A DNA stretch of 64,000 nucleotides. Origin: Spirochaetota bacterium. GTDB lineage: Bacteria > Spirochaetota > UBA4802 > UBA5550. Each line of letters starts with the position of its first letter. The stretch's first letter is position 1. Made by a program: the position numbers and the translations under genes. The notes below the pieces were generated by a model. It had not been told where the DNA came from. It searched no databases and worked only from the letters and a program-made list of their open reading frames with translations. This document shows positions 1 through 64,000 of this stretch, one piece after another. The stretch lies in assembly GCA_963664815.2 (NCBI GenBank), contig CAXXHB010000003.1:3520001-3584000 (forward strand), written 5' to 3'.

Positions 1-102
1 CAAAAGCAGATAAAGAAAAGGATCAGAGATAAATAAGTAAATCTATCTTCTATCTGGAAGAACAGCAGGTTATTAAAATTATTTAATTTAAAAGAAAGAT
101 AT

Positions 103-207
103 TCATTTTAAATAAATTATTACAATCGTCATAAGTATAACAACAATTATTGTTGCGACAACAAGTCTTTTATCTAAAATACTTTCTTCACTTTTTTTAT
201 CTTCCAT
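103..207 (-). CDS. small single-pass membrane protein (34 aa, MEDKKSEESILDKRLVVATIIVVILMTIVIIYLK), below ORF-track cutoff
   Basis: Hand translation; AAGGA RBS-like element upstream; charged N-terminus followed by ~19 hydrophobic residues; co-oriented with upstream genes. Confidence 0.55.
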   Translation of the reverse strand: MEDKKSEESILDKRLVVATIIVVILMTIVIIYLK

Positions 208-230
208 TTTTTCTTTCCTTAAAATATTTT

Positions 231-485
231 TTAATTAAGCGAAATTATTCTAATTTTTATCAGTTGAAGACCTTTACCGTTTTTTCTTGTAAAAGTTAAA
301 TTTACCATTGAGTTAATTTTATTTTTAAACTCATTACAGATCTCCGGTGTTGTATGAAATCTGACAAATCTGGAATTGCTCTTAATTACAACAAGTCGTT
401 TTACTTTATCAGTTTTAATGAGTATACCGGATATACTCTCTATCTTTGTTATTTCATCCGGGTGAGAATAACTATATACCGGCAT
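231..485 (-). CDS. hypothetical exported protein (frame open to a possible ATA start at 536)
   Basis: ORF track; the upstream in-frame extension reads like a signal peptide. Confidence 0.55.
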   Translation of the reverse strand: MPVYSYSHPDEITKIESISGILIKTDKVKRLVVIKSNSRFVRFHTTPEICNEFKNKINSMVNLTFTRKNGKGLQLIKIRIISLN

Positions 486-551
486 AAAAATCAGTAAAGC
501 AACTATAACCGGAGGTATTTTGATATATTTCCTTATAGTTTATCCCTCACT

Positions 552-941
552 TCACATTTTTTTTACAACTTCAATTGCAGCTGATGCTTTTAGATTATTA
601 TATTCAGCTTCAATAGTTATCTTTCCCGGAACCCGGGCTGTAAATACCACTTCATTACCTGTTTTATCATTCAGAGTTCCGGTATCAACTGCTCCTCCGG
701 TGAGTTTCCAGTCAGTCGATAAAACAACTCTTTTTCCGGAAGCTTTAATCCCTTCAACTGCAAATTTAACGGTATAACCTGCGGTTATTTTTACATTATA
801 TGGTTTTATCTTTAGCTTAACAACAGAAATCGGTATGGGTTTAACAGCATTATCCTCCTTTATCTGGTTATCCTTTCCTGGTATGCAGCCTGCTGCGGAA
901 AGAATAGCCGCAAAGATTAAAATTAAGAATTTTTTTTGCAT
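552..941 (-). CDS. lipoprotein, Ig-like beta-rich domain
   Basis: Lipobox-like LSAAG-C after a hydrophobic stretch; beta-strand pattern (GKITIEAEY). Confidence 0.65.
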   Translation of the reverse strand: MQKKFLILIFAAILSAAGCIPGKDNQIKEDNAVKPIPISVVKLKIKPYNVKITAGYTVKFAVEGIKASGKRVVLSTDWKLTGGAVDTGTLNDKTGNEVVFTARVPGKITIEAEYNNLKASAAIEVVKKM

Positions 942-1144
942 TTCTTTATCCTTTATTAGCCAGATTTAAATAAATTTTAACGATAACATAATAAAGATTG
1001 AATTTTTCAGAGTAAATTCAGTAATTTATAAATCAGGTAATTAATCAATAAAAATGTTAATATATAATTAAAAAATAAGCTAAAATATTCACTGCAAATA
1101 AAATCTGAACTTGATTTTTTATACAAGCAATTAATAGGTGTTAC

Positions 1145-1702
1145 ATGAATATCGGTACATATCTAAAACAGTTACGCCTTGAAAAAGGATATACCCTTAA
1201 TGATGTTGCGGTTAAGCTCAATTTATCCGCGAGCTTCCTGTCACAGCTTGAGAATATGAAGCTCTCCCCATCACTTGATTCACTTGAAAAACTGCTCAGC
1301 TTTTATGCAATAAACCTTTCCGATTTTTTCAAACAGGTTGAACAACGACGATATATTATAGTAAAAAAAGGGGATGAGACGGCATTAGATGTATCATCCG
1401 GTGTTGTGAAGCTTACACCTCTTGCATCTAAACTTCAGAATAATTCACTTGAAACAATTATTGTAGAGTTTATCCGCAGCGCTGTAATTGAAACGGCGGT
1501 ACTCCCGACAAATATTAATGGAGAGAGAATGATATATGTTATGAAGGGAAAAATTTCAATAATTATCGATAATGAGAATAAACAGAAGCTTTTTACGGGG
1601 GATTCCATTAATTATAAATCATATATTCCATGCACAATCAGCACAGAAGATGATGATGCAGCTGAAATACTGATCTCAGGGATTCCGCCGCTCATACTTT
1701 AA
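1145..1702 (+). CDS. XRE-family HTH transcriptional regulator with C-terminal cupin
   Basis: LKQLR..G.TL..VA....S.SFLSQLE..K.SPS HTH; cupin motif E.IYV..G...L..GDSI. Confidence 0.9.
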   Translation: MNIGTYLKQLRLEKGYTLNDVAVKLNLSASFLSQLENMKLSPSLDSLEKLLSFYAINLSDFFKQVEQRRYIIVKKGDETALDVSSGVVKLTPLASKLQNNSLETIIVEFIRSAVIETAVLPTNINGERMIYVMKGKISIIIDNENKQKLFTGDSINYKSYIPCTISTEDDDAAEILISGIPPLIL

Positions 1703-2100
1703 ATTTTATGTCTGTTGACAACCTCCAGAATTTCATCAAACATTTTTTCAGGTGAATTATATCTGATCTTTCCGTCATATTTTAACCCTATCTTCCCCTT
1801 TACTGCATATATGATACCTTCTGTTATCAGATTTAATCCTCTTCTGACATCGCGCATATCATCAGGAATCTCCGAAAACAGATCCTGTTTTGACAGATTT
1901 TTATAGATCTCATCGGTCAGCAGCTTTTCATTTTTAACTCTCAAATCAGAATCACTTAACTTCATAAACTCATTAATTCTCTGTTTGTAGCTGAAATCCC
2001 TTACCGGTTCTCTGTTGTTCATTTTTCTTTTATTTATAAATTTCAGAATAAACTGCATCGCAATTAATGCTATTACCACCGGTATTATTTTTTCAAACAT
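1699..2100 (-). CDS. hypothetical membrane-anchored protein
   Basis: Start re-set to ATG 2100 (GGAG RBS); N-terminal TM segment. Confidence 0.65.
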   Translation of the reverse strand: MFEKIIPVVIALIAMQFILKFINKRKMNNREPVRDFSYKQRINEFMKLSDSDLRVKNEKLLTDEIYKNLSKQDLFSEIPDDMRDVRRGLNLITEGIIYAVKGKIGLKYDGKIRYNSPEKMFDEILEVVNRHKI

Positions 2101-2131
2101 ATAACTCTCCAACATGTAAAGGTAAATCTCA

Positions 2132-2155
2132 TTTTCATGATTATAATCATGAAAA
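2132..2155. promoter_or_regulatory. perfect 24-bp palindrome TTTTCATGATTA/TAATCATGAAAA, probable operator
   Basis: Seen directly, ~30 bp upstream of the ATG at 2100 in a divergent intergenic region. Confidence 0.55.
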
Positions 2156-2449
2156 AAAGCAAGAAGAATGTAATAATGATTGTCAAGTATCTTCAAATTC
2201 AGAACGTATATAATCAAAATTCTATGCTATATGATTTTTAAAAAAAGTTTGCAAAGAAGATACCAGATATGTTAAAATACATGTTAATTCGTTAACATAT
2301 ATTTTAGCATTGCGTAAACGATTAGATCTGATTTCCTCTTTTGGATACGGGAGGAATAGAACACTTTACATTATAAAAAAGGTTTCAGGAATTATTATTG
2401 AATTATATAGTGTATTAATATACTCTTACTAAATTAAGGAGGAAACCCG

Positions 2450-2785
2450 ATGAAAGAGAAAAGAATCGGACCCGATACTGTTATGAATATAATAAGTGGT
2501 ATTTCAGTTATATCCTGGATAATTCTCGGGATAATATTTATAGTACTCGCAATCGGTAATCCGACGTCTGCCGGTCTGTCCGCAAGCCGCCCGGGATTAA
2601 GGGGTGCAGGCCAATGGACAACAACTGTAATTTATGCTCTTCTTGTGTTTCTCATCGTATTAAGCATCTCAGGTATTCTTTTTAATATGCTGCGTCTTAA
2701 AAGAAAAAGTGATAAAATGAGATTAACGCCGATATTTTCAGGAATTTTATCTATCATTGGTCTGATAATTATCAGCCTTAAGTAA
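2450..2785 (+). CDS. hypothetical 3-TM membrane protein
   Basis: AAGGAGG RBS; three hydrophobic segments. Confidence 0.75.
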   Translation: MKEKRIGPDTVMNIISGISVISWIILGIIFIVLAIGNPTSAGLSASRPGLRGAGQWTTTVIYALLVFLIVLSISGILFNMLRLKRKSDKMRLTPIFSGILSIIGLIIISLK

Positions 2786-2797
2786 AATTCAGTTTTG

Positions 2798-2834
2798 AGT
2801 ATATCTGTTAATATATATTCTTAACAGATATACT
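2798..2834. terminator. 14-bp-stem hairpin between convergent genes (bidirectional terminator candidate)
   Basis: AGTATATCTGTTAA-N9-TTAACAGATATACT. Confidence 0.55.
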
Positions 2835-2835
2835 G

Positions 2836-3855
2836 TTATAAACTCCCTGAAATATATCTTGATAATATCGTCATCCCCGGATCGGACATATCGATGAATT
2901 TCAGCGTCACAAAATAAATATTACCCGTTCCGGCATATTTTTCCGACATCACTCTGGAGTTCACATTATAACTGAATTTGCTGATTTCAAAACTGATCGG
3001 GTATACCTTGTCATACTCCAGTGATGATGATATACGAATAATGCACTCATGTTCATTTACTTTTATAATTGTACAATTAATCAGTTCAGGCTCTGAAGCT
3101 TCAGTAACCGGCAAAATTGTTACAACTGCAGGGATGTTTAAATCAACAAATGGATGCCGGAATTCTCTCCCCCTGGAAAAATCTTCTGAAATACGAATCC
3201 TCAGTTTATTCTCATCGATCCCCATTGATGATGTTTTTACCAGATACTCCGCATCTCTGACTCTCAGAATATGAAGAGCGAGCGGCGATTCCTTCTTGAA
3301 ATTACCCAGATTTTTATCAGACGTGAAGAGTTTTACTATAACAAAGTCACGCCCCTTACCGGAAACCTTCCCCAGATAAAATTCTCCATCCGCCGTACTG
3401 AAAAAGAGAATTTCCCCCTCCCCGATTTCGGACATCGATGTAAGCGGTTTTCGTCCCGACTCAGGGATATAGAGTCTCTCGTATATAATTGTCAGGTCAC
3501 GAAATATCTCACCGATATTATCCTCTCCTTCAGTCTCCTTTTTCAGATATTCAATAAAATCTGTGAGGGTTGCTTCAAACAGTGCCGGATTTGAAACAAG
3601 TTCTTTTGAATTTGAAAGTTTAAGATAAATGGACATATTTTTCAGTATTTTAAACTGGAAGCTGTTAAGTCCCTTCATCTTCGCCTGGAAAAGAAAATGC
3701 TGATAATTATGAATCCGTGACTGTTCTTTATGCTCAAAATATTTATACAGAAAATAAATTATAATAACCAGAAATATAATTATCAGAACAGCTGCAATTC
3801 CGAAAGTCCCCGGAACAGGCCATTTTATGCCAAGAACAGGATTATATGTATCCAT
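2836..3855 (-). CDS. membrane-anchored protein with probable degenerate C-terminal PilZ-like domain
   Basis: N-terminal TM; C-terminal beta-barrel-like pattern (REFRHPF...TLKFIDMS); divergent from motAB. Confidence 0.5.
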   Translation of the reverse strand: MDTYNPVLGIKWPVPGTFGIAAVLIIIFLVIIIYFLYKYFEHKEQSRIHNYQHFLFQAKMKGLNSFQFKILKNMSIYLKLSNSKELVSNPALFEATLTDFIEYLKKETEGEDNIGEIFRDLTIIYERLYIPESGRKPLTSMSEIGEGEILFFSTADGEFYLGKVSGKGRDFVIVKLFTSDKNLGNFKKESPLALHILRVRDAEYLVKTSSMGIDENKLRIRISEDFSRGREFRHPFVDLNIPAVVTILPVTEASEPELINCTIIKVNEHECIIRISSSLEYDKVYPISFEISKFSYNVNSRVMSEKYAGTGNIYFVTLKFIDMSDPGMTILSRYISGSL

Positions 3856-4067
3856 TACAACTCCTTGTATAATTTTACCAGCAATAGTAAATCATATATT
3901 TTTTAATGTTTTTTTACTCCTGCTTAATTTTATGCTGGATTAATTTCATTCATAATTAATATAATCAATTTCTGAATAATTCTCTACTGATATTTTACAG
4001 ATAAATTTTTTTTATCAATGTATAACTAACAAAATAATAAAATTAATCATTTTTCAGGGTTTTAAAG

Positions 4068-4841
4068 ATGAATATCGGATTTTTAATAGGTCTAGTACTT
4101 GGATTAATTCTGCTTGTATATGGTATACTTGTTGCAGGGGGCAGTCTCCTTATGTTCTGGGATTTGCCATCATGCATTATTACATTTGGTGGATCGTGGT
4201 GTGCAATGATGGTTTCTTATCCTTTTGCCACTTTGACACAAATGCCAAAACTCTTTCGAATAGCCCTCTTTCCTCCAAAATTAAAATTTACCGAACTGAT
4301 CCTTCTTTTGATTTCCTTTTCAGAAAAATCGAGAAGAGAGGGGCTGCTTTCTCTCGAAGACGAGATAGAAAGTGTTGAAGACCAATTCCTTAAAAAAGCA
4401 CTGCGGTGCGTTGTTGATGGCATGGACCCGGAAGTAATACGTACAATTCTTGAAATAGATATTGATTCAATGGCAGCACGTCATGATGCAAATAAAAAGA
4501 TATTTGATGACTGGGCAGGTCTTGCTCCATCCTTTGGTATGATCGGAACGCTGATGGGGCTTGTAATGATGCTTGTAAACCTCAATGACAAGGCGATGGT
4601 TGGCCCATATCTTGCAGTTGCTATCATTACAACGTTTTATGGCGCTGTTTTTGCTTATCTTGTTCTTACACCTATCTCAACAAACCTTGACACACTTACC
4701 GGTGTTGAAATTCTATATGATTCCATAGCAATAATGGGGGTAATGGGAATACAGAGCGGTGATAATCCCACGGTTCTCAAGCAGAAGCTTATATCCTTCC
4801 TCCCTCCTGCAGAAAGAGCTGAGTATGAAAAGGAACTGTAG
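4068..4841 (+). CDS. motA: flagellar stator protein MotA/PomA
   Basis: RREGLLSLE, APSFGMIGTLMGLV, AIITTFYG motifs. Confidence 0.95.
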   Translation: MNIGFLIGLVLGLILLVYGILVAGGSLLMFWDLPSCIITFGGSWCAMMVSYPFATLTQMPKLFRIALFPPKLKFTELILLLISFSEKSRREGLLSLEDEIESVEDQFLKKALRCVVDGMDPEVIRTILEIDIDSMAARHDANKKIFDDWAGLAPSFGMIGTLMGLVMMLVNLNDKAMVGPYLAVAIITTFYGAVFAYLVLTPISTNLDTLTGVEILYDSIAIMGVMGIQSGDNPTVLKQKLISFLPPAERAEYEKEL

Positions 4842-4844
4842 AAA

Positions 4845-5621
4845 ATGGCAAAGAAAAGAAAAAAGAATGAGGTAAAAGGTCCGCCGGCCTGGATGGTTAC
4901 AATGGGGGATATGAATAATCTCCTTATGTGCTTTTTCATCGTTATGATGGGTGATGTTACAGTGAACGCTGCTGATGATTTTAAAATGATAATAAACTCT
5001 TTCAGAGGGAATCTCGGTTTTATGGAGGGGGGAAGGTCATTATCCAAGGGATCACTTGCCGAAATGGGACAGACCATTATGAGCCTTCCATCCAATGAAA
5101 AGGGGAAATCACTGGGAAAGCAGCTGCGGAGAGTAATGGAGATGTTTAAACCTGAAATACAGTCAAAAGCTGTCCGTGTTACTGAGGATGAAAGAGGTTT
5201 GGTTATTACACTTGCGTCAGATTTCTTCTTTGATCAGGGCTCTGCAAAATTGAAACCGGAGATGAGACCGGTTCTTGAGAAGGTATCAAATATTATCCTC
5301 AATGTACCTAATTTCACAAGGATTGAAGGGCATACAGACAACAGCACGGTAAGAATAAAAGCAGGATATAAATCAAACTGGGAACTTTCATCGTCAAGAA
5401 GCCTTGCAGTACTTGAACATCTTGCCGATAAAGAATCGGTTAATCCCAGACAGCTTTCATCAGTTGCATTTGGCGAATATCGTCCAATCGATGACAACAA
5501 CACTCCGGAGGGAAGAGCCTACAACCGCAGGGTTGATATTGTCATACTTAAGGAGAAATTTATAGAAGAATCCAAAGATCCGAGAATAAAGAGACCTCTC
5601 CCTGATGAAGAGTGGAGATAA
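4845..5621 (+). CDS. motB: flagellar stator protein MotB
   Basis: WMVTMGDM..LL..FF TM with conserved Asp; OmpA domain IEGHTD, NWELSS.R, NRRVDI. Confidence 0.95.
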   Translation: MAKKRKKNEVKGPPAWMVTMGDMNNLLMCFFIVMMGDVTVNAADDFKMIINSFRGNLGFMEGGRSLSKGSLAEMGQTIMSLPSNEKGKSLGKQLRRVMEMFKPEIQSKAVRVTEDERGLVITLASDFFFDQGSAKLKPEMRPVLEKVSNIILNVPNFTRIEGHTDNSTVRIKAGYKSNWELSSSRSLAVLEHLADKESVNPRQLSSVAFGEYRPIDDNNTPEGRAYNRRVDIVILKEKFIEESKDPRIKRPLPDEEWR

Positions 5622-5639
5622 ACATTGTGAAACAATACC

Positions 5640-6377
5640 TTATTGCATTGATAATTCAGTCATTATCCTTGTAATATTATTTTTGCACTCTTTTTTATAA
5701 TCGTTACTTATTCCTGAAGAGGGCAGTTTATCAAGATCAGATGAAAGTTCCTGATAAATCATAAGAGCTTTCTGTTTATTCCCCAGTTCATAGTTGAATC
5801 TTCCATTTGCAAATCTGGCGGGATAATAAGCTCTGTTGTTTGCCAGTATCTGATTTATGAGGGTTAATGCTTCATCCTTGCCTTTTTCCCTGTGGTAAAA
5901 AAGAAGTATTGAAAGGGCATATTTTGCATCAAGAAGGCCTGGATCTGTTTCAACAGCCTTGCGATAATTATATTCAGCTTTATTTATATCATCTGTGGAA
6001 TTTTTCTCAATTCCCCTGTTCGCATATGCAAGGCCAAGAGAATAAAATGCGTTTGCTTTTTTATTACCATATTTTATCGAACTGTCAAAGGAGTCTATGG
6101 TCATGTCCCATAGACGTCTTTCCAGATAAAATGATCCGATAAGATTATACTGTTCAGCAAGACGGCCGATGGTAGTCGGATCTTTTAATTTTTCATTCTC
6201 CAGTTTTGTAATTTTATCTTTTACATCCTGGAAGTAACGATCATTTATACTTTTGTAATCTCTATGCAAATTGCATTGAATTACATCATATTTTGAATTA
6301 ACAGCAAACAGAAATATTACTATAAGTAAAGTCATAGTGAGATATACTTTTTTCTTTAAACCCGGTATCTGATGCAT
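5640..6377 (-). CDS. TPR-repeat protein
   Basis: TPR patterns (AFYSLGLAY, AEYNYRKAVE.DP, ARFANGRFNYELG). Confidence 0.8.
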   Translation of the reverse strand: MHQIPGLKKKVYLTMTLLIVIFLFAVNSKYDVIQCNLHRDYKSINDRYFQDVKDKITKLENEKLKDPTTIGRLAEQYNLIGSFYLERRLWDMTIDSFDSSIKYGNKKANAFYSLGLAYANRGIEKNSTDDINKAEYNYRKAVETDPGLLDAKYALSILLFYHREKGKDEALTLINQILANNRAYYPARFANGRFNYELGNKQKALMIYQELSSDLDKLPSSGISNDYKKECKNNITRIMTELSMQ

Positions 6378-6569
6378 GCATGACCGCCTGTATTCGGAAA
6401 ATTATTTTATACTGAGAATAGCATTAATGGTAATATATGAACAGGTCAAGTTTTTTTGTCATCAGCTCTGCCTCAACAGTCTTAATTGTAAAAAATATTT
6501 TCTGGTACCGGAATATAACCGTCAGACAAAATAAATTATGTTCTATAAATAAAACACAGGAGTAAACAA

Positions 6570-8099
6570 TTGAGTAAACAATTAATAAAAAGAATTTTAA
6601 TCTCCCTGATCGCACTTTCAACAGTGTTGTTTTTATCTTCACAGATGTTTCCTGCCGGTGCCGAAACTTTGCAGCCTTTATCCAAAACAGGCGATATTAC
6701 TCATAATCCCGGTCAGACAAAATCTGAATCAACGGCAGAACATAATACTGCACACAGCGCACCTCATATTAATGCCAGAAACTTAAGTCTTTTATGGAGT
6801 ATCCCATTCATCGGAATACTCCTTTCAATAGCGCTGATGCCGCTTTTTACTCCGGGTTTCTGGCACCACCATTATGGCAAAGTATCGGCATTCTGGTGGC
6901 TGGTTTTCTTTACGGCATTCTCAGCCAGATTCGGCATAGGTACCGGATCTTTCTATCTGCTGGAAGTTTACCTTCTGGAGTTTATCCCGTTTATAACCCT
7001 TCTGCTTGCACTCTTTACTGTTGCAGGGGGTATTCAGCTGAAAGGGGATCTCGCGGGTACACCGGCAGTTAACACTTTAATGATATTTATTGGCGGAATC
7101 CTCGCAAGTGTTATGGGGACTACCGGCGCGGCAATGGTTATGATAAGGCCTGTTCTCAAAGCAAACATGTGGAGAAAAAACCGGGTGCACATAGTTGTTT
7201 TTGTTATCTTTATTGTCGCAAATGTCGGAGGCGGTCTCACTCCGCTTGGCGACCCTCCCCTGTTTCTCGGATTCCTCAAAGGTGTTGACTTCTTCTGGAC
7301 CGTGAGACATATGCTTCCGCTGGTAAGCTTTACTGTTGCAATACTGCTTGTGATATTCTTTATAATGGATACTTATTACTACAATAAGGAAAAAAACAAG
7401 CCTTTAAAAAATGCCGGCACAGAGAAGTTAAAACTTGCGGGTATTCCGAATATGGTTTTAATTCCATTTATAATAGGCGCCGTTATAATATCCAGTATTG
7501 ACATGGGAACCGCATTTACTATTCACTTTGTTCCAGTGCCTCTATCCTCAATAATCCAGGTTATGCTTCTTCTTGTCATCACTATAATTTCTCTTAAGGT
7601 TTCAGATCCTGAAACAAGAAAGGGAAACGACTTCAGCTGGGAACCTATAAGGGAAGTTGCAAAACTTTTCGCTACAATCTTCATGACAATGGTAACACCG
7701 ATAGCGATGCTCAAAGCAGGCGCTGACGGGCCGATGGGCATGGTGGTAAAAGGTGTCGTTGACAGCAACGGCAATTTTATCAAGTCACACTTCTTCTGGG
7801 CAGCCGGCACTCTTTCGAGCTTTCTTGATAATGCCCCGACTTATCTTGTTTTTTTTAATACTGCCGGGGGGAATCCTGCAGATTTAATGGGAATTCATGC
7901 AGGTACGCTTCTTGCGATAAGTGCCGGTGCTGTTTTCATGGGAGCGAATACATATATAGGTAACGCACCTAATTTTATGACAAAATCAATCGCAGAAGAA
8001 TCGGGTGTTTCCATGCCGAGCTTTTTCGGGTACATGTTTAAATATTCTATACCGATTCTCATTCCGGTATTTATACTTGTTACATATATATTTTTTTAA
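6570..8099 (+). CDS. ion transporter-superfamily protein (Na+/H+ antiporter or citrate-transport-like)
   Basis: GTTGAAM, ANVGGGLTPLGDPPLFLGFL, SSFLDNAPTY, YIGNAPNFM; TTG start with AGGAG. Confidence 0.85.
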   Translation: MSKQLIKRILISLIALSTVLFLSSQMFPAGAETLQPLSKTGDITHNPGQTKSESTAEHNTAHSAPHINARNLSLLWSIPFIGILLSIALMPLFTPGFWHHHYGKVSAFWWLVFFTAFSARFGIGTGSFYLLEVYLLEFIPFITLLLALFTVAGGIQLKGDLAGTPAVNTLMIFIGGILASVMGTTGAAMVMIRPVLKANMWRKNRVHIVVFVIFIVANVGGGLTPLGDPPLFLGFLKGVDFFWTVRHMLPLVSFTVAILLVIFFIMDTYYYNKEKNKPLKNAGTEKLKLAGIPNMVLIPFIIGAVIISSIDMGTAFTIHFVPVPLSSIIQVMLLLVITIISLKVSDPETRKGNDFSWEPIREVAKLFATIFMTMVTPIAMLKAGADGPMGMVVKGVVDSNGNFIKSHFFWAAGTLSSFLDNAPTYLVFFNTAGGNPADLMGIHAGTLLAISAGAVFMGANTYIGNAPNFMTKSIAEESGVSMPSFFGYMFKYSIPILIPVFILVTYIFF

Positions 8100-8224
8100 A
8101 TAATATTCAATCAGAAGAAAATGCCCGTTATCAGATTTTTACCGGGCATAATTCTGCAACTGTTCTTGACAAAACAGTCTTAATATATTTAAACTGAATT
8201 TGATAACTAATCAGGAGAAACATA

Positions 8225-8635
8225 ATGCTGCAATTTACTAATATCCTATATCCACTGGATCTTGACTCTAAAAATTTTAAAAATGTGTCATCAGCACTTG
8301 AATTTGCCGCAACGTATAAAGCAGTTGTACATTTTTTATTTGTAAATGATGAATCTGCCGGCTACCGGCATCCTGCAGATTTTCAGGATTCGGTTGCATT
8401 AAAAATCAGGCAGGAAATTCCATCCGAATTATTAGATAAATCCAGTATTATCTATGCAGTATCAAAAGGGGATCTCGACGAAGAAGTCACAGAATATTGC
8501 AAAAAAAATACTATTGATCTTATAATAACCAGTCATAAACATCACAGCAAAATTTATGCGTCTATGTTTGATACCCCTGATGAAAACATAATCGATTCAG
8601 TTAATATTCCGGTTCTGGTTTTGCCAAAAAATTGA
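8225..8635 (+). CDS. universal stress protein (UspA family)
   Basis: ILYPLD N-terminus, DLII, IPVLVLP C-terminus. Confidence 0.85.
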   Translation: MLQFTNILYPLDLDSKNFKNVSSALEFAATYKAVVHFLFVNDESAGYRHPADFQDSVALKIRQEIPSELLDKSSIIYAVSKGDLDEEVTEYCKKNTIDLIITSHKHHSKIYASMFDTPDENIIDSVNIPVLVLPKN

Positions 8636-8738
8636 TTCGGCAGTACCTGCTATATGATTAAAGCACTGCTCCTGTTACCGGAAGCAGGTTTATTTAAAAT
8701 TTCAATTTAAATGCTTTTATATTTATGTATTACAGAAG

Positions 8739-9017
8739 CTACTGCTGTTCAATTTTTTTTAGACGTGCTGTCTCCGGATCAGTCCAGGATATTGCTCTAT
8801 TCGGGCATTTTTCAATGCAGTCACCGCATGAATCGCATAAACTGTAATTAAACGTTACATACTCCGGATGACAGGGTACAACATAGGAAATACAGTACTT
8901 TATACATTTCGCGCAGCAACTGTTGGAAATAACAGAAATCGCACTCTTAGGACAAATATTAACACAGGTATTGCATTTATTACATTTTAACTGGTCTGCT
9001 ATTGGTACATGCTTCAT
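8739..9017 (-). CDS. 4Fe-4S ferredoxin-like protein with extra Cys insert
   Basis: Two CxxCxxCxxxCP motifs plus CCAKCIKYC..PC insert. Confidence 0.85.
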   Translation of the reverse strand: MKHVPIADQLKCNKCNTCVNICPKSAISVISNSCCAKCIKYCISYVVPCHPEYVTFNYSLCDSCGDCIEKCPNRAISWTDPETARLKKIEQQ

Positions 9018-9046
9018 TATATCGCTCCCGTAAAAACATCAAAATT

Positions 9047-9805
9047 TTAATAAACGCCAATATTCGTGGTTATTGTTGCAAAACGCATATATTTCTTCAG
9101 TAACATGGTGCCGCCCCCCTCGGAAATAACTGACTTAACCCGGCCTGAGTCAAGCACATAGGAACCGCTTAACTGAGTTATACGGGTACCGGAAAAGGCT
9201 TCGAAGCACATGGGGGTTGACGGGCCAAGCATCACCGCAGCACGGTTCCGCTTTAATGACTGCAGCAGACGGTCGCATGTTCCGTTTATAATACTTGTTG
9301 AGGTAATAATAGCAATATCACACTCTTCAAGAGATTTCATGCCGATCTCCGGCGCTATTACTCCCGGCCTGTCAGAATTAAGCTCAATTATTTCAAAACG
9401 GCATTCTGTTGCTTTAACCGCAGGTACAAGAGGTGCAAAATGACCGACCATAACAACATGATCTTCTTTTTGAATGTTCAGCAGTGTAACAGCATCACCT
9501 TCAGTGAAAAAACGTTCATTACGCGAATTAAGGGCATTGAAGAGTGCAAGACCAGCCGCTCTCTCAAGAACATTTTCACTTGCAAGCCATGTCAGAACAT
9601 CACAGGCAGGCATGCCGGCAATTGAACCGGCATTTTTTATGTGTGTACAGGAACGGGCACCATCTTCAGCGGGTGTCCATGCAATACCAATTCGTCCGTC
9701 AGTAATTTCCACACAGCTGAAACCAAGACCAAATCTCAGTTCTTTAATCTTCTGACCGTCAGCCCAACCGGCAGCACAATCAATAAGTTTTTTCTGAATA
9801 TCCAT
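9047..9805 (-). CDS. DUF364/DUF4213 Rossmann-like putative metal-binding protein
   Basis: GLA.FNAL, V.MVGHF.P, IITSTSIINGT...LL, LGPSTP. Confidence 0.85.
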   Translation of the reverse strand: MDIQKKLIDCAAGWADGQKIKELRFGLGFSCVEITDGRIGIAWTPAEDGARSCTHIKNAGSIAGMPACDVLTWLASENVLERAAGLALFNALNSRNERFFTEGDAVTLLNIQKEDHVVMVGHFAPLVPAVKATECRFEIIELNSDRPGVIAPEIGMKSLEECDIAIITSTSIINGTCDRLLQSLKRNRAAVMLGPSTPMCFEAFSGTRITQLSGSYVLDSGRVKSVISEGGGTMLLKKYMRFATITTNIGVY

Positions 9806-9896
9806 AAAATTCCTTCCTGTTTATTAAAAAATTTTATTTTTTTCAACATTTATAGATAAAAAATTTAAACGACTGCCGTTTTAATTGTCCATGACA

Positions 9897-10139
9897 TTAA
9901 TCCCGGATCATTTTAAATTTTCCCATGTCAACATATACCCGTAAACCTTCGCCGCTTTCCTTATTATAAAATGTTATTGTGTATCTTCCAAAATCCAGAA
10001 TTTTCATCCATCCATTTCCGACTGTGCAGGATGTAAGAAGCTGCATGGCATCAGGCAGACACGCATTGGTTTTTCAGACTGCATCAAATAATTCACATTC
10101 GGGAAGATGCTTTGGTACAAGGTCAACAATATATCCATT
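9897..10139 (-). pseudogene. remnant of FmdE-family (formylmethanofuran dehydrogenase subunit E-like) gene
   Basis: Hand translation GYIVDL..KHLPE.ELFDAV*KTNACLPDAMQLLTSCTVGNGWMKILDFGRY; no start codon, internal TGA at 10074-10076. Confidence 0.7.
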
Positions 10140-10425
10140 ATTTGAATTGTTGATTAATTTTTATTACAGGTTTTCCATCTTCATCTCTGCTTAAAGTACA
10201 TACTGCATCAATTATCCCTGCATATCGTTCATCAGATGCACGAAGTCCATTAAAATCTGTATTTTCAAGAAACTCCGTAAGGAGTTCAAGCTGATCTGTT
10301 AAAATCTGCGGAACTGTATCATCAGTAAATTCCAGTATAATCATTGTAATACGTCTGAATTCAATTTTTGCAGCACTCTGGATACAGTGCCCGCCGGTTT
10401 TCAAGCTAACAGATACTTCTTTCAT
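10138..10425 (-). CDS. hypothetical protein
   Basis: ORF in operon; LELLTEFLENTDFNGLR helix pattern. Confidence 0.7.
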   Translation of the reverse strand: MKEVSVSLKTGGHCIQSAAKIEFRRITMIILEFTDDTVPQILTDQLELLTEFLENTDFNGLRASDERYAGIIDAVCTLSRDEDGKPVIKINQQFK

Positions 10426-10431
10426 TTTATT

Positions 10432-10770
10432 CTAATGATCACAGGCATTTGCACCGGTTATAAGCTGCCCGTCCAGGTAACTCTGAAGAACCGCTTTCGG
10501 ATCACCTGCAGGTGCACCAGTAATTACATCAACTCCCCGCTCTTTGAAAAGGGATACAGCACGGGCACCCATTCCACCTGCGATCACAAAGTTGACCCCT
10601 TTATCTGCTATCCATCCCGGCAGAACACCGGGCTCATGAGGCGGAGGCGTAACGGCTGTTGTTGCTGTTATGCTTTTTTTAGCTGTATCCACATCAAAGA
10701 GCAGAAACTGCTCACAGTGACCAAAATGCATACATAGTTTTCCTTCTGTTACAGGTATTGCGATTTTCAT
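10432..10770 (-). CDS. NifB/NifX-like (FeMo-co-binding family) protein
   Basis: MKIAIP...HFGHCE.F, PPPHEPG, IAGGMG.RA, C-terminal N.CDH. Confidence 0.9.
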   Translation of the reverse strand: MKIAIPVTEGKLCMHFGHCEQFLLFDVDTAKKSITATTAVTPPPHEPGVLPGWIADKGVNFVIAGGMGARAVSLFKERGVDVITGAPAGDPKAVLQSYLDGQLITGANACDH

Positions 10771-11633
10771 ACATTATCTCCATTTATTATTAACTCTATT
10801 ATTGAGGTGAAACTTTTCTGTGCCGGCGTTCTATTCGGTGCTGTAGAACTTATATGGGGTGAGCCGCTATCTCCGCTATGTACTATCTCTGGCTCAATCG
10901 GGATTGAACCGAGAAAAGGAACACCCATGTTCTCTGCCATAGACTCCCCCCCTCCTGATTTAAATATGTCTGTCACCGTATTACAGTGAGGACATACAAA
11001 ACCGCTCATATTCTCTATCACGCCGATCACATTCATTTTAAGCTGATGACAGAATGTTATCGATTTTCTCACATCGGCAAGAGCTACATCCTGAGGAGTA
11101 GTTACGATAACAGCACCGTCCGGGTCAGGTATCAGCTGACATACAGATAGAGGCTCATCGCCTGTACCTGGAGGTGAATCGACTATAAGATAATCAAGAT
11201 CCCCCCATACAACATCAGACAGGAACTGCTTGATAATCCCATATTTAAGAGGCCCTCTCCATACCACAGCTTCATCTGCATCTGCCATTAAAAAACCTAT
11301 AGACATAACTATAAGATTATCGCTGTATTTTACAGGATAGATTGTCTTCTCACCTCCGCCCATTGCCATTACGCCGTCAAGGCCAAGCATCTTGGGTACA
11401 CTCGGGCCATGAATATCAACATCAAGAAGCCCTACTTTCAGGCCCTTTGCGGCAAGAGATACAGCAAGGTTTACTGCTACTGTGCTTTTCCCCACACCAC
11501 CTTTGCCTGAAAGTACAACTAACTTATGTTTGATTTTACCCATATTGTCTTTCAGAATCTGATCGCTCTGATCCCCGCCGGGATTACTGCCGTGCGAGCA
11601 GGCTGATGGTTTACTGCCGTTTTTGTCATTCAT
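10767..11633 (-). CDS. apbC: Mrp/NBP35 (ApbC) Fe-S carrier ATPase
   Basis: SGKGGVGKS, DVDIHGPS, WRGP, DSPPGTGD, ENMS..CPHC. Confidence 0.92.
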   Translation of the reverse strand: MNDKNGSKPSACSHGSNPGGDQSDQILKDNMGKIKHKLVVLSGKGGVGKSTVAVNLAVSLAAKGLKVGLLDVDIHGPSVPKMLGLDGVMAMGGGEKTIYPVKYSDNLIVMSIGFLMADADEAVVWRGPLKYGIIKQFLSDVVWGDLDYLIVDSPPGTGDEPLSVCQLIPDPDGAVIVTTPQDVALADVRKSITFCHQLKMNVIGVIENMSGFVCPHCNTVTDIFKSGGGESMAENMGVPFLGSIPIEPEIVHSGDSGSPHISSTAPNRTPAQKSFTSIIELIINGDNV

Positions 11634-11641
11634 ATTCTGTT

Positions 11642-12517
11642 TTAAACTCCTTCCGTTAAAATTTCTTTCTCAATTTTATACCACATATCTTTAATAGCCT
11701 CCGATGCCGGACCGCTTGAATATCCGACTATACTCTTTCCTGAAATCTGGGCTTTGGTTACGTCATCATCGTATGGGATCTCTCCAAATAGATGGACACC
11801 TTTCTCACGGCAGAACTCTGCAATTTCATCCGACTTTTCGTAGTTAATGTCATACCTGTTTATGCATACAGCAGACTTCACTTTAAAATGCTCAATCAGG
11901 GCATATACTCTCTTAAGATCATGAATACCCGAAACTGTTGGTTCTGTGACAATAAGCACAAATGAACAACCTGTTACGGTTGCTATTACCGGGCACCCTG
12001 TTCCAGGTGAACCATCGACAATTATAAGATCATATTTATTTTCCAGAGCAATTTCTTTTGCTCTCTTCCGTAGAATTGTAACAAGCTTTCCGGAATTACT
12101 CTCGGCAATACCGAGTCTCGCGTGAACCATGGGACCAAACCTTGTTTGAGATTCAAACCACCTGCCAGACTGGTGAGGTTTCATCTCAATAGCATCAACA
12201 GGGCAGAAAGCGGCACATACACCGCACCCTTCACATGAAAGCGTATCCACAACCAGAGATTTGCCAATAGCGTCAAAACGGCAAAGCACCGCGCACTTAC
12301 CACATATAGTGCAGGCTTTGCGGTTTATAAAAGCCTTGCTCCCACCGGTAAACATCTCTTCCTTAATTACCTCTGGTTTAATAATAAGATGGAGATCCGC
12401 AGCATCAACATCACAGTCAGCCATAACTTTATTCCCGGCAAGTGAAGCAAACGAAGCTGCAACACTTGTTTTACCGGTTCCCCCCTTCCCGCTTAGAATT
12501 ACCAGTTCCTTAATCAT
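11642..12517 (-). CDS. MinD-like P-loop ATPase with inserted 2x4Fe-4S ferredoxin
   Basis: SGKGGTGKT, DCDVDAADL, two CxxCxxCxxxC, DGSPGTGCPV, EPT.SG.HDL. Confidence 0.92.
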   Translation of the reverse strand: MIKELVILSGKGGTGKTSVAASFASLAGNKVMADCDVDAADLHLIIKPEVIKEEMFTGGSKAFINRKACTICGKCAVLCRFDAIGKSLVVDTLSCEGCGVCAAFCPVDAIEMKPHQSGRWFESQTRFGPMVHARLGIAESNSGKLVTILRKRAKEIALENKYDLIIVDGSPGTGCPVIATVTGCSFVLIVTEPTVSGIHDLKRVYALIEHFKVKSAVCINRYDINYEKSDEIAEFCREKGVHLFGEIPYDDDVTKAQISGKSIVGYSSGPASEAIKDMWYKIEKEILTEGV

Positions 12518-13371
12518 ATTGTACCGCCATTAACCTCTCTGCTGATATGCTCTGCGATCTTTTCCAGTTCACTGCTGAAGTGCTCTTTAATATACGAAAC
12601 AGAATCCCCCCGTGAATATCGTACTGCTATCTCCCTTGTATCTGGTATAGATGCAAACAGCAGTATAGATTCATTCTTGCAGAATTCACTTAACCGGTAA
12701 TTTCCCTGCGAAGCCCTGTTTTCCACCACGCCGAAAGGTATCTGCATTGCACGGGCCATCTCAGCCGCAAGTTTAAGGTCATTCAATCCGAATGGTGTCG
12801 GTTCAGAAACAAGAACAAGAAAATCACAGTCTCTTGCAGATTCTATTACCGGACAGGATGTACCGGGTGGGGAATCCATAATGCGTATCTCCGCTTCAGG
12901 GTAATATTTTTTAACATCCTTGATCAGCGGCGGTGACATAGACTCCCCGATATTAAGCCTCCCTCCTGCATATTTAACACCATTAATCTCACCCAGTTCA
13001 ATAATACCTGTTGTCCTTTTAACTTCACTTATTGCTTTTTCCGGGCATACTAGAAAGCATCCTCCGCATGAGTGGCACATCTCCTTTAAAACAAGGGGCT
13101 TCCCTTTAATCAGCACTATGGCACTGTACCGGCATATTTCACCGCATTTCCCGCATCCTGTACAAAGCTCCTTATCGACAGAGGGTATTAGAACAGTTGT
13201 CTGCACCTCTTCACCTACGGGAGCCTGTAAAAAGAGATTGACATTAGGTTCCTCAACATCGCAGTCCAGCAGTGCAATAGAAATATTTTTATCCGCATAA
13301 TATGAGGCAAGTGACATGGAAATTGTGGTCTTCCCTGTTCCACCCTTACCGCTTGCAATCGCTATGTCCAT
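12514..13371 (-). CDS. MinD-like P-loop ATPase with inserted 2x4Fe-4S ferredoxin (partner paralog)
   Basis: ASGKGGTGKTT, DCDVEEPN, CHSCGGC..VCP, DSPPGTSCP, EPTPFGLNDL. Confidence 0.92.
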   Translation of the reverse strand: MDIAIASGKGGTGKTTISMSLASYYADKNISIALLDCDVEEPNVNLFLQAPVGEEVQTTVLIPSVDKELCTGCGKCGEICRYSAIVLIKGKPLVLKEMCHSCGGCFLVCPEKAISEVKRTTGIIELGEINGVKYAGGRLNIGESMSPPLIKDVKKYYPEAEIRIMDSPPGTSCPVIESARDCDFLVLVSEPTPFGLNDLKLAAEMARAMQIPFGVVENRASQGNYRLSEFCKNESILLFASIPDTREIAVRYSRGDSVSYIKEHFSSELEKIAEHISREVNGGTI

Positions 13372-14515
13372 CTATCAGCTCCCCTACTACCCCTATATCA
13401 TACATCGCCTTGCAGACCATGCATCCCCTGTACGCAACGGAAACCTTTGATGAAGGGCTGTATAGCTCCTCAAGTTTTTTCAATGTTTCAGGACATAGAT
13501 CCTTTTTATGCTCATCCACTGCTGTCAGTATCCCGCTTGTACGGATGCAGTTAAGCAGACCCGCATTATCCAGAAAATCAGGTATGGTCCCCTCTCTCAT
13601 CTCTCCAATACCGCAGAGATCAAACCTTGCATCCTCTTTAAACGGCAGGCAGTAGTGCCATTTATCATCAATAAACGGGCTCATTCCGCAATGGGTGTGC
13701 CGCGATAATCTGTCAATAATCGCGGCGTTCGGCATTCTGTCGAATTCCCTCCCCGAAACTTTAAGTTTTTTCATTACATCCTTTTTGTAATACGGGTAAA
13801 ATGATCCAAGCGCGTCTTTGTTGTTACCAGACAGGGAGAGTGACGGTGACATATCTTTCATGTCAGAGGCGTCACCAAGCGGTGCAAGCGGCGTTACTCT
13901 CTGAAATACGCCGGGATATATTTTACTGAGTCTTTTGTCTGTATCATCATCAACTGAAAGCGTAACAAGTATCACAGGGAGTATCTTCATCCCCGGTTCC
14001 TGACTAAGGCGGATCAGGTTATCCATTGCTATATATCCCGACTCACTTAAATTCTCCTGGTATTCAGCGATGCTGATCCCCACTATCATTTTCTTCTCTA
14101 TCTGTGAGGACAGTCTTTTGAAAAAATCCCTGGCAAAATCCATGTTTTCAAACACCTTTCCATTGCTCGGCATAGAAATTGTTTTAATCAGGTTCATTTC
14201 GAAGAGTGATGCGAGTATATCGACAATGTCTTTACCCTGGCTTTTCCATATTGTAGGCTCACCCCCTGTGACAAACTGATATTCAAGGCTGTAAGATTCC
14301 GCGAGATTCCTTAGATCCACCAGGTATTTTTCAAAAACATCATACTCAACTTTCGCTACACTTGAATTGGCCGAACGGAGACAGGCCTTGCACTGTTTAT
14401 TGCATCCATTTGTCATCTGAATTGCAGGGTAAAGATTATGTGGTATTATCACTCTCCCCGCCTGTGAGGCTTTCCATTTTTTCATCTGCATATAATTCTG
14501 AAAACCTGCCAACAT
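13346..14515 (-). CDS. radical SAM protein, unassigned family
   Basis: CNKQCKAC (CxxxCxxC), TGGEP; C-terminal Cys residues (HCG..YC..LC..GCMVC). Confidence 0.85.
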   Translation of the reverse strand: MLAGFQNYMQMKKWKASQAGRVIIPHNLYPAIQMTNGCNKQCKACLRSANSSVAKVEYDVFEKYLVDLRNLAESYSLEYQFVTGGEPTIWKSQGKDIVDILASLFEMNLIKTISMPSNGKVFENMDFARDFFKRLSSQIEKKMIVGISIAEYQENLSESGYIAMDNLIRLSQEPGMKILPVILVTLSVDDDTDKRLSKIYPGVFQRVTPLAPLGDASDMKDMSPSLSLSGNNKDALGSFYPYYKKDVMKKLKVSGREFDRMPNAAIIDRLSRHTHCGMSPFIDDKWHYCLPFKEDARFDLCGIGEMREGTIPDFLDNAGLLNCIRTSGILTAVDEHKKDLCPETLKKLEELYSPSSKVSVAYRGCMVCKAMYDIGVVGELIDGHSDCKR

Positions 14516-14559
14516 TATTTTTTAATCCTCCTCTTTGTGTTCTATGTGTTTACTAAATG

Positions 14560-14663
14560 CCCTCATCCGCTCGACGCTATCGCGCGATCACCCTCTCCCT
14601 GCTTTTAGCCGGGAGAGGGTAAATGTTGCCAAACCCTCGCCCGGGCAAAGCCGTGGAGAGAGC
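14560..14663. repeat. GC-rich REP-like palindromic element
   Basis: CCCTCATCC...ACCCTCTCCC-N11-GGGAGAGGGT stem plus a degenerate second unit in an intra-operon gap. Confidence 0.55.
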
Positions 14664-14673
14664 ATTTCATTTA

Positions 14674-15513
14674 TTAAAAATCAAAAACCCTCCCTACTGA
14701 AGCGTTAACAAACTTATACCCGAACTCCGAAGCAAACCGGCAGGCTATCTTAAAGCCGGTGCAGTGTGAAACGGCAATTTTATCGACGTCATATCTTTTT
14801 ACAGCATCAATGGCCTTTAAGACGTACTCTTCCGGTGCGCTGTCAAGATGGGTGCCGCCGATTACCGCATGAAATTTTTTAACTCCCGTACTCTCAGAAA
14901 ACTGATCAAGTATCTCAACCATTCCCGCATGAGCACATCCAAGAAGCACAACAGGTCCGGAAGCAGTTTCAAGAAGGAGCGACAGATCATCGATGAACAG
15001 ATCATCATTCACTCCTGTCTCAGATCTTACTTTCAGCATTTTATCCCAGGGCTTCCAGCAAGATTCATGTTTAACACCGCTGAGAGATGTAATTGAATCG
15101 ATAATTCTGCATTTGCCTTCTATTACTTCAAAAAATTTTGCACCGTTCTCTTCATAGACTTCTCTTGTCTGTTTCATCCCTATCGGGACAGTTGCACCCG
15201 ATGGCAGAAGAGCTACTTTTTCATTAAATGCCGCACCGTTAAGATAAACAGGAAGAGTCCCGCCATGTTCTTTCAGAACCGGCAGTAATCCCCCGGTATG
15301 ATCGTAGTGTCCGTGACTTAAAATCACCCTTCTTATTGCCGGAATATTTTTACCCAGAGTTTTAAGATTATGTACAACTCCCAGTCCCTGCCCCGTGTCA
15401 AAAAGAGTTATATCCTCACCATCCTCAATGAGAAAAGATAATCCATGTTCTGCTATCAGAGGGAATGGGACCTGTACGCTGTTTTCACATATAACCGTTA
15501 CTTTTTTTATCAT
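14674..15513 (-). CDS. MBL-fold metallo-hydrolase (MJ0301-like)
   Basis: EHGLS, LFDTG, LSHGHYDHTGG, GCAHAG, IGGTHL, HCTG. Confidence 0.9.
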   Translation of the reverse strand: MIKKVTVICENSVQVPFPLIAEHGLSFLIEDGEDITLFDTGQGLGVVHNLKTLGKNIPAIRRVILSHGHYDHTGGLLPVLKEHGGTLPVYLNGAAFNEKVALLPSGATVPIGMKQTREVYEENGAKFFEVIEGKCRIIDSITSLSGVKHESCWKPWDKMLKVRSETGVNDDLFIDDLSLLLETASGPVVLLGCAHAGMVEILDQFSESTGVKKFHAVIGGTHLDSAPEEYVLKAIDAVKRYDVDKIAVSHCTGFKIACRFASEFGYKFVNASVGRVFDF

Positions 15514-15627
15514 TGTCTTCCTCTTAAATATAAACTCAAAATTTCGGCCGGGTACCCCATTCCATTTTCTGACATGAAATACCCGACCAGGAGTTTTATG
15601 GAATAGAAAGAAAGCTTGATAATTTTG

Positions 15628-15987
15628 TTACCAGTGCCCCTCAACATTTGCATTTGATGTAAGTTCCAGCTCACCTTTACTGTATTTATCAAGGGCTGTG
15701 CCGACAGTTCCATCCTTAAACAGGTAAATTTTTACACCGGCGGCGTTAAGTGTCGTGAATGCCTTCGGGCCGACATTTCCTGTGATGACGACATCCGCTC
15801 CTGCATCAATTACAGTTTTTGCAGACTGTATACCCGCTCCCTGTGCCGCTTCGAGATTCTGTTTATTGTCAACATATACCGATTCATTTGAATCCATGTC
15901 ATAGATCATAAAACCTTTCGCCCGCCCGAATCTCTGGTCAACTATTGCCGCAAGGTCCTTTTTATCTGTTGATACAGCTATTTTCAT
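15628..15987 (-). CDS. NifB/NifX-like protein, Orange protein (ORP)/MTH1175 type
   Basis: VD.RFGRA..F, N..AAQGAGIQ.A, ITGNVGPKAF..L, ANV.GHW. Confidence 0.9.
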   Translation of the reverse strand: MKIAVSTDKKDLAAIVDQRFGRAKGFMIYDMDSNESVYVDNKQNLEAAQGAGIQSAKTVIDAGADVVITGNVGPKAFTTLNAAGVKIYLFKDGTVGTALDKYSKGELELTSNANVEGHW

Positions 15988-16409
15988 ATAGCCTCCTTTT
16001 TATCATTTTCTGAGGTTTCCTTACCGCATACTGCACCTGAAATGAGTTTTCTTTTTCTCATCATCCCACCGCAGCTCCCTTTTTCGGGAAGAACAGATTG
16101 CAGAGTATTGTTAAGGTACGATTTAATTACCTCGTCAACCGGGCCGCTGATCCATGGAATATGCTTTATACCTGTTTCGCTGATAATGTAGGATAGATAC
16201 CTGCTCACCGCACCGCTGATAATTACAGCGACACCTATCTCTTTCAGTTTCTGAATCCTCATTCTATCAGAATCTGCATTCAGATTGATCACAATTCTCT
16301 GTGTGACCGCATTACCCTTAACCTCAAAGAGTACAAACCTCTCCGATACATCAAGCAGAGGGGATATACGTTCTTCAAATACCGGTATTGCAATAAGTTT
16401 ACTTTTCAT
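15984..16409 (-). CDS. NifB/NifX-like protein
   Basis: IAIPVF..RISP.LD, IISGAVS, W.SG.V..V. Confidence 0.8.
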   Translation of the reverse strand: MKSKLIAIPVFEERISPLLDVSERFVLFEVKGNAVTQRIVINLNADSDRMRIQKLKEIGVAVIISGAVSRYLSYIISETGIKHIPWISGPVDEVIKSYLNNTLQSVLPEKGSCGGMMRKRKLISGAVCGKETSENDKKEAI

Positions 16410-16421
16410 ACAATACTAATA

Positions 16422-16437
16422 AGCACATTCCGTGCCA
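16422..16437 (-). promoter_or_regulatory. sigma54 (-24/-12) promoter TGGCACGGAATGTGCT
   Basis: GG-N10-GC with TGGCACG match, directly upstream of the ORP operon. Confidence 0.85.
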
Positions 16438-16595
16438 TAAGTTGAATCTTCTATAAGTTATAAACTTTAACTCTTCTTTTATACAAATAAATAAACAATT
16501 TAAGAGATATGACATTTTTTAGAGATATTAGAGAGCAGGCGACAGGTATAAATATAACTTAATAATTTGTTATAGATTTTAAATCATCAATAGTC

Positions 16596-16642
16596 ATTGC
16601 ATAGTGCAATTAAAATCAGTTGTTTTCATTGCACTATGCAAT
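16596..16642. promoter_or_regulatory. paired enhancer sites ATTGCA-N3-TGCAAT (16596-16610, 16628-16642)
   Basis: Two palindromes 32 bp apart, 159 bp upstream of the sigma54 promoter; same design at 28733-28780. Confidence 0.8.
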
Positions 16643-16675
16643 TGTTCACGACTGATTTTCATTATTATAAACTCC

Positions 16676-17542
16676 TCATTCTTTGTTTAATAAATTAATC
16701 CGTGCTATTTTATCCCCAAGCCTGACATTTTTTCCTGTTTCCAGATTTTCAAATTGAATCGAGTCTTTCTGAAAAACCAGTATTACGGTTGATCCCATAT
16801 GAAAGACTCCAAGCTCACTTCCCTTTTCAACGGCCGGTATATTTTTTTCAGGATATATAAATCCGCATTTTCTTTTAAACACCCCAGCGTGCAGATTATC
16901 ATAGCTTAATTGTATATTCCCTACATTCATTGCCCCTATTTTGCATACCGCCATAAGGCCGCAATCAGTGACAAAGTAAGTTATCAATTTTTCGTTTCTG
17001 CAATATACTTTATTTATTCGATTAGCAACATACGGCCTGACGGAATATTTCCTTCCGGGATAATAGGAATAGCCTGCCACACGCCCCTTTACTGGAAAAT
17101 GTATTCTGTGATAATCTGCCGGTGAAAGATATAACGTAATGTAATAACCATCGATAAAATATCTGTTCATGCTGTCATCAGGTATCAGTTCACTCAACAG
17201 GTAATAAAATCCTTTCGACTGGATCATCGTGCAGGCGGTTATTTTTCCAAATTGATCTATTCTCCCGTCAACAGGTGAAATTATGCTGTTTTTATTTTTA
17301 TCAATTTTGTGTATCCCCGGTCTAATACTTCTTGTAAAAAAATCCTCAAAACTCCTGAATCCGCCCTGCGGAACAAGAATTTCACCGGTATCGACTTTAT
17401 AACGTCTGCAATAATAATCAATTACAGAATCAAGGATCAGTCGTTGCACCTTCAGTCTGGAAAAATAGCCGGTTAATCGGGAAATCAGTTTAACCGGTAT
17501 CATCATATAAATAAATCCGATAATATAATATGTTCTTTCCAT
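16676..17542 (-). CDS. psd: phosphatidylserine decarboxylase proenzyme
   Basis: FFTR, SPVDG, YLSPADYHRIH, NEK, GAMNVG, FHMGSTVIL (GST cleavage site). Confidence 0.92.
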   Translation of the reverse strand: MERTYYIIGFIYMMIPVKLISRLTGYFSRLKVQRLILDSVIDYYCRRYKVDTGEILVPQGGFRSFEDFFTRSIRPGIHKIDKNKNSIISPVDGRIDQFGKITACTMIQSKGFYYLLSELIPDDSMNRYFIDGYYITLYLSPADYHRIHFPVKGRVAGYSYYPGRKYSVRPYVANRINKVYCRNEKLITYFVTDCGLMAVCKIGAMNVGNIQLSYDNLHAGVFKRKCGFIYPEKNIPAVEKGSELGVFHMGSTVILVFQKDSIQFENLETGKNVRLGDKIARINLLNKE

Positions 17543-17554
17543 TTTTTTAATATT

Positions 17555-18061
17555 TTATTCCCTGTTCAGCTTTCTAATTTTTTTTAGTTCTGACCTGAAC
17601 TCATCCCTGATATATTTTTCTATTCTGTCTATAAAGAGTATTCCGTCAAGATGGTCAATCTCATGCTGAAGAACCCGGGCCATAAGGCCCGATGAGTCTA
17701 ACCGGATATCTTTTCCATCTGGCGTTATCCCCTTTACGTAGACTTCAGCAGGTCTTATAACATCCGTAAAAATTTTCGGCACGGAAAGACAGCCCTCTTC
17801 ATAAGGCTCGAATTTATTTGACAAACTGAGAATCTCCGGATTAAGAAGAACAATCCGGCCGCTTTCACCTTCCCCTGTATCTACCATAATAATTCTTTTC
17901 CCGACATCAACCTGCGGTGCCGCAAGTCCTAGGCCTCTCTCTTTAACCATAATATCAGACATCTCATTAATAAGCGCAATGATGCCGTCGTCAATATTTT
18001 CAACTCTTTCAGCAACCGAGGCAAGGGTTGTATTTCCATAATATACAAGACTGTGAGCCAT
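17555..18061 (-). CDS. def: peptide deformylase
   Basis: GLGLAAPQ, EGCLS, QHEIDHLDG. Confidence 0.97.
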   Translation of the reverse strand: MAHSLVYYGNTTLASVAERVENIDDGIIALINEMSDIMVKERGLGLAAPQVDVGKRIIMVDTGEGESGRIVLLNPEILSLSNKFEPYEEGCLSVPKIFTDVIRPAEVYVKGITPDGKDIRLDSSGLMARVLQHEIDHLDGILFIDRIEKYIRDEFRSELKKIRKLNRE

Positions 18062-18069
18062 ACTAATCC

Positions 18070-19266
18070 CTATCTGTATCCGTAGTTATCAACAACAAAA
18101 TCTATATCCTTATCGCCCCGTCCGGAAAGGTTCACCAGTATCGACCTCCTTGGGTTTTCTTTCGCGTATTTCATTGAGTACGCAACAGCGTGAGCGCTTT
18201 CAAGTGCAGGGATAATTCCCTCCACTTTTGAAAGGATATAGAATGCATCGAGGCATTCATCGTCAGACGCAGTAGTATATTCTACCCGATGGTTATCTTT
18301 CAGCATGCAGTGTTCCGGTCCAGATCCGGGATAGTCAAGTCCGCTTGCAATGGAATAAACAGGTGACGGCTCACCCTTGTCATCCTGTAAAAGATAGCTG
18401 CGGAAACCGTGCAGAACACCTGGTTTTCCGTACGAAAGACTCGCGGCGTGATCACCTATTTTAAGTGAACGTCCGGATGGTTCAACTCCTACAATTCGTA
18501 CACCTTCATCATTGATGAAAGCCGAAAACAGTCCCATCGCATTTGAGCCGCCGCCTACACATGCAGTGATAGTATCAGGGAGTTCACCAGTCATTTCGAG
18601 GAATTGCTCGCGGGCTTCAACCCCGACAACGTGCTGAAAATCGCGAACCATCATCGGGAATGGATGAGGGCCTACAACTGAGCCGATACAGTACATGGCG
18701 GTTTCCGGATCTTTAAGATACGCGTCAAAAGCAGAATCAACTGCTTCTTTGAGTGTCTTAAGCCCGTGAGAGACAGGGACAAGCGTTGCGCCGAGCAGTT
18801 TCATGCGCACTACATTCGGATGCTCCTTGACAATATCAACTTCACCCATATGTATCTCACATTCAAGCCCGAAATAAGCCGCGGCTGTTGCCAGCGCTAC
18901 ACCGTGCTGTCCTGCTCCGGTTTCGGCTATTACCTTTTTCTTGCCCATATATTTTGCCAGAAGAGCTTCACCCATACAGTGATTAAGCTTATGCGCTCCT
19001 GTATGGTTAAGGTCCTCCCGCTTCATATAGATCCTTCCGCCTATCTTATTCGAAAGGTTCCTGCAGAAATATGTTGGAGTAGGCCTCCCCTGAAAATGCT
19101 TGCGGATATTTCTAAGTTCCGAAATAAAATCGTGTGACTTGCTTATAGAGTAATAGGCATCGGTTATTTTATCCATTTCAGCTTGAAGTTCCGGCGGTAT
19201 GTATGAACCGCCGTATTCGCCAAAATAACCCTTTGAATCCGGTACTGTTTTCATGTAATCGCTCAT
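18070..19266 (-). CDS. trpB: tryptophan synthase beta chain (stand-alone)
   Basis: [45 protein letters not shown]. Confidence 0.97.
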
Positions 19267-19358
19267 AACAAAAACCCCTGTTTTTTTATTTTATAGTTTA
19301 CTGTAATATCACGGCTTCCGCTTATTTCTTCATGCAACTTTAAAGTCCGGCTGAAGTA

Positions 19359-19658
19359 TTATTGTTTACCATCCATACTCACCCGGCCGCCTTCAATGCG
19401 TATTACTTTCAGATTAACTATCGCATCCGCAATTTTCAGATGAGCCGATTCAATTATCCTGCCGAAGGTCTGCCTCGATATTCCCATACTGCATGCTGCC
19501 TCTTCCTGATACATTCCTTCAAGGTCGGCAAGCCTTATCGCCTCATATTCATCCATTGTTATAACAAGTTCTTTAAATCCATCTGATGAAACACCATCAG
19601 GTGTAAAATATCTTGATTCAGGAGAACCGCATATTTTTCTGCATTGCTTAGGTCTCAA
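19359..19658 (-). CDS. DUF134 HTH DNA-binding protein
   Basis: RP...R.I, DEYEAIRLADLEGM.QEEAA..MGISRQTFGRI..A..KIA. Confidence 0.9.
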   Translation of the reverse strand: MRPKQCRKICGSPESRYFTPDGVSSDGFKELVITMDEYEAIRLADLEGMYQEEAACSMGISRQTFGRIIESAHLKIADAIVNLKVIRIEGGRVSMDGKQ

Positions 19659-19813
19659 AAGGATAAATTCTCCTTGCGTCTATGTTGAAAAGATCCTCTC
19701 ATTTAATTCTGCTTCTTGTCTCTTTACGGCTTAATAACCGGCATCTTATTGTAATATGATTATTATACTTAAAATCATAAATAAGCTGTTTAATTCCACT
19801 AGACAGTTATTAT

Positions 19814-20191
19814 TTATACAAGCTGCTTCGCACTTGAAAAGACCTCCTCCACAGACAATGCTGCAGCTGCATGACCAAGATGTTTTTTAGAATTCCATTT
19901 TTTCATATCATCAAAAATTTCACCGCTGGTTAACAACTGGATAGAACCCTTTACCTAGTATGATTTGCCCTCTTTTGTAATGAAAAGAATAACAGCTTTA
20001 CTTCCCTCAAGAATATTTTTCCTGGTTTTATCAAAGTAGTTATCCGCTACAACCAGTGTACTTTCATCATATCTATTTACGCATGTTGCATAAATAGAAT
20101 TCGGTTTTCCAGTTTTATCAACAGTTGTAAGAATAACCGGACCTGACTTCTCTTCCCATGCCTTAATTACTTCTTCTGGTAATACTGCCAT
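19814..20191 (-). pseudogene. pyridoxamine 5'-phosphate oxidase-like FMN-binding protein interrupted by one in-frame TAG (19955-19957)
   Basis: ADNYFDKTRKNI...KSY*VKGS...VEEVFS; frame continues cleanly to TAA at 19814. Confidence 0.8.
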
Positions 20192-20342
20192 AACATCTCC
20201 TTAAAAATATATATTTTGTTTCCATCAGCAATTAACATAACGCGGGCTTTTACGGGGCTGTCGCCCCGCACTCCGACTTATGAGTATTTATAAATTAACA
20301 TCCCGTCATCTTATTTACAGCATAAATTGGAGACTAATTTTT

Positions 20343-20537
20343 CTAAAATGAATCAGCCTTGTTCCAGCCTTCCTGCGGCATTGAATGGAAACATGACGGT
20401 TTTGGATTTATCCATTTCCCTTCAGAAATAATCTCCCATTTAGTATAAAAGTCTATAGGTGAAGCTGTTTTGTCTATACGGTAACCCTCGGTGTGGAAAC
20501 CTTTTATAATATCCGAAGCATTAAATATTTTATTCAT
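20343..20537 (-). CDS. small hypothetical protein
   Basis: GGAG RBS before ATG 20537; Trp/Pro-rich (GFHTEGYRIDKT..P..YTKW..W..P..C..MP..GW). Confidence 0.65.
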   Translation of the reverse strand: MNKIFNASDIIKGFHTEGYRIDKTASPIDFYTKWEIISEGKWINPKPSCFHSMPQEGWNKADSF

Positions 20538-20594
20538 TTTCTTCTCCACAGCTAAATTTATGAGCATATAACTTCACTATATAAAAATTCTTAA

Positions 20595-21023
20595 TTAACG
20601 GTTTTTCCCTTTCCCTGAACCTGCCCATAGAGGTACACCGTTGTCGTTTCTTAACCGCACTGTGATATCACCCTTGATTATTGTCTTCGCGATAATAACA
20701 TATTCACCATTCACCAGGACTTTTGAACCTGTTGCTGTTATGTTGTCACCCGCTGTAAGAGTTACTTTTTCTTTAATAAACCAGCCCGGACCGATATGTA
20801 CACCAATAACGTCCATTTCTGTTTTAACTTTGATATGTATCCCCCATGTATTAACTGTTGAAATATCAGTCACTGTTCCACTTATGGTTTCAACAGTTGC
20901 CGGATCATAATTTCTCTTCCCGGCATTCTGCCTCATACTCCCCTGCTGCGCCTGCAAAGACACTGCCGCCATTAAAACTACCAGTATCAGAGAAATGTTC
21001 ATTCTTCTTCTTTTATAATTCAT
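20595..21023 (-). CDS. exported small beta-barrel (OB-fold-like) protein
   Basis: Signal peptide; YDP.TVETI.G.V, VH.GP.W, LR...G.P.W. Confidence 0.7.
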   Translation of the reverse strand: MNYKRRRMNISLILVVLMAAVSLQAQQGSMRQNAGKRNYDPATVETISGTVTDISTVNTWGIHIKVKTEMDVIGVHIGPGWFIKEKVTLTAGDNITATGSKVLVNGEYVIIAKTIIKGDITVRLRNDNGVPLWAGSGKGKNR

Positions 21024-21192
21024 GAAAAACCTCCGTTAATTTTTAAAATACTATCTTTCTTCTAAATAGAGATTAAAACATAATTGCTATATAAAAATGA
21101 TAGCATATGTCAGTGACAGAAACTTGGATAAAGTTATGTGATATTAAAGAATTTCAACCTCTGCCGTCATGTTACCTGCCGTATTCGTTTTA

Positions 21193-22893
21193 CTATTTCT
21201 CTCTCGGGAAAGGCCATGCGGCTACTCCCCCTTCCATAACCTTTACATTTATCCAGCCTCTCCCCTCAAGAACCCTTGCCGCTTCATATCCTCGAAGTGA
21301 AATTTTGCAGTAGCAGATAATTTCAGCATTTTTATCTTCGGGAAGTTCATTAAGCCTTGCACGTAATGCTCCAAGAGGCATAAGACGCTCTCCGATACCA
21401 AGACGCATCTGTTCAAACTCGTCAGGTCCGCGATTGTCCAGTATAAACGGTTTTTCTCCGGAATCGATCTTTTTCTTAACATCCGCGCATGAAATCCCTT
21501 TCATTCGCCCCTTAAGTTTATTCTGCATAATGTGAGCAGCTGCGATTGAGTGATCAATAGCAAGTGAAAATGGCGGTGCATAGGGAAGATCGGCATTCAG
21601 CATTTTATCAACTGTAAAACCCGCACTGATAGCCATTGCCCAGATTGCAAGCTGTTTGCTGACATCTCCAGGACCCACAACCTGAGCCCCGATGATTTTG
21701 CCGTTTGTTCTGTTCACAACCAGCTTGGTTACAAGAAGCAGCCCCTCCATAAATCCCGGTTTATCGGGACTGGCATTTATTACTGTTTCAATATCGTTAA
21801 AGCCCGCAGCCCTGGCAGACTTCTCTGACAACCCCGTTGAGCCTGCGGCAAAATCAAAAACTTTACAGACCCCTGTCTGGATGGTTCCTGGAAAAATTGC
21901 ACTATTCCCTGTCGCGGCATTCTCTCCCGCAACACGCCCCTGAAGATTGGCAAGGTCACCATAGGGAGCATGAATTTTTTTACCTGATATAAGATTCAGA
22001 GATTCAACACAGTCGCCCGCTGCATAAATATCGGGATCTGAAGTCTGCATGTATTCATTCACAAAAATTCCGCCGGTTAAACCTATTTCAAGTCCTGCGT
22101 CTTTTGCAAGTTTAACATTAGGATTAACACCAACAGCGACAACTGCGAGTTCACAGGAGAGCTCTGTTCCGTTCTTGAGTTTAACGCCGGTAAGTTTACC
22201 GTTTTCACCAAGGAACTCTGCAACACCGTTCTCGGTAATTATATTAGTCCTCTTACTTCTGACATGATTTTCAACAAGTTTAGCCATCTCCCAGTCAAGA
22301 AAAGTGAGTAACTGAGGAAGCATCTCTACAACAGTGATCTCAATTCCCGCGAGCTGGAGAGCCTCGCATGTCTCAATACCTATAAGTCCCCCGCCTATTA
22401 CAACGGCTTTGCTGATTTTTTTATCATCACGTATTTTACGGAGATAATCAGCATCCTGCATCGACTGGAGTGTAGTGATACCGTCAAGATCTGCACCCGG
22501 TACAGGTATTTTTTTTGGCACAGAACCAACTGTTATTATAAGCTTATCATAAGGAAGTATTTCTTCAACTCCGGTTTTAAGATTTTTTACCGTAAGATTT
22601 TTTGATTTCCTGTCAATTTTAACGGCTTCAGTTTCTGTCTTTGCCACAATACCCTTGGCATTAAGAAAAAACTTCGGATCGCGTACAACACCGGCCGGTG
22701 TGCATAGCAGCATATTCCGGTCATCAAAAAAACCACCGACATAGTAGGGATAGCCGCACGATGCCATGGAAAGATCGGGTGATTTCTGAATTATCGTAAT
22801 CTCCGCGTTTTCGTCAAGACGTCGTGCCTTTGCGGCCGACTTCGGACCTGCGGCCGAGCCGCCTATAACTATTATTTTTTTCTTTTCGTTCAT
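21193..22893 (-). CDS. CoA-disulfide/persulfide reductase with C-terminal rhodanese domain
   Basis: GGSAAG, SMASCG.PYY, GGG.IG.E, YAAGD, YAPPFS, rhodanese YCKISLRG. Confidence 0.92.
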   Translation of the reverse strand: MNEKKKIIVIGGSAAGPKSAAKARRLDENAEITIIQKSPDLSMASCGYPYYVGGFFDDRNMLLCTPAGVVRDPKFFLNAKGIVAKTETEAVKIDRKSKNLTVKNLKTGVEEILPYDKLIITVGSVPKKIPVPGADLDGITTLQSMQDADYLRKIRDDKKISKAVVIGGGLIGIETCEALQLAGIEITVVEMLPQLLTFLDWEMAKLVENHVRSKRTNIITENGVAEFLGENGKLTGVKLKNGTELSCELAVVAVGVNPNVKLAKDAGLEIGLTGGIFVNEYMQTSDPDIYAAGDCVESLNLISGKKIHAPYGDLANLQGRVAGENAATGNSAIFPGTIQTGVCKVFDFAAGSTGLSEKSARAAGFNDIETVINASPDKPGFMEGLLLVTKLVVNRTNGKIIGAQVVGPGDVSKQLAIWAMAISAGFTVDKMLNADLPYAPPFSLAIDHSIAAAHIMQNKLKGRMKGISCADVKKKIDSGEKPFILDNRGPDEFEQMRLGIGERLMPLGALRARLNELPEDKNAEIICYCKISLRGYEAARVLEGRGWINVKVMEGGVAAWPFPREK

Positions 22894-22905
22894 TACTTAC
22901 TCCTC

Positions 22906-23874
22906 TTAATATTTTATTATACTGAATTTTCTTAAATAAAATCTGCTACCGTTAAAAACCGTTTCTGAAATTTTATTTTCACGAATAAGCTTTATTATTA
23001 CACCCCAGTCCGCACCTGCTTCTGATAGAAATACTTTCATGCTATCCTCTCTCATGGGATGTACCGAAGTAATACTCAGGATGTCCTCAACAACATCCCC
23101 TGTCCGCGAAAACTCATTCCCTTCATGTCCGGTAATGCACTCAGCCTTAAGTCCTTTTCCTCTGAATATCTGATAAGCCCTGTTAACGGACGATTCATCA
23201 GGTGGAAGAACAAAACTTTCCGCAGGTGGCCTTAACGGAATTGAAATATAACTTAATGCCGGATTTAAAATCTTTAAAAAATCTGCAATACCCGTTATCT
23301 CATATTCAGAAGTATTAAGGTCATCTACAAGCATTGTCTCTGTTGCGAGTATGCCTTTGAAACAATTTGAAAACTCAATCATGCTCTTCTTAATCTTTTG
23401 CAGGTCCAAAGATTTGTGTGGTCTGTTTATTTTTCTCCATATGTCATCTTCGACAGAATCGATTTTTAGAGATACCCAATCCGCCTCCATTAAATCATCA
23501 CGGACACCCTGATCGGTAATTAGAGATGAATTAGTAATAACAGCAACATTTAACCCCGTGCGCTTGAGCAGCCTGATAGTTCTGCCGATATTAAAATCAA
23601 GTACCGGTTCTCCATCGGGAACAAAAGAGAGATAATCAATTCGACCTCCAGCTTTATATATAGCGGAAATTTTATTTTCAACCTGCTCAAGAACAGCATA
23701 AGGATCATAAAACACTTTCCGTGCTGTTCCAATTTTTTTATTCCTCCCCAGCTGACAATAAATGCATGAATAGCTGCAGTATTTCGGCGGGATATTATTT
23801 ATACCGAGGCTTCGCCCGAGACGGCGGGAGGGTACCGGACCGAAAATTATACCTGATAAAATATTGTCACTCAT
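22906..23874 (-). CDS. radical SAM protein (GPVPSRRLG family)
   Basis: FGPVPSRRLGRSLG, CSYSCIYCQLG, DGEP, RPPAE, HPMRE. Confidence 0.9.
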   Translation of the reverse strand: MSDNILSGIIFGPVPSRRLGRSLGINNIPPKYCSYSCIYCQLGRNKKIGTARKVFYDPYAVLEQVENKISAIYKAGGRIDYLSFVPDGEPVLDFNIGRTIRLLKRTGLNVAVITNSSLITDQGVRDDLMEADWVSLKIDSVEDDIWRKINRPHKSLDLQKIKKSMIEFSNCFKGILATETMLVDDLNTSEYEITGIADFLKILNPALSYISIPLRPPAESFVLPPDESSVNRAYQIFRGKGLKAECITGHEGNEFSRTGDVVEDILSITSVHPMREDSMKVFLSEAGADWGVIIKLIRENKISETVFNGSRFYLRKFSIIKY

Positions 23875-24385
23875 CTGTATAAATTACCCTTATAAAAAAA
23901 TCAGCGCCGATATTACTGTCGCTGTATCTAAGTACTGTACCGTTTTCCAGATTCCCCGGAAGTGTGACCTTGTACACTTCTCTCTTATCTCCTTTATCAA
24001 CTCCGACATCAATTGTTATTCCGGCAAAAGCCTCGTTCCGGGTTACAGATATATTGTGAACAGGTATATTCATGCCGCCCCGGGCTCTACCCCGGCCGCC
24101 GCAGCCCCTACCTCTGCCGCAGCCCATTCCGCCGCCATGCATCCCTCCGCCTGATGCATACATATCGTTATAATTACTGTGACCTGTCCGATCATATATA
24201 AGCCGTTTTTGAGGATCTCCAAGCACTTCATATGCCCTGCTGATATTTTTAAAATTCTCCTCTGATTCAATATCCCCCTTATTTTTATCAGGATGAAAAC
24301 GGTGAGCCAGCAGCCTGAAAGATTTTTTAATTTCATCAGCAGAGGCATCCCTTGAAACCTCAAGTAGAGTGTAATAATCTGACAT
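23867..24385 (-). CDS. J-domain protein with Gly/Arg/Cys-rich linker
   Basis: DYY.LL, HPD, F..IS.AYEVL.D..KR..YD; start re-set to ATG 24385. Confidence 0.85.
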   Translation of the reverse strand: MSDYYTLLEVSRDASADEIKKSFRLLAHRFHPDKNKGDIESEENFKNISRAYEVLGDPQKRLIYDRTGHSNYNDMYASGGGMHGGGMGCGRGRGCGGRGRARGGMNIPVHNISVTRNEAFAGITIDVGVDKGDKREVYKVTLPGNLENGTVLRYSDSNIGADFFIRVIYTDE

Positions 24386-24389
24386 TGTA

Positions 24390-25253
24390 CTATGCATAAA
24401 GTTTAACCCCACAAATCTCCTTATCTGAACTTGCCGGCACATTAACCGATCGGATAACAGTATGTGTCCCCACGGGAAATCCGGTATGATCGGCAATTAT
24501 CCGGCATTTTACCTTAAGGAGAAAGTATATATTCTTCTCCACGTCACAGAGAGTTTCGTAATTTCCCTGTCCTTTTGATATGACAAGATCCGACTCATTA
24601 AAACATTTCAAAAACTCTTCGCTGCACTCCTCGAGAATAGTCCCCGGAGCATCCGAACCGTTTTCTATAACAGTTACAATTTTATCAAGCCCCGCAGTCC
24701 GGGCATCTGCAATAGTAACCCTTTCCGGGCCCAGCAGACCAATCATAAGTCTGTCAAATACAATCTCCCCCGCATTATCAGCTATATATAATATTTTTTC
24801 AGAATTTGCTGCAGCCTGTAGAAATTCACTGACATCACCGGCAAGTACCTCTGAAAAAGAAATATCAATAAGTGTTCGGATTTCTGATCCAGTAATTCCC
24901 GCTGATGCTCCGCTATCAATTACATTACCTGCTATTGAAAGTTTTACAGCATCAAAAAGCGGATCTGGAGAATGCAGTATATCATCCTTAAACGAATCCG
25001 CTATAGAGAGAGCAAGTGTATTATACTCATCTTTAATTTTAATATAAGGGTCATCTATTCCGGTTATTTCACGCAGGTGTCTATGAAACCACTGCGCAAT
25101 AAACGGCGGGGACTGACTGTAATCCGCATCAGCAATGATTTTCGGTATACAGCGCAATACTCTTTCATGAACATCGATGTCAGGTGAAGCAATACGCAAA
25201 GTTTCTATGGCCTGCCTTACAAGACAGGGAATACAGTCGAGACTTGTCTTCAT
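24390..25253 (-). CDS. DUF89/ARMT1-like damage-control phosphatase, apparent internal deletion
   Basis: C.PC..RQ, AGN.ID, DNAGE..FD, SKG.GNYE present; the usual P..ND.T motif is absent. Confidence 0.85.
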   Translation of the reverse strand: MKTSLDCIPCLVRQAIETLRIASPDIDVHERVLRCIPKIIADADYSQSPPFIAQWFHRHLREITGIDDPYIKIKDEYNTLALSIADSFKDDILHSPDPLFDAVKLSIAGNVIDSGASAGITGSEIRTLIDISFSEVLAGDVSEFLQAAANSEKILYIADNAGEIVFDRLMIGLLGPERVTIADARTAGLDKIVTVIENGSDAPGTILEECSEEFLKCFNESDLVISKGQGNYETLCDVEKNIYFLLKVKCRIIADHTGFPVGTHTVIRSVNVPASSDKEICGVKLYA

Positions 25254-25278
25254 ATAAATACCTGTAAATATATTCTAA

Positions 25279-25917
25279 TCAGAAATTACTTCTGCGCATT
25301 GCAGTATAGGTTGTCTGGAACTCATTCTCTATAATTTTAACATCAAAATTAAACTCTTTAAGATAAACCCCTACAATGCTGAAATCACCCGGCATCTGTA
25401 CATGAGTTTTACCATCAAGTTTATGGATCTTTTCAACAGTTTCAAATCCCCTGCGGTTAAAATCTGAAATAACAATCTGGTTAATCGCTATTCTTACCAT
25501 CTCCCTGATCACTTTAAAAGGGAACTCAAGATGGTGGAATGTAAACGAGGAGACAACTGCATCAAAGCTCCTGTCAGGAAAAGCGAGTTTACCGGCATCG
25601 GAAGTGATAAATTCAATTTTATCATAAAGACCGGAATAAGCAGTGTTGAGCATTGCAATGCGTTGTTCACTGCTGTCTATATCTACAGAGACAACTCTGT
25701 TAAAAAACCCGGCCAGCATTGCCGTCAGCTGTCCTTTGCCCGTTCCTACTTCAAGGATTGAGTCGTTATCTGCTGATAGCTGTCGAAAAACCACCCTCCG
25801 CGTCTCAGCCCGTTCCAGCCCGTATTTTTTATAAAGAGCATCTCTTTCCATAAAGTGATTATGAGCAGCAGTAATTTCTTCATTGGAAAATCCGTTTGTA
25901 CCTGTTTTCATATTCAT
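25279..25917 (-). CDS. class I SAM-dependent methyltransferase
   Basis: ILEVGTGKG, VD, FPD.SFD, FHH. Confidence 0.9.
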   Translation of the reverse strand: MNMKTGTNGFSNEEITAAHNHFMERDALYKKYGLERAETRRVVFRQLSADNDSILEVGTGKGQLTAMLAGFFNRVVSVDIDSSEQRIAMLNTAYSGLYDKIEFITSDAGKLAFPDRSFDAVVSSFTFHHLEFPFKVIREMVRIAINQIVISDFNRRGFETVEKIHKLDGKTHVQMPGDFSIVGVYLKEFNFDVKIIENEFQTTYTAMRRSNF

Positions 25918-25942
25918 AACATTTCAACTTCCTGATTAAAAT

Positions 25943-26380
25943 CTATTTTCTAACCATCATGGAACCGCACTTCGGGCAGGGAATTCCATTACATGGAACT
26001 CCGGCTGCATGAGGAATAACCGTACCGCACTGAAGACATAAACACTCGCCTTTTACTGATGTCCCGGATTTTCTTCCTCCGCCGCCACAATCTTTACCCG
26101 GCCATCCTGATCCGGCACCCATCCCCGGACCTGGACCTCTTCTGCTCCTTGAATCCATGCGATTATTTCCGGAAAATCCATCTCCGGCCCGGGACCCGGA
26201 AAGCTCAATTGAGATAGCCCCTTTTTTGCATTTATCAATACATATACCGCACGCGATACATAATGCAGCATCTACTGCAGCTTTTTTTGTCAGCTCATAC
26301 AGTGTTATCGCACCAACCGGACAGTATTCGATACATCTCCCGCATCCGGTACATATTTCATTATTAATTACAGCCGCCAT
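25943..26380 (-). CDS. 2x4Fe-4S ferredoxin fused to Gly-rich linker and C-terminal CxCxxC/CxxxxCxxC module
   Basis: Two CxxCxxCxxxC motifs; CLCLQCG..PH..G.PC...CPKCG. Confidence 0.85.
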   Translation of the reverse strand: MAAVINNEICTGCGRCIEYCPVGAITLYELTKKAAVDAALCIACGICIDKCKKGAISIELSGSRAGDGFSGNNRMDSRSRRGPGPGMGAGSGWPGKDCGGGGRKSGTSVKGECLCLQCGTVIPHAAGVPCNGIPCPKCGSMMVRK

Positions 26381-26429
26381 TTTATTTATTACCTCAACTT
26401 AGCTGATATTTCAGCTTTATCCAATAGAA

Positions 26430-26825
26430 TTAACCTTTAAGCCAGTTTTTCCCCTCTCCTGATTGTGAAGCATCAAATGTACGTATTATATCATGAGCTC
26501 CAGATAACCTTGCACCTTGAACTATTGACATCTTTGTTATAGTAGAATTTCCGATTAAAGCGATTTTAACACATCCGTTTTCAATGGCTTTTTCCTGATT
26601 CTTTGCTTTTTCGGCATTTACATCCGCAGTGACAACTCGGCACTCACTCACATCTGAAAATATTTTCCACCCGGGCTTTGTAAGTTTTCTGGCATCATCC
26701 CAGTCTTTATGAAAGACAGGAACAACAGACATATCTTTCCAGAAGCCCTTCATTTTCCAGTACACAATATTTTCAGTTTCTTCGTAACTTAACTCATAGT
26801 ATTCATTTTTAGCAATGTTCTTCAT
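26430..26825 (-). CDS. hypothetical protein (SpoIIAA/STAS-like pattern)
   Basis: KGFW...F..DW, D.S, A..W C-terminus. Confidence 0.6.
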   Translation of the reverse strand: MKNIAKNEYYELSYEETENIVYWKMKGFWKDMSVVPVFHKDWDDARKLTKPGWKIFSDVSECRVVTADVNAEKAKNQEKAIENGCVKIALIGNSTITKMSIVQGARLSGAHDIIRTFDASQSGEGKNWLKG

Positions 26826-27005
26826 TTAAATCCTCTTACCTTTATATTTATAGATACTTTAATGTTTTCTGATGTTTATTTATAAAACAGGAATCAATAA
26901 AATGGAACCAGTTCTTAAAATACTGCACAAAGAACCAGCTCCATTATACGACCTTAAATATTCTGATATTAATCTTTTCTTTCCGGATTCTACCCCGCTT
27001 TCTTA

Positions 27006-27386
27006 TCAGGGATTATCTCTTTTAGCCGAAGATTGAGTCTCAAGATCCTTGATTCTCTCATTTATCGCTGCCAACTCCTTCTGCATAAACTCCGACTGTT
27101 CTTTCATAATCATCAGTTCATGCTCCGCAGAGTATTCAGAACTTGCATAATCTGCCCCTGCATAATTTGCCATCCTGCAATTTCTCAATCCGCGTCCCCT
27201 GAAAATCATATCGGCTGCATAAGACTGATTCCTCCTGCCTCTGCCGCCGCCTCTTCCAAAACCGGAATATCCACAGCCCCGTACCGGATTAACATATCCC
27301 GGTGCGGAGTAGCCTGCGCAAAAACCTGTTCCCCGCCCTGTCATAGGCCCTGCTCCCATTGGTCCTCTTCCATTTCCTGCCGGCAT
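27006..27386 (-). CDS. DUF5320-family Gly/Arg-rich protein with C-terminal coiled coil
   Basis: MP.G.G.GP.G.GPMTGRG.G.C; AGGAGG RBS; start re-set to ATG 27386. Confidence 0.88.
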   Translation of the reverse strand: MPAGNGRGPMGAGPMTGRGTGFCAGYSAPGYVNPVRGCGYSGFGRGGGRGRRNQSYAADMIFRGRGLRNCRMANYAGADYASSEYSAEHELMIMKEQSEFMQKELAAINERIKDLETQSSAKRDNP

Positions 27387-27408
27387 ATCATGCCTCCTTA
27401 AATTATAG

Positions 27409-27429
27409 TAATGAAAACCATTTTCATTA
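27409..27429. promoter_or_regulatory. Fur-family operator TAATGAAAA-CCA-TTTTCATTA
   Basis: Palindrome upstream of the DUF5320 gene, similar to the box at 27939. Confidence 0.7.
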
Positions 27430-27444
27430 TATCCGCAAAAAAAA

Positions 27445-27909
27445 TTAACCATGCCCCGATTTACAATTACCACATATCCCGTAAAAACTAACCAGGTGAT
27501 CATTTATCTGAAAATTATATTTCTTTGAAAGAAAATCCTGCGTTTTTCCCAGACAGTTAATCTCTTCATCTATAAAATCCTTATAATCAATAATCTTTTT
27601 GCATTTTACGCAGATAAGATGATGATGATGCCCCTTTCCGCCTGGATTGTTAAGCAGCTCAAACCTTGCGTGTCCGTCACCAAAATCAAATTTCTGAACT
27701 ATCCTCATCTGCTCCAGAAGCTCAAGGGTACGATAAATTGTTGTTAATCCGATTTCCGGACTAAGAGAGTGAGCCAGAATATAAATATCAGACGCGCTCA
27801 GATGCTCCTTCGTTTCATTAAGAATATTCAGAACAACTTCCCTTGAAGCTGTTATTCGAATGCTGCTCTGGTTAAACCTGTCCTGCCACCATGGCCCTTT
27901 ACCACGCAA
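27445..27909 (-). CDS. Fur-family transcriptional regulator
   Basis: R.T..R..VL, HLSA..IY, IGL.T.YRTL, HHHH.IC..C, YG.C..C; TTG start with GGAGG. Confidence 0.93.
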   Translation of the reverse strand: MRGKGPWWQDRFNQSSIRITASREVVLNILNETKEHLSASDIYILAHSLSPEIGLTTIYRTLELLEQMRIVQKFDFGDGHARFELLNNPGGKGHHHHLICVKCKKIIDYKDFIDEEINCLGKTQDFLSKKYNFQINDHLVSFYGICGNCKSGHG

Positions 27910-27938
27910 ATTCTGACCTCCAGCATAATCAATTTATT

Positions 27939-27957
27939 GAAAATGATTTTCATTATC
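27939..27957 (-). promoter_or_regulatory. Fur box GATAATGAAAATCATTTTC (autoregulatory)
   Basis: 17/19 match to GATAATGATAATCATTATC, ~30 bp upstream of the Fur gene. Confidence 0.8.
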
Positions 27958-27996
27958 AATAAATTATCCATAGGTGCTAATGTCAACTAAAAAATT

Positions 27997-28470
27997 TTAA
28001 CCGTAAACATGCTTTCTCTTGAATATATCCATCCGCTTCTGGCAAAGCTGTTCAATTTCCCTCAGGCAATTGCTCATCTCTGCAAAGTGTTCAGATATAT
28101 GCATGTCTGTCTCCAAACAGGTCATCGGCTCAATTATCGCATAGGCCTGAAGAATATATTTTTCCAGTGATAAATCCGTTTCTCGAAGTTCCTCTTCCTC
28201 AGATTGTGATATTTTATCAAAGTTATACTCACCTCCGATGAACCTGTGATCCATCTCCTTTTTCATCCTTTCAGTACGTGTCCTTACCTGAAGCACCCTG
28301 GACATAATTTTTTCCATACCCATCTCTTTTGCTTTTACAAGGCACTCTTCATTTTTCTTAACTATTTTTTCGAATAATGCAGACAGTCTGTTGCGGATAA
28401 TCTCTTCCCCTTCACCAGCCGGGTATTCATTATAACCATTGAAATTATTATACAACATAGATTCGTTCAT
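27997..28470 (-). CDS. hypothetical helical protein (sigma54-driven)
   Basis: GGAGG RBS; downstream of the sigma54 promoter at 28558. Confidence 0.75.
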   Translation of the reverse strand: MNESMLYNNFNGYNEYPAGEGEEIIRNRLSALFEKIVKKNEECLVKAKEMGMEKIMSRVLQVRTRTERMKKEMDHRFIGGEYNFDKISQSEEEELRETDLSLEKYILQAYAIIEPMTCLETDMHISEHFAEMSNCLREIEQLCQKRMDIFKRKHVYG

Positions 28471-28557
28471 ATAAACCTCCGGATATTTTTAAATATTTAT
28501 CATTCAATCCTCGGATATTTGTATTAAAAATTTTTTTCACTCCATAATATAGTAATA

Positions 28558-28573
28558 TGCACTTTCCATTCCA
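28558..28573 (-). promoter_or_regulatory. sigma54 promoter TGGAATGGAAAGTGCA
   Basis: GG-N10-GC; enhancer pair 160 bp upstream. Confidence 0.7.
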
Positions 28574-28732
28574 CCAGTTTAAATAACTGAATACAGGTAT
28601 CGTTAACTGGAGTTTAAATGGTATTTATGTCGATTTCAAATAATTTATCAATATTAATCTGTTTTACAGTGAGGTCAGATATGAGATATAATTTCAGACA
28701 GGTATGTTTTAATAATTTTGGAGTGGAATTTC

Positions 28733-28780
28733 ATTGCATTCTGCAATTGGAATAATAGTAAAAAGATTGCATAATGCAAT
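28733..28780. promoter_or_regulatory. paired enhancer sites ATTGCA-N3-TGCAAT (28733-28747, 28766-28780)
   Basis: Same motif and geometry as 16596-16642. Confidence 0.8.
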
Positions 28781-28813
28781 CTTTTACATGTCCAACAGAC
28801 GGCACAGCACGGT

Positions 28814-30124
28814 CTATTCTATATTAAGCTTTTTTATTTTTCTCCACAGAGTTGATGAATCTATACCAAGCTCTTCTGAAGCCTTTGTTTTATTTCCGCT
28901 GTTTTTTTCGAGAGACTTGATAATATAAACTCTCTCCATTTCAGCAAGTGTGAGGTTTTCACTGAAAACTGTTTCAGAATGCCTCAGATGATTGGGGAGA
29001 TTGTTTACCCCGATGTATGCCTCTCTGCACAGAACAAAAGTATGCTCAATAATATTCTCAAGCTCCCTGACATTCCCCGGATAGCTGTAATCCATAAGAA
29101 TATTCATAACCTCATCGGTAACACCCTCAATATTTTTCTCTTTTATAATATTGAATTTTCTTATAAAATGATTAATAAGAAGCGGAATGTCCTCTCTCCT
29201 TGATGCAAGAGTAGGAAGGGTTATATTAATAACGTTAATCCGGTAATAAAGATCCTCTCTGAACCTTCCGTTTTTCACTTCAGTCATAAGATGCTTGTTA
29301 GTAGCCGATATTATTCTTACATCAGACTTCAGAGGCGTTGTCCCGCCTAAAGGCTCATACTCCCTTTCCTGAATAAATCTCAGGAGTTTAGCCTGAATTG
29401 CAGGAGATACCTCACCAATCTCATCAAGGAAAAGAGTACCCCCCTCTGCAAGTGAAACCTTCCCTAGTTTATCCTTTCTTGCATCTGTAAATGCTCCAGC
29501 TTTATATCCAAATAGCTCCGATTCAAGGAGATTGTCAGGTACTGCAGCACAATTTATTGTAACTACAGGTTTTTTACTCCGGTTACTCAGGTGATGAATT
29601 CCCCGTGCAACAAGCTCCTTTCCGGTACCGCTCGGCCCCTCTATAAGAACCGTACTGTCGCTGGTTGCTATATCCGGAAGTATCGTAAAAAGGTCTTTGA
29701 AATATTTACTTTTACTCACTATATCTTCTATGGTATAATTTGATTCGATCTCTTTGCGGAGAACTTCCATATCGGATATGTCTCTGAAAGTTTCCACTCC
29801 CCCTATGATATTTCCATCTTTATTCTTTAGCAGAGCTGTACTGACGGTAATAGGAATTTTATCGCCAAGGGAATTTACAACATAGACAGTTTTATTTATA
29901 ATGTTTCTTCCTGTTGCAAGAGTCTCTTTCAATGCGCATGAGTGTTCACATATACTCGCGTGAAAAACCTCAAAGCAAAGTTTACCGGTGGCATCTCTTT
30001 CATCTATTTTCAGAATTTCAGCAGCTGCCCTGTTTATGGATGTTATTCTGAAATCCATATCGACAGTGAATACACCGTCAGCAATGCTGTTGAGAATAAT
30101 ATTTTTTTCTTCCTGTTCAATCAT
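28814..30124 (-). CDS. PAS-AAA+-HTH sigma54 activator, OrpR-like
   Basis: PAS with C-X8-C-X3-C (CFEVFHASICEHSC), GPSGTGKE, ESELFG..GAFTDA, LFLDEI, PGNVREL, Fis-type HTH. Confidence 0.92.
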   Translation of the reverse strand: MIEQEEKNIILNSIADGVFTVDMDFRITSINRAAAEILKIDERDATGKLCFEVFHASICEHSCALKETLATGRNIINKTVYVVNSLGDKIPITVSTALLKNKDGNIIGGVETFRDISDMEVLRKEIESNYTIEDIVSKSKYFKDLFTILPDIATSDSTVLIEGPSGTGKELVARGIHHLSNRSKKPVVTINCAAVPDNLLESELFGYKAGAFTDARKDKLGKVSLAEGGTLFLDEIGEVSPAIQAKLLRFIQEREYEPLGGTTPLKSDVRIISATNKHLMTEVKNGRFREDLYYRINVINITLPTLASRREDIPLLINHFIRKFNIIKEKNIEGVTDEVMNILMDYSYPGNVRELENIIEHTFVLCREAYIGVNNLPNHLRHSETVFSENLTLAEMERVYIIKSLEKNSGNKTKASEELGIDSSTLWRKIKKLNIE

Positions 30125-30224
30125 AGGTCATCATAAAATAATTATCATTAAAATGCAATAAGAAACAGATATACGATATTATCGGAAAAATATAACGCCG
30201 GAGAAGGGTTTATCAGTCAAAACT

Positions 30225-30386
30225 TCAATCCTTCCAGTTTACTTCAATCTGAATATCAGGAATTTCCCTTTTAACAATTAAAGCGAGTTTCCGGATCTCC
30301 TCTTTGCAGCAGTCGATATCTTTTGCCTTATCAATCCGGTCCATCAGCTCGTCGCTGAATTCTTTTATTGAAATAATCTTTTTCAT
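30225..30386 (-). CDS. small protein with Cys-Cys motif (53 aa, MKKIISIKEFSDELMDRIDKAKDIDCCKEEIRKLALIVKREIPDIQIEVNWKD), below ORF-track cutoff
   Basis: Hand translation; GGAGG RBS. Confidence 0.75.
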   Translation of the reverse strand: MKKIISIKEFSDELMDRIDKAKDIDCCKEEIRKLALIVKREIPDIQIEVNWKD

Positions 30387-30514
30387 CGGAAACCTCCATT
30401 TATTTTAAATAATCTGATATTAATATATTTAATATTTCCAATCAACCTATAATCTGTTAAACTTTAAATATACTTATATATTACCAACTTCATCGAAGAC
30501 ATATGCCCCGGTTA

Positions 30515-31807
30515 CTACGACATCCCCTCCAGTTCTCTTCCGGCGGTAATTGCCGCGATTGTCCCATCGGATACAGATGTTGTTATCTGCCTGTAAGATT
30601 TGTTGATTACATCACCGGCGGCAAATATTCCCGGAATGTTCGTCCTCATATGCTGATCGGTAATTATATACCCCTGATCATCAGCTTCCAGTTTGCCGCT
30701 GAAAAGCCCTGTGTTAGGCCTCATTCCTGCGAAAATAAATACTCCATCCGCGCGGATTTCACGTCGCGAACTGTTTTTTAAATTTTCTATTTCAATCAGC
30801 ATCGATCCGTCAGGCTCCCTTTTAAAAGATCTCGGTTCATGCTCAAATATAAAATCAATTTTATTATTTGAAATTGCTTTTTCCTGTGCCACTTTGTTCG
30901 CCTGAAGTTTATCAAGCTGATGAATTATTGTGACTCTGTCAGCATATTTCGTTATAAACAGTGATTCTTCGACAGCGGAGTTCCCTCCGCCTATTACAAC
31001 AACATGTTTTCCTCCGTAATACTTGGCGTCGCAGGTGGCACAATAGGATATTCCCCTACCCTTATACTCCCTCTCCCCGTCTATCCCAAGCTCCCTGTAT
31101 GTTGAACCTGTTGACAAAATAATCTTCTTCGCTCTGACAGTTTCATATCCATCTACAAGGATCTTTTTTTTAACAAGGTCAACATCCGATACATCAACTG
31201 CAGATCTGAAAACAACGCCGGCTTCTTTTGCCTGTTCATTCATAAAATGAGTAAGCATAAAGCCTTCAACAGGCTTGATAAACCCCGGGTAGTTTGACAC
31301 CATATGCGTTGTTGAAACCTGCCCGCCGGGAAGAGATATATCTACAAGTATTGTGTCAAGCATTGCCTGTGCGGAATATATTCCCGCAGTTAATCCGGCA
31401 GGACCACCGCCAAGTATCAAGACATCACATTCTGTATCAACAGGCTTGATTTTACCTCTGAGTTCTGCTGATTTTTCCTTCGTGAGCATAGATTCAATGT
31501 TTGCGACCAGTTCACTTCTTTTAATCCCGCCGCTGAGCCTCACACCGGTCTCTTTGCCTTTATAAAAGAATAATACAGTAGGAGATGAGGTTACCCCCAT
31601 TTTTTCAGCAAGTGCCCTGTTCTCCTGACGGAATATTTTCAGAAATTTAACGTCATCTCCATAAATCTCACTCAGTGGTTCAAACTTAGCAGCGAGGGCC
31701 TCACAGGGAGGACATTCGGTTGAATAAAAATCAAGAGCAACAGCGCCTCCCCCCAGAACCTCTTGTTCAAAATCCGCCGCGCTTATATATTTAATTTTAT
31801 TATTCAT
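30515..31807 (-). CDS. thioredoxin-thioredoxin reductase fusion
   Basis: N-terminal Trx DFYSTECPPC; GGGPAG, CATCD, GGGNSA, AAGD, QI.T.VSDG.IAA. Confidence 0.92.
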   Translation of the reverse strand: MNNKIKYISAADFEQEVLGGGAVALDFYSTECPPCEALAAKFEPLSEIYGDDVKFLKIFRQENRALAEKMGVTSSPTVLFFYKGKETGVRLSGGIKRSELVANIESMLTKEKSAELRGKIKPVDTECDVLILGGGPAGLTAGIYSAQAMLDTILVDISLPGGQVSTTHMVSNYPGFIKPVEGFMLTHFMNEQAKEAGVVFRSAVDVSDVDLVKKKILVDGYETVRAKKIILSTGSTYRELGIDGEREYKGRGISYCATCDAKYYGGKHVVVIGGGNSAVEESLFITKYADRVTIIHQLDKLQANKVAQEKAISNNKIDFIFEHEPRSFKREPDGSMLIEIENLKNSSRREIRADGVFIFAGMRPNTGLFSGKLEADDQGYIITDQHMRTNIPGIFAAGDVINKSYRQITTSVSDGTIAAITAGRELEGMS

Positions 31808-33120
31808 TGATTTACTCCTTTATTGAAATATAACGATAATCCCATCTCAAGCAGGGACTTCACAGGCCTGCAGTCAGATGAGAGTATTTTACCCGTTTTA
31901 TTCTTGGCCACAGCACCGCATCCTCCGCCGCACAAGAGCTGTGACTCACATTCCCTGCATTCAGGTATGCATGTCACATCACGCTGCTGCCACGTACTGA
32001 TAATATCATCTCTTGAAGTCACCTCCGGGAAAAATGTTCCCAGTTCCTCTCCGGATTTGCCAACGGTAGCAGTGCATGAATATATCTTCCCTGTATAATC
32101 GAAAGCCCATTCGCTTTTACAGGCGGGGCATGAATCAAATAACGGATGTGGAAGCTCACCGTTGTCAAAAAGAAACTTTGAAACTGAAAACAGAGGCCTG
32201 TGAAACTCAAGTATATGAGGATGCTCATTTATAAGTTTATACAGCTTTTCATACAACTCCACCCGTTCAAAAAGTTTTTTATTACCTGCCATACAGTGAT
32301 GCAGTTCATAATTTCTCCCTATCTGTGTTTTAAACAGCGGATTTTGTGTCCATCCCTTTGATATTGCAAAAGATGCAAAATCCGGGAGGTTATCAATATT
32401 CTCCCTGTCTATAACCATTCTGAGATTTATCGGAAACCCGTTTCTCAGAGATTCATCTATACCTGCAACTATACGGTCAAATGTCTCACCCCTGTTTTTC
32501 ATATAGCGCCGTCCGTCATGGACTTCACGCGTACCATCAAGTGTAACCTGTATTTCTCTAATATTCCCCTCAGACAGAATATTCATGTAATCAACCAGGT
32601 TGTAACCGTTTGTAACAACAGCAAGATCCGTTTTTTTCATCGACGCTTTTTCTATAATCATCCGGAGATCATTACGGTTTTTATCGCCCGGAAGAAGCGG
32701 TTCGCCGCCGAATATTGTTATATACTTTTTCCTGCCGATGAATTCCCTTTCTATATAGGCAAAGAAAGCATCCACAGCATGTTCAGTCAATGGCGCCTTC
32801 TCAGGAGCATACCCATCCTGATAGCAGTATGAACAGGCGAAATTGCATTCATAACCAGGCACAAAAAATATCTGTATTTCTGAATTTTCTCTCTCCTCGA
32901 TAAAATCAAGATATGCCAGTTTGTATCTCCGGTTCTCATCAGATTCATCTGAGAGATATCCCTTTGCAGCATACTCTTCCATGTCTGAATATTCACCCTT
33001 AATTACTTCGGCGGCTTTATCGGGAGTAAGAATATCAGCATTCCGGGACAGGGAATTAAGAATAAAATAATTCTCCGAATCTGCCAGTTTTCCAAATATA
33101 TTATGTTTTGAAAATTTCAT
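31804..33120 (-). CDS. radical SAM/SPASM-domain protein, putative peptide maturase
   Basis: CNFACSYC, FGGEP, TNG, TLDG..HD.RR; SPASM C..G.IYSC...C..CRECESQLLCGGGC...C; ~80-aa N-terminal extension (possible RRE). Confidence 0.92.
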   Translation of the reverse strand: MKFSKHNIFGKLADSENYFILNSLSRNADILTPDKAAEVIKGEYSDMEEYAAKGYLSDESDENRRYKLAYLDFIEERENSEIQIFFVPGYECNFACSYCYQDGYAPEKAPLTEHAVDAFFAYIEREFIGRKKYITIFGGEPLLPGDKNRNDLRMIIEKASMKKTDLAVVTNGYNLVDYMNILSEGNIREIQVTLDGTREVHDGRRYMKNRGETFDRIVAGIDESLRNGFPINLRMVIDRENIDNLPDFASFAISKGWTQNPLFKTQIGRNYELHHCMAGNKKLFERVELYEKLYKLINEHPHILEFHRPLFSVSKFLFDNGELPHPLFDSCPACKSEWAFDYTGKIYSCTATVGKSGEELGTFFPEVTSRDDIISTWQQRDVTCIPECRECESQLLCGGGCGAVAKNKTGKILSSDCRPVKSLLEMGLSLYFNKGVNQ

Positions 33121-33153
33121 ATTATTATCACCTATCCGTGTTCAGCTAAGATT

Positions 33154-33188
33154 CACGGGGTGCCGGGTTTTTAACCCGGTCCCCCGTG
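33154..33188 (-). promoter_or_regulatory. strong GC stem-loop right after the peptide stop (mRNA-stabilising or attenuating)
   Basis: CACGGGG-ga-CCGGGTT-aaa-AACCCGG-ca-CCCCGTG; no U-tract. Confidence 0.7.
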
Positions 33189-33192
33189 CCTG

Positions 33193-33288
33193 TCAATCGT
33201 GACATCCCGCCACTATTGTAGAAATCTTTGCACAACATTGTGCAACCCTGGAATCCGCCGATTCCTTTTTCCTTATCAGACTGTTCAT
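33193..33288 (-). CDS. putative RiPP precursor peptide, 31 aa MNSLIRKKESADSRVAQCCAKISTIVAGCHD
   Basis: Hand translation; AAGGAG RBS; immediately upstream of rSAM/SPASM; basic leader plus Cys-containing core. Confidence 0.8.
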   Translation of the reverse strand: MNSLIRKKESADSRVAQCCAKISTIVAGCHD

Positions 33289-33339
33289 AATTTGAACTCC
33301 TTATATATTCACCGGCCTTATTGCCGGGTGTATACCATT

Positions 33340-33987
33340 TTAAATATTTTTAAAACCTGTTATCGTCCAGCTTGCCACATCGATCATCCCCTTGGAGTAT
33401 GGTACCGATTCTTCAATAATTCTGATATCGGCAAAACCCGCTTTTTCAAGTGATTCAAGATATTCACCGCGTGTAACCGATCCGGCCCAGCACTCCGCTA
33501 CAGCCTGCGGATCATTCCTGTATTCATCCGGCACTGGCAGGATTGAATATATATCACTTACAATAAATCTTCCCCCGTTTTTAAGAATCCTGTATATACT
33601 GCTCCAGACTCTGTCCTTATCCTCCGCATGGTTTATTGTGCAGTTTGAAATAACAACATCTGCAATTGAATCACCAAGCTTTATATCTTCCAGTTCCGAT
33701 CTTATAATAGCGGCATTCTTTATATCAAATTTTTTGATGAGCTCCTCAGCTTTTTCAATCATCCCATCGGATATATCCACCCCATAGGCGAAGCCGCTTT
33801 CCCCGGCCATATCCGCCAGTCTTACAACATCGTTTCCTCTGCCGCTGCCAAGATCAACACATACCTCGCCTGCTTTTACACCTGCATGATTTATTGCCCC
33901 GCCGCATGAAAGACAACATGAACTCTGTGACAGTGATGAATAACGCTGATTTATAGTTTTCAGCTGTATTTTCTTATATTCACTCAT
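33340..33987 (-). CDS. ArsM (arsenite methyltransferase)-like SAM methyltransferase
   Basis: SSCCLSCG, GE..VDLGSG.G.D, DVVISNC.IN, ECWAG. Confidence 0.8.
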   Translation of the reverse strand: MSEYKKIQLKTINQRYSSLSQSSCCLSCGGAINHAGVKAGEVCVDLGSGRGNDVVRLADMAGESGFAYGVDISDGMIEKAEELIKKFDIKNAAIIRSELEDIKLGDSIADVVISNCTINHAEDKDRVWSSIYRILKNGGRFIVSDIYSILPVPDEYRNDPQAVAECWAGSVTRGEYLESLEKAGFADIRIIEESVPYSKGMIDVASWTITGFKNI

Positions 33988-33988
33988 T

Positions 33989-34405
33989 TCATTTCTCCAT
34001 TGCCTGTGTTAAATAGATCAGCCCGTTTTCTACAGTATTCAATTCATCATCACGCAGCTGCATTTTGATCTTTTTTTCGCATTCATTTTTAAGTTTTATA
34101 AACGCTTTATGTTTTTTTATTCCCTCTTCGCTGAGCGACAGGTGAACAAACCTTCTGTCATCACTGGTTTCTGAGCGTTCCAGCAGATTTTTTTCAATCA
34201 TCTGATCTACTATCCTGCTCACCCTTGACGGAGAAAGCTTATTCCGTTCAGCCAGCTCATTGCCGTTTATCATCTCGCCGGGTTTTATAGAGAGAAGTAT
34301 AAAGGATTCCGGCCTGGTTAAGTTTTCATTTTTAAGCGTATCCTCGTTGAGGCTGTAGCATATATCACTAAGGTGTAGAATCGTTTCAATTATGTTAATC
34401 TCCAT
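33989..34405 (-). CDS. MarR-family transcriptional regulator
   Basis: LT..E..IL, ELA....S.SRVSRIVD, DDRR...L.L...G; start re-set to ATG 34405 (AGAGGA). Confidence 0.9.
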   Translation of the reverse strand: MEINIIETILHLSDICYSLNEDTLKNENLTRPESFILLSIKPGEMINGNELAERNKLSPSRVSRIVDQMIEKNLLERSETSDDRRFVHLSLSEEGIKKHKAFIKLKNECEKKIKMQLRDDELNTVENGLIYLTQAMEK

Positions 34406-34426
34406 AATATTTTCCTCTGTCAATAA

Positions 34427-34466
34427 TTGTTATTAACAAATATAATCAGTGAGTACAAAAAGTCAA
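34427..34466 (-). promoter_or_regulatory. sigma70-like promoter (TTGACT-16-TATATT) overlapped by palindrome TTGTTA-T-TAACAA (MarR operator candidate)
   Basis: Seen directly upstream of the MarR gene. Confidence 0.55.
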
Positions 34467-34678
34467 GCAATATGTTAAGTATTTTATAATTTTATTAAAT
34501 AATCAATATTTCGCAACTTCCCCCCATAAATAATACAAATATTTCAATATAATCTTAATTTCTAATAAATCAGAATTTGGCATAGCTGTAATTTAAAGGG
34601 AAAGTAATAATGAGGCCATACAGATTCATTATAAATATTATTGCAGGGGCGGCACCTGGATTTGTTTATTACAAATTT

Positions 34679-34873
34679 ACTTTCAGCTTTTCAATTTAAC
34701 TCTCGAGTTTTTCTATCCTATTAACTAACTGTAGAATTAACTCAACAACCGCATCTTTACCGAGATCATAAATTATTTCAGCATCTTCTCGTTTCATGAA
34801 ATATACTATATAATATGATTTTTAAATTAATAGAAAAAATATTTCCCCGGTTTTTTATAGCTGAGTAGTTAAC
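34679..34873 (-). mobile_element. IS66-like left-end remnant with truncated transposase N-terminus (34696-34797)
   Basis: MKREDAEIIYDLGKDAVVELILQLVNRIEKLES*; end motif GTTAACTACTCAGC resembles IS66 termini. Confidence 0.5.
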
Positions 34874-34980
34874 ATTTTTTTTCAAAAACCCTACGCCGAA
34901 AACGTATCAGTTACTAAAACCGGCAAGGAGGTTATTTAATAAAAACTTAAAAAGCCGGAACAGCTTATATTGAATTGATG

Positions 34981-35331
34981 CTATTTTTTACTCTTCCGGT
35001 TTTTTTTATCCTTATAATTCAGGTCTGTAAAAAGTATTTCTGCCTGCTCCATGGCTATCCGAAGAGCATCACACCCTTTATCAGTAATATTATAATATTT
35101 TCTGATTTTACCCCCGACATTACAATCTTCATGAAGGAGGTAACCCTTGTTTTCAAGGCCATGAAAAGTATTGTAAAGAGTGCCGTATGATAAATGATAC
35201 CCTGCCTCTGTAAGGTGTTCATGAATTTCCTTTCCGTATACAGGTTCTTTTTTTGCGTATTGGAGAATATATATTTTAATAAATCCGAGAAGAAATTCAT
35301 GTTTCATTACATCAGCCATAGGTGTCTCCAT
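34981..35331 (-). CDS. PadR-family transcriptional regulator
   Basis: GFIK..IL, YG, S.GTLY...H.LE..G, RKYY..T..G. Confidence 0.9.
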   Translation of the reverse strand: METPMADVMKHEFLLGFIKIYILQYAKKEPVYGKEIHEHLTEAGYHLSYGTLYNTFHGLENKGYLLHEDCNVGGKIRKYYNITDKGCDALRIAMEQAEILFTDLNYKDKKNRKSKK

Positions 35332-35526
35332 AAACTAACATTTTCAGTAACTGTTTAAAAAACATGAGTAATTAAGGTTTTCCCGCGCTTATGACGCGGA
35401 GATATATTCCACCACCGGTTTTTGAGTGAACACTTTTTTAAGATAAAAAAGCCAGCTCCCCTGCATCTGAAATGGCGGGGATAAGGCAAATGTGCCATAA
35501 TTATTCAACAAAATCAAGTTCTTTCT

Positions 35527-36525
35527 TTATTTCACTACTGAGTCTGGTTTTTCCGCTGACGCAATTTTTTCAGGTCTGCTGTCAAATTTTCCGGATACGG
35601 CAAATGGAATATTATACTCCTGCGAAGCGTTCCATAAAATAAAACCGTTCACCCCTGCGTCATTAACAGCTTCAATCTGTTTTTCAATATATTTCTCATA
35701 ACTGAGCCCCGATCTTTTTACCTTCATACGGAATGCCTGTATCCATGGGACGATGATACTGTTTTTTACGCGTTTTTTTGCATCAACTGAAGTCAGATGA
35801 ACGGTATAATAAGGATCAGCCATCATTTTTCTGCTCCATGTATAATGTGAAGGATAAGCCATGGGGCATATTACGTTGACCACTTCATCGAGAACCTCCA
35901 TCTTCTGCCCTATGGGATCATCAATATTAAGCGGGATTCGGCCGAAAACATCAACAGCTATCCGCACATTATATTTTTTAAGGCGGTCGCTGAATTTCGC
36001 TACAACTGATTTTATTATCTGGTATTTTTCTTTTATTGTGATATTCTTTAAGATTCCATGATCATTGAACCTTATATAATCGAGCTGGATCTCTTCGAAA
36101 CCGGCCTGACACGCCTCCTCGGCAATAGACAGTCGTTCTTCAAGAAACTCAGCTGATACAGGATACTTTTTAAGACCATCCGGAAACATTACAACCCTTG
36201 CTATTGTGTGAAATCCGTTCTGGGTGCAATATTCCACATTTTTTTTCGGAGTAACAGCCCTGTTCATGGCAGAAGTCTGTACATCTATAACCACTGTATT
36301 AAGTCCCGAAGATTTAGCCCTGTTTATAAAACCGGACAGCTTTTCAAAGTTTCTCCCCGATTCACTGTTAAGATAAAATCCCTTATAAAACTCCGGATAT
36401 TTAAACTCTTTTTTATCACTCTTTGCCTCAGTGAGTTCAACAGCATTTGTTGAACTCCTTATAAAAAACATTGCACCGGCAACAGCAAGAATTAAAACTG
36501 AACCTATTATGATTTTTTTATTCAT
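35527..36525 (-). CDS. putative glycoside hydrolase (DUF4015-like TIM barrel)
   Basis: N.VVID, IARVV.F.D, GF.EIQ.DYIRF, DVFG, IGQ, PM.YPSHY, PWIQ.F, .WN. Confidence 0.8.
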   Translation of the reverse strand: MNKKIIIGSVLILAVAGAMFFIRSSTNAVELTEAKSDKKEFKYPEFYKGFYLNSESGRNFEKLSGFINRAKSSGLNTVVIDVQTSAMNRAVTPKKNVEYCTQNGFHTIARVVMFPDGLKKYPVSAEFLEERLSIAEEACQAGFEEIQLDYIRFNDHGILKNITIKEKYQIIKSVVAKFSDRLKKYNVRIAVDVFGRIPLNIDDPIGQKMEVLDEVVNVICPMAYPSHYTWSRKMMADPYYTVHLTSVDAKKRVKNSIIVPWIQAFRMKVKRSGLSYEKYIEKQIEAVNDAGVNGFILWNASQEYNIPFAVSGKFDSRPEKIASAEKPDSVVK

Positions 36526-36573
36526 TTGAATTTCCCTTATCTTCCCGGCCCGTTATTGACACGCCGTCAAATC

Positions 36574-36614
36574 CTTCATATACTGATATCAAAATTTGAT
36601 ATCAGTATATGAAG
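36574..36614. repeat. perfect inverted repeat, 20-bp arms with 1-nt spacer
   Basis: CTTCATATACTGATATCAAA-A-TTTGATATCAGTATATGAAG. Confidence 0.9.
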
Positions 36615-37158
36615 TCAAGAATTAATTGCTTTAAGTACCGATAAAAAACAGAATTCATCAGAACAGCGGGAGTAAAAAATATGATTCTTAAGATAAGAGG
36701 CTGGCATTATATAATTGAAACCGGAGATATTATTTAGAAAAGTGATGAATAACACATGGATAGAATAATTAAATATCAAACGGCAAAGATAAAACAGTTT
36801 ATGTTATTAATTGAATTCAAGAACACTATTATAACATAAATATATAATGAATACAAACTCCTGGATATATCACACCTTTTTAAATAATAAACATGGGCAC
36901 AAAAATTGTGTTATAATTCATGCACATCGAAATACTTCAAAATTTTTTATTTATAAAACTGTATTATATTTACGGTTTGAATTTTTTAATCAAATGAGTT
37001 TCAGCAGCGCCGGTACTTAATGTTTCTTGTTTATATAAAATATATGACTATAAATCATTACCGGTATTTATTTATAAATCTATTTGATCTGCTATTCAGC
37101 ACAAACCAGCCTCTGTTGGTATGTGCTGAATCTTTTATACCTGCGGACAGTCTGATCA

Positions 37159-37755
37159 TCAGATTGATATCTCCCTGCTGCACAACCTGTTCAGCAGATA
37201 GCTGTCGTGACTGATCACGATCAGACCGACATCATGCCTTTTACTAAAATCAATGACAATATCCCATATCTGTGCCTGTGTTACAGCATCAAGCATCCCT
37301 GATATTTCATCACAGATAAGATACCTTACCTGTGTATTTAAAATTCGCGCTACACAGATTCTCTGAAGTTCACCACCTGATAATTCATGCGGGTAACGTT
37401 CAAGCCATGATTCATTTATTGCGAGTTTATCAATAAACTCTTTATCCGGTCGCTGACCTTCAACCTCACAGATGGTTTTTTTAATCTTCCACCGGGGATT
37501 TACTGATAACTCAGGATGCTGATGTATAAGCTGAACAGGCAGGAAGCCTTTATCTGGCAGTTTTTTACCCTCACATAAAACCTCACCCTTTGCAGGTTTA
37601 ATATAGCCCGAAAGTATTCTCGCAAGGGTAGTCTTGCCAAGACCGCTCTTACCTTGAAGGCCGACTGACTCGCCAGGGTTCAATGAAAAATTAACATTAT
37701 CAAGAAGCCACTCTGAACCATGATATTTAAAACAAATATCATTACACTCCAACAT
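37159..37755 (-). CDS. peptide/nickel ABC transporter ATPase (OppF/NikE-like)
   Basis: GKSGLGKTT, LSGGELQR, LICDE. Confidence 0.9.
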   Translation of the reverse strand: MLECNDICFKYHGSEWLLDNVNFSLNPGESVGLQGKSGLGKTTLARILSGYIKPAKGEVLCEGKKLPDKGFLPVQLIHQHPELSVNPRWKIKKTICEVEGQRPDKEFIDKLAINESWLERYPHELSGGELQRICVARILNTQVRYLICDEISGMLDAVTQAQIWDIVIDFSKRHDVGLIVISHDSYLLNRLCSREISI

Positions 37756-38677
37756 TATGGCACCTTACAAATCCGTTGTCATATTCTGTTCTTCCTGGAT
37801 GTTTTATCCTGCAAATATCGCTTTTCTGTGTACATCGCGGCTCAAATCTGCATCCGGTTATTTTACTGTTTCCATCAGGCTGTGAACCGGTTATACAAGT
37901 AAAGCTGTTCTGAGGAAGTGCTTCAACAAGGACTCTTGAATAGGGATGATTAAGCTTTACCGGTTTTTTAAAATTTGATGCCGGAGCAGACTCAATAGTG
38001 GTACCGGCATAAAATACTGAAATTTTATCCGCAAACTTAAGTGCCGCGTTAATGTCATGTGTAATAAGAATAACACCCTTCCCCGATTCGGCAAAATTCC
38101 GCAGAATTGACATCGAATCATCGATTGCGGAAGCATCAAGCCCTGTTGTAGGTTCATCGGCTATTATAAGACTTGCATCGGAGACCGTAGCAGTTGCAGT
38201 AAGAATACGCCTTGCCATACCCCCGGATACTTCGTGGGGATAAAGCTTCTGAACATCTTCTGAAAGTTTATAGTTCCTGAATGCTGAATCCCTGATTTCA
38301 AGTGATTTACCTTTATCCCCGGTACATAAATATGCAGAGCGAAAAACCTGTTTTCCTGTAGTGTTAAGTGGATTTAAAAAGCTTACAGATTGCGGAATAA
38401 GGACAATATCTTTACCCCTGAGTTTCTTTTTTCTCTCGTCGGTTAACGGCTGATTCTTGTATATTATGCTCCCCGAAGAGACAGCGTTGTTCGGAAGAAT
38501 TCCCAGTATAGCATGCGCAAGAAGGCTTTTACCGGCACCGCTTGAGCCTATCACAGCAACGACCTCACCGCTTTTTACCGTCAGGTCAAGACGAGAAATT
38601 ACATCAAGATGGGTTCTTCTGAATGACGATTTATTATACCTGTTGAATCCAAGCGAAAAATCTCTGATTTCAAGCAT
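37742..38677 (-). CDS. peptide/nickel ABC transporter ATPase (OppD-like)
   Basis: GSSGAGKS, VSGGMARR, IADEPT, HPYS..L, GC.F.PRC. Confidence 0.92.
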   Translation of the reverse strand: MLEIRDFSLGFNRYNKSSFRRTHLDVISRLDLTVKSGEVVAVIGSSGAGKSLLAHAILGILPNNAVSSGSIIYKNQPLTDERKKKLRGKDIVLIPQSVSFLNPLNTTGKQVFRSAYLCTGDKGKSLEIRDSAFRNYKLSEDVQKLYPHEVSGGMARRILTATATVSDASLIIADEPTTGLDASAIDDSMSILRNFAESGKGVILITHDINAALKFADKISVFYAGTTIESAPASNFKKPVKLNHPYSRVLVEALPQNSFTCITGSQPDGNSKITGCRFEPRCTQKSDICRIKHPGRTEYDNGFVRCHNVGV

Positions 38678-38680
38678 ATT

Positions 38681-39547
38681 CTACTCCTGTGCTGTACGAG
38701 GATCAAGTATCCTGCGGAGGTTTGATCCGAAAAGATCAAAGAGAATTACAATAAAAACAAGGGCTACCCCAGGAAAGACCGCAAGCCACCAGCAACCGGT
38801 TGAGATGTTTCTCATAGATTCGGACAGGAGAATTCCGATAGAGGGATAATGCGGATCAAGGCCGAAACCCAAAAACGTAAGCCCGGCGGAATGTAGTATG
38901 GCATGGGGGAAAAGAAGTATTAATCCCACAATAAACTGATTTACCACATAACCTGCCATATGATTTTGTGCCACCCAGAACCTTGATCTTCCGAGTTTAT
39001 AAGATATCTGAACATAATCTGAATTTTTAACCTGTATAATCTCCGCCCTTATAACCCTTGTCATCCTCGGCCAGTGAGAAAGTGCAACTGCAATTATAAC
39101 ACCCCTTACGCCGCCGCCCGCTGCAAAAGCAATGAGTATAAGGAGAACTACATGAGGCAGGGAGATGAACATATCAACCAGCGCCGTTACTGCGCCATCA
39201 GCGGCTTTTCCTGCCGTCGCGGACATAATGCCGAGAAAAAGCGCTATAAACGAACTTAAAACCGACGCAAAAACACCAATCTTAAGACTCACATAGAGAC
39301 CAATAACAATCCGTGTCAGCATATCCCTTCCAATAATATCTGTTCCAAGCAAGTGTTCAGAAGAGGGAGGGAGGTTCCGGTTTAAAATATCAGTATTTAA
39401 CCCGGATCTATCCATGGACAGACTGAGAGTGACAAGTATTAAAATAATCATGGCTGATGATGCCGCAACAATAATTCCGGACAATCTGACGCTTAGGGAA
39501 AAGCCCTGTTTATCTTTAGTCTCCATAAAGCATATTCCCTGTTCCAA
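38681..39547 (-). CDS. peptide/nickel ABC permease (OppC-like)
   Basis: HLLGTD..GRD, R..RA, GCWWLA.FPG. Confidence 0.92.
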   Translation of the reverse strand: MEQGICFMETKDKQGFSLSVRLSGIIVAASSAMIILILVTLSLSMDRSGLNTDILNRNLPPSSEHLLGTDIIGRDMLTRIVIGLYVSLKIGVFASVLSSFIALFLGIMSATAGKAADGAVTALVDMFISLPHVVLLILIAFAAGGGVRGVIIAVALSHWPRMTRVIRAEIIQVKNSDYVQISYKLGRSRFWVAQNHMAGYVVNQFIVGLILLFPHAILHSAGLTFLGFGLDPHYPSIGILLSESMRNISTGCWWLAVFPGVALVFIVILFDLFGSNLRRILDPRTAQE

Positions 39548-40523
39548 TCCTGGGGTCTATCTTTTCATAGATAAGATCAGCAATGGCATTACCGGTAAAA
39601 ATAAAAATTGTGCTGAATATAACAATTCCAAGAAGAAGCGGAACATCACCCCGTATTCCCGCTTCAATGGATGCCCTGCCCAGTCCCGGATATGAAAATA
39701 CCTGCTCGGCAAATACCGCACCGCCGAATATTTCACCGATTGAAGCAAACTGCAGGGTAATAGCCGGGATAAGGGCGTTTCTGAAGATATGGTGCCTTGC
39801 AATACCGTAATCTGTCTCCCCCTGTGCCCTCGCGAAAAGTACATAGTCTGTTTTCAGAATTTCCTTTACCTTATCCCTGGTATGCAGAGTAACGTTAGCC
39901 GTACTTATGACTGACAGTGACAATGCCGGAAGAATGATGTGATGCACCCTTTGCAAAAATGTGGCCTGATCTGGCATTACACCTGCCGGTATTGCCCCGG
40001 AGATCGGGGTAACGCCTAAATATACTGAAAAAACCATCAGGAGAATTATTCCAAGCCAGAATGTCGGAGTTGAAGCGATTGTGTATGAATATAGGACTAT
40101 TATTCTGTCCGTGACAGAGCCGTTATACATCCCGGAAAGTATACCGAGAAAAAAACCTATTACCCCGGAGAGTACCCAGGCTATAAGCATAAGCCATATG
40201 GAAACCATAAACCGTCTACCTATGACATTTATAACCGGTTCATTGTAAACCATCGATACACCAAAGTCACCTTTTGCGAGCTGCGAAATCCAGTGAAAGA
40301 AACGGGTAAGCGGGGGCTGATCAAGCCCCCACTTTTTTGCTATAAGTTCTTTCTGTGCGGTACTTATTAAAAGCATATCAGCGCCGACGTAAGCATTCAC
40401 CGGATTAATTGGTGAATGCTGAACAATTACAAAAGAGAAAACCGATACAAGGGAAAGCACTATAAAAAGTTTAACAATTTTTTTCCATATTTTTTCAGCC
40501 AATAGAAACTTTCCAGACTTCAT
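39516..40523 (-). CDS. peptide/nickel ABC permease (OppB-like)
   Basis: GLDQP, GD.G.S, YV.FARA.G, E.VFSYPGLG; start set at the ATGA overlap with the SBP stop. Confidence 0.92.
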   Translation of the reverse strand: MKSGKFLLAEKIWKKIVKLFIVLSLVSVFSFVIVQHSPINPVNAYVGADMLLISTAQKELIAKKWGLDQPPLTRFFHWISQLAKGDFGVSMVYNEPVINVIGRRFMVSIWLMLIAWVLSGVIGFFLGILSGMYNGSVTDRIIVLYSYTIASTPTFWLGIILLMVFSVYLGVTPISGAIPAGVMPDQATFLQRVHHIILPALSLSVISTANVTLHTRDKVKEILKTDYVLFARAQGETDYGIARHHIFRNALIPAITLQFASIGEIFGGAVFAEQVFSYPGLGRASIEAGIRGDVPLLLGIVIFSTIFIFTGNAIADLIYEKIDPRIGTGNMLYGD

Positions 40524-42094
40524 CTGTTGATCCATTTCCACTCGTTGATGTTTGAAGTTAATGGCCATCCATGTCCATGCGGTTCCATGCGGGATTTGCC
40601 TATATCAAGCCTATCACTTACAAAATATGTATGAGTGAGATTAACAAGCCATACCCACGGCGCATCTCCCTTCATTGCAAAACCGGTTTTACCGTCCCAC
40701 TGAGCAAGCTTCCAGTATTTAATTGAATCTTCAAATGAAGAGGCGTTCATTGCCATGTCAAAATACTTATCAACTTTTTCATTACTGTAATAACCGCAGT
40801 TATTATATTCAATGCCGGCCTGGCTGCTGTGAAAGAGGCCATACATCTCAAGAGGGTTATGGCTTCCCCAGCCGAAGAGTACAGCCACAGCGTGGTCCAT
40901 TGTGTCTATCTCATCCCAGGTTTTGCCCTCAATGTTTATTTTAATGCCGATCTTTTTAGCCTGATCAGCCACCGCAACGGCAAGATTCTGCCTGATGCTG
41001 TCTGACGATTCGTAGACAAGCTTAAATTCAGCTTTCAGCCCTTTTCTTTCAAGAATGCCATCCTTGTCGCTGTCTCCCCATCCGTCGCTTCTGAGTACCT
41101 TTTTTGCCTCTTCAATTTTGCCCGATTCAATCCTCCCTGAAACTTCATCCCAGGGAAGTCCGTCGACTACCCCGTAAGCTGGTGTCCCGTAGCCTTCAAG
41201 GATACCTTTTACAAGAATATTCCGGTCTATACCTAAATTAAGGGCTTTTCTTATTGAAAGGACTGATGTTACATTGTTGCCGATTGGGTACCCCTTATCG
41301 GTTTTCTTTCCTGTATCAGGGACGCATGGGAGCATAATCCCCCTGTTGTCAACGCTCTTAACGGGATGAAGTGTCATACCGTTTACTTTCTGAATCGCAA
41401 GCGACTGTGGTACCGCGACTATGTCAGCCTTCCCGGACTTCGCGGCTGCAAACGCGGCGTCTTCGCTTAAAAATAAAAATACTACGCTTTTTATTGCAGG
41501 TTTCTTTCCATAATAATAAGGATTCTCCTCTATTATCATCTGCTCCCCCTCCTGCAGGCTTACCATTTTGTAAAGACCTGAACCTATGGGGTTTCTGCTG
41601 TACTTATCATTATAGAGATGTTCGGGGACAATACCAAGCGTTATGAGATGGTCAATGAACGTGATATCAGGTTTTTTCAGTCGTAATTCAAGATCGTAGT
41701 CGCCAATCTTTACAGCCTTCTCCATTGAAGTCATATCAACCCTGGCCCCGGATGACGCAGCTTTATTAAATGTAAAAACAACATCATTTGCTGTCAGAGG
41801 TTTTCCATCGGAAAACTTTGCGTCGCGTCTGATGCTTATTTTCCATACACGTTTATTATCCGAAAGAGAATAAACAGTGGCCAGATCCTTTACTATTTTC
41901 AGGTCGTTATCCCTTTTAAGTATCGTGCTGTGAAACAGTGAATTACCGTACCTTCCCCAGCCTGTAACAGGATCATATCCCTCCCTGTTATCTTCAGCGA
42001 TAGCAATCACAAGCTGATCCTTTGATCTTTGCGAACAGCCTACTGCACATAAAAACATTAAAATACAGAGTAAACATACCTTTGCCTTAGACAT
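40520..42094 (-). CDS. ABC substrate-binding lipoprotein, family 5 (nickel/peptide)
   Basis: Lipobox AVGC, FSDGKPLTA.DV.FT, PIG.G, C-terminal EPHGHGW. Confidence 0.9.
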   Translation of the reverse strand: MSKAKVCLLCILMFLCAVGCSQRSKDQLVIAIAEDNREGYDPVTGWGRYGNSLFHSTILKRDNDLKIVKDLATVYSLSDNKRVWKISIRRDAKFSDGKPLTANDVVFTFNKAASSGARVDMTSMEKAVKIGDYDLELRLKKPDITFIDHLITLGIVPEHLYNDKYSRNPIGSGLYKMVSLQEGEQMIIEENPYYYGKKPAIKSVVFLFLSEDAAFAAAKSGKADIVAVPQSLAIQKVNGMTLHPVKSVDNRGIMLPCVPDTGKKTDKGYPIGNNVTSVLSIRKALNLGIDRNILVKGILEGYGTPAYGVVDGLPWDEVSGRIESGKIEEAKKVLRSDGWGDSDKDGILERKGLKAEFKLVYESSDSIRQNLAVAVADQAKKIGIKINIEGKTWDEIDTMDHAVAVLFGWGSHNPLEMYGLFHSSQAGIEYNNCGYYSNEKVDKYFDMAMNASSFEDSIKYWKLAQWDGKTGFAMKGDAPWVWLVNLTHTYFVSDRLDIGKSRMEPHGHGWPLTSNINEWKWINR

Positions 42095-42651
42095 TGAACT
42101 CCCCCCGTGTTATTATTGTGATACAAAAATCAGTGTGTTATTTTTTATTTTATAATATTATCATGTCAATATAAATATCATTATTGTATACATCATATGC
42201 GATTATAAAACATAATGGATATGACATGATACCCCGTTTAAATTTTTCGATTTATCCCCGGAAATGATAAAAGAACGCCGCTTTTAACTTACAATATTGA
42301 ATTCATTTTTATGCATATTGATGGATTATACTTTGAGATTATGGCTTGATTACTCTCGGAGAGATTTTTAAAACAATATTTTCTGTCTATTTATGTTGTA
42401 CCTCTCTTCATATCTATGAACAGGATAATTACGGTATAAGTAAAAACGGCTGAATCCGAAACAGTACCCGCATCCATATTCCTGTCAGCCCGAAAAATTC
42501 TGAAAATATAACAATCTGTCTGGTTAAAGTAAGAATTATTGATCTCCTCGGTTTACTGAAGACCTGAAAATATCCATAAGCGCAAATATATAAACTCGCG
42601 TAAGACACTATTAATAGAAAAATACGCATTTTTCGAAATGTTCAATACATT

Positions 42652-42744
42652 GCCATTTCAAACGACGTTGCTCAGTAGAAGTGTGAGAAATCTAAAATTT
42701 AATGTAAAAAACCGATTTCTCAGTCGCTATCGCTTCTTCGAAAT
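42652..42744. repeat. inverted pair of REP-like units (GYCATTTC...GAGAAATC); second unit split by IS110
   Basis: 42652-42693 on +; 42714-42744 on - continues at 43599-43601 on the far side of the IS. Confidence 0.65.
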
Positions 42745-42767
42745 GTACTGTGTTTCAGTACAAGCTT

Positions 42768-43367
42768 TTAGTTTATACTGAAACAATTTGGATCATAACC
42801 TCTATTATATTTAACGATAGCAAAAACCTGACGGATCAGTTTGTTTGCCACTGCAATAAGCGCGACTTTTTATCCTTACCTTTCTCCAGCATCCGTCTAT
42901 ATAATCTAATACAATCCGAATTATACTTGGATGCTGATAATGCTGCCAGACGATTCTTGTTTTGAATTTTTTGTTTGCTGTAAATCATCAATCGTATTCA
43001 AAAAAGCCTTTTTTTCTGCCGATTTTCTGAAATTTCTTTATACGGAAACGGTTTCTCTTAGAATCCACTTTATCGGTTTTAGCACGCATCATTTTCATAT
43101 CGGCATAACGCTTCACAATCAATGGATTTACAATAGACACGATATATCCCTTCTTGTTTTAAAAAACTCAGCGAGTCGCTGGTGATACACTCCTGCTGCT
43201 TCCATCGTTAAAATATACTCCTCGATATTACCTTTCCGGCTTTTTCTGTATACCTGTTCAAAGCCCATCTTCGAATTTTCAACCTGGAAATGTTCAATCT
43301 TATTTCCATCAAAAAAAGTCACATCAACTGTTTTCTTCGATACATCAAATCCGATTGACATTTTCAT
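42768..43367 (-). pseudogene. IS110 DEDD recombinase pseudogene
   Basis: IGFDVSK, MEAAG.Y, NP, KTDKVDS and C-terminal K.ALIAVANKL.R in different frames; central region missing. Confidence 0.88.
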
Positions 43368-43409
43368 AGAACCCCCCATATAGTGTTGTTACGCATGATT
43401 GAGGGTATG

Positions 43410-43585
43410 ATCTCTTCTCTTGCATCGCATGATACAGGCTTTATGCCTAATGTACTGCTCAGAGTAGAGATGGAAGACGGTGGGATTAACATTTCGAACG
43501 GTCTTTTGACCTATAACAAAAATAATCTTTTCCCCAGTCTTTATACCCCTCTTTGCATTTCGGTTTTGAGGGACTTCTCCTGAAA
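43410..43585 (-). ncRNA. IS110 bridge RNA (target- and donor-binding loops); boundaries approximate
   Basis: Two internal loops closed by GGTC-AAAA-GACC and AGGC-ATAAA-GCCT hairpins; loop sequences match the element ends and insertion site. Confidence 0.75.
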
Positions 43586-43926
43586 CCCAACATACGATGA
43601 CATATTAATGCACTAAATCAATCATAAAGAGCTATCGTTTAAAAAACAAATCACAGTAAATTAAATACAGGAGTGTGGGGGGGGGATACTGCTGCATAAT
43701 ATTTTAATGCTGTTAATATACGGGAGAACATCCTGCATGCAGAGGATCCTCCTGTATATAACAAACATGGAACATAATAAATCAGGCTTTCTGTTCCTCT
43801 TTCACCTCGAAACCGGGAACTGTACCCCATATTGCCGGTTTTAACAGTAAGAATTAAAAAAGATCATTAACCATAACATTTTAACAATCCCTTCTTTCCA
43901 GAAAATTGTTAAAATGTTGATTCCTG

Positions 43927-44187
43927 TCAATGTTTATGGTCATGTTTCTCATTTTCATGAGCCGGATGAACATGTTCATGCTGTCCATGCTCTCCATCAT
44001 GAGTATGACTATGCATATTTTCACTCACATCATGTGAATGAGGATGTTTGTGTTCATGTTCATGTTCATGTTCATGTTCATGTTCATGACCGTGTGCATG
44101 TTTTTCCCCGTTATGCTCGTGTTCATGTTCATGTTCGTGTTTATGCTTGTGATCATGAAGATGTTTATGTTCGTGGTCGCCCTTCAT
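43927..44187 (-). CDS. histidine-rich protein (34 of 86 residues His), putative Ni/Co/Zn storage or chaperone
   Basis: AGGAGG RBS before ATG 44187; (HE)n repeats encoded by CATGAA tandems. Confidence 0.85.
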   Translation of the reverse strand: MKGDHEHKHLHDHKHKHEHEHEHEHNGEKHAHGHEHEHEHEHEHEHKHPHSHDVSENMHSHTHDGEHGQHEHVHPAHENEKHDHKH

Positions 44188-44336
44188 AACATTCCTCCTG
44201 CTTTTTTTTAAATTTATTACTGATATAATTACCGGCATCCGTATTAATCCGTATACTGCTTTAAATAAAGATACTTCTCAATTATAAAAAGTCAATATAT
44301 AATACTGATATATTTTTAAAACATGTCAATACCAGA

Positions 44337-46343
44337 CTAAAACTTTATCCTTCCATCAATGGGAAGAACAATTGTAAAAACCGCACCGCATCCGGGGGAG
44401 CTTGATACTTCAATTGTTCCATGATGCTGTTCAATAATACCATATATTACCGCCAGGCCAAGCCCGGTACCCTTGCCGGCCTCTTTTGTTGTGAAGAATG
44501 GATCAAATATTTTATTTATAATATCCTCATTTATTCCCATACCGGTATCTTCCACGGTAACTATGATATTACGTTCTTCATCATCAAGTTTTGTAGTTAT
44601 GTTAAGATTACCCCCCGACGGCATTGCATGTGCGGCATTCTCTGCAAGATTATTGAAAACAGACCTCATCTGGCTTACATCAATCTCTGTCATCGGTACC
44701 CGGTCGGAAAGGTTTATGTTCATATGAATATTCTGAAATGTCATATGCTTTTCCAGAATAGAAACAGTCTCTCTTATCACATCGTTAATATTGGCAGCTA
44801 TTTTTTCAACGGATGTATTTCTTGCAAAATCGAGGAGTCCCTTGACAATCTTCCGGCATCTCATCGCCTCATTAATTATGACATCAAGATCTTCTTCAAA
44901 ATTACTCCCCTTCATATCCTCTTTCATGATACTTGAATAAGTGAGAACCCCGGTAAGCGGGTTATTGATTTCATGCGCTATCCCTGACGCCATTCGTCCC
45001 AGGGATGCAAGTTTCTCGGACTGAATCATAGCCCTTTTTGCTTTAAGAATCTCCTCATATGATACCGCAAGCTCCGATGCTGTTTTTTTCAGTTTCTCAA
45101 TTGTAAAGGGGAGACACATCTCGTTTTCTGCAAGTCCCTTATGTATTGCAGTAGCATGCTCGATGCAGGTGTCATACCCGCAGGCGCCGCAGTTTAATTC
45201 ATCCTTGAGAGAGTATTTCCCCATACGCATGAGTATTTCCCTGAGCTCCATACTGTTAGGGGATGGGACCCTGTGATCATCTTCACTGAATTTTGCGGAA
45301 AGATCGAGACCCGATAACTCATCAAACACCTGTTTGTATTTATCCTTATCAATCTCCCTGTGCCTTTTCTGTGCAAATGCGCTTACATAGCCCCGCTTTG
45401 TGTAAAGAGGCATATCATGCGACATCCCTGAACCGGAAATACATCCTTCACAGCAGTTGAGTTCAAGTAAAACAGTATTGTGCTTAACTGTTTCATATTC
45501 CTTTATTGCATGAATAAACTGTTTATGCCCGGCCGAAGTAACAATATCCATTGAAAGAAAGTTCTCATGAAGACCCGACGCCTGCAGCAGCCCGCCGCCT
45601 ATCGGATAAAGTGTTCCCCGTCCTCCATGCGGCGGATCAAACTCGGAGCGTTCAACGCTGCCGTGCTCTATCCCCTTCAGATCAAACAGCTCCCTGAGTT
45701 CCCGAAACGTAAGAACCTCATCAATATCACGTTCTATATCCGGTCTTACAGCTTCATCTTTCTTTGCAATACAGGGTCCTATAAATACTGTTTTAAGATT
45801 ATCACCGTAAATTTTATGGACAGCTCTTGCTGCGGCGACCATCGGTGAAACAATAGGCGCAAGATTCTTTACAAGGGACGGATGGTACTTTTCAATATAA
45901 AAAACAATGGCAGGGCATGTGGTGCCGATAAAACTTTTATCCCTGTTGTTTCTGTAAAGCTCCCTGTATTTTTCGGAAACAAGGTCTGCACCGAAAGCCA
46001 CCTCAATTACATAATCAAACCCGAGCTTGCGGAGCATTCCTACAAAGATTTTATAACTGATATTAAAGAACTCGGCGGGAAAACTTGGTGCAACAAGTGC
46101 GACAGTCTTTTCCTTTCCCTCAAGAAAGGTCAAAACGTCATTTTTTGAATTCCGGACGATCTTTGCATTCTGAGAACAGACTTTTACACAGTTCCCGCAG
46201 CCTATGCATCTGTCCGCAATAACCTCAGCCTGCCCTCCCGATATACGTATAGCCTTTGCCGGGCATTCACGTACGCATGAGTAGCACATTTTGCACTGCT
46301 CTTTCAATGTTTTTACAAGGGGTATATCAGTTCTTCCGGTCAT
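44337..46343 (-). CDS. sensory (group C-type) [FeFe]-hydrogenase-like domain fused to histidine kinase
   Basis: 2x4Fe-4S; [28 protein letters not shown]; [10 protein letters not shown]; [22 protein letters not shown]. Confidence 0.9.
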
Positions 46344-46619
46344 ATAATTATTTGTCTTTTATCCTGTCTGTCCTGTGTTTTCCGCATTTTCTGTTTTATA
46401 AAAACATACTCTAATTATTCAGCCAATTTATTGTCAAACAAAAACACTGAAGTGTATGGGTCTTTATTGTATTGATTGTTACCGATTAAATCTCACCCGG
46501 TTAAAATTCAGCTCTATTATCATCACTTCAGATATGCCGAATCTGAATATTAAAAAAAAATTGACTCAATCATATTTAATCATATACTCGTAGAATAAAC
46601 ATATTACAGGATAACATTA

Positions 46620-48218
46620 ATGAAAAATGAACTTCTCAACGATATAGTAAACAATTTCTTTACATGCAACAGGGATGAGATAGTACAGATAATAACCGAA
46701 TTAATCAACACCCTTGCTGCGGAGGAAACAATATCCGCATCAGATCTCATGTCGAGAAATTATGATACGGCTCAGTCAAATCCTGAAATTCATTATATCC
46801 CGGGAAATCTTAAAGACGCGCGCGATGCGATATTCCCCTATTTCTGGGGTACTGACGGATGGTCTTCAAATCTTCACTTGGAAAATGTCAAAGGTCCGGC
46901 CAACTATGCGTCGCTGATAGGGTCAATAGCATGTCTCCTTAAAAATCCGAACCTCTGCGTTGATACATACAGCCAGCGTTCAAACGAGCTTGAACTGAAG
47001 GCGATAACAGCCCTTGCAAACCTTGTATTTTACCACACCGCCAACCCCTGGGGAATATTCACGATGGGGGGAACAATTTCCAATCTGTACGGAGGTAAAA
47101 TAGGTATAGAAAAAATTCATCCCGGCGCCATGAAGCATGGTCTTAACGGGATTAAGATGGCCGGAATAGTATCTGAAGCGGCCCATTATTCAAACATGAC
47201 TCTGGCCGGCTGGCTCGGACTCGGAACAGAAAATCTCCACTCTATCCCTACAGACAGCTCCTGCTCTATGGATCTTGATCTCCTCGGGGAAAAGATTGAG
47301 AACCTGTACAGTTCGAATATATCTATCCCTTTTGTGATAGCAACATTCGGAAGTACTGATGCATTCGGTATTGACGATATATCGGGAATAAGAAAAATCA
47401 TAGATGAAAAGAGCGCCAGATACAATATGCCGGTACCGCAGCTGCATGTTGATGCGGCGGCCGGATGGTCGCTCTGCCTGCTTAATGAATATAACATTGA
47501 ATCAAATGAATTCTGTCTAAGCCCCGAGGTTATCTCTGTCATTGAACGTTTAAGAAAATTATCCATGGGAATTCAGCATGCAGATTCAGTGACGCTGGAT
47601 TTCCATAAAATGGGATGGGGGCACTACCCCTCAAGCGCTTTTATAGTAAATAACAGGGATGACCTGAAATATCTCTTCAGGACAATGGACCAGATCCCGT
47701 ATTTTTCCGAGGCCGACTACAGGCATGACCCGGCACTATTCACTCTTGAAACGTCCCGGCCAGGAATAGGGCCATACTCTGTCATGGCCAGCCTTAACGG
47801 CATAGGACTGCAGGGATTTCAGACACTGGTCGCCCATTCCCTGGAGATGACATCTCTTCTCAGGGCAAGGCTTGCAGAGCTTGATTACTGTCGCGTACTG
47901 AATGACAGATGCCTTGGACCAAGCGTTGTATTCTGGGTACTGCCGAAAGGTAGAAATGCAGAGGAGATATATAACAGGCTTATTAATAATGAACTTACCG
48001 AAAAGGAATACTCCAGGTATTTTGCCGAGATTCACAGGTTGTTTGAAAAAAGAAAGAACTCTGCCAATCCGTCAATTGATGCAAACTTAAGCTTTACCAC
48101 ATCAATGGGATACAACCCGAAGGGGATTTCAATACCTGCATGGAAGGGTGTTTTCTTTAATCCGAAAACCGATGAAAATGTAGTAAGGCAGATTATCAGG
48201 AGCATCGAGGAACTGTAA
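46620..48218 (+). CDS. group II PLP-dependent decarboxylase
   Basis: GGT.SN, AHYS, G.T...ID, HVDAA, DS.T.DFHK. Confidence 0.88.
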   Translation: MKNELLNDIVNNFFTCNRDEIVQIITELINTLAAEETISASDLMSRNYDTAQSNPEIHYIPGNLKDARDAIFPYFWGTDGWSSNLHLENVKGPANYASLIGSIACLLKNPNLCVDTYSQRSNELELKAITALANLVFYHTANPWGIFTMGGTISNLYGGKIGIEKIHPGAMKHGLNGIKMAGIVSEAAHYSNMTLAGWLGLGTENLHSIPTDSSCSMDLDLLGEKIENLYSSNISIPFVIATFGSTDAFGIDDISGIRKIIDEKSARYNMPVPQLHVDAAAGWSLCLLNEYNIESNEFCLSPEVISVIERLRKLSMGIQHADSVTLDFHKMGWGHYPSSAFIVNNRDDLKYLFRTMDQIPYFSEADYRHDPALFTLETSRPGIGPYSVMASLNGIGLQGFQTLVAHSLEMTSLLRARLAELDYCRVLNDRCLGPSVVFWVLPKGRNAEEIYNRLINNELTEKEYSRYFAEIHRLFEKRKNSANPSIDANLSFTTSMGYNPKGISIPAWKGVFFNPKTDENVVRQIIRSIEEL

Positions 48219-49155
48219 CAGTTTTATCCCTGAACATCTTTATCTTTGCAATATCTGACGGCCCCGTTCTGCAGCACCCCCCTATCAATCTGGCGCCTTT
48301 GCCATACCACTCCCCGGCAAGTCTGTAGAAATCATTTGCATCATGGTCATCCTCCCAGCATGAACAGCCGGTGTGAAAATGTTCTCCCGAGTTCGGATAT
48401 ACGATAAAATTTTTTTTAAACTCAGGTTCAAGAGAATCAAGTATTGGTGTAATAAACTCCGGCGATGAACAATTAATTCCTGCAGCTGCAAGATTTTTTC
48501 TCCCCCGGAGCAGCCTCATACACTCCCTGAAATCATCCCCCTGGCTTGTGCTTACAGAATCCCTGACAGTAAATGCTATCCAGTACTGAATGCCGTTATA
48601 ATCATCCATAAGTTCAGCAACGGCAGCAGCCTCCTCCATCGAAGGGAATGTTTCGAAAGCTATAATCCCGGCCCCAGCCTCTGCAAGTATATCAACTCTT
48701 TCCCTGTGAAAATTTTTATAACCCTCAATATCAAGATGGTAATCCCCTCTGTACTCGGATCCGTCAGCAAGGTATGCACCGTAACATCCGGCAGATGCAG
48801 CCATGAAGGGATCAGGTCTGTTATTCATATCCGGGGACAATTCATGAAAAAGCTTTATTGTTTCATCGGCGATCTTTACCGACATGGCAATCAGTTCAAC
48901 GGCCTCTTTTCCGGAGTATCCGGCCGAGATAAAACCGGGAACTGTAGCCTGGTATGATGAAGAGATAATACAGTCAGCACCGGCAATCAGATACGACATA
49001 TGAACATCCCTGATTGCACCGGGAGCCTGTGCAATAATCTTTGCTGACCATAACCGGTCATTGAGGTTAAATCCTTTTTTTTCAAGCTCGGTAGCGAACC
49101 CACCGTCAATAATTATAAAAGGATAATCCTTTAATATTTTTTCAATTCTATTCAT
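48196..49155 (-). CDS. mmuM: homocysteine S-methyltransferase
   Basis: DGG.ATELE, LWSA, YGA.LADGSEY.G, FET, GINC, YPNSGE, IGGCCRT.P. Confidence 0.93.
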   Translation of the reverse strand: MNRIEKILKDYPFIIIDGGFATELEKKGFNLNDRLWSAKIIAQAPGAIRDVHMSYLIAGADCIISSSYQATVPGFISAGYSGKEAVELIAMSVKIADETIKLFHELSPDMNNRPDPFMAASAGCYGAYLADGSEYRGDYHLDIEGYKNFHRERVDILAEAGAGIIAFETFPSMEEAAAVAELMDDYNGIQYWIAFTVRDSVSTSQGDDFRECMRLLRGRKNLAAAGINCSSPEFITPILDSLEPEFKKNFIVYPNSGEHFHTGCSCWEDDHDANDFYRLAGEWYGKGARLIGGCCRTGPSDIAKIKMFRDKTVTVPRCS

Positions 49156-49675
49156 ATATCCTTTTCCCGTTTCCAGTCTGTAATTTCTAATCCGAAGCTA
49201 TACACCCCTCGGGACGAATTTAGGAAGATTTTAAACAACTCTTTTCCCGTATTTATTCTTCTGTAATCAATATATTATGACTAATCATATTATCAGATTT
49301 ATTTAATAAAAAAATATCTTAATTGAATAATTAATCACTGCTATGAAAAGAAAATTGCCCTGAAGTAAATTAATACTTCAGGACAGAGGAGAGTACAATG
49401 AAAAAGTTTAATACGTATTATGTACATGATAATGACTTTTGTTACAAACATTTTCAAATGCTTGAATATTTTTCAGTAATAAGATCTCTCCGCCTCATTC
49501 AGCTTCTATGAAAATAGAACATTTTCTATGAAAAAAAATTCAGGAATTACTATTGAATTAAATTTATGAATTGCATTACCGGAAGAAATGTATTAATATC
49601 TATATTCAGGTATCTGAACAGCTTGTTATATAAAAGACTGTGGGAAAAACTTATAAACATTATGAGGAAACAGAA

Positions 49676-49981
49676 ATGGAAGATATAATTTTTATAAAAG
49701 AAGAAGGAACAAAGAACATGGGTGACATAAAAGTTTATGCCCTGTCAACATGTGCATTCTGTAAAAAAGCCCTGAAATTTCTGAGAGAAAATTCAATCTC
49801 TTTCAGTTATGTGTATATTGATGAATTCGATTTTGATAAAAAAAGCAGAATCAAGAATGGACTCAGAGAAAAATATAAAAAAGATATAGGCTTCCCGTTT
49901 CTTGTACTTGACGGTGAAAAAATAATTATAGGGTTTACTGAGGCTGATTATATTAAAACCTTTATCGAGGGTCAGCAGTAA
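49676..49981 (+). CDS. glutaredoxin-like protein
   Basis: YALSTCAFCKK, GFP, IGF; start re-set to ATG 49676 (GAGGA). Confidence 0.85.
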   Translation: MEDIIFIKEEGTKNMGDIKVYALSTCAFCKKALKFLRENSISFSYVYIDEFDFDKKSRIKNGLREKYKKDIGFPFLVLDGEKIIIGFTEADYIKTFIEGQQ

Positions 49982-50313
49982 TGAAAACAAAATCATATGA
50001 CGATGTGTCTCTTTTTATCTCAATGGTAGCAGGCAGGAATAACTGGAGGCAGAACAGGGATAAGGAACATATAGAAATCATCACCGAAGGACTGATGAAA
50101 AACTACAACAGGTACGGTTACTTTTCATGCCCGTGCCGTGATGCAGACGGAGTGCGCGATAAAGACAAAGACATTATCTGTCCATGCAGTTACTGCATTC
50201 CGGACCAGGAGGAATACGGCCATTGCTACTGCGGGCTCTATCTTACAGAAGAATTTTTTAATACTGGCAGTGACCCGAAATCAATTCCGGAGAGAAGGAG
50301 AGAACTGCCATAG
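49981..50313 (+). CDS. ferredoxin:thioredoxin reductase catalytic-subunit-like protein
   Basis: CPCR, CPC, CYCGLY, IPERR. Confidence 0.9.
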   Translation: MKTKSYDDVSLFISMVAGRNNWRQNRDKEHIEIITEGLMKNYNRYGYFSCPCRDADGVRDKDKDIICPCSYCIPDQEEYGHCYCGLYLTEEFFNTGSDPKSIPERRRELP

Positions 50314-50319
50314 GACAAT

Positions 50320-50345
50320 CCTTCCCCATCTCATCATGGGGAAGG
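50320..50345. terminator. 10-bp-stem hairpin between convergent genes
   Basis: CCTTCCCCAT-N6-ATGGGGAAGG. Confidence 0.6.
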
Positions 50346-50375
50346 CGGCACACCGGCGCCTGATGGTGAGAATCT

Positions 50376-51719
50376 TCAATCCTGTTTATTACTTCTTGTC
50401 CATATTTTCATCTTCACGGCTTCTTTAATAAGATTATCCCTGAAGTCGGGATGGGCAATACCGATCATAGCCTCTGCTCTCTGCCATGTTGATTTCCCTT
50501 TCATCATTGCAATACCATATTCCGTGACTATATAATGTGAAATTGACCGTGGAACGGTTACAATTGAACCGGGCTGAAGCGTCGGGACAATCCTTGATTT
50601 AACAGTACCATCCTTCTCTTTATATGTTGATGTTACGGCAATTATCCCCTTTCCGCCGGTAGAGTTAAATGCACCGAAAATGAAATCAAGCTGCCCCCCC
50701 GTACCTGAAATCTGCCTGTAGCCTGATGATTCCGAACATACCTGGCTGAAGAGATCTACCTCAACCGCATTGTTAATTGCAGTAACTTTCGGATTAAGTG
50801 CGATTATCCTCGGGTCATTTACATAATTTACAGGGAACGATGCACATGTCGGATTTCTGTGCATGAAATCATAGAGCTTCTTTGTACCCATGGCAAAAGT
50901 ATAAGTCATCTTGAAATGATCTATTTTTTTCTTTCTCCCGGTTACCCTCCCGGAATCGTAAAGATCAACGCATGAATCGACCAGCATCTCCGTATGCAGG
51001 CCAAGATCTTTCAGGTCGCTCCCTGAAATCAGCTGACCGATAAGGTTCGGCAATCCCCCGATGCCAAGCTGAAGCGTAGCTCCGTCTTCAATCTCTTTCA
51101 TTATTATATCCGCAATAACTCTCTCAATATCAGTCGAAGATGCCGGTTTAACCTGCGCAAGCGGCGGATTTGATGTTTCAACAATATGATGAACATTCGA
51201 GATATGTATAGATTCAAAATTTCCCCCGAGGCAGTAAGGAACGTTCTCATTTACTTCCACAACAATCCGTTTTGCCTTGCTTAAACATGCACCGGTAATA
51301 GAGTTGGACATCCCGAAATTAAAATACCCGTTATCATCCATTGGCGCGGTTGTTACAAACACGACATCAGGGTTAAGGTACTTTCTTACAATCCTCGGAA
51401 CCTGGTGATAAGTAATAGGAATGTAATTACACTGGTTATTATCATGAAGCTTTCTTGAAATACCTCCGAAGTGATAATCATTTACTATGGCATGCTTTCC
51501 TTCAGGATCTTTCACTATAACCTCAGGAGATTTTGTATAACATGTACTTCTTATTTCAACATTCTCAAGCTCATGAATCCTGTCAGCAAGAGCACTGTCA
51601 AGAAGCTGGGGAAAAAGAACAAATTCTCCATAAAAAACCTGATTTCCCGATCTGACCAGTTTTGCAGCATCCACGGCTGAAATAAGCCTGGATCTGTATT
51701 CATCAGTAAAACGACCCAT
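50376..51719 (-). CDS. butyryl-CoA:acetate / 4-hydroxybutyrate CoA-transferase
   Basis: PMD..GYFNFG, DGATLQLGIGG, HTEM, SGTGGQLDF, VTEYG, IAHPDFR. Confidence 0.92.
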   Translation of the reverse strand: MGRFTDEYRSRLISAVDAAKLVRSGNQVFYGEFVLFPQLLDSALADRIHELENVEIRSTCYTKSPEVIVKDPEGKHAIVNDYHFGGISRKLHDNNQCNYIPITYHQVPRIVRKYLNPDVVFVTTAPMDDNGYFNFGMSNSITGACLSKAKRIVVEVNENVPYCLGGNFESIHISNVHHIVETSNPPLAQVKPASSTDIERVIADIIMKEIEDGATLQLGIGGLPNLIGQLISGSDLKDLGLHTEMLVDSCVDLYDSGRVTGRKKKIDHFKMTYTFAMGTKKLYDFMHRNPTCASFPVNYVNDPRIIALNPKVTAINNAVEVDLFSQVCSESSGYRQISGTGGQLDFIFGAFNSTGGKGIIAVTSTYKEKDGTVKSRIVPTLQPGSIVTVPRSISHYIVTEYGIAMMKGKSTWQRAEAMIGIAHPDFRDNLIKEAVKMKIWTRSNKQD

Positions 51720-51912
51720 TTAAACCACCTCTTACTTTATTTTCTGTATTTTTCAATCAGACAGTAATAATAATTACTGATAATAATCCCACATATAAAA
51801 TTTGTCAGAAGTTTTATTAACATCAAATTGTAGTCAAGAATAATAACAAAATCTTTGATTTATATCCGATACTACCTGTAGAATTTGAATAAAACCTTGT
51901 AAAGAGGTGAGC

Positions 51913-53754
51913 TTAATTATCCTGGAATGAAATTTCGACAGAGACACCTTTATAACCGGAAAAAGCTATCTCCCCCCGCAGCTGTTTAACAAGCGCATCT
52001 ATTAACTGAAAACCAAGATTCCCCTCCGCGGGATAACCCACTCCGGGGGGTAAACCTGATCCATTATCAGAAATTTTCATGATAAATCTGTTTTCCACTG
52101 CACCATCCGGGGAAAGGGAAATATTCACAAGGCCGCTGTTCCCTGGAATAAAGGCATGTTTAAATATATTAGAGAGTATCTCATTTACAAGCTGAGCAAG
52201 AGGAATAGCAATATTCAGACCGAAATGCAGATCAAGCGCATCTATTGCCACTATGATTTTTGTTTTATCAACACGGTATGATGTCATAAGCATCGGAACA
52301 AGGCTTCTTATATATGCATTGATATTGATTGATGTAAAATTATCACTGCTGTATAATTTTTCATGAACCAGAGCCATAGTTCGGACCCTGTTCTGGCACT
52401 CGTTAAGAATATCCCTAAGTTTATCATCACTCTGGCGGGAAGCCTGCAGGCTTATCAGGCTGATTATAACCTGCATATTGTTTTTTACCCTGTGATGAAC
52501 TTCTTTCAGCAGGAGTTCCTTTTCATGAATAATATTCTTCAGATTGGACTCATAGGTAATCCTGTTCAGAGCTATCTCAATGCTCTCTACTATCCCCTGG
52601 CAGAATTCAATCAGTTCCTTATTAAAAAAATTTTCTCTTTTATCAAGAAGCATGCAATATCCTGCTACTTCATCCTCATTTTTAAGCGGGATTACGGCGC
52701 ATGAAAGAAAATTTTCAACAACGGGGGAATCCTCAAAATTTTCCACTGATACCCTGCAGTATTCTGCAAGATTGTTTGTCCAGAAAAGTGAATCTCCTGC
52801 AAGTTTCCGGCAGAATGGTTCATCAAAGCCCATGATAACAGCATTTTTCACTTCAGGTGAATATGTTTCCGGAAAATAATTGTTTTTACCGGTTAAACTA
52901 CTCAGAAGGCTCTTCGATCCGAACTTATAATACTGACCTCCGGTGTTAAGGTTTATAACAAGGGCATCCAGTCCGGTTTTACTTCTTATAAGTGTAAGAA
53001 TATCGTTTATCAGATCCGAATCTGTCTTTTTGCGATTTATCAATTCAAGCACTTCAATTGAAATTCTCTGACGTTCAGAGGCCTTTTTCTGCATGTTATC
53101 ATGTTTTTTCTGCTCACTTATGTCCCTGAAACTCAGAATCAGGTTATTTATTCCCGATTCAGTCTTCAGCGGGTAGAAGTTAATTAAATAATAGTTACCT
53201 TCACCTTTTTCACCCTGGAGATAAACTCCCATAAACACGCTCTCGCCGCAGAAGCTTCTCAGCGCATTTTCCTGAAACTCCTTCATTTTAATATCGTTAT
53301 TAAGAAGCAGGTGTATATTACCGACATCCCGCCTGAAAATTCTTTTAAAAGAATCATTAGTGAGAATTATATCAAATGACTTATCAATAATTACTACTGC
53401 TTCCTGTATTGAATAAAGTATATCTCTGTATATTTTCAGCTGAATATCGCCTGACTGCATCCTCCTGAGATACGATACGGTTAATCCAACAGTAAAAAAA
53501 AAGACAGAACGTATAATGTCATGAAATATAAGAAAAGATTTTCCGGAGAAATAATCTGCAGCCAGCAGCAAAACCACAAGGGACATGATAACCGGAATGA
53601 CACGATATTGCCACCAGAAGGCAACCAGTATTATGGGGATATAAAAGAAATGTGTAAAAAAATTATCATAACTGACTGTAAATCTGAAATAGTAAATCAG
53701 GAAACCTGAAAATAATAATATAACACATGTTATTAAATGTTTTAATTTAATCAT
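51913..53754 (-). CDS. membrane sensor histidine kinase (PAS/GAF, HisKA_2)
   Basis: N-terminal TMs; EVHHRVKNN, E..SN..KHAF, DNG.G. Confidence 0.9.
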   Translation of the reverse strand: MIKLKHLITCVILLFSGFLIYYFRFTVSYDNFFTHFFYIPIILVAFWWQYRVIPVIMSLVVLLLAADYFSGKSFLIFHDIIRSVFFFTVGLTVSYLRRMQSGDIQLKIYRDILYSIQEAVVIIDKSFDIILTNDSFKRIFRRDVGNIHLLLNNDIKMKEFQENALRSFCGESVFMGVYLQGEKGEGNYYLINFYPLKTESGINNLILSFRDISEQKKHDNMQKKASERQRISIEVLELINRKKTDSDLINDILTLIRSKTGLDALVINLNTGGQYYKFGSKSLLSSLTGKNNYFPETYSPEVKNAVIMGFDEPFCRKLAGDSLFWTNNLAEYCRVSVENFEDSPVVENFLSCAVIPLKNEDEVAGYCMLLDKRENFFNKELIEFCQGIVESIEIALNRITYESNLKNIIHEKELLLKEVHHRVKNNMQVIISLISLQASRQSDDKLRDILNECQNRVRTMALVHEKLYSSDNFTSININAYIRSLVPMLMTSYRVDKTKIIVAIDALDLHFGLNIAIPLAQLVNEILSNIFKHAFIPGNSGLVNISLSPDGAVENRFIMKISDNGSGLPPGVGYPAEGNLGFQLIDALVKQLRGEIAFSGYKGVSVEISFQDN

Positions 53755-53850
53755 ATTACACGCCTATCAAGAAGCGTAACATGAAATAATCATAATGTCA
53801 ATATAATTCCTTTATAATTCCTTTATATTTACTCTATATTCTTAATAATA

Positions 53851-54111
53851 TTAAAACCAGACGGCAACATTTGTCTTACTTTCTATCAGTTCCATGGTTT
53901 CTTTGGGTATTCCCCTGAAAATAATTTTCTTGTTATCAAGCATTGCAAATCTCTGTGCAATGCAGATAGTTTTTATAAGACCGGGCTCAAATGTTTCAAG
54001 CCTTGTGAAATCAAAAACAAGCTGCCCGTCATTGCATCCGATACTCCTTACCCTTCTGAAAAATTCAAAACTGTTTTCAAATTCCACACTTTCAATAAAA
54101 TCACAACTCAT
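53851..54111 (-). CDS. STAS-like small protein
   Basis: LVFDF..L..F...I pattern; GGGGG RBS. Confidence 0.5.
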   Translation of the reverse strand: MSCDFIESVEFENSFEFFRRVRSIGCNDGQLVFDFTRLETFEPGLIKTICIAQRFAMLDNKKIIFRGIPKETMELIESKTNVAVWF

Positions 54112-54144
54112 AAAATCCCCCCCCTCTTTTTTATGGATTATGCG

Positions 54145-54504
54145 CTAATGAAACTTTTTATAGTCTATAATTGTATTTGCCAGTTCCTCAAAATCATTCG
54201 ATTTATCGAAAAAGTAATCAGCTCCATACTCTCTGCATTTATCTATATAGTAATTATCAAAATAATTACTCAGCATCGCAACAGGTATACACGGGCTGAG
54301 TTTCTTCATTTTTTTAAGAACATCAACTCCGCTTCTTTTATTCAGTTTAATATCAAGAATAACAAAATCGGGATTTAATCCGCCTATAAGACTCCAGTCT
54401 TCATCGCCTGTTATGCCGAGTACACTCACACCATCGTAAGATGAAAGCATCGAAAGAATCCGTCCGCGAATTAAAGAAGAATCATCAACAACAAGAACTC
54501 TCAT
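54145..54504 (-). CDS. stand-alone receiver-domain response regulator
   Basis: VLVVDD, ILDI, SG.DVL, GA..FFDK; start re-set to ATG 54504. Confidence 0.88.
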   Translation of the reverse strand: MRVLVVDDSSLIRGRILSMLSSYDGVSVLGITGDEDWSLIGGLNPDFVILDIKLNKRSGVDVLKKMKKLSPCIPVAMLSNYFDNYYIDKCREYGADYFFDKSNDFEELANTIIDYKKFH

Positions 54505-54631
54505 ATTTTTTCCTGTCAAAGCATGATGAATATTTAACACAGAAGGGAAAATAACACAATCAGACAAAAACTAATTATTACCGGGTTTTTTGCTATTTTA
54601 AAGGTAAGACAAACGCAGGGCTTAGATCTCT

Positions 54632-54665
54632 TTTTGTCCTACATTTTGTAGGACAAAATACTACA
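54632..54665. promoter_or_regulatory. palindromic operator TTTTGTCCTACA-TTT-TGTAGGACAAAA plus extra CTACA half-site
   Basis: 12-bp arms between the NarL-type regulator and the downstream receiver gene. Confidence 0.6.
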
Positions 54666-54723
54666 GGATAAAAAATGAGATATTGATATTTTTCAGTATT
54701 AAAATTACTCAGAATAAAAATTA

Positions 54724-55359
54724 TTACATTTCCAGAAGATTGTTTTTTATGACATAATGCGTGAGTTCGGAATTATTCTTCAGATTCATCTTTTCCAGAA
54801 TTCTCTGCCTGTATGTACTGATTGTTTTAACACTCAGGAAAAGTTCAGAACCTATTTCAGTCACTGTTTTACCGGATGCGATCATGCACATAACCTGAAA
54901 TTCGCGGTCTGTCAGCTTTTCATGCGGCAGTTCCAGTCCGCCTCCGGCTATGCTGTCGGCAAGGGTTTCAGCAAGAGTAGGGCTGATATACTTTCCGCCG
55001 GAAACCACTCTTCTTACTGCAGTGATAAGATTTTCACCTGCTGTCTCTTTAGTGATGTATCCCGATGCGCCGGCCTTTATTGTACGGACAGCGTACTGGT
55101 CTTCGGCATGCATACTGAGTACAATTATCGGAAGATCTGGTTTAATAATCTTTATATGCTTTATCGCGTCTATACCGCTTATACCTGACATTTTAAGATC
55201 AAGGAGTACAACATCATAATCATTTTTTTTAACAAGCTCTATAAGGTTTTCACCGTTATTCGATTCCCCGGTAACCTCCATGTCATCATCATCGGATATT
55301 ATCTGTTTTAAACCGGCCCTTACAATTTCATGATCATCTGCTATTACAATTCTTATCAT
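54724..55359 (-). CDS. NarL/LuxR-family response regulator
   Basis: IADDH, LLD, GA.GY.TK, LT.RE..V...A.G, LS.KT.STY. Confidence 0.95.
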   Translation of the reverse strand: MIRIVIADDHEIVRAGLKQIISDDDDMEVTGESNNGENLIELVKKNDYDVVLLDLKMSGISGIDAIKHIKIIKPDLPIIVLSMHAEDQYAVRTIKAGASGYITKETAGENLITAVRRVVSGGKYISPTLAETLADSIAGGGLELPHEKLTDREFQVMCMIASGKTVTEIGSELFLSVKTISTYRQRILEKMNLKNNSELTHYVIKNNLLEM

Positions 55360-55377
55360 TAACTTATTCTCTCCAAT

Positions 55378-56799
55378 CTAAAGGGGAATCACCACATGCA
55401 CGGATACACCATTTTCAGCCCCGGAAATATTAAGTGAGCCGTTAAAAGATTTAACCCTCTCCTTCATCCCGATTATTCCATATGACCCCTTGTTCACCAG
55501 ATTTTCGCTGCTGAAACCGCGGCCATTATCCGTTATTACCATTTCAACATTGTCCGCACTTTTACCAAGAGAAATATCGACTTTCTCAGCATTTGAATGT
55601 TTGATAATATTTGTTAGAGACTCCTGGAAAATTCTGAAAAGGGCAACGGCTTTCTCTTCTGAAAGGCCGGGAATATCATCACAGTTTAAACTGCACATAA
55701 TCCCTGTCCTTTTTCTGAACTCCTCGCTTTGCCACTCAATAGCAGCAGCCAGTCCCAGATCGTCAAGAATTCCCGGGCGGAGACTTGCGGAAAGCCTCCT
55801 GACTGTTACGATAACATCATTTATAAGCCCGTCCATTACTGCCGCTTTATCAAGGAGTTCCCGGTCTTCAGGATTAATTTTTTTTCTCATCCAGGACAGA
55901 TCCAGTTTAAGCGCGGTAAGTGACTGACCGAGTACATCATGGATCTCTCTGGCAATATTGGTCCTTTCCTTTTCCCTCAGCGACTCGATGTGAGATGTAA
56001 GGTTACGCAGATCCTGCCTTGATTTTAAAATTTCTTCGAAATACAGTTTATACTGAGTGATGTCCCGTATAATACCCTGGAATCCACCCCCCTGTACGCC
56101 GCCGTATTCATATTTCTTCAGAGTGATCTGTACGTCCATTACTTTCCCCGACCTGGACTTCATCCTGCATTCAAAATCACTCACCGCTCCCTGCTCTGCC
56201 GCAAGATAGATAAATGCGTCGTACTCACTCTGGTCATAAAAAAATTCAGATGCACTATGCCCCAGAAGACAATCACTCTGGTATTCAAAAAGATCAATCA
56301 TAGCCTGGTTGACATCGATAATAACCTCAGCTTCATCGGCAATAAATATCGGATCAAGAGACTGTTCAAAAAGGGTTCTGTACTTAATTTCACTTTTTTT
56401 CAGTTCTTTATCAATGCTGAACCTGTGAAGGGCAATTTCAATTGAGGTGTAAAGATCTCTCTCCTCTATAGGCTTAACTATATAGCCATAAGGACCGGTA
56501 AGATTCGCTCTCAACAGTGATTTATCATCGGAATGCGCAGTAAGATAGATAATCGGAACATCAAAATCCTGATGAATCACCTCGGCGGCTGAAATACCGT
56601 CCACATTTCCCGAAAGCATTATATCCATCAGAACAAGATCCGGTTTCTCCTGTTCAAAATGTTTAAAGCATTCCTCAGCCGTACCGGCAATACCGGTTAC
56701 TCCATATCCAAGATTTTCCAGTGTCAGCTTGAGATCCATTGCTATAATCAGCTGATCTTCAACGATAAGAATCTTCTTTTTATCATTCTTAAATTTCAT
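55378..56799 (-). CDS. hybrid REC-PAS-histidine kinase (HisKA_3)
   Basis: REC ILIVED..LMDI; ER..IAREIHD, QE.LTN..KH, DNG.GF, GM.ER. Confidence 0.92.
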   Translation of the reverse strand: MKFKNDKKKILIVEDQLIIAMDLKLTLENLGYGVTGIAGTAEECFKHFEQEKPDLVLMDIMLSGNVDGISAAEVIHQDFDVPIIYLTAHSDDKSLLRANLTGPYGYIVKPIEERDLYTSIEIALHRFSIDKELKKSEIKYRTLFEQSLDPIFIADEAEVIIDVNQAMIDLFEYQSDCLLGHSASEFFYDQSEYDAFIYLAAEQGAVSDFECRMKSRSGKVMDVQITLKKYEYGGVQGGGFQGIIRDITQYKLYFEEILKSRQDLRNLTSHIESLREKERTNIAREIHDVLGQSLTALKLDLSWMRKKINPEDRELLDKAAVMDGLINDVIVTVRRLSASLRPGILDDLGLAAAIEWQSEEFRKRTGIMCSLNCDDIPGLSEEKAVALFRIFQESLTNIIKHSNAEKVDISLGKSADNVEMVITDNGRGFSSENLVNKGSYGIIGMKERVKSFNGSLNISGAENGVSVHVVIPL

Positions 56800-57058
56800 T
56801 AAAATCTTCCCGATCACTGATAAATATCTGCACAACAGCATCCCTTCAACTTAGGCAGAAACATGATATATTTCCACCCGGATGTCATCAGGTTTTTCAT
56901 TAAAAGAAATTAAAGGCGTTTTTCTTTTCTTATTCTTATAAGCCGGATAAGGCAGGCTTATACAGGGAAAACTAAATACTCATAGTGTTATGAGTATATG
57001 CTTTTTAAATGCCTATTTTATTTTGACATATTATTGCTGTATTGTCAAGGTATTATTT

Positions 57059-57631
57059 TCAGAATTTTTTATCTTCGCAGCGCATTTCCAGATAAAGTCT
57101 GCCTGACCCGCTTTTTGGCCTGGTTATCATTGAGATAAAAAGAACGAAATCCATATAAATTACAGCGATTATGGAAAGATATGATTCCAGCAGATAAATC
57201 CTGTAGAAAGTACTGATGAGTGTATCAGCAAGTTTTAAAACTATACTATCTATAAATCTGTAATTTTTCGCGCACTCATAGTAAACCGTACCACATGTAT
57301 TCAACGCTGTTTTATCTCCAAGGAAAGATCTCCAGAGGGCTCTTCCACCTTTACCGCTCTTAATATCCAGCTGAAGCTGCTTTGTTGCAGCCCACAGAAG
57401 GGCCTGCGACAGTTCCCTGTTCTTTTCATTCATGGAGGTATCTTTACAGATTGAGGAGAGATGATATTTATGGTAATCAATGGAACGCTGAAGTATCTTT
57501 CTCCATCGCCCAAGCCGCAGTTTTCGGTACGCCAGAAGCAGTATAATTAAAAGAGCATAAACTCCCCACTCCCTGATGTGAGGATTATTTACCAGATGAC
57601 AGAGCGCCTCTTTCAGAAAATCGATCTTCAC
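57059..57631 (-). CDS. hypothetical membrane protein
   Basis: ORF with 4-nt overlap to the upstream gene; two hydrophobic segments. Confidence 0.6.
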   Translation of the reverse strand: MKIDFLKEALCHLVNNPHIREWGVYALLIILLLAYRKLRLGRWRKILQRSIDYHKYHLSSICKDTSMNEKNRELSQALLWAATKQLQLDIKSGKGGRALWRSFLGDKTALNTCGTVYYECAKNYRFIDSIVLKLADTLISTFYRIYLLESYLSIIAVIYMDFVLFISMITRPKSGSGRLYLEMRCEDKKF

Positions 57632-58332
57632 CTTTCTGCCTTCATTTTTAAAAGAACCTTCTGCAGCTCATCTATCGCTTTTCTTACATTTTCATCGGTA
57701 CCGAACATCTTTACCTTGATAAAAGCATCCCGAAGCCTTGATTCAAGAACATCCAGCTTTGCTGCCTCACTCTTCAGTTCTTCCGGCGGTGCAAGATTAA
57801 ATTTTTCCAGTTCAGGATACTTTCCGTTTATTCTTTTAATTTCAGGGATAAAGATATTCAGAGAAGAGGAGAATTTATTCACTGCTGCTGCAATAACAGG
57901 CGGATCCTCCGTTGATTCAATTTTAAGAATAAAGTCTTCGTAGAGTTTTATCAGTTCAGAGAGTATTTTCTTTGCATCACTGTATTTTATACCGCTGTTG
58001 AGAGTGTCAGAGTAGTAAACGTCCTCCCCATGTTTCAGTAAAATGGTTCCATTTTTACTGTTTACTGTACATCTGAGGAATTTCCCATCGGCATCATCAA
58101 TTTTCAGATTAATCTGTTCGTTTCCCCTTACAACAAAAAGAAGAGCCCCTTTAGTCAGCAGGTATTTTTTCTCAGGGGAGTTTATCACAACAATTCCGTC
58201 TCTACCCGTTTCCCCGGTAAACTCAAGCTTCCCTATGACATACCCGTCAGAAGCATGTTCCGCTCCATAGGCAATCAGGGAGATGAGAATTGCCGGAAAA
58301 AGCAACACCTTTATCAGATTATTTATCTTCAC
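57628..58332 (-). CDS. hypothetical exported protein
   Basis: GTG start with GGAG; signal peptide. Confidence 0.7.
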   Translation of the reverse strand: MKINNLIKVLLFPAILISLIAYGAEHASDGYVIGKLEFTGETGRDGIVVINSPEKKYLLTKGALLFVVRGNEQINLKIDDADGKFLRCTVNSKNGTILLKHGEDVYYSDTLNSGIKYSDAKKILSELIKLYEDFILKIESTEDPPVIAAAVNKFSSSLNIFIPEIKRINGKYPELEKFNLAPPEELKSEAAKLDVLESRLRDAFIKVKMFGTDENVRKAIDELQKVLLKMKAER

Positions 58333-58574
58333 GGGAACTCCATGTTAAATATCAGAGTATTTCCAGTCCGGCGTTTACCGCACTCAGGAGATCCTTATGG
58401 TATGGTTCCTAATCCCACCTTATCTCCCGAAAAAAATAAAGAAATAAAACAGATCTGTTAATTATAAACACTCCTTTCATCCGGTCAATTAAATATTTTC
58501 AGCAGCAGAAAGCTGAATAAATTATCAGTGTTCAACAGATGAAAGAAATCAGATATGATTAATCTCACTGAATA

Positions 58575-59915
58575 TTACCTGATTCTTCTACCCTGTGTGT
58601 AGGCTTTCTCATACCATCCGAAGTTGACTCCGAATCTTATATCTTTATCATCACGGTCGTAGCCGTTAAAACCCCACTCCAGCCTTATACGTTCAAGCAC
58701 CGGTACTATAAGGTGAATACCGAAAAAGACCGAACTGAGGCTTTTACCCTCCCTGAACCGGTCGCCGGGAAACCAGTAGAAAGCATAATCCGTTCCCGCA
58801 ACACCCTGCAGACCGTAATATGCATTCAACCCGAAAAGAGACAACTGCCTGTTGGCAAAGAACTCATACCGGTACTCGAGAGTACCGAGAATTTCATGCT
58901 GGTCACATATTGATGGATCGGGGGAAAATGACCTCAGGCTGTTTATTCCCCCTATATGATAGAGTTCATATCCGGTAATTGTTCCCGGTCTGTAACGGCC
59001 GAGAATATTGGCATGAAAGATGTTACTGTTTCCGGCCGGGATATATCCCCTGAAATCGTATTTATATTCCATGAAATCGGCATCTCCGCCCAGCATTCCG
59101 CCATGAACGGATATATCCACTTCGTTATAGAAACCTCTATGCGGATTCATCAGCCTCTCCCTTGTGTCTACAGCAATACCGGCGCCGAGAGAAGGGATAT
59201 AATCCCAGTTACCATCTCCGCGAAACATCAGTAATTCCCTGTCATTCCCGGCAAAATACGGAGAACTTTCATCATGCCTGACGAAAAGGAGCGATCCGTT
59301 TGTAAGAAGGCTCAGGTTATCGCTGCATCTCCATTTAAGGTTAAGGGTCGAGTAATAAGAATTCTCGTTAAAAAGTTTCAGTGCATTCCATGAATCCATG
59401 TATTCAATTTCAGACTCAACTGATACCGGTATTGAAAACACCTCGGGAATATAAAGATAATATAAAAACTCTTTCGCCCTTAACGGATCCGGCAATACGG
59501 TTTCTCTTGACAGGAATTCCTGATGGATGGCAAGGCCGAATGTATTTATTACTGTAAAGCCGGGCCCGATCATAAGCCCATCCTGGTCTGTCCGCTTCAT
59601 GGCAGGGAAAAACAGAAAATATGGGAGCTCTTTGAAATTGTATTGAAGTATCTCCCCATCGGATTCCGCAGTAATATTATAGTTTATATCTGCAAATATA
59701 TCGTAATTCATAAGAATTACTCTCTCTTCGTCCCATAACTGAAGACTGAAATCGCTCCCCTCCCTGTTCTTCAGTCTTGAACGGATAAAATCCTGGTCGG
59801 TATTGTTGAGGCCGGTGAATGTTATTTTTTTTATAAGCGGATATGACTCAATATACCCCGCGAAAAGAATGAGGAGCATAAAAACTATACATTTTTTTTT
59901 CTGAAAATTCATCAA
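58575..59915 (-). CDS. Omp85/BamA-TamA-family outer membrane protein with one POTRA
   Basis: I.F.GL..T...FI..L POTRA; DTR...NP.RG, GG.NSLR.F, LEYRY. Confidence 0.8.
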   Translation of the reverse strand: MMNFQKKKCIVFMLLILFAGYIESYPLIKKITFTGLNNTDQDFIRSRLKNREGSDFSLQLWDEERVILMNYDIFADINYNITAESDGEILQYNFKELPYFLFFPAMKRTDQDGLMIGPGFTVINTFGLAIHQEFLSRETVLPDPLRAKEFLYYLYIPEVFSIPVSVESEIEYMDSWNALKLFNENSYYSTLNLKWRCSDNLSLLTNGSLLFVRHDESSPYFAGNDRELLMFRGDGNWDYIPSLGAGIAVDTRERLMNPHRGFYNEVDISVHGGMLGGDADFMEYKYDFRGYIPAGNSNIFHANILGRYRPGTITGYELYHIGGINSLRSFSPDPSICDQHEILGTLEYRYEFFANRQLSLFGLNAYYGLQGVAGTDYAFYWFPGDRFREGKSLSSVFFGIHLIVPVLERIRLEWGFNGYDRDDKDIRFGVNFGWYEKAYTQGRRIR

Positions 59916-60119
59916 ACGGTTTTCACACCTCAGGCATTCCGGATTGCGAAACCGTCATCACCGAAGTATAACATTCTCCTTTTTTTAAAATGCAGCCGGG
60001 AAGTACCGTTTATATTTTAATAAAAATTTACGCAAACATAAAAGACTTTACCAGCCGGTTTTTTACATTGAGAATGGCACAAAGCGGATAAAGGGATTAT
60101 TTCCGGTTTTTATTACTAT

Positions 60120-60146
60120 ACCGCCGATAAAGACCGGCGGTTTTTT
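60120..60146. terminator. GC hairpin with T-tract (intrinsic terminator-like)
   Basis: ACCGCCG-N8-CGGCGGT-TTTTT just past the 3' end of the 60160-61911 gene. Confidence 0.55.
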
Positions 60147-60159
60147 AAAGGCAGTTACA

Positions 60160-61911
60160 CTATTTCTGCGGGATTTCTAAAATATACCGTGTACCGTTGC
60201 TGCTTTCACATCTTATATTCCCCTCCAGTTGTTCAGTAAGCATGTTAACCAGCTGAATTCCGAATCCTTCAGATTTTTTTATATCAAAGTCTCCGGATAG
60301 TCCACATCCATCATCGCTGATTTCAGCAATTAGCCGTTTATCTTTAATATACGCTTTAAGCTCAATTACCCCTTTTTCCTTTTGTTGAAAAGCATATTTC
60401 ATTATATTTGTAAGAAGTTCATTTATAAGAATTCCAAGAGGAAACAGTTTATCCGGTCCGAATGTAACATCAGCAATATCTTTTCTCAAGGTAACCTGTT
60501 TATTATTCGGGAAGAGTGCTATTATATCATCCGCCAGAACCGACAGATATTCTTTTATAGATAATTCCTTTATATTGGTTTTAAGATATAGTTTATCATA
60601 CAAAACCATCATACTTTGCACCCGTGATTCGGCAACCTGCAATGCCATCACTGCAACAGGGTCCTGCACTGCGCTTTGCTGCAGCATTAAAAAATTCTGT
60701 ATTGTATACATGTTGTTTTTGATTCTGTGATGTACCTCTCTTAAAATCAGCTCATTCTCCTTGAGCAACAAATTAACCTTCTCTTCAGCCAGTTTTCGTT
60801 CTGTAACATCATGGATTATTGAAAAAAGAATGGATTTTCCTTTTAATATAACCGGCGATACATATACTTCAACTGTCCGGATTTCACCATTTAAAAGTTT
60901 GTGAGGGAAGGTATAATAATTACGCTCTTCAGTTTTAGCACGTTTCATTTCTGTTTTTATTTCATCCAGTGGAAGCATATTTATGTCAGCAATTGACATA
61001 TTACGCAGAACTTTTAAATCATATCCATAAAACTTTGAAGCCGCTTCGTTGGCATTTATTATTTTGCCTCTCTCCGGTTCTATCAGCATCATCACAGCCA
61101 TATGCTGTTTAAATATCTGCCTGAATATTTCTTTATTTTCGTTTATAGTATCCTGCATTTTTTTCCATTCAGTAATATCCTCAATTATAACAAGTACACC
61201 TGTTAAATCATTGCCTGAATTTTTAACAGGTGTAAAATGTATTCTGACTGGTCTAGTATTTTCAGCTGTAACCGAATGATATGTGTCTTCGTAAAAACTG
61301 ATTTCTCCTGCCAGCGCTTTTTTTATTGCCGTTACCAGTTTAACATCTGTCAATTCAAGTGTATTAAAACCTGTCATCATAGACTGTGAAGTCCCTAACA
61401 TTTTCAGAAACATATCATTATATTCACGAAGTATTCCGCCAGCATCCAGCTGTGCTATACCATAAGGCGACTGCGTTATCAATGCATTATATCTTTCTTC
61501 ATATTTATTAAGCAGGTTTCGCTGTGTATTAACTGTTTCATATGTTTTATAAAATCTGAAAGCTGTATCAACAGATAATTGAAGGAGATGAATTCCCGAG
61601 CTTTTTAGTACATACCCGTAGTGCGGAATATTCCGCACTTTATCAACATACTTCTTTTCATTATGTAATGTATAAAAAATGACAGGGATTTCGTAATCTT
61701 TCAATATATGGCGTGCAATATCAATTCCATTAAAGCCTTCACCAGATTCAATCTCCATAATAATAAGATCTATACTGTTATCAGAGATAATCTTAAGCGC
61801 TTCATCTCCGGATTGAACTGTTATAACTTCATAATCAATACTGCTGATTGCCTCAGCTGTATTCAACAGAGTCTCCGGGTCAGCATCTATTAAAAGAATT
61901 TTTTTATTCAA
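60160..61911 (-). CDS. REC-PAS-PAS-histidine kinase (HisKA_2) with atypical receiver
   Basis: DLIIMEI (Glu at the phospho-Asp position), two PAS domains, EVHHRIKNN, DDG.G. Confidence 0.9.
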   Translation of the reverse strand: MNKKILLIDADPETLLNTAEAISSIDYEVITVQSGDEALKIISDNSIDLIIMEIESGEGFNGIDIARHILKDYEIPVIFYTLHNEKKYVDKVRNIPHYGYVLKSSGIHLLQLSVDTAFRFYKTYETVNTQRNLLNKYEERYNALITQSPYGIAQLDAGGILREYNDMFLKMLGTSQSMMTGFNTLELTDVKLVTAIKKALAGEISFYEDTYHSVTAENTRPVRIHFTPVKNSGNDLTGVLVIIEDITEWKKMQDTINENKEIFRQIFKQHMAVMMLIEPERGKIINANEAASKFYGYDLKVLRNMSIADINMLPLDEIKTEMKRAKTEERNYYTFPHKLLNGEIRTVEVYVSPVILKGKSILFSIIHDVTERKLAEEKVNLLLKENELILREVHHRIKNNMYTIQNFLMLQQSAVQDPVAVMALQVAESRVQSMMVLYDKLYLKTNIKELSIKEYLSVLADDIIALFPNNKQVTLRKDIADVTFGPDKLFPLGILINELLTNIMKYAFQQKEKGVIELKAYIKDKRLIAEISDDGCGLSGDFDIKKSEGFGIQLVNMLTEQLEGNIRCESSNGTRYILEIPQK

Positions 61912-62207
61912 ATTTAAATTATCCGGTTTTTCTTTTTAAATTTAAAATAATATATTAAGCTTTATTATTCGAATTTTTTTCTTTTCTCATTCGGCTATTC
62001 ATTTATACGTTTTAATTTTTTTTAGTGCATTTATTTAAATTTTTAGTTGCTTTTTTAGAGTATTATTACACATAATTTAATTATATAAACGCAATTGATT
62101 ATTTCAATGTGTCCAAAAAGCGGGTTTATTTTTGAAATTGTTAACATCAACCGGGAAAATTTAAGTACAAAGGTTAAGTGATCTGTTTATAATATTTTAT
62201 AATATTA

Positions 62208-62711
62208 TTGAGGGTAAATGTGATGGGATTTATTGACAGGATATCAAAAAATAACGCAAAAGAAAGAATGATTGGTGAAAAGTTAGAATCATATAATTTC
62301 TCTGATAAAGTAAAAGGTAAACCTCTTAATATTGTTTCAGCTAATTTCACAGTTTCACTTGAAAATAAGATTATGGCTTGTGCCGGTATACCTGAATATA
62401 TACAACGGGCTAAACTCGTTGAAGAAAAGATAACAAAGATTAAAGCAGATCTGAAAATAAGGTATGATAAACTGGAAAAGAAATTGGGAAATAATCATGC
62501 CAGGTTTAACAAATCCTGGGAAAGTATATTAAAATCATATAATTTTCAGGAGGTCAATGAATTGATAGAAAAACACAATATGTTTTATCCTCTGGAAGCT
62601 AACCTGAGAATGGATTTTGACAGTAGTGAGTATTTATTAGGTTCAAATATCTGGGAAAAAACTCCCTTATTAAGCGCATCATTAATCCTGGAAGAATTAC
62701 CTTTCTTATAG
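62208..62711 (+). CDS. hypothetical protein
   Basis: 167-aa ORF; G.P.Y..R, VNELI.KHN..YP.EANL. Confidence 0.75.
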   Translation: MRVNVMGFIDRISKNNAKERMIGEKLESYNFSDKVKGKPLNIVSANFTVSLENKIMACAGIPEYIQRAKLVEEKITKIKADLKIRYDKLEKKLGNNHARFNKSWESILKSYNFQEVNELIEKHNMFYPLEANLRMDFDSSEYLLGSNIWEKTPLLSASLILEELPFL

Positions 62712-62935
62712 TTATATAAGAAATACGGATTTATACAACCAACCGCTGTCATCTGTTTTAATCCCTGTTTTTCTATACTATCTTTATCGATATTTAATGA
62801 TATTTGCGGCACAGGAAACCTCTTATATAAAAGATATAAAACAGAATACTGACAAAGAAGATGAAAGGTTACTAAGACCAGCGTTAATTTGATGATCTTA
62901 TCTTAAATCGTTTAATTTTGCGACCTACTCCTTTG

Positions 62936-63451
62936 TTATGCGATGTGTGTTTCTTCAATTTTTAACAACATTTTTTTATAAAAAAAATATAAGATTGGTA
63001 ATAAAGAAAATATTAGCCAATGACCTGAAAACATTCGTAATTCTATTAAACTTAATTTATTATATGTTAATTCTGTAATTACTTTAATCTTTCCATGGTT
63101 ATTTTGTATAAACGTTCCTTTTAAAATGCCAGGTGAACCATCTTGTAATAAACTAGAACATATCATAAAGTTTGAAGAAACATATATTATAAATATTAAA
63201 AAAATCATTAACATAATAAGACATTTATTAGGAAAGTATTTGAATAAATCAAATATTTCGACTTTATTTTCATTCTTGAGTTGGTGCTTATTAATATTAA
63301 CTATCATGGTGACAAAACTTAAAAGTATGAAGACGTTCAAAATATAGGAACAACTTAAAATTAGAGAGTACTTTGCAAGTATATATGTTGAAAAATGAAT
63401 TATCGAAGACAAAACAAAAATTATTATAGAATATAAGAAAAAAAATTTCAT
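62936..63451 (-). CDS. very AT-rich hypothetical membrane protein
   Basis: Four hydrophobic segments; R.FSGHW..FS. Confidence 0.7.
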   Translation of the reverse strand: MKFFFLYSIIIFVLSSIIHFSTYILAKYSLILSCSYILNVFILLSFVTMIVNINKHQLKNENKVEIFDLFKYFPNKCLIMLMIFLIFIIYVSSNFMICSSLLQDGSPGILKGTFIQNNHGKIKVITELTYNKLSLIELRMFSGHWLIFSLLPILYFFYKKMLLKIEETHIA

Positions 63452-63505
63452 AATTATTTCTTTGCTCTTTTACTTTCAATTTATGATTCTAGAATACTTA
63501 TAGCG

Positions 63506-63608
63506 ATCTGGCAGGTCAGGGAGTTTGCACCCCCTTTTCCCCCTCAGAACCGTACGTGAAAGTTTTACCACAGGCACTTCCTCCGTTCGCCCTTTACACG
63601 GCTCAAGC
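63506..63608 (-). mobile_element. group II intron 3'-end remnant (domains V-VI)
   Basis: GAGCCGTGT...CACGTACGGTTC (D5, with insertion), GAGGGGG...GACCTGCCAGAT (D6, AY end); no RT ORF in window. Confidence 0.75.
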
Positions 63609-64000
63609 CGTCTAAAGCTGATTATACAACCAGCCGCTGTTATATGTTTGTATTCCCGTTTTTCTATATCTGAAATAATCATAATCTTCTTTTAAAAATG
63701 GGCTCCTGTCAAGATATATCATCCTATGCCGTATAATTTTACTGTGACAGTGTCCCGCAGTAATAAGAATCTCCTCATCAGTACAGAAAGTTTAAGTACC
63801 TGTTACCTATGCGTTTTAAAAGTACCGGTTTTTATGCCATGAGGAATTTTTTTCATAGGGTGTCTGCTCCATAGTGCCCTAAAAAGAACAGTGCCGAGTT
63901 TTTAAAGGCTTCCGCTGAAACCATTCCCGGGTGTAAGAGACCGGCATTGAAAACTCTTCATTATCTGAATATCAGTAAATCAATTAAATATACCTGTATT

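What the first reader, a model, noticed from the sequence alone, without database searches (positions are those of the whole stretch)
30225..34466. Candidate new RiPP / thiol-metalloid pathway: MarR - ArsM-like methyltransferase - Cys-Cys peptide - rSAM/SPASM - Trx:TrxR fusion - Cys-Cys small protein
Seen: six co-oriented genes behind one promoter and operator. The regulator and methyltransferase are 1 nt apart, and the rSAM and Trx-TrxR genes overlap by 4 nt. A 31-aa Cys-rich ORF missing from the ORF track sits directly before the SPASM enzyme. Established: rSAM/SPASM enzymes install thioether or C-C crosslinks in peptides (sactipeptides, ranthipeptides); ArsM needs a thiol-reducing system such as thioredoxin; ArsM pairs with non-SPASM radical SAM enzymes in arsinothricin (ArsL) and arsenosugar (ArsS) synthesis. 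Inference: this combination matches no RiPP class I know. It may make a crosslinked and methylated Cys peptide, possibly an As/Se/metal-binding or organoarsenical one, with its own reductase keeping the thiols reduced.
Basis: partly seen in the sequence, partly recalled or inferred. Interest (0 to 1): 0.92.

Follow-up and report, generated by a model that had tools for sequence, protein, structure and literature searches.

The report
Conserved Cys-peptide, radical-SAM, ArsM-like cassette
A tiny, almost invariant three-cysteine peptide gene sits with a peptide-modifying radical SAM enzyme, an arsenic-type methyltransferase and its own thioredoxin system in hundreds of anaerobic bacteria, forming a modified-peptide pathway that no library or paper searched here describes.

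Summary
Six co-oriented minus-strand genes lie at 30225-34423: MarR, a 215-aa ArsM-like methyltransferase, a 31-aa peptide, an rSAM/SPASM enzyme, a Trx-TrxR fusion and a 53-aa Cys-Cys protein.

- 77 of 80 related genome loci carry the peptide gene, ending ...AQCCAKxSxxxxGCH(D/N)-stop.
- Where at least 3.5 kb flanks the rSAM gene, 68 of 70 loci hold methyltransferase, peptide and TrxR together. This includes a second tier with only 37-44% rSAM identity.
- No NCBIfam model reaches its cut-off, and six answered literature searches on the cassette found no description.

A complex model puts the peptide's conserved N-terminus on the enzyme's RRE-like domain: score 0.82, best control 0.02. The closest fold is the thioether maturase CteB. 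The methyltransferase keeps all ArsM catalytic cysteines.

My reading is a RiPP-like, intracellular peptide-maturation cassette tied to thiol or metalloid chemistry. The product and function are unproven, and no ars genes are linked to it. This scan found the same cassette earlier on other DNA.

The parts
34439..34466 (-). Promoter-like site TTGACT-16-TATATT upstream of the MarR gene
   Evidence: 10 of 12 matches, jointly the best score in 30050-34700 (two plus-strand sites also score 10 of 12). The hexamers are conserved in L001-L004. Site density in the region is not above shuffles (16 vs 14.1).
34421..34434 (-). Candidate MarR operator: conserved AATAACAATTATTG block (5-bp inverted arms AATAA/TTATT) just downstream of the -10 hexamer
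   Evidence: the ATAACAA..ATTG columns are invariant or nearly so in the window and in L001-L004. Binding is not tested. Coordinates were counted.
33989..34405 (-). MarR-family regulator (138 aa from the ATG at 34405; the ORF listing gives a TTG start at 34423)
   Evidence: PF12802 42.5 bits against a cut-off of 27, and PF01047 39 bits against 24.6; homolog at the head of the cassette in 20 of 21 spirochaete-labelled loci and in 0 of the other 59.
33340..33987 (-). Short ArsM-like SAM methyltransferase (215 aa) with six conserved Cys
   Evidence: NF008823 169.5 bits (cut-off 263); the best PDB sequence matches are arsenite methyltransferases (5evj E 5.5e-22; 4fr0). Cys24, 25, 28, 43, 116 and 166 are 97-100% conserved in 69 sequences.
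33193..33288 (-). 31-aa precursor-like peptide: conserved N-terminal leader (M-x-S-L-I-K/R-K-K) and core AQCCAK-x-S-x4-GCHD-stop
   Evidence: Invariant in 69 distinct peptides: M1, A16, C18, C19, A20, K21, G28, C29, H30.
33154..33188 (-). Stem-loop between the peptide gene and the rSAM gene, with no U tract
   Evidence: -31.4 kcal/mol, z -4.73; 49 of 68 homologous spacers of at least 30 nt fold with z <= -2 (30 mononucleotide shuffles each).
31804..33120 (-). Radical SAM/SPASM enzyme with an N-terminal RRE-like domain (residues ~1-55)
   Evidence: CX3CX2C at Cys92/96/99. Eight further Cys are 100% conserved and Cys334 is 91% conserved. Best fold match is CteB 5wgg (TM 0.67).
30515..31807 (-). 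Thioredoxin (CPPC) fused to a thioredoxin-reductase-like flavoprotein (CATC)
   Evidence: TIGR01292 323.3 bits (cut-off 343.45). PF00085 plus PF07992; both CxxC pairs kept in 73 of 76 sequences; H-Q-(F/L)-D where TrxR has HRRD (the HRRD motif is recalled).
30225..30386 (-). 53-aa protein with an invariant Cys-Cys pair (DCCK); loosely linked accessory
   Evidence: Homologs occur in 10 of 80 genome loci and 2 of 80 metagenome loci. In tier-2 loci L096 and L097 it directly follows the rSAM gene. The model has pLDDT 92.9 (beta-alpha-alpha-beta), and no PDB fold match reaches E <= 0.001.

Best explanation
This is a RiPP-like peptide-maturation cassette, inherited as a unit and regulated here by a MarR repressor.

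Shown or strongly supported:
- The 31-aa gene is translated and conserved.
- It travels with the rSAM/SPASM enzyme, the ArsM-like methyltransferase and the Trx-TrxR system over a wide evolutionary range.
- The peptide's conserved N-terminal leader is modelled to dock as a strand on the enzyme's N-terminal RRE-like domain.

Inferred:
1. The CteB-like rSAM/SPASM enzyme abstracts a hydrogen from the core and installs an intramolecular crosslink. Most likely this is a thioether from one of the three invariant Cys to a side-chain carbon, with the C-terminal Asp/Asn as prime candidate. I put about 45% on thioether chemistry.
2. The ArsM-like enzyme keeps the full ArsM cysteine set. It methylates either a soft metalloid held by the peptide's remaining thiols or a peptide thiol itself, at about 55:45.
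3. The Trx-TrxR fusion re-reduces the disulfides formed in that cycle.
4. No protease or exporter is conserved with the cassette, the peptide is nearly invariant, and the neighbours are thiol/sulfur-redox genes. The product therefore most likely stays in the cell and serves thiol, sulfur or metalloid stress handling rather than acting as an antibiotic.
For: Gene reality: codon-position entropy is 0.25/0.37/1.38 bits over 76 DNA versions, and an AAGGAG ribosome-binding site precedes the ATG.

Linkage:
- The peptide is present in 77 of 80 genome loci.
- All three partners are present in 43 of 44, 14 of 15 and 11 of 11 loci with at least 3.5 kb on both sides.
- The second tier, with rSAM only 37-44% identical, keeps QCC[AS]K...GCH[DN] in 30 of 36 loci.
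- A relative, P0159, is a single 792-aa protein joining the rSAM enzyme to an ArsM-like domain.

Peptide-enzyme binding: ipSAE 0.82 (runs 0.83/0.82/0.80) against a best control of 0.02. The mark was reached by 58 of 80 solved complexes and 2 of 110 mismatched pairs. The runs share at least 42% of contacts, and partner pLDDT is 44-48. Peptide residues 1-6 and 8 contact enzyme residues 19-20, 26-32, 35, 49 and 53. The enzyme model shows three strands and two helices at residues 7-52.

Enzyme type: the best sequence and fold match is CteB, and the best NCBIfam relatives are Cys-peptide maturases.

Methyltransferase: it aligns to ArsM with Cys28, Cys116 and Cys166 on the arsenic-binding cysteines, and all six Cys are 97-100% conserved. 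ArsM uses four Cys, takes As(GS)3 by thiol transfer, and needs Trx to reduce its disulfides (PMC6138428 section 4, passages). AS3MT can methylate Cys thiols (PMC9013690 abstract).

Neighbours: Trx, DUF302, DUF6132, DUF1847, rhodanese, YgaP-like TM, OsmC and an SQR-like flavoprotein.
Against: No experiment or RNA data exists.

The complex model is confident only for the leader, so the core's position and the crosslink are unknown. CteB has a solved leader complex, so the pass may partly reflect likeness to it.

The rSAM scores far below every curated thioether-maturase cut-off, so its chemistry could differ.

No ars gene is conserved nearby. Regulators are MarR or Crp/Fnr types, and no ArsR-type regulator is among the conserved neighbours. 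The own genome's Acr3/ArsP-type locus is 1.5 Mb away.

The own genome has a GshA-like gene, so the peptide is not needed as a glutathione substitute.

Two loci (L021, L059) have the rSAM and TrxR genes but neither the peptide nor the methyltransferase within reach.
Confidence: 0.6

Rival explanations
1. Peptide-derived cofactor. As with mycofactocin or PQQ, the nearly invariant peptide is a precursor. Its C-terminal residues (GCHD) are crosslinked by the rSAM/SPASM enzyme, then trimmed and methylated to give a small redox or thiol cofactor that the Trx-TrxR fusion cycles.
For: The peptide is extremely conserved across phyla and has an invariant C-terminus. This is typical of cofactor precursors rather than antibiotics (recalled for MftA and PqqA). 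The enzyme has the RRE-rSAM-SPASM architecture. A dedicated reductase is present.
Against: No peptidase is among the conserved neighbours in 160 loci. The conserved part spans 16 residues plus the leader, not only the last two or three. No partner dehydrogenases are conserved.
Confidence: 0.12
2. Two independent modules that are merely adjacent: a self-sufficient arsenite methylation pair (ArsM-like enzyme plus Trx-TrxR), and an unrelated peptide/rSAM pair.
For: ArsM plus Trx/TrxR is a complete known system (PMC6138428). In several tier-2 loci the gene order differs, for example peptide-TrxR-MT-rSAM.
Against: All four genes co-occur in 68 of 70 loci with enough flank, down to 37-44% rSAM identity. 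An rSAM-methyltransferase fusion protein exists. Where the peptide is missing, the methyltransferase is missing too (L021, L059). No ars genes are linked. This is the only ArsM-like gene in the genome, and it scores under the family cut-off.
Confidence: 0.08
3. Secreted antimicrobial or signalling RiPP (a ranthipeptide- or sactipeptide-type bacteriocin or quorum signal).
For: The nearest characterised enzymes make thioether RiPPs. A hairpin between the precursor and maturase genes is common in RiPP operons (recalled).
Against: No exporter, leader protease or immunity gene is conserved. The core is almost invariant across at least three phyla, unlike bacteriocins. The companions are cytoplasmic redox enzymes.
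Confidence: 0.05
4. The small ORF is a cysteine-sensing leader peptide (attenuator) that controls rSAM expression. It is not a substrate.
For: Tandem Cys codons are followed by a strong hairpin just before the next gene.
Against: The whole core and the C-terminal GCH(D/N) are conserved as amino acids, not only the Cys codons. The hairpin has no U tract. In tier-2 loci the ORF lies up to 3 kb from the rSAM gene, or on the other strand. The N-terminus is modelled to bind the enzyme.
Confidence: 0.03

Closest known systems
SCIFF peptide with its maturase CteB/ScfB (ranthipeptide thioether system of Clostridia; TIGR03974; PDB 5WGG/5WHY)
   Same: Both have the RRE-rSAM-SPASM architecture. CteB is the best sequence match (E 2.4e-12) and best fold match (TM 0.67). 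Both have a short, highly conserved Cys peptide encoded beside the enzyme, and no dedicated exporter or protease (the SCIFF side is recalled).
   Different: The score against TIGR03974 is 84.7 bits against a cut-off of 425. The peptide has 3 Cys in a different motif. The obligatory ArsM-like methyltransferase and Trx-TrxR partners are absent from SCIFF systems (recalled). The host phyla differ.
PapB/freyrasin, CefB (Cys-every-fifth) and TIGR04463 Cys-rich peptide maturases
   Same: These are the best NCBIfam relatives: CefB 145.8 bits, TIGR04463 113.9 bits, PapB 105.8 bits. PapB links Cys to the Asp side chain (recalled), which fits the invariant C-terminal Cys-His-Asp/Asn.
   Different: All scores are far below the cut-offs (600, 525, 340). 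The peptide has a single short core rather than repeated Cys motifs.
ArsM / AS3MT arsenite S-adenosylmethionine methyltransferases (CmArsM, PDB 4FR0, 5EVJ)
   Same: Both have the SAM fold and cysteines aligned to the arsenic-binding and redox cysteines. Both depend on a thioredoxin system (PMC6138428).
   Different: This enzyme is 215 aa and covers only the catalytic core (chain residues 73-247 of 387). It scores 169.5 bits against a cut-off of 263. It has an extra conserved Cys43 and a compressed CCxxC motif. It is never seen next to ars genes in 160 loci.
QhpD/QhpC and CrpC/CrpA: SPASM enzymes that put thioether crosslinks into a functional protein rather than an antibiotic
   Same: Both involve an intracellular, non-antibiotic target of a SPASM thioether enzyme. 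CrpC has an RRE and SPASM domain and installs ranthionine crosslinks (PMC13692751, abstract and outline).
   Different: Those substrates are larger proteins. No methyltransferase or Trx-TrxR partner is reported in the abstract I saw.
ArsS and ArsL: radical SAM enzymes of arsenosugar and arsinothricin synthesis that work with ArsM
   Same: A radical SAM enzyme is paired with an ArsM-type methyltransferase.
   Different: This rSAM has an RRE and a full SPASM domain and pairs with a ribosomal peptide. No ArsS- or ArsL-named family is among the 25 best of 70 NCBIfam matches shown. The ArsS/ArsL chemistry is recalled, not tested here.
Mycofactocin (MftA/MftC) and PQQ (PqqA/PqqE) peptide-derived cofactors
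   Same: Both have a small invariant peptide with a critical C-terminus and an RRE-rSAM-SPASM enzyme. Mycofactocin rSAM scores 57.2 bits, and PqqE is a fold match.
   Different: No conserved peptidase or downstream tailoring set is present. The scores are far below the cut-offs.

Membership tests
rSAM/SPASM RiPP maturases (general class) | CX3CX2C radical SAM cluster motif | tested here: met
   Cys92/96/99 are 100% conserved in 81 sequences. PF04055 scores 71.9 bits.
rSAM/SPASM RiPP maturases (general class) | C-terminal SPASM domain with about 7-8 Cys for two auxiliary clusters | tested here: met
   Cys276, 331, 349, 388, 391, 397, 401 and 417 are 100% conserved and Cys334 is 91% conserved. 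The fold matches CteB, anSME and SuiB. Cluster binding is not testable here.
rSAM/SPASM RiPP maturases (general class) | N-terminal RiPP recognition element that binds the precursor's leader | tested here: met
   In silico only. The model shows three strands plus helices at residues 7-52. In the complex model, leader residues 1-6 and 8 sit on residues 19-35, 49 and 53: score 0.82, best control 0.02.
rSAM/SPASM RiPP maturases (general class) | Short precursor peptide gene linked to the enzyme gene | tested here: met
   77 of 80, 43 of 44 and 30 of 36 loci.
SCIFF/CteB (TIGR03974), PapB (NF047865), CefB (NF038107), TIGR04463 | Score at or above the curated cut-off of the family model | tested here: not met
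   84.7 vs 425; 105.8 vs 340; 145.8 vs 600; 113.9 vs 525.
Ranthipeptides | Cys sulfur linked to a non-alpha carbon of the acceptor residue | not testable with these tools
   This needs MS/MS or NMR of the modified peptide.
ArsM (NF008823 arsenite methyltransferase) | Score at or above the curated cut-off | tested here: not met
   169.5 bits against 263.
ArsM (NF008823 arsenite methyltransferase) | Four conserved cysteines (CmArsM Cys44, 72, 174, 224; PMC6138428) | tested here: met
   Cys28, Cys116 and Cys166 align with the GCG, SNC and EC-x-x-G positions of solved ArsM. Cys24/25 can supply the fourth, though their equivalence to Cys44 is inferred. All are 97-100% conserved.
ArsM (NF008823 arsenite methyltransferase) | Methylation of As(III) | not testable with these tools
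   An enzyme assay is needed.
Thioredoxin-disulfide reductase (TIGR01292) | Score at cut-off; redox CxxC; NADPH-binding HRRxxxR motif | tested here: inconclusive
   323.3 bits against 343.45. CATC is present in 73 of 76 sequences. H-Q-(F/L)-D replaces HRRD in 72 of 76. The identity of the NADPH motif is recalled.
MarR family | MarR winged-helix domain above the Pfam gathering score | tested here: met
   PF12802 scores 42.5 against 27, and PF01047 scores 39 against 24.6.
Peptide-derived cofactor systems (mycofactocin, PQQ) | Conserved peptidase and tailoring genes that release a small molecule | tested here: not met
   No peptidase family is among the conserved neighbour clusters of 160 loci.

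The most novel reading that the evidence does not exclude
The cassette is the first ribosomal-peptide pathway built around metalloid chemistry. The crosslinked Cys-Cys...Cys peptide would be the obligate carrier or acceptor for an ArsM-type enzyme. The cell would then make either a peptide-bound methylated arsenical (or antimony or selenium species), or even a peptidyl carbon-metalloid bond formed when the rSAM-generated carbon radical is trapped by the bound metalloid. That trapping would be analogous to ArsS/ArsL chemistry.
Probability: 0.17. Interest if true: 0.95.

Novelty: new variant of a known kind. Interest (0 to 1): 0.8.

Why it matters
The cassette is present in at least 407 species-level genomes, mainly Bacteroidota, Spirochaetota and Ignavibacteriota, and in at least 339 metagenome contigs. 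Its peptide gene is usually unannotated. Its enzymes carry only generic or conflicting names such as 'arsenite methyltransferase', 'UbiE' and 'radical SAM protein'.

Three consequences follow.
- It would add a new, physiologically oriented branch to radical-SAM peptide chemistry, alongside SCIFF, whose function is also unsettled.
- Many environmental 'arsM' hits in anoxic habitats may belong to a peptide pathway rather than to plain arsenite detoxification. That affects how arsM gene counts are read in arsenic biogeochemistry.
- It offers a compact, testable system of four genes. Two homologs are named from what appear to be cultured species, Spirochaeta isovalerica and Marispirochaeta aestuarii. 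That makes it usable for asking how anaerobes couple ribosomal peptides, thiol redox and possibly metalloids.

Tried and rejected
Expression: the look-up of sequencing runs listed no RNA holder.

I used the search for related loci on metagenome contigs instead.

Selenocysteine variants: the loci without a peptide hit (L021, L024, L059) were read in three frames. No in-frame TGA version of the peptide was found. L021 and L059 have a DUF6132 gene there instead, and L024 is at a contig edge.

Glutathione-substitute idea: weakened, because the own genome has a GshA-type gene (433 bits).

Arsenic-island idea: rejected for this locus.
- No ars family is among the conserved neighbours.
- Acr3 and an ArsP_1-type permease lie 1.5 Mb away.

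ArsS/ArsL-type organoarsenical pathway: rejected as a membership claim, because the enzyme has the RRE-SPASM architecture and pairs with a peptide.

Cys-sensing attenuator: rejected (see rivals).

53-aa protein: the atlas search gave nothing usable. The sequence search gave only 11 unnamed or hypothetical proteins, the window's own among them. The fold search gave 0 matches at E <= 0.001.

DUF5714 in the own genome: no match, but the control rang nowhere, so this is uninformative.

Identity of partner proteins rises with rSAM identity (Spearman 0.70 for the methyltransferase, n 124; 0.51 for Trx-TrxR, n 119). This mostly reflects shared ancestry, so I do not use it as evidence of co-evolution.

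Literature: six answered searches on the cassette found no description of it. A seventh was for ArsM background. Supplements were not opened. Subscription-only papers are outside the library, so prior description cannot be excluded.

Full report
WHAT IS IN THE WINDOW.

Six ORFs lie head to tail on the minus strand:
- a MarR regulator at 33989-34423;
- a 215-aa methyltransferase at 33340-33987;
- a 31-aa peptide at 33193-33288;
- a 438-aa radical SAM enzyme at 31804-33120;
- a 430-aa thioredoxin/thioredoxin-reductase fusion at 30515-31807;
- a 53-aa protein at 30225-30386.

The MarR stop and the methyltransferase start are one base apart. The rSAM and Trx-TrxR genes overlap by 4 nt.

Pfam and NCBIfam give the following.
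- MarR: PF12802, 42.5 bits.
- Methyltransferase: best model is arsenite methyltransferase NF008823, at 169.5 bits against a cut-off of 263.
- rSAM: PF04055. Its best NCBIfam relatives are Cys-peptide maturases, all far under their cut-offs: CefB 145.8/600, TIGR04463 113.9/525, PapB 105.8/340, SCIFF maturase 84.7/425.
- Trx-TrxR fusion: PF00085 plus PF07992, with TIGR01292 at 323.3/343.45.
- The two small proteins match no family.

The peptide gene has an AAGGAG site 8 nt before its ATG. A stem-loop follows it, at -31.4 kcal/mol and z -4.73, and none of 200 shuffles folds as well.

The best promoter-like site of the region, TTGACT-16-TATATT at 34466-34439, lies before the MarR gene. That site and an adjacent ATAACAAxxATTG block are conserved in the four closest relatives. 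The density of promoter-like sites is no higher than in shuffles, so this is a plausible promoter/operator and not a proven one.

The same alignment and one search indicate that MarR more likely starts at the ATG at 34405.

THE PEPTIDE GENE IS REAL AND THE CASSETTE IS CONSERVED.

The rSAM enzyme has thousands of relatives. In the word-indexed search, 3,595 of the 8,000 scored candidates had E <= 0.001, and the best 120 are all at least 58% identical. In the exhaustive representative search, 17,783 proteins had E <= 0.001 and 555 had E <= 1e-30.

The best 80 were fetched. By record title these are 49 Bacteroidota, 21 Spirochaetota, 7 Ignavibacteriota-type, 1 Deltaproteobacteria, 1 labelled Hyphomicrobiales and 1 unclassified.

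In 77 of these 80 loci, tblastn finds the peptide ORF just upstream of the rSAM gene.
- Of the three without it, L024 is at a contig edge.
- L021 and L059 lack both the peptide and the methyltransferase.

Sixty-nine distinct peptides align with M1, A16, C18, C19, A20, K21, G28, C29 and H30 invariant. K7, Q17, S23 and D31 are at least 90% conserved. The consensus is MKSLIKKK - variable linker - VAQCCAKxSxxVxGCHD - stop.

Over 76 distinct DNA versions of the last 16 codons, entropy is 0.25, 0.37 and 1.38 bits at codon positions 1, 2 and 3. All synonymous codons are used at invariant residues. That is the signature of selection on a translated protein.

The spacer hairpin is also a recurrent feature: 49 of 68 spacers of at least 30 nt fold with z <= -2.

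A SECOND, MORE DISTANT TIER KEEPS THE SAME PARTNERS.

At 50% clustering, all close relatives collapse into one representative. A second tier follows at 30-44% identity.

A metagenome scan seeded with that tier returned 339 relatives, of which 80 loci were kept.
- 44 are tier 1, and 43 of these carry the peptide.
- 36 are tier 2, with rSAM 37-44% identical to the window's enzyme.

Of the 36 tier-2 loci, 30 carry a peptide with the same core, QCC[AS]K-x-S/A-x4-GCH[D/N]. Twenty end in D and ten in N. Twenty-six of the 30 have an additional upstream Cys-Cys. The six without a peptide hit are on short contigs, or are of the gene order in which the peptide lies about 3 kb upstream.

Among loci with at least 3.5 kb on both sides of the rSAM gene, methyltransferase, peptide and TrxR are all present in 43 of 44 (genomes), 14 of 15 (metagenome tier 1) and 11 of 11 (tier 2). 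That is 68 of 70 in all.

Domain fusions tie the parts together.
- P0159 (792 aa) joins the rSAM/SPASM enzyme to a methyltransferase domain 33% identical to the window's, at E 9e-34. The fused domain has CC, GCG, SNC and C-x-x-G cysteine motifs of its own.
- P0129 and P0140 fuse the rSAM enzyme to DUF5714. DUF5714 is a separate gene right after the rSAM gene in 7 tier-2 loci.

WHAT THE PARTS LOOK LIKE.

rSAM enzyme.
- Cys92/96/99 form the CX3CX2C motif. Eight further Cys are 100% conserved and Cys334 is 91% conserved.
- The AlphaFold model (pLDDT 83.1) has an N-terminal unit of three strands (7-11, 18-22, 27-31) and two helices (33-41, 47-52) ahead of the barrel.
- The best PDB sequence and fold match is CteB, the SCIFF thioether maturase (5wgg: E 2.4e-12; TM 0.67, E 2.6e-17). 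It is followed by anSME, ChlB and SuiB.

Complex model of enzyme plus peptide.
- The score is 0.82 (runs 0.83, 0.82, 0.80) against a best control of 0.02. That mark was reached by 58 of 80 solved complexes and 2 of 110 mismatched pairs.
- The runs share at least 42% of contacts, and the partner's pLDDT is only 44-48.
- The confident contacts are peptide residues 1-6 and 8 with enzyme residues 19-20, 26-32, 35, 49 and 53, plus 317-323 and 428-438. The conserved N-terminus thus behaves as a leader bound to an RRE-like domain.
- A similar CteB-leader complex is solved, so part of this pass may be memory. It shows likeness and does not prove binding. The core is not placed with confidence.

Methyltransferase.
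- It aligns with solved ArsM enzymes over chain residues 73-247 of 387. Its Cys28, Cys116 and Cys166 fall on the GCG, SNC and EC-x-x-G cysteines.
- In 69 sequences, Cys24, 25, 28, 43, 116 and 166 are 97-100% conserved.
- According to PMC6138428 (section 4, passages read), all arsenite methyltransferases have four conserved cysteines that bind arsenic and reduce the pentavalent intermediate through a disulfide cascade. They prefer As(GS)3, which is handed over by thiol transfer, and thioredoxin is proposed to reduce the disulfides.
- PMC9013690 (abstract) reports that AS3MT also methylates its own cysteines.

Trx-TrxR fusion.
- It keeps CPPC and CATC in 73 of 76 sequences.
- It has H-Q-(F/L)-D in 72 of 76 where I recall HRRD as the NADPH 2'-phosphate motif. 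Its electron donor may therefore not be NADPH.

53-aa protein.
- It has a confident beta-alpha-alpha-beta model (pLDDT 92.9), with the invariant Cys26-Cys27 at the start of helix 2.
- It has no fold match and no named relative.
- It occurs in 10 of 80 genome loci and 2 of 80 metagenome loci, at varying distance and strand. It directly follows the rSAM gene in tier-2 loci L096 and L097. I treat it as a facultative accessory.

SURROUNDINGS.

I clustered the genes of all 160 loci (for the first 80) and scanned representatives with Pfam. The recurrent neighbours are:
- thioredoxin (58 loci), DUF302 (42), DUF6132 small membrane Cys proteins (38), DUF1847, sometimes fused to rhodanese (24);
- YgaP-like TM (23), OsmC (20), an SQR-like flavoprotein (17), a NifX-like protein (16), Crp/Fnr regulators (16);
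- ferredoxin-type proteins (13), rhodanese (7) and a Grx-Trx protein (5).

MarR heads the cassette in 20 of 21 spirochaete-labelled loci and in none of the other 59.

No protease, exporter, immunity gene or ars gene is among the conserved neighbours.

In the window's own genome:
- the rSAM gene is single-copy;
- this is the only ArsM-like gene, and no gene passes the ArsM cut-off;
- an Acr3 gene with an ArsP_1-type permease and a small thioredoxin lies 1.5 Mb away;
- a GshA-type gene is present.

HOW IT MOST LIKELY WORKS.

Shown:
- a translated, conserved peptide gene;
- tight co-inheritance of four genes across a deep divergence;
- an enzyme of the leader-dependent peptide-maturase type.

Supported in silico: leader docking on the RRE-like domain.

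Inferred:
- The rSAM/SPASM enzyme crosslinks the core. A Cys thioether to a side-chain carbon is the best guess, because all near relatives with known chemistry do this and because the invariant C-terminal Cys-His-Asp/Asn offers donor and acceptor. PapB-type Cys-Asp and NxxC-type Cys-Asn links are recalled precedents.
- The ArsM-like enzyme then uses its intact arsenic-type cysteine site. It acts either on a trivalent metalloid presented by the peptide's remaining thiols, in analogy with As(GS)3 hand-over, or on a peptide thiol, in analogy with AS3MT automethylation. I put this at about 55:45.
- The Trx-TrxR fusion resets the disulfides.
- The absence of export and cleavage genes, the near invariance of the peptide and the thiol/sulfur-redox neighbourhood point to an intracellular role in thiol, sulfur or metalloid stress. 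Here that role is under a MarR repressor.

Against the metalloid branch: there is no ars linkage, and the conserved regulators are not of the ArsR type. Against any firm chemistry: the enzyme is far from every curated family.

COMPARISON AND NOVELTY.

The cassette works like an rSAM/SPASM RiPP system, and its closest analogue is SCIFF/CteB. It fails the score cut-offs of SCIFF, PapB, CefB and TIGR04463, so I do not file it as a member of any of them. The methyltransferase works like ArsM but fails the NF008823 cut-off and lacks the C-terminal domain.

NCBIfam release 20 and Pfam have no model for the peptide or for this enzyme clade. Six answered full-text searches found no paper describing the combination.

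Two related papers were looked at.
- The Bacteroidales RiPP-mining paper PMC10352776 never mentions thioredoxin or arsenite (term search of its main text).
- PMC13692751 describes a different archaeal system (abstract and outline).

Supplements were closed, and subscription journals are outside the library.

This scan has met the same cassette before on other genomes, with the same conclusion (e1-742968, e1-2162596, e1-3250800, e1-4746414).
- the distant tier with a conserved core and D/N ending;
- the rSAM-methyltransferase and rSAM-DUF5714 fusions;
- the codon-position test;
- the conserved spacer hairpin;
- the 53-aa accessory's fold;
- the non-HRRD TrxR motif across 76 homologs.
One search shows only short summaries of the earlier reports, so some of these may already be in them.

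VERDICT.

I class it as a new variant of a known kind and score interest at 0.8.

Noticed in passing
window 30515-31807 and homologs in L001-L080: The TrxR part of the fusion has H-Q-(F/L)-D in 72 of 76 sequences, at the place where I recall the NADPH 2'-phosphate motif HRRD. It may use NADH or ferredoxin rather than NADPH.
   Followed up: partly
window 34403-34423: The MarR ORF as listed starts at a TTG inside the conserved operator-like block. An ATG at 34405 with a GAGGAA site 5 nt upstream is the more likely start.
   Followed up: partly
P0129, P0140, P0159 (one search hits); L143:1645-2436: Distant relatives of the rSAM enzyme are fused to DUF5714 (727 and 708 aa) or to an ArsM-like methyltransferase domain (792 aa). 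DUF5714 is a separate gene after the rSAM gene in 7 tier-2 loci. No paper in the library mentions DUF5714.
   Followed up: partly
own genome G000:C3:2005495-2009484 (L173): An Acr3 arsenite carrier (453 bits) lies next to an ArsP_1-type permease and a small Thioredoxin_3 protein, 1.5 Mb from the cassette.
   Followed up: partly
window 28814-30124: A PAS-domain sigma-54 activator lies directly downstream of the cassette (PrdR-like, 352.5 bits against a cut-off of 795). Earlier first-reader notes read an OrpR-like regulon here. A 74%-identical homolog lies near the cassette in L005 only.
   Followed up: no
window 27006-27909 and 34981-36525: Flanking genes: a DUF5320 protein, a FUR-family regulator, a PadR regulator and a DUF4015 putative glycosyl hydrolase. 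The 157-aa ORF at 27997-28470 matches no Pfam family.
   Followed up: no
window 34696-34797: A 33-aa ORF sits in the 550-nt AT-rich gap between the PadR and MarR genes. It was not examined further.
   Followed up: no
L037 and L038: Two contigs of one Bacteroidales MAG each carry a copy of the peptide-rSAM pair in different gene orders: TrxR-peptide-rSAM and MT-Trx-peptide-rSAM. The cassette may be duplicated in that organism, or the bin may be mixed.
   Followed up: no
Bacteroidota loci, e.g. L023:4843-5280: A 145-aa protein with an IS1595-type zinc ribbon lies on the opposite strand upstream of the cassette in 21 loci. Its conservation suggests a domesticated regulator rather than a transposase.
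   Followed up: no

Follow-up and report, generated by a model that had tools for sequence, protein, structure and literature searches.

The window analysed here is a stretch of 64,000 nucleotides, on the minus strand of which five genes form an operon in the order MarR-family regulator, ArsM-like methyltransferase, small peptide, radical SAM (rSAM) enzyme and thioredoxin/thioredoxin-reductase (Trx-TrxR) fusion. The smallest of these, a gene of 31 codons (33193..33288, minus strand), had been proposed in an earlier note as a hidden precursor-like open reading frame. Translation of positions 33288..33193 on the minus strand yields MNSLIRKKESADSRVAQCCAKISTIVAGCHD followed by a TGA stop codon, and this translation, taken together with its conservation, divides the product into a leader, MNSLIRKK, a linker and a core, VAQCCAKISTIVAGCHD, which ends at the stop. 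The ribosome-binding site described for it, AAGGAG, can be read directly from the sequence where it was said to lie, at 33302-33297 (33297..33302, minus strand), 8 nt before the ATG. Among 80 distinct relatives of the peptide gene, an SD-like 4-mer is present in 31.

The operon's first gene encodes the MarR-family regulator (144 aa; 33989..34423, minus strand; Pfam MarR_2, 7.4e-11), and its stop codon adjoins the start of the gene for a shortened ArsM-like SAM methyltransferase of 215 aa (33340..33987, minus strand; NCBIfam NF008823, 1e-49). On the other side of the peptide gene lie those for the rSAM/SPASM enzyme, a protein of 438 aa with a predicted RRE-like N-terminal domain (31804..33120, minus strand; Pfam Radical_SAM, 9.1e-20), and for the 430-aa Trx-TrxR fusion (30515..31807, minus strand; TIGR01292, 1e-96; Pfam Thioredoxin, 3.7e-16), the start of which overlaps the rSAM stop codon by 4 nt. 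Upstream of the MarR gene, a consensus scan finds a promoter-like site that matches at 10 of 12 positions (TTGACT, a 16 nt spacer and TATATT; 34439..34466, minus strand). Such sites are no more frequent in the region than in shuffled sequences, and for this reason the site is a lead only.

Between the peptide and rSAM genes there is a 14-bp hairpin without a U-tract (33154..33188, minus strand), for which folding, shuffling and compensatory changes all provide evidence. It begins 4 nt past the peptide stop codon and consists of two stems, 33188-33182/33160-33154 and 33179-33173/33169-33163, which make up 14 pairs interrupted by a 2x2 internal loop and capped by a loop at 33172-33170. For the 80-nt stretch containing it the predicted folding energy is -31.4 kcal/mol (z = -4.73), a stability that 0 of 200 dinucleotide shuffles attain, and this bears out the description of this element in the earlier note. 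A weaker hairpin that the same note placed 5' of the peptide gene (about 33305..33335, minus strand) does not stand: its z of -1.38 is not significant, and 20 of 200 shuffles fold equally well, as expected by chance.

The hairpin 3' of the peptide gene is also found in relatives. In a consensus stem of 15 pairs, derived from eight sequences (that of the window and those of seven close relatives), compensatory changes on both sides maintain six of the pairs. A set of 121 distinct peptide-to-rSAM intergenic regions included 33 shorter than 35 nt; the other 88 were folded alongside 60 mononucleotide shuffles each, and z lies below -2 in 67 and below -3 in 57. U-runs follow the hairpins of some relatives, while others, like that of the window, have none. 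The hairpin is thus a recurrent, though not universal, feature of the locus, and its recurrence together with the compensatory changes makes a role in transcript ratio or stability plausible. A search of the whole window with Rfam gave no match at the gathering score. The sequencing runs listed as containing positions 30500-34500 are five of DNA type, from two studies, with no RNA run among them.

Conservation and linkage of the peptide gene

Searches of curated models in NCBIfam and Pfam return no family for the peptide at E <= 0.01, and a search of the ESM Atlas gives best scores of 0.81, the level expected by chance. The exact peptide of the window is nonetheless present, unnamed, in a collection of 15 billion proteins. 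The gene callers behind public records mostly give this small gene no name.

A search that used the rSAM protein alone retrieved orthologues from 17 of 61 related genomes (the window's own genome included), amounting to 18 loci. The peptide was recovered by tblastn in 17 of these, always between the methyltransferase and rSAM genes; the eighteenth locus starts inside rSAM, at the first base of its contig. Peptide identity in loci whose rSAM is 78-82% identical is 93.5-100%. In a wider rSAM-anchored sample, the best 80 of at least 582 relatives among 590 stretches listed, a loose search was made within 450 nt upstream of rSAM for CC, 5-14 residues, C, at most 4 residues and a stop. This placed the peptide directly upstream of rSAM in 75 of the best 80. 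In two of the remaining five loci the peptide lies approximately 1.1-1.3 kb upstream of rSAM, in one there is just 93 nt of DNA upstream of rSAM, and in the last two the peptide is found elsewhere in the genome, beside an ArsM-like gene.

All 75 peptides from this best-80 sample share the core A-Q-C-C-A-K-x-S-x4-G-C-H-D-stop, so that the cysteine positions singled out in the earlier note are nearly fixed across loci. The basic leader-like N-terminus described there is likewise conserved, with the consensus M-K-S-L-I-K-K-K, and is separated from the near-invariant C-terminal core by a variable linker. Across 80 distinct peptides from rSAM-anchored loci, the counts for leader positions 1-8 are M78 K55 S71 L66 I52 K49 K63 K67, and the median net charge of the leader is +4. 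The linker varies in both sequence and length, giving peptides of 24-39 residues in this set and of up to 58 in the clusters described below; extra cysteines, often as CC, occur in the linker of 9 of the 80. Conserved ends with a variable middle are the layout of a RiPP precursor. No selenocysteine variant of the core was found among the loci searched.

A profile of the peptide retrieves 118 clusters at 50% identity from 1.84 billion representative proteins, and nearly all of them are 30-58 aa long with the core as the C-terminal end. Rare variants of the core among these proteins include ALCCAK, CCSK and GCHN. Fusions to larger proteins were sought among the 118 clusters and none proved genuine: P0200 is a repeat protein from outside the family, in which the CC-K motif is degenerate, while P0231 and P0216 diverge near the core's C-terminal end and lack the terminal G-C-H-D. 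The most distant members, with rSAM identity down to 37-38%, retain the order of the four genes, and A20S and S23T are the sole departures of their core from the wider consensus.

At the DNA level, 85 distinct core sequences use all four codons of Ala and of Gly, five of the six for Ser and both for each two-codon residue, although part of the core's apparent invariance in this set is built in, as the codon script and the core DNA pattern required the fixed residues. Independent support for the invariance comes from the loose CC...C...stop search and from tblastn. The 31-codon ORF is therefore a real gene under strong protein-level selection, and the same small gene, in 17 of the 18 loci fetched with rSAM, upholds the original proposal.

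Linkage was also approached from the side of the peptide, with a degenerate DNA pattern for the core alone, which gave 84 occurrences in 83 stretches. A stop codon, which lay outside the search pattern, follows directly after G-C-H-D in all 84. Of the 79 peptide-anchored cases in which 500 nt or more of downstream sequence was available, 78 have rSAM on the same strand no more than 300 nt past the peptide. The methyltransferase gene precedes the peptide by at most 900 nt in 57 of 60 cases, and in 40 of 42 a TrxR gene is found downstream. From either anchor, then, a small gene with a conserved leader and core sits beside rSAM. When the cassette is split, the peptide stays beside the ArsM-like gene, as seen in two of two genomes.

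The lone exception to rSAM linkage (L068) is a second copy of the peptide gene, located behind genes for an HdrC/QmoC-like Fe-S protein, an MBL-fold protein and a generic methyltransferase, in a genome that has a full cassette elsewhere. The same HdrC/QmoC-like Fe-S protein and a generic methyltransferase lie near the peptide at another locus (L085), whose genome, of uncertain completeness, yielded no rSAM with this rSAM query. The label 'TehB-like' for this second methyltransferase was considered and rejected: its best NCBIfam match is BioC (1e-16), with TehB at only 4.7e-6, and all of its NCBIfam matches fall below their cut-offs.

The partner proteins

The rSAM enzyme carries the CX3CX2C motif as CNFACSYC, and C92, C96 and C99 are invariant in 35 sequences. 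Its C-terminal cysteines follow the SPASM pattern (C334-x9-G-x4-C349, C388-x2-C391-x5-C397-x3-C401 and C417), most of them being invariant; the further invariant cysteines in the 35 sequences are C276, C331, C349, C388, C391, C397, C401 and C417. The Pfam SPASM model itself gave no match to the C-terminal piece at E <= 10.

Among NCBIfam models the best match is CefB (NF038107, 1.7e-42, residues 1-436), at 145.8 against a cut-off of 600. It is accompanied by TIGR04463 (113.9 against 525), PapB (NF047865, 2.5e-30; 105.8 against 340), the SCIFF maturase (TIGR03974, 84.7 bits against 425) and MftC (1.5e-15; 57.2 against 265). The named maturase equivalogs CefB, TIGR04463, PapB and SCIFF maturase are thus rejected as identities for the enzyme, all scoring far below the NCBIfam curated cut-offs. 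The best match in the PDB is CteB, both by sequence profile (3.6e-20) and by fold (E 1.6e-17, TM 0.65-0.69 over a full-length alignment), at 18% sequence identity to this structure. CteB, PapB and CefB link the sulfur of a cysteine to a carbon of another residue. Because its nearest relatives make thioethers, the rSAM enzyme by analogy most likely joins a Cys to a carbon within the same peptide, although the reaction could differ from theirs, since the maturase models score so far below their cut-offs.

The N-terminal region of approximately 80 aa, which the earlier note likened to an RRE, appears to be RRE-like in shape in the structural model (pLDDT 88.8 for the whole protein). The model has three strands (7-11, 18-22 and 27-31) and three helices (33-41, 47-52 and 59-78), with a pLDDT of 93-95 across this part. 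A search of residues 1-90 with the Pfam RRE models gave no match.

The methyltransferase is closest to ArsM and its relative AS3MT. Its best sequence matches in the PDB are ArsM/AS3MT proteins (5evj, 5.5e-22), and a Foldseek search with its model (pLDDT 95.9) places ArsM/AS3MT structures in all of the first 11 ranks (TMq 0.73-0.81). It scores 169.5 bits against the arsenite methyltransferase model NF008823, below the cut-off of 263, and matches only positions 59-232 of the 272 in that model, so that it has the central part of ArsM without the N- and C-terminal parts of the full-length architecture. It is nevertheless the best ArsM-like gene product in its genome, in which none passes the cut-off.

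Three of its cysteines, C28, C116 and C166, align with those in the GCG, SNCVIN and ECLAG motifs of ArsM and are invariant in 30 methyltransferase sequences; they match the positions numbered C72, C174 and C224 for CmArsM in PMC6138428. The 215-aa protein has no clear counterpart of the fourth conserved cysteine, C44 of CmArsM; a CC pair, C24 and C25, which sits three residues ahead of C28, is a candidate. ArsM takes As(III) from As(GS)3 by three thiol transfers, and Trx re-reduces the disulfides (PMC6138428). AS3MT can methylate cysteine thiols (PMC9013690).

The Trx-TrxR fusion scores 323.3 bits against TIGR01292, just under the cut-off of 343.45. Both redox motifs are conserved among 102 distinct fusions, the Trx motif CPPC in 97 and the TrxR motif CATCD in 99. 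The fusion is an extra copy, as a separate housekeeping TrxR is encoded elsewhere in the genome. In the MarR-family regulator, C22 and C115 are invariant in all of 18 cassette-linked MarRs, which share 29-79% identity. Membership of the OhrR group was considered for this regulator and set aside, as it matches generic MarR structures only.

Distribution and gene neighbourhood

The cassette is a widespread gene set in anaerobic bacteria. Titles of the records that contain it name Spirochaetota, Bacteroidota, Ignavibacteriales, Myxococcota, Fibrobacteres, Acidobacteria, Syntrophomonadaceae and a deltaproteobacterium; several of the counts given here come from loci of uncultured-genome bins, and the labels are the submitters' own. 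The peptide core is near-identical across at least seven phylum labels, its 17 residues being barely changed in Spirochaetota, Bacteroidota, Ignavibacteriota, Myxococcota, Fibrobacterota, Acidobacteriota and Bacillota, a span over which the partner enzymes drift to 37-60% identity. Within the phylum of the window the rSAM orthologue is patchy, occurring in 39 of 401 sampled genomes (33 of 336 of high quality) and in 21 of 152 genera. A FastTree phylogeny of 111 rSAM sequences mostly follows phyla, with three label changes each for Bacteroidota and Spirochaetota, as against about 30 in shuffles.

The gene immediately upstream of the cassette encodes a MarR protein in 17 of 86 distinct loci, a zinc-ribbon protein in eight and ArsR in none. 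Other recurring neighbours are DUF302, DUF1847, DUF6132, a small Trx, peroxiredoxin, OsmC and the second, generic methyltransferase. Acr3, ArsB and ArsC are absent from the recurring flank families of the loci examined, and a protease, a transporter and an immunity gene are likewise absent from the recurring neighbours. Gene context thus lends no support to an arsenic link and leans towards redox rather than arsenic.

Possible functions of the cassette

It seems probable, and we hold this with moderate confidence, that the ORF is translated into a RiPP-type peptide, the substrate of the rSAM/SPASM enzyme whose gene begins 72 nt further downstream. On this reading the RRE-like N-terminal domain of the enzyme would hold the leader of the peptide while one or more intramolecular thioether cross-links are made in the core. 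Since the cassette is accompanied by neither a protease nor a transporter, the product would stay inside the cell, where its thiols would make it a cytoplasmic partner or substrate of the ArsM-like methyltransferase: one of its cysteines could accept the methyl group, or the peptide could carry a soft metalloid. The Trx-TrxR fusion would keep the cysteines of the peptide, of the methyltransferase or of both reduced, the two-cysteine MarR may turn the operon on upon a thiol-reactive signal, and the hairpin past the peptide gene probably favours the peptide over the enzyme in transcript abundance. Taken together, the lack of export and cleavage genes, the conserved core, the dedicated reductase and the retention of the peptide with the methyltransferase indicate that the product is probably intracellular and tied to thiol or metalloid chemistry. 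The two halves of this proposal pull against each other, as thioethers use up cysteines and would leave fewer for metal or redox chemistry.

Several known systems resemble parts of the cassette. SCIFF and CteB/ScfB form a thioether-forming rSAM/SPASM system of Clostridia (PDB 5WGG, 5WHY) in which, as appears to be the case here, a short conserved cysteine peptide accompanies an rSAM/SPASM enzyme with an RRE-like domain. As in SCIFF systems, which to our knowledge also lack a protease or exporter, neither is seen among the recurring neighbours of this cassette; the peptide described here differs in having three cysteines in a different motif, and we know of no SCIFF system with an ArsM-like methyltransferase or a private Trx-TrxR. 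In NCBIfam the rSAM enzyme comes closest, although below the cut-offs, to the maturases of two ranthipeptide systems, PapA/PapB (freyrasin) and CefA/CefB. PapB-type chemistry uses a cysteine near an aspartate as a donor/acceptor pair, and C-H-D in the present core could by analogy serve as such a pair. In contrast to the repeated CxxxD or Cys-every-fifth units of ranthipeptides, the peptide has a single core, and its product, unlike those of PapA/PapB and CefA/CefB, is probably unexported.

ArsM/AS3MT with Trx/TrxR is the nearest system to the methyltransferase in fold and sequence, and shares with it three metalloid-binding cysteines and the coupling to thioredoxin; the protein encoded here differs in its length of only 215 aa, in having no ars context in the loci examined and in its pairing with a peptide and an rSAM enzyme. 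In the mycofactocin system, which yields a redox cofactor derived from a peptide, MftA and MftC are, respectively, a tiny peptide with conserved C-terminal residues and the rSAM/SPASM enzyme that modifies it for use inside the cell. The present cassette has no equivalents of MftB, MftD or MftE, and its chemistry would be based on cysteine rather than on Val-Tyr.

The peptide falls outside every curated family in Pfam and NCBIfam, and the rSAM enzyme and the methyltransferase score below the cut-offs of the models there. Full-text literature searches, outside whose reach lie approximately 1.7 million PMC articles and most subscription journals, found no description of the cassette, and the main text of a compendium of RiPP rSAM enzymes (PMC10288494) contains none of the terms thioredoxin, arsen-, Bacteroid- and Spirochaet-, although its supplements may list the family. 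The chemistry of the cassette thus seems to have been described by nobody. It brings the predicted cross-linking of a peptide by a radical SAM enzyme together with methylation of the ArsM type and a private thioredoxin system, a combination of chemistries for which these searches found no precedent. A constraint on the core as strong as that seen here suggests a cofactor-like or multi-partner role rather than that of an antibiotic. The cassette could reveal a new peptide-derived thiol cofactor or, alternatively, could show how glutathione-poor anaerobes handle arsenic-like elements.

Among the alternatives, the one that survives best is that the peptide is first of all a metalloid carrier, which we regard as unlikely, with an appreciable chance of being right. 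The thiols of C18, C19 and C29 would bind As(III) or a soft metalloid and pass it to the ArsM-like methyltransferase, so that the peptide replaces the glutathione conjugate favoured by canonical ArsM, the Trx-TrxR fusion recycles the disulfides of the enzyme and rSAM only shapes the peptide. Such a role would be in keeping with the proximity of the methyltransferase to ArsM/AS3MT in sequence and fold, with its retention of the three ArsM cysteines and with the account of ArsM, which obtains As(III) from As(GS)3 and needs Trx (PMC6138428). The fact that the peptide remains beside the methyltransferase in split cassettes, the additional CC motifs in the linkers of 9 of 80 peptides and the two invariant cysteines of the MarR protein point the same way. 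Against this, no ars gene lies in the cassette neighbourhood of the loci examined, ArsR being found upstream in 0 of 86; the methyltransferase misses the ArsM cut-off and is without ArsM's N- and C-terminal parts; and the neighbours are of thiol-redox types (Trx, peroxiredoxin, OsmC and the HdrC/QmoC-like protein). The carrier reading is compatible with the main reading of the peptide as a RiPP substrate.

Those same redox neighbours are at home in a second alternative, itself rather unlikely, in which the peptide gives rise to a thiol/disulfide cofactor for oxidant or electrophile stress. Here the modified peptide would alternate between dithiol and disulfide forms, the vicinal Cys-Cys being the active pair and the private Trx-TrxR its reductant (in some Bacteroidales the HdrC/QmoC-like membrane protein instead), while the methyltransferase caps or tunes a thiol. 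Consistent with such a cofactor, the cassette has a Trx-TrxR of its own in addition to the housekeeping TrxR, with conserved redox motifs in both domains; the peptide occurs with the HdrC/QmoC-like protein in L068, as a second copy, and in L085; and the recurring neighbours include peroxiredoxin, OsmC and Trx. That the core is so extremely conserved and stops exactly at the C-terminus could be said to recall cofactor precursors of the MftA type. A two-cysteine MarR would also fit thiol sensing, although it matches MarR structures in general and not OhrR specifically, and evidence of an oxidative-stress regulon was not found. This cofactor would, moreover, leave unexplained why the methyltransferase has retained precisely the metalloid-binding cysteines of ArsM.

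Elements of these readings can be combined into a more elaborate scheme, which is improbable as it stands. The rSAM enzyme would forge a C-S (conceivably a C-metalloid) bond, the cysteine triad would hold As(III) or another soft element, the ArsM-like enzyme would methylate the peptide-bound atom and the Trx-TrxR fusion would close the redox cycle. If true, the cassette would encode a peptide-based pathway to an organo-metalloid or methyl-thiol cofactor, a kind of pathway of which no description was found.

An exported antimicrobial RiPP, such as a bacteriocin-like sactipeptide or a ranthipeptide, is very improbable. An rSAM/SPASM gene beside a short cysteine peptide is the usual layout of such systems, and the NCBIfam matches of the rSAM enzyme are RiPP maturases. 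Yet genes for a protease, a transporter or immunity are missing from the recurring neighbours, the branching of the rSAM tree agrees for the most part with phylum, and the core is near-identical across at least seven phylum labels, whereas weapons diversify. It is scarcely credible, finally, that a short and publicly unnamed ORF with a hairpin on its 3' side arose by chance or is a purely regulatory leader peptide whose product has no function, as its amino acids are conserved while synonymous change is free, and the peptide is conserved across phyla while the flanking intergenic DNA diverges.

Regulators and genes around the window operon

The cassette-linked MarR regulators, represented in the window by the gene at 33989-34423 (- strand), have two invariant cysteines, C22 and C115, and this conservation in sequence suggests that they sense through thiols. 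Their structure matches were to generic MarR proteins only. Directly downstream of the operon lies a gene for a PAS-domain-containing sigma-54 activator (window 28814-30124, - strand), whose best NCBIfam match is PrdR (3.5e-105, under the cut-off). A series of small genes occupies window 25943-28470 (- strand). They encode a ferredoxin whose tail is Gly-rich, a DUF5320 protein (27006-27503) and a regulator of the Fur family (27445-27909) that contains an HHHH run. The ORFs of the latter two overlap by ~60 nt.

Peptide variants and an apparent second genomic setting

Additional cysteines, often forming a second CC, occur in the variable linker of 9 of the 80 distinct peptides taken from rSAM-anchored loci, and the Myxococcota versions carry CCAP. 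At two further loci, L068 (1049-3620, + strand) and L085 (295-2675, - strand), an additional copy of the peptide gene is preceded by genes for an HdrC/QmoC-like Fe-S protein (NF038018 match of 9.6e-46, under the cut-off) and a generic SAM methyltransferase, between which an MBL-fold protein intervenes at L068. No rSAM gene lies beside the peptide copy at either locus. This arrangement looks like a second context of the same peptide, in Bacteroidales.

Split, duplicated and extended cassettes

The cassette is found in two separate places in two Bacteroidia genomes (L124, L136 with L191, L190). One place holds the peptide and ArsM-like genes together; the other has a short ORF resembling a ferredoxin, followed in the list by genes for an MBL-fold protein, Trx (at L124), rSAM and Trx-TrxR. 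A single Bacteroidales contig (L040:33-8000) carries two tandem copies of peptide, rSAM and TrxR, ~3.5 kb apart. Many Bacteroidales cassettes (among L019-L181) have an ~80-aa gene upstream of the methyltransferase, matching DUF6132 in two, a separate small Trx between methyltransferase and peptide, and DUF302 nearby (15 + 3 loci).

What the first reader, a model, noticed from the sequence alone, without database searches (positions are those of the whole stretch)
42743..43598. Readable IS110 bridge RNA with a self-consistent AT-core donor/target code
Seen (minus strand): the rejoined ends give donor ACAGTAC-AT-CGTAT, and the flanks give target ATATGTC-AT-TTCGA. The non-coding left end folds into two internal loops. 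Donor loop: GCAGTACAT (43450-43458, 8/9 to left donor+core) and TGCGAT (43424-43429, 5/6 to the reverse complement of core+right donor). Target loop: TTCGAAATG (43490-43498, 9/9 reverse complement of CATTTCGAA) and TTTTGTTAT (43513-43521, 6/9). Circularisation would create TTGTAC-17 nt-TATGTT, a junction promoter. Established: this is the IS621 bridge-recombination architecture, which uses a CT core. Inference: a natural AT-core variant; the local recombinase is dead, but the 856-bp element keeps both ends and might be mobilised in trans.
Basis: partly seen in the sequence, partly recalled or inferred. Interest (0 to 1): 0.8.

Follow-up and report, generated by a model that had tools for sequence, protein, structure and literature searches.

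The report
Decayed IS110 element with readable bridge RNA
This is a dead, internally deleted copy of an RNA-guided (IS110/IS621-type) jumping gene sitting in a genomic repeat, and its guide RNA still spells out its insertion site and its own ends; the reading is correct, but the mechanism was described in 2024.

Summary
Window 43598..42743 (minus strand) is an IS110-group insertion sequence with a 5' bridge RNA.

- **Boundaries.** Uninterrupted copies of the same REP-like repeat in same-genus genomes read ..GTC-AT-TTCGAAG.. Two of them carry the exact reconstructed target ATATGTC-AT-TTCGA.
- **Relatives.** A covariance model finds the RNA upstream of the recombinase gene in 58 related loci.
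- **Structure.** Stems covary: 92.8% paired against 69.2% shuffled.
- **Guide code.** Guides covary with flanks. The right target guide predicts 225 of 288 flank bases (permuted mean 114). The left target guide predicts 179 of 301 (permuted mean 116). No permutation of 10,000 reached either value.
- **Core.** AT is the usual core in this clade, with GT and TT relatives.
- **Decay.** The recombinase has three frameshifts and has lost about 117 codons, including the catalytic serine.

Not novel: an N-T core fits published IS621 data (PMC11208158). REP targeting, the junction promoter and handshake guides are all published. Trans-mobilisation is unlikely: single copy, no cognate recombinase in this genome, weakened -35, and mutated guide positions. 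This scan has reported REP-targeting IS110 bridge-RNA elements on other DNA before.

The parts
43599..43605 (-). Left target (LT) ATATGTC. It is the left part of the REP-like unit that the element split.
   Evidence: Uninterrupted REP copies L094 and L096 read ATATGTC-AT-TTCGAAG.
43597..43598 (-). Left copy of the AT core
   Evidence: The same AT lies between flank and CGTAT in L002, L008 and L009.
43589..43596 (-). Right donor (RD) CGTAT, overlapping the -10 half TATGTT (43594..43589) of the circle-junction promoter
   Evidence: The -10 at this fixed offset matches TATAAT at 4 or more of 6 positions in 43 of 47 loci.
43401..43551 (-). Bridge RNA core: basal stem, target-binding stem-loop, donor-binding stem-loop
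   Evidence: Covariance model R1, 164 bits. Stems 92.8% paired, and 28 of 32 pairs show compensatory changes across 48 sequences. Fold z = -3.26.
43513..43521 (-). Left target guide (LTG) UUUUGUU plus core AU. It matches ATATGTC-AT at 6 of 9 positions, or 7 of 9 counting a U-G wobble at position 7. Relatives have C at that position.
43488..43498 (-). Right target guide UUCGAA, core-binding AU, then handshake GU. Its reverse complement AAC-AT-TTCGAA matches the right flank 6/6. The handshake bases match donor positions 6-7 (AC).
43450..43458 (-). Left donor guide (LDG) GCAGUAC plus core AU. It matches the right end ACAGTAC-AT at 8 of 9 positions. Relatives have A at position 1.
43422..43429 (-). 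Right donor guide UGCG plus core AU (pairs with AT-CGTA through one G-T wobble), then handshake GC. In the close clade the handshake is GA in 17 of the 18 sequences where my pattern found one.
42988..43379 (-). N-terminal DEDD (RuvC-like) recombinase remnant in two frames. It keeps the D, E, D, D motifs.
   Evidence: Pfam PF01548, E 1e-7 and 4.8e-4. tblastn of the full-length relative: aa 1-69 in frame 1, aa 67-103 in frame 3.
42936..42948 (-). Junction of the internal deletion of about 351 nt, at a 13-nt stretch that fits both sides. The loss removes the Tnp domain with the catalytic serine.
   Evidence: A contig of run X5 carries the missing letters. tblastn jumps from about aa 151 to aa 265. 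The serine aligned to IS621 S241 is residue 241 of the relative.
42768..42869 (-). C-terminal tail of the recombinase (..ALIAVANKLIRQVFAIVKYNRGYDPNCFSIN, then stop), in a third frame
42758..42763 (-). -35 half of the junction promoter. Here it is TTGTAC (3 of 6 to TTGACA). Relatives mostly read TTGACT.
42743..42751 (-). Left donor (LD) ACAGTAC plus the right copy of the AT core
   Evidence: The same end occurs in L002, L008, L010 and L011.
42682..42742 (-). Right target TTCGAA and the rest of the REP-like palindromic unit (TTCGAAGAAGCGATAGCGACTGAGAAATC..)
   Evidence: Genome searches hit this stretch in same-genus genomes: 23 hits each in G003, G004 and G005, which is all 23 candidates the tool scored per genome, and 10 in G006. 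The matches begin at 42745, the last base before the core. Copies were read.

Best explanation
An IS110-group insertion sequence (IS621-type bridge recombination) once inserted as a circle into the AT core of a REP-like palindromic repeat. The site was chosen by its own bridge RNA.

- The target-binding loop pairs with both strands of ATATGTC-AT-TTCGAA.
- The donor-binding loop pairs with the element's joined ends, ACAGTAC-AT-CGTAT.
- Recombination at the shared AT leaves one AT at each junction and no other scar.

The copy then decayed. It has three frameshifts, a 25-nt loss, and an in-frame loss of about 351 nt that removes the serine-bearing Tnp domain. It also has point changes in the -35 box and in three guide or handshake positions. 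It is now an immobile fossil whose guide code is still legible.

**Shown:** the ends, the scarless insertion into a repeat, RNA structure conservation, guide-flank covariation in the family, and the gene lesions.

**Inferred from IS621 biochemistry:** the circular intermediate, promoter use, base pairing during synapsis, and handshake pairing.
For: **Empty sites.** I fetched 24 REP copies. 22 were recognised and 18 read GTC-AT-TTCGAA uninterrupted. L094 and L096 carry the exact 7+2+5 target.

**Full-length relative.** L002, from a same-genus genome, has the same ends (CTCTGTC-AT-CGTAT.. and ..ACAGTAC-AT-TGCGAA). Its RTG reads UUCGCA where the window reads UUCGAA, matching its own flank.

**Family.**
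- The model finds the RNA directly upstream of the recombinase ORF in the window and in 58 of the 84 other sources searched.
- 28 of 32 stem pairs have compensatory changes. The covariation score is 0.759, against 0.219 or less when partners are slid.
- RTG-predicted bases match the real right flank at 225 of 288 positions in 48 loci (permuted mean 113.8, sd 8.7; 0 of 10,000 reach).
- LTG matches at 179 of 301 positions in 43 loci (permuted mean 115.9, sd 7.9; 0 of 10,000 reach).
- By my count from that table, 19 distinct RTG hexamers are each matched at 5 or more of 6 positions by their own flank.
- In the GT-core relative L022, LTG, LDG and the core-binding parts of RTG and RDG all switch together.
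- The target-loop handshake bases match donor positions 6-7 at 71 of 82 positions, against 41 of 82 for the target.
- The junction -35 matches at 4 or more of 6 in 37 of 48 loci, and the -10 in 43 of 47.

**Protein.**
- PF01548 fragments in the window.
- The relative carries PF01548 plus PF02371 and NF033542 'IS110 family RNA-guided transposase' at 217 bits.
- It aligns to the IS621 structure 8WT6 at E 1.8e-40.

**Lesions.** tblastn frames. A contig of run X5, roughly 93% identical by my count of its differences, carries the missing 351 and 25 nt and lacks the 1-2-nt indels.
Against: - In the window alone, the LTG (6/9) and RDG (6/7) matches are no better than chance.
- Right- and left-end positions in the family test were set by a regular expression on conserved donor-end motifs. 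Some loci are visibly mis-bounded and were kept in the counts, for example L025/L026, L028, L038 and L048.
- Relatives share targets by descent, so the permutation figures overstate independence.
- The stem counts were made on an alignment fitted to the model's structure.
- No RNA, circle or excision data exist. The contigs laid showed no joint, and contigs cannot show rare forms.
- Rfam 15 has no matching family.
Confidence: 0.93

Rival explanations
1. The 856-bp remnant is a still-functional non-autonomous mini-element. Bridge RNA plus both ends would be excised and re-inserted when a cognate recombinase is supplied in trans.
For: - Both ends, the core and the whole RNA fold are retained.
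- The genome holds 11 exact unoccupied GTCATTTCGAA sites, against 5 for the backwards control.
- Durrant et al. showed that the IS621 bridge RNA works in trans (PMC11208160, passages read).
- ISPpu9 forms circles from modular end combinations (PMC12288879, passages read).
- Near-identical fuller copies exist elsewhere (run X5).
Against: - Single copy in the genome.
- The element was found in 1 of 60 relatives searched, and there as a full-length copy, not a mini form.
- There is no cognate recombinase. The two other IS110 genes are 23% identical.
- The -35 is degraded to 3 of 6.
- LDG position 1, LTG position 7 and the donor-loop handshake base differ from the otherwise constant relatives.
Confidence: 0.06
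2. The retained left end has been co-opted as a small regulatory RNA unrelated to transposition, which would explain why the RNA part is better preserved than the gene.
For: The RNA region has no indels, while the gene has six. Small RNAs linked to IS110 members are discussed for ISPpu9 (PMC12288879, abstract and passages).
Against: - The integrated state shows no promoter evidence.
- There are no other solo copies in this genome or in 40 relatives.
- At 151 nt the RNA is a small target for indels, so the difference may be chance.
Confidence: 0.02
3. The complementarities are chance and the left end is plain non-coding DNA of a transposase pseudogene.
For: The LTG and RDG matches in the window alone are at chance level.
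Against: - RTG 9/9 is reached by 3 of 5000 shuffles.
- Guide-flank covariation across the family.
- Stem covariation.
- Exact agreement of the boundaries with uninterrupted repeats.
Confidence: 0.01

Closest known systems
IS621 (E. coli) and its bridge RNA; also IS622/ISCro4 (Durrant et al. 2024, PMC11208160; Hiraizumi et al. 2024, PMC11208158; structure 8WT6)
   Same: - The full-length relative's recombinase aligns over residues 5-318 at E 1.8e-40, with the DEDD residues and the Ser-Gly motif in place.
- The RNA lies in the long left end, with the target loop before the donor loop.
- LTG and LDG have the sense of the top strand. RTG and RDG are complementary to it.
- The core is included in all four guides.
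- The core is 2 nt with T at the second position.
- A handshake dinucleotide follows the core-binding bases.
- A sigma-70 promoter is split across the right-end/left-end junction.
- The target is a REP-like repeat.
   Different: - The core is AT instead of CT. The papers already report AT as tolerated by IS621.
- The RTG is 6 nt or longer, where IS621's natural RTG is 4 nt. Durrant et al. note longer RTGs in some orthologues.
- Different target and donor words.
- A different host lineage. The record titles of related loci name Leptospirales, Spirochaetales/Spirochaetota and Acidobacteriota MAGs.
- This copy is dead.
ISPpu9 / ISPpu10 of Pseudomonas putida (PMC12288879; bioRxiv 10.64898/2026.03.19.712850, abstract only)
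   Same: IS110-family elements that insert at a fixed dinucleotide inside REP sequences and form circles joined at that dinucleotide.
   Different: ISPpu9 uses AG, and its guide-like RNA arrangement differs. No sequence relationship was tested here.
ISEc21, IS110-type seekRNA element (Siddiquee et al. 2024, PMC11187229)
   Same: An upstream non-coding region encodes the guide RNA. Insertion causes no target duplication. Both strands of the target are read.
   Different: Not compared by sequence here. The naming differs (seekRNA against bridge RNA).

Membership tests
IS110 family, IS110 group (bridge-RNA elements of IS621 type) | [quoted passage not shown] | tested here: met
   Window fragments score E 1e-7 and 4.8e-4. 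The full-length relative scores 1.9e-21.
IS110 family, IS110 group (bridge-RNA elements of IS621 type) | C-terminal Tnp domain (PF02371) with the catalytic serine | tested here: not met
   In the window copy only the last ~60 residues survive, and the serine region is deleted. The feature is met in the full-length relative L002 (PF02371 at 5.1e-23; Ser-Gly aligned to IS621 S241-G242). The window copy is therefore a remnant of a member, not a working member.
IS110 family, IS110 group (bridge-RNA elements of IS621 type) | Long left non-coding end encoding an RNA with two internal loops, target loop 5' of donor loop | tested here: met
   Fold. The covariance model hits the window and 58 of the 84 other sources searched. 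Stem covariation.
IS110 family, IS110 group (bridge-RNA elements of IS621 type) | LTG/RTG match the flanks and LDG/RDG match the joined ends, each including the core | tested here: met
   Window: RTG 9/9, LDG 8/9, LTG 6/9, RDG 5/6 plus a wobble. Family permutation tests. Coordinated core switches in GT-core relatives.
IS110 family, IS110 group (bridge-RNA elements of IS621 type) | Scarless insertion at a 2-nt core, with no terminal inverted repeats and no further duplication | tested here: met
   The flanks rejoin to the sequence of uninterrupted REP copies with a single AT.
IS110 family, IS110 group (bridge-RNA elements of IS621 type) | Promoter reconstituted across the right-end/left-end junction of the circle | tested here: inconclusive
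   The geometry TTGACx-17-TATxxT is conserved in the family. The window's -35 is only 3 of 6. No transcription data exist.
IS110 family, IS110 group (bridge-RNA elements of IS621 type) | Handshake guides complementary to the partner DNA's positions 6-7 | tested here: met
   Target-loop handshake matches the donor at 71 of 82 positions, against 41 of 82 for the target. The donor-loop handshake GA, complementary to target TC, appears in the close relatives, but the window reads GC.
IS110 family, IS110 group (bridge-RNA elements of IS621 type) | Circular intermediate and RNA-dependent recombination | not testable with these tools
   Only assembled contigs were available and no joints were seen.
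Rfam RNA families | Match to a curated covariance model | tested here: not met
   No plausible hit over 42000-44400 at E up to 10. All 11 listed matches are far below their gathering scores.

The most novel reading that the evidence does not exclude
The remnant is a natural miniature bridge element. Guide RNA plus ends would survive without a gene and could still be moved into the genome's free GTC-AT-TTCGAA sites when a close, intact relative enters the cell. Such relatives exist in a same-genus genome and in a contig from an activated-sludge metagenome run. If so, IS110 elements would have MITE-like dependants that carry their own address.
Probability: 0.06. Interest if true: 0.5.

Novelty: new member of a known kind. 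Interest (0 to 1): 0.22.

Why it matters
It matters little beyond annotation.

- It adds a clade of IS110-group elements from Spirochaetota and Acidobacteriota metagenome bins, with AT, GT or TT cores and a 6-nt right target guide.
- In these elements the published IS621 rules (core inclusion, N-T core, handshake bases, split promoter, REP targeting) can be read directly from sequence.
- It also gives a worked case of how such an element decays.

The intact relatives, not this copy, could serve as further orthologues for recombinase screening.

Tried and rejected
**Searches that found little**
- Rfam search of 42000-44400: nothing credible.
- Search for more copies in the own genome: only the locus itself.
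- Element DNA in 60 relatives: one hit.
- RNA model in 40 relatives: one hit.
- The genome-contig scan gave only 4 loci, one of them the same protein at 100% identity.
- L011, the best metagenomic protein match (67%), lacks the left end. Other DNA replaces it upstream of residue 17, so it gave only a right end.

**Analysis steps that needed rework**
- RNAalifold on the whole left end paired the 5' terminus with the RDG. That shows RD-RDG complementarity in all four sequences but is not the RNA's own fold, so I set the model structure by hand.
- The outer stem of the donor loop aligned in two registers and was left out of the model.
- A first boundary regex printed unusable output and was rewritten.

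**Sequencing runs**
- No RNA holder was listed.
- Contigs of four runs showed no joints, and the parts without cover say nothing.
- In run X3 the element part has word depth 109 against 28 for the right flank. I could not interpret this from contigs.

**Literature**
- I found no paper that names a natural AT-core IS110. One search ('AT core' + 'bridge RNA') gave 0 papers, and searches gave none that state it.
- The supplementary tables of Durrant et al. list thousands of elements and may well include this clade.

**Papers and what I read**

| Paper | Seen |
|---|---|
| PMC11208160 | passages and section 12 |
| PMC11208158 | passages |
| 10.1101/2025.05.14.653916 | passages |
| PMC12288879 | passages |
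| PMC11187229 | passages |
| 10.1101/2025.10.25.684509 | a term search that found nothing |
| all others | search listing or abstract only |

Full report
**What is there**

On the minus strand the sequence reads ..ATATGTC-AT-CGTATGTTGGG.. at 43605..43586 and ..ACACAGTAC-AT-TTCGAAGAAG.. at 42753..42733. Between these lie three things:
- a 219-nt non-coding left end;
- recombinase fragments in three frames;
- a short right end.

Pfam finds the DEDD_Tnp_IS110 domain in two fragments: 43379..43128 (E 1e-7) and 43140..42988 (E 4.8e-4). The C-terminal tail ..ALIAVANKLIRQVFAIVKYNRGYDPNCFSIN stands in another frame.

**Boundaries**

A search of the wider region against relatives showed that the right flank, starting at 42745, is a repeat. 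It gave 23 hits each in three same-genus genomes, which is all 23 candidates the tool scored per genome, and 10 in a fourth.

I fetched 24 copies. My pattern recognised 22, and 18 of those read GTC-AT-TTCGAAG without interruption. The other 4 read CGC-AT-TTCGAAG.

L094 and L096 carry ATATGTC-AT-TTCGAAGAAGCGATAGCGACTGA. That is exactly the window's left flank joined to its right flank through a single AT. The unit is palindromic (GTCATTTCGAA ... TTCGAAATGAC), so it is a REP-like element. The own genome has 11 exact free GTCATTTCGAA words, against 5 for the backwards control.

**Relatives**

The element is single-copy in its genome. One same-genus genome holds a full-length relative, L002, which matches the window at 75% DNA identity over the bridge-RNA region and the start of the recombinase gene.
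- It encodes a 325-aa protein with PF01548 plus PF02371.
- It matches NF033542 'IS110 family RNA-guided transposase' at 217 bits.
- It aligns to the IS621 structure 8WT6 at E 1.8e-40.

Its ends are CTCTGTC-AT-CGTATATT and ACAGTAC-AT-TGCGAA. Its right target guide reads TTCGCAATG where the window reads TTCGAAATG, the change its own flank requires.

Two more genome-bin loci (L008 at 52% identity and L009 at 44%) behave the same way. In L009 the donor end ATAGTAC-AT matches a changed LDG, ATAGTACAT. A metagenome scan added 80 loci.

**RNA**

I built a covariance model from four sequences (154 positions, 32 pairs). On the gene's strand, directly upstream of the recombinase ORF, it hits the window and 58 of the 84 other sources searched.

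I gave 48 of those 85 sources to a second search, chosen as the best plus-strand hits and leaving out L014, L018, L026 and the weaker ones. All 48 matched at E 1e-7 or lower. On that alignment:

| Measure | Observed | Control |
|---|---|---|
| Cells forming standard pairs | 92.8% | 69.2% in shuffles |
| Pairs with compensatory changes | 28 of 32 | - |
| Covariation score | 0.759 | at most 0.219 when partners are slid |

The alignment was fitted to the model's structure, which favours that structure.

The architecture is a basal stem enclosing two stem-loops, each with an internal loop, target loop first.

**Guide code**

I took the loop strands from the model alignment. I set element ends by conserved donor-end motifs plus a -35-like word, without using the target guides.

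| Comparison | Matches | Loci | Permuted mean (sd) | Permutations reaching it |
|---|---|---|---|---|
| Reverse complement of first six RTG bases vs real right flank | 225 of 288 | 48 | 113.8 (8.7) | 0 of 10,000 |
| Seven LTG bases vs left flank | 179 of 301 | 43 | 115.9 (7.9) | 0 of 10,000 |

- Visibly mis-bounded loci were kept in.
- Loci without a regex hit or at contig ends dropped out: 11 of 59 on the right side and 16 of 59 on the left.
- Shared descent inflates these figures. By my count from the table, however, 19 different RTG hexamers are each matched at 5 or more of 6 positions by their own flank.
- A frequent sixth-position A-for-G is a U-G wobble.

In 32 of 58 loci the LTG, RTG and LDG core positions all read AT. 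In L022 the LTG, RTG and LDG core positions all read GT and its junctions have GT. L053/L054 may have a TT core, read by eye from the alignment.

**Handshake and promoter**

The two bases after the core-binding part of the RTG match donor positions 6-7 at 71 of 82 positions. They match the target at 41 of 82. This is the pattern published for IS621 handshake guides (PMC11208158; 10.1101/2025.05.14.653916).

At fixed offsets from the core:
- The -35 matches TTGACA at 4 or more of 6 positions in 37 of 48 loci.
- The -10 matches TATAAT at 4 or more of 6 in 43 of 47.
- L002 would form TTGACT-17-TATATT.
- The window would form only TTGTAC-17-TATGTT.

**Decay**

tblastn of the relative's protein places aa 1-69, 67-103, 265-296 and 292-319 in frames 1, 3, 2 and 1.

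A contig of run X5, from another study, is roughly 93% identical by my count of its differences. Relative to the window it carries:
- 351 extra nt at 42936-42948, where 13 nt fit both sides;
- 25 extra nt after 43056;
- single extra letters after 43008 and 42865.

It lacks 2 nt at 43157 and 1 nt at 42967.

These places coincide with the frame changes. The 351-nt loss removes the serine that aligns with IS621 S241.

The RNA also differs from its relatives at four places:
- LTG position 7 (U for C);
- LDG position 1 (G for A);
- the donor-loop handshake (GC for GA);
- the first pair of the target-loop hairpin.

**Chance in the window alone**

Only the RTG match (3 of 5000 shuffles) and, weakly, the LDG match (209 of 5000) exceed chance. 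The LTG and RDG matches do not.

**Comparison with what is known**

Durrant et al. (PMC11208160) describe every feature seen here:
- the LTG/RTG/LDG/RDG scheme with the core included in each guide;
- REP targets;
- the promoter rebuilt in the circle;
- longer RTGs in some orthologues;
- predicted bridge RNAs in 85.7% of IS110-group elements.

Hiraizumi et al. (PMC11208158) state that the second core base T is almost invariant and the first less so, and that GT, AT and TT cores support IS621 recombination. ISPpu9 uses AG (PMC12288879). The AT core is therefore within the published range.

This scan has already reported REP-targeting IS110 bridge-RNA elements in other genomes. Other first-reader notes on this same stretch say the same things.

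**Verdict**

The element is a dead new member of a known kind, and trans-mobilisation is improbable.

Noticed in passing
window 42650-42745 and 43599-43625; loci L093-L117: A REP-like palindromic repeat (GTCATTTCGAAGAAGCGATAGCGACTGAGAAATC .. AGATTTCTCACA..CGTTCGAAATGAC). It gave 23 hits each in three same-genus genomes, which is all 23 candidates the tool scored per genome, but is scarce in the window's own genome (11 exact 11-mers). A shorter form without the central spacer occurs in G004 and G006.
   Followed up: partly
window 42632-42642 (minus strand): AACATTTCGAA, the exact reverse complement (11/11) of the whole 3' strand of the target-binding loop. It recurs unoccupied about 100 nt beyond the right end, at the start of a second, more diverged repeat unit. 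Its left side does not fit the LTG.
   Followed up: partly
window 43781-43844: A 64-nt stretch is 100% identical to a place on another contig of the same genome (G000:C2:721207-721270). Contigs of runs X1 and X3 branch at exactly these two coordinates. It is an unidentified short repeat.
   Followed up: no
L003 and L004 (own genome, outside the window): Two intact copies of a different IS110-family gene (361 aa). They are 23% identical to the relative of the window's element. Their own guide RNA was not examined.
   Followed up: no
L022, L066, L080; L053/L054: Relatives with non-AT cores: GT in L022 (LTG, RTG and LDG all read GT), GT also read at the junctions of L066 and L080, and possibly TT in L053/L054, read by eye. 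The second base stays T. In L036 and about 15 others the LDG carries one extra C relative to the donor end, a bulge.
   Followed up: partly
L011 1-600: The closest metagenomic protein relative (67%) has lost its left end and first 16 codons. Unrelated coding sequence abuts it at about position 598. The nature of that neighbour was not tested.
   Followed up: no
window 42834-43641 in run X3: The contig covering the element and 43 nt of its left flank has word depth 109, against 28 for the right flank. It continues into unlike sequence below 42834. This is unexplained and cannot be resolved from contigs.
   Followed up: no
window 43927-44238 (minus strand): An ORF of 103 aa made largely of His-Glu/His-Lys repeats lies just upstream of the element. 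Other notes of this scan flag it.
   Followed up: no
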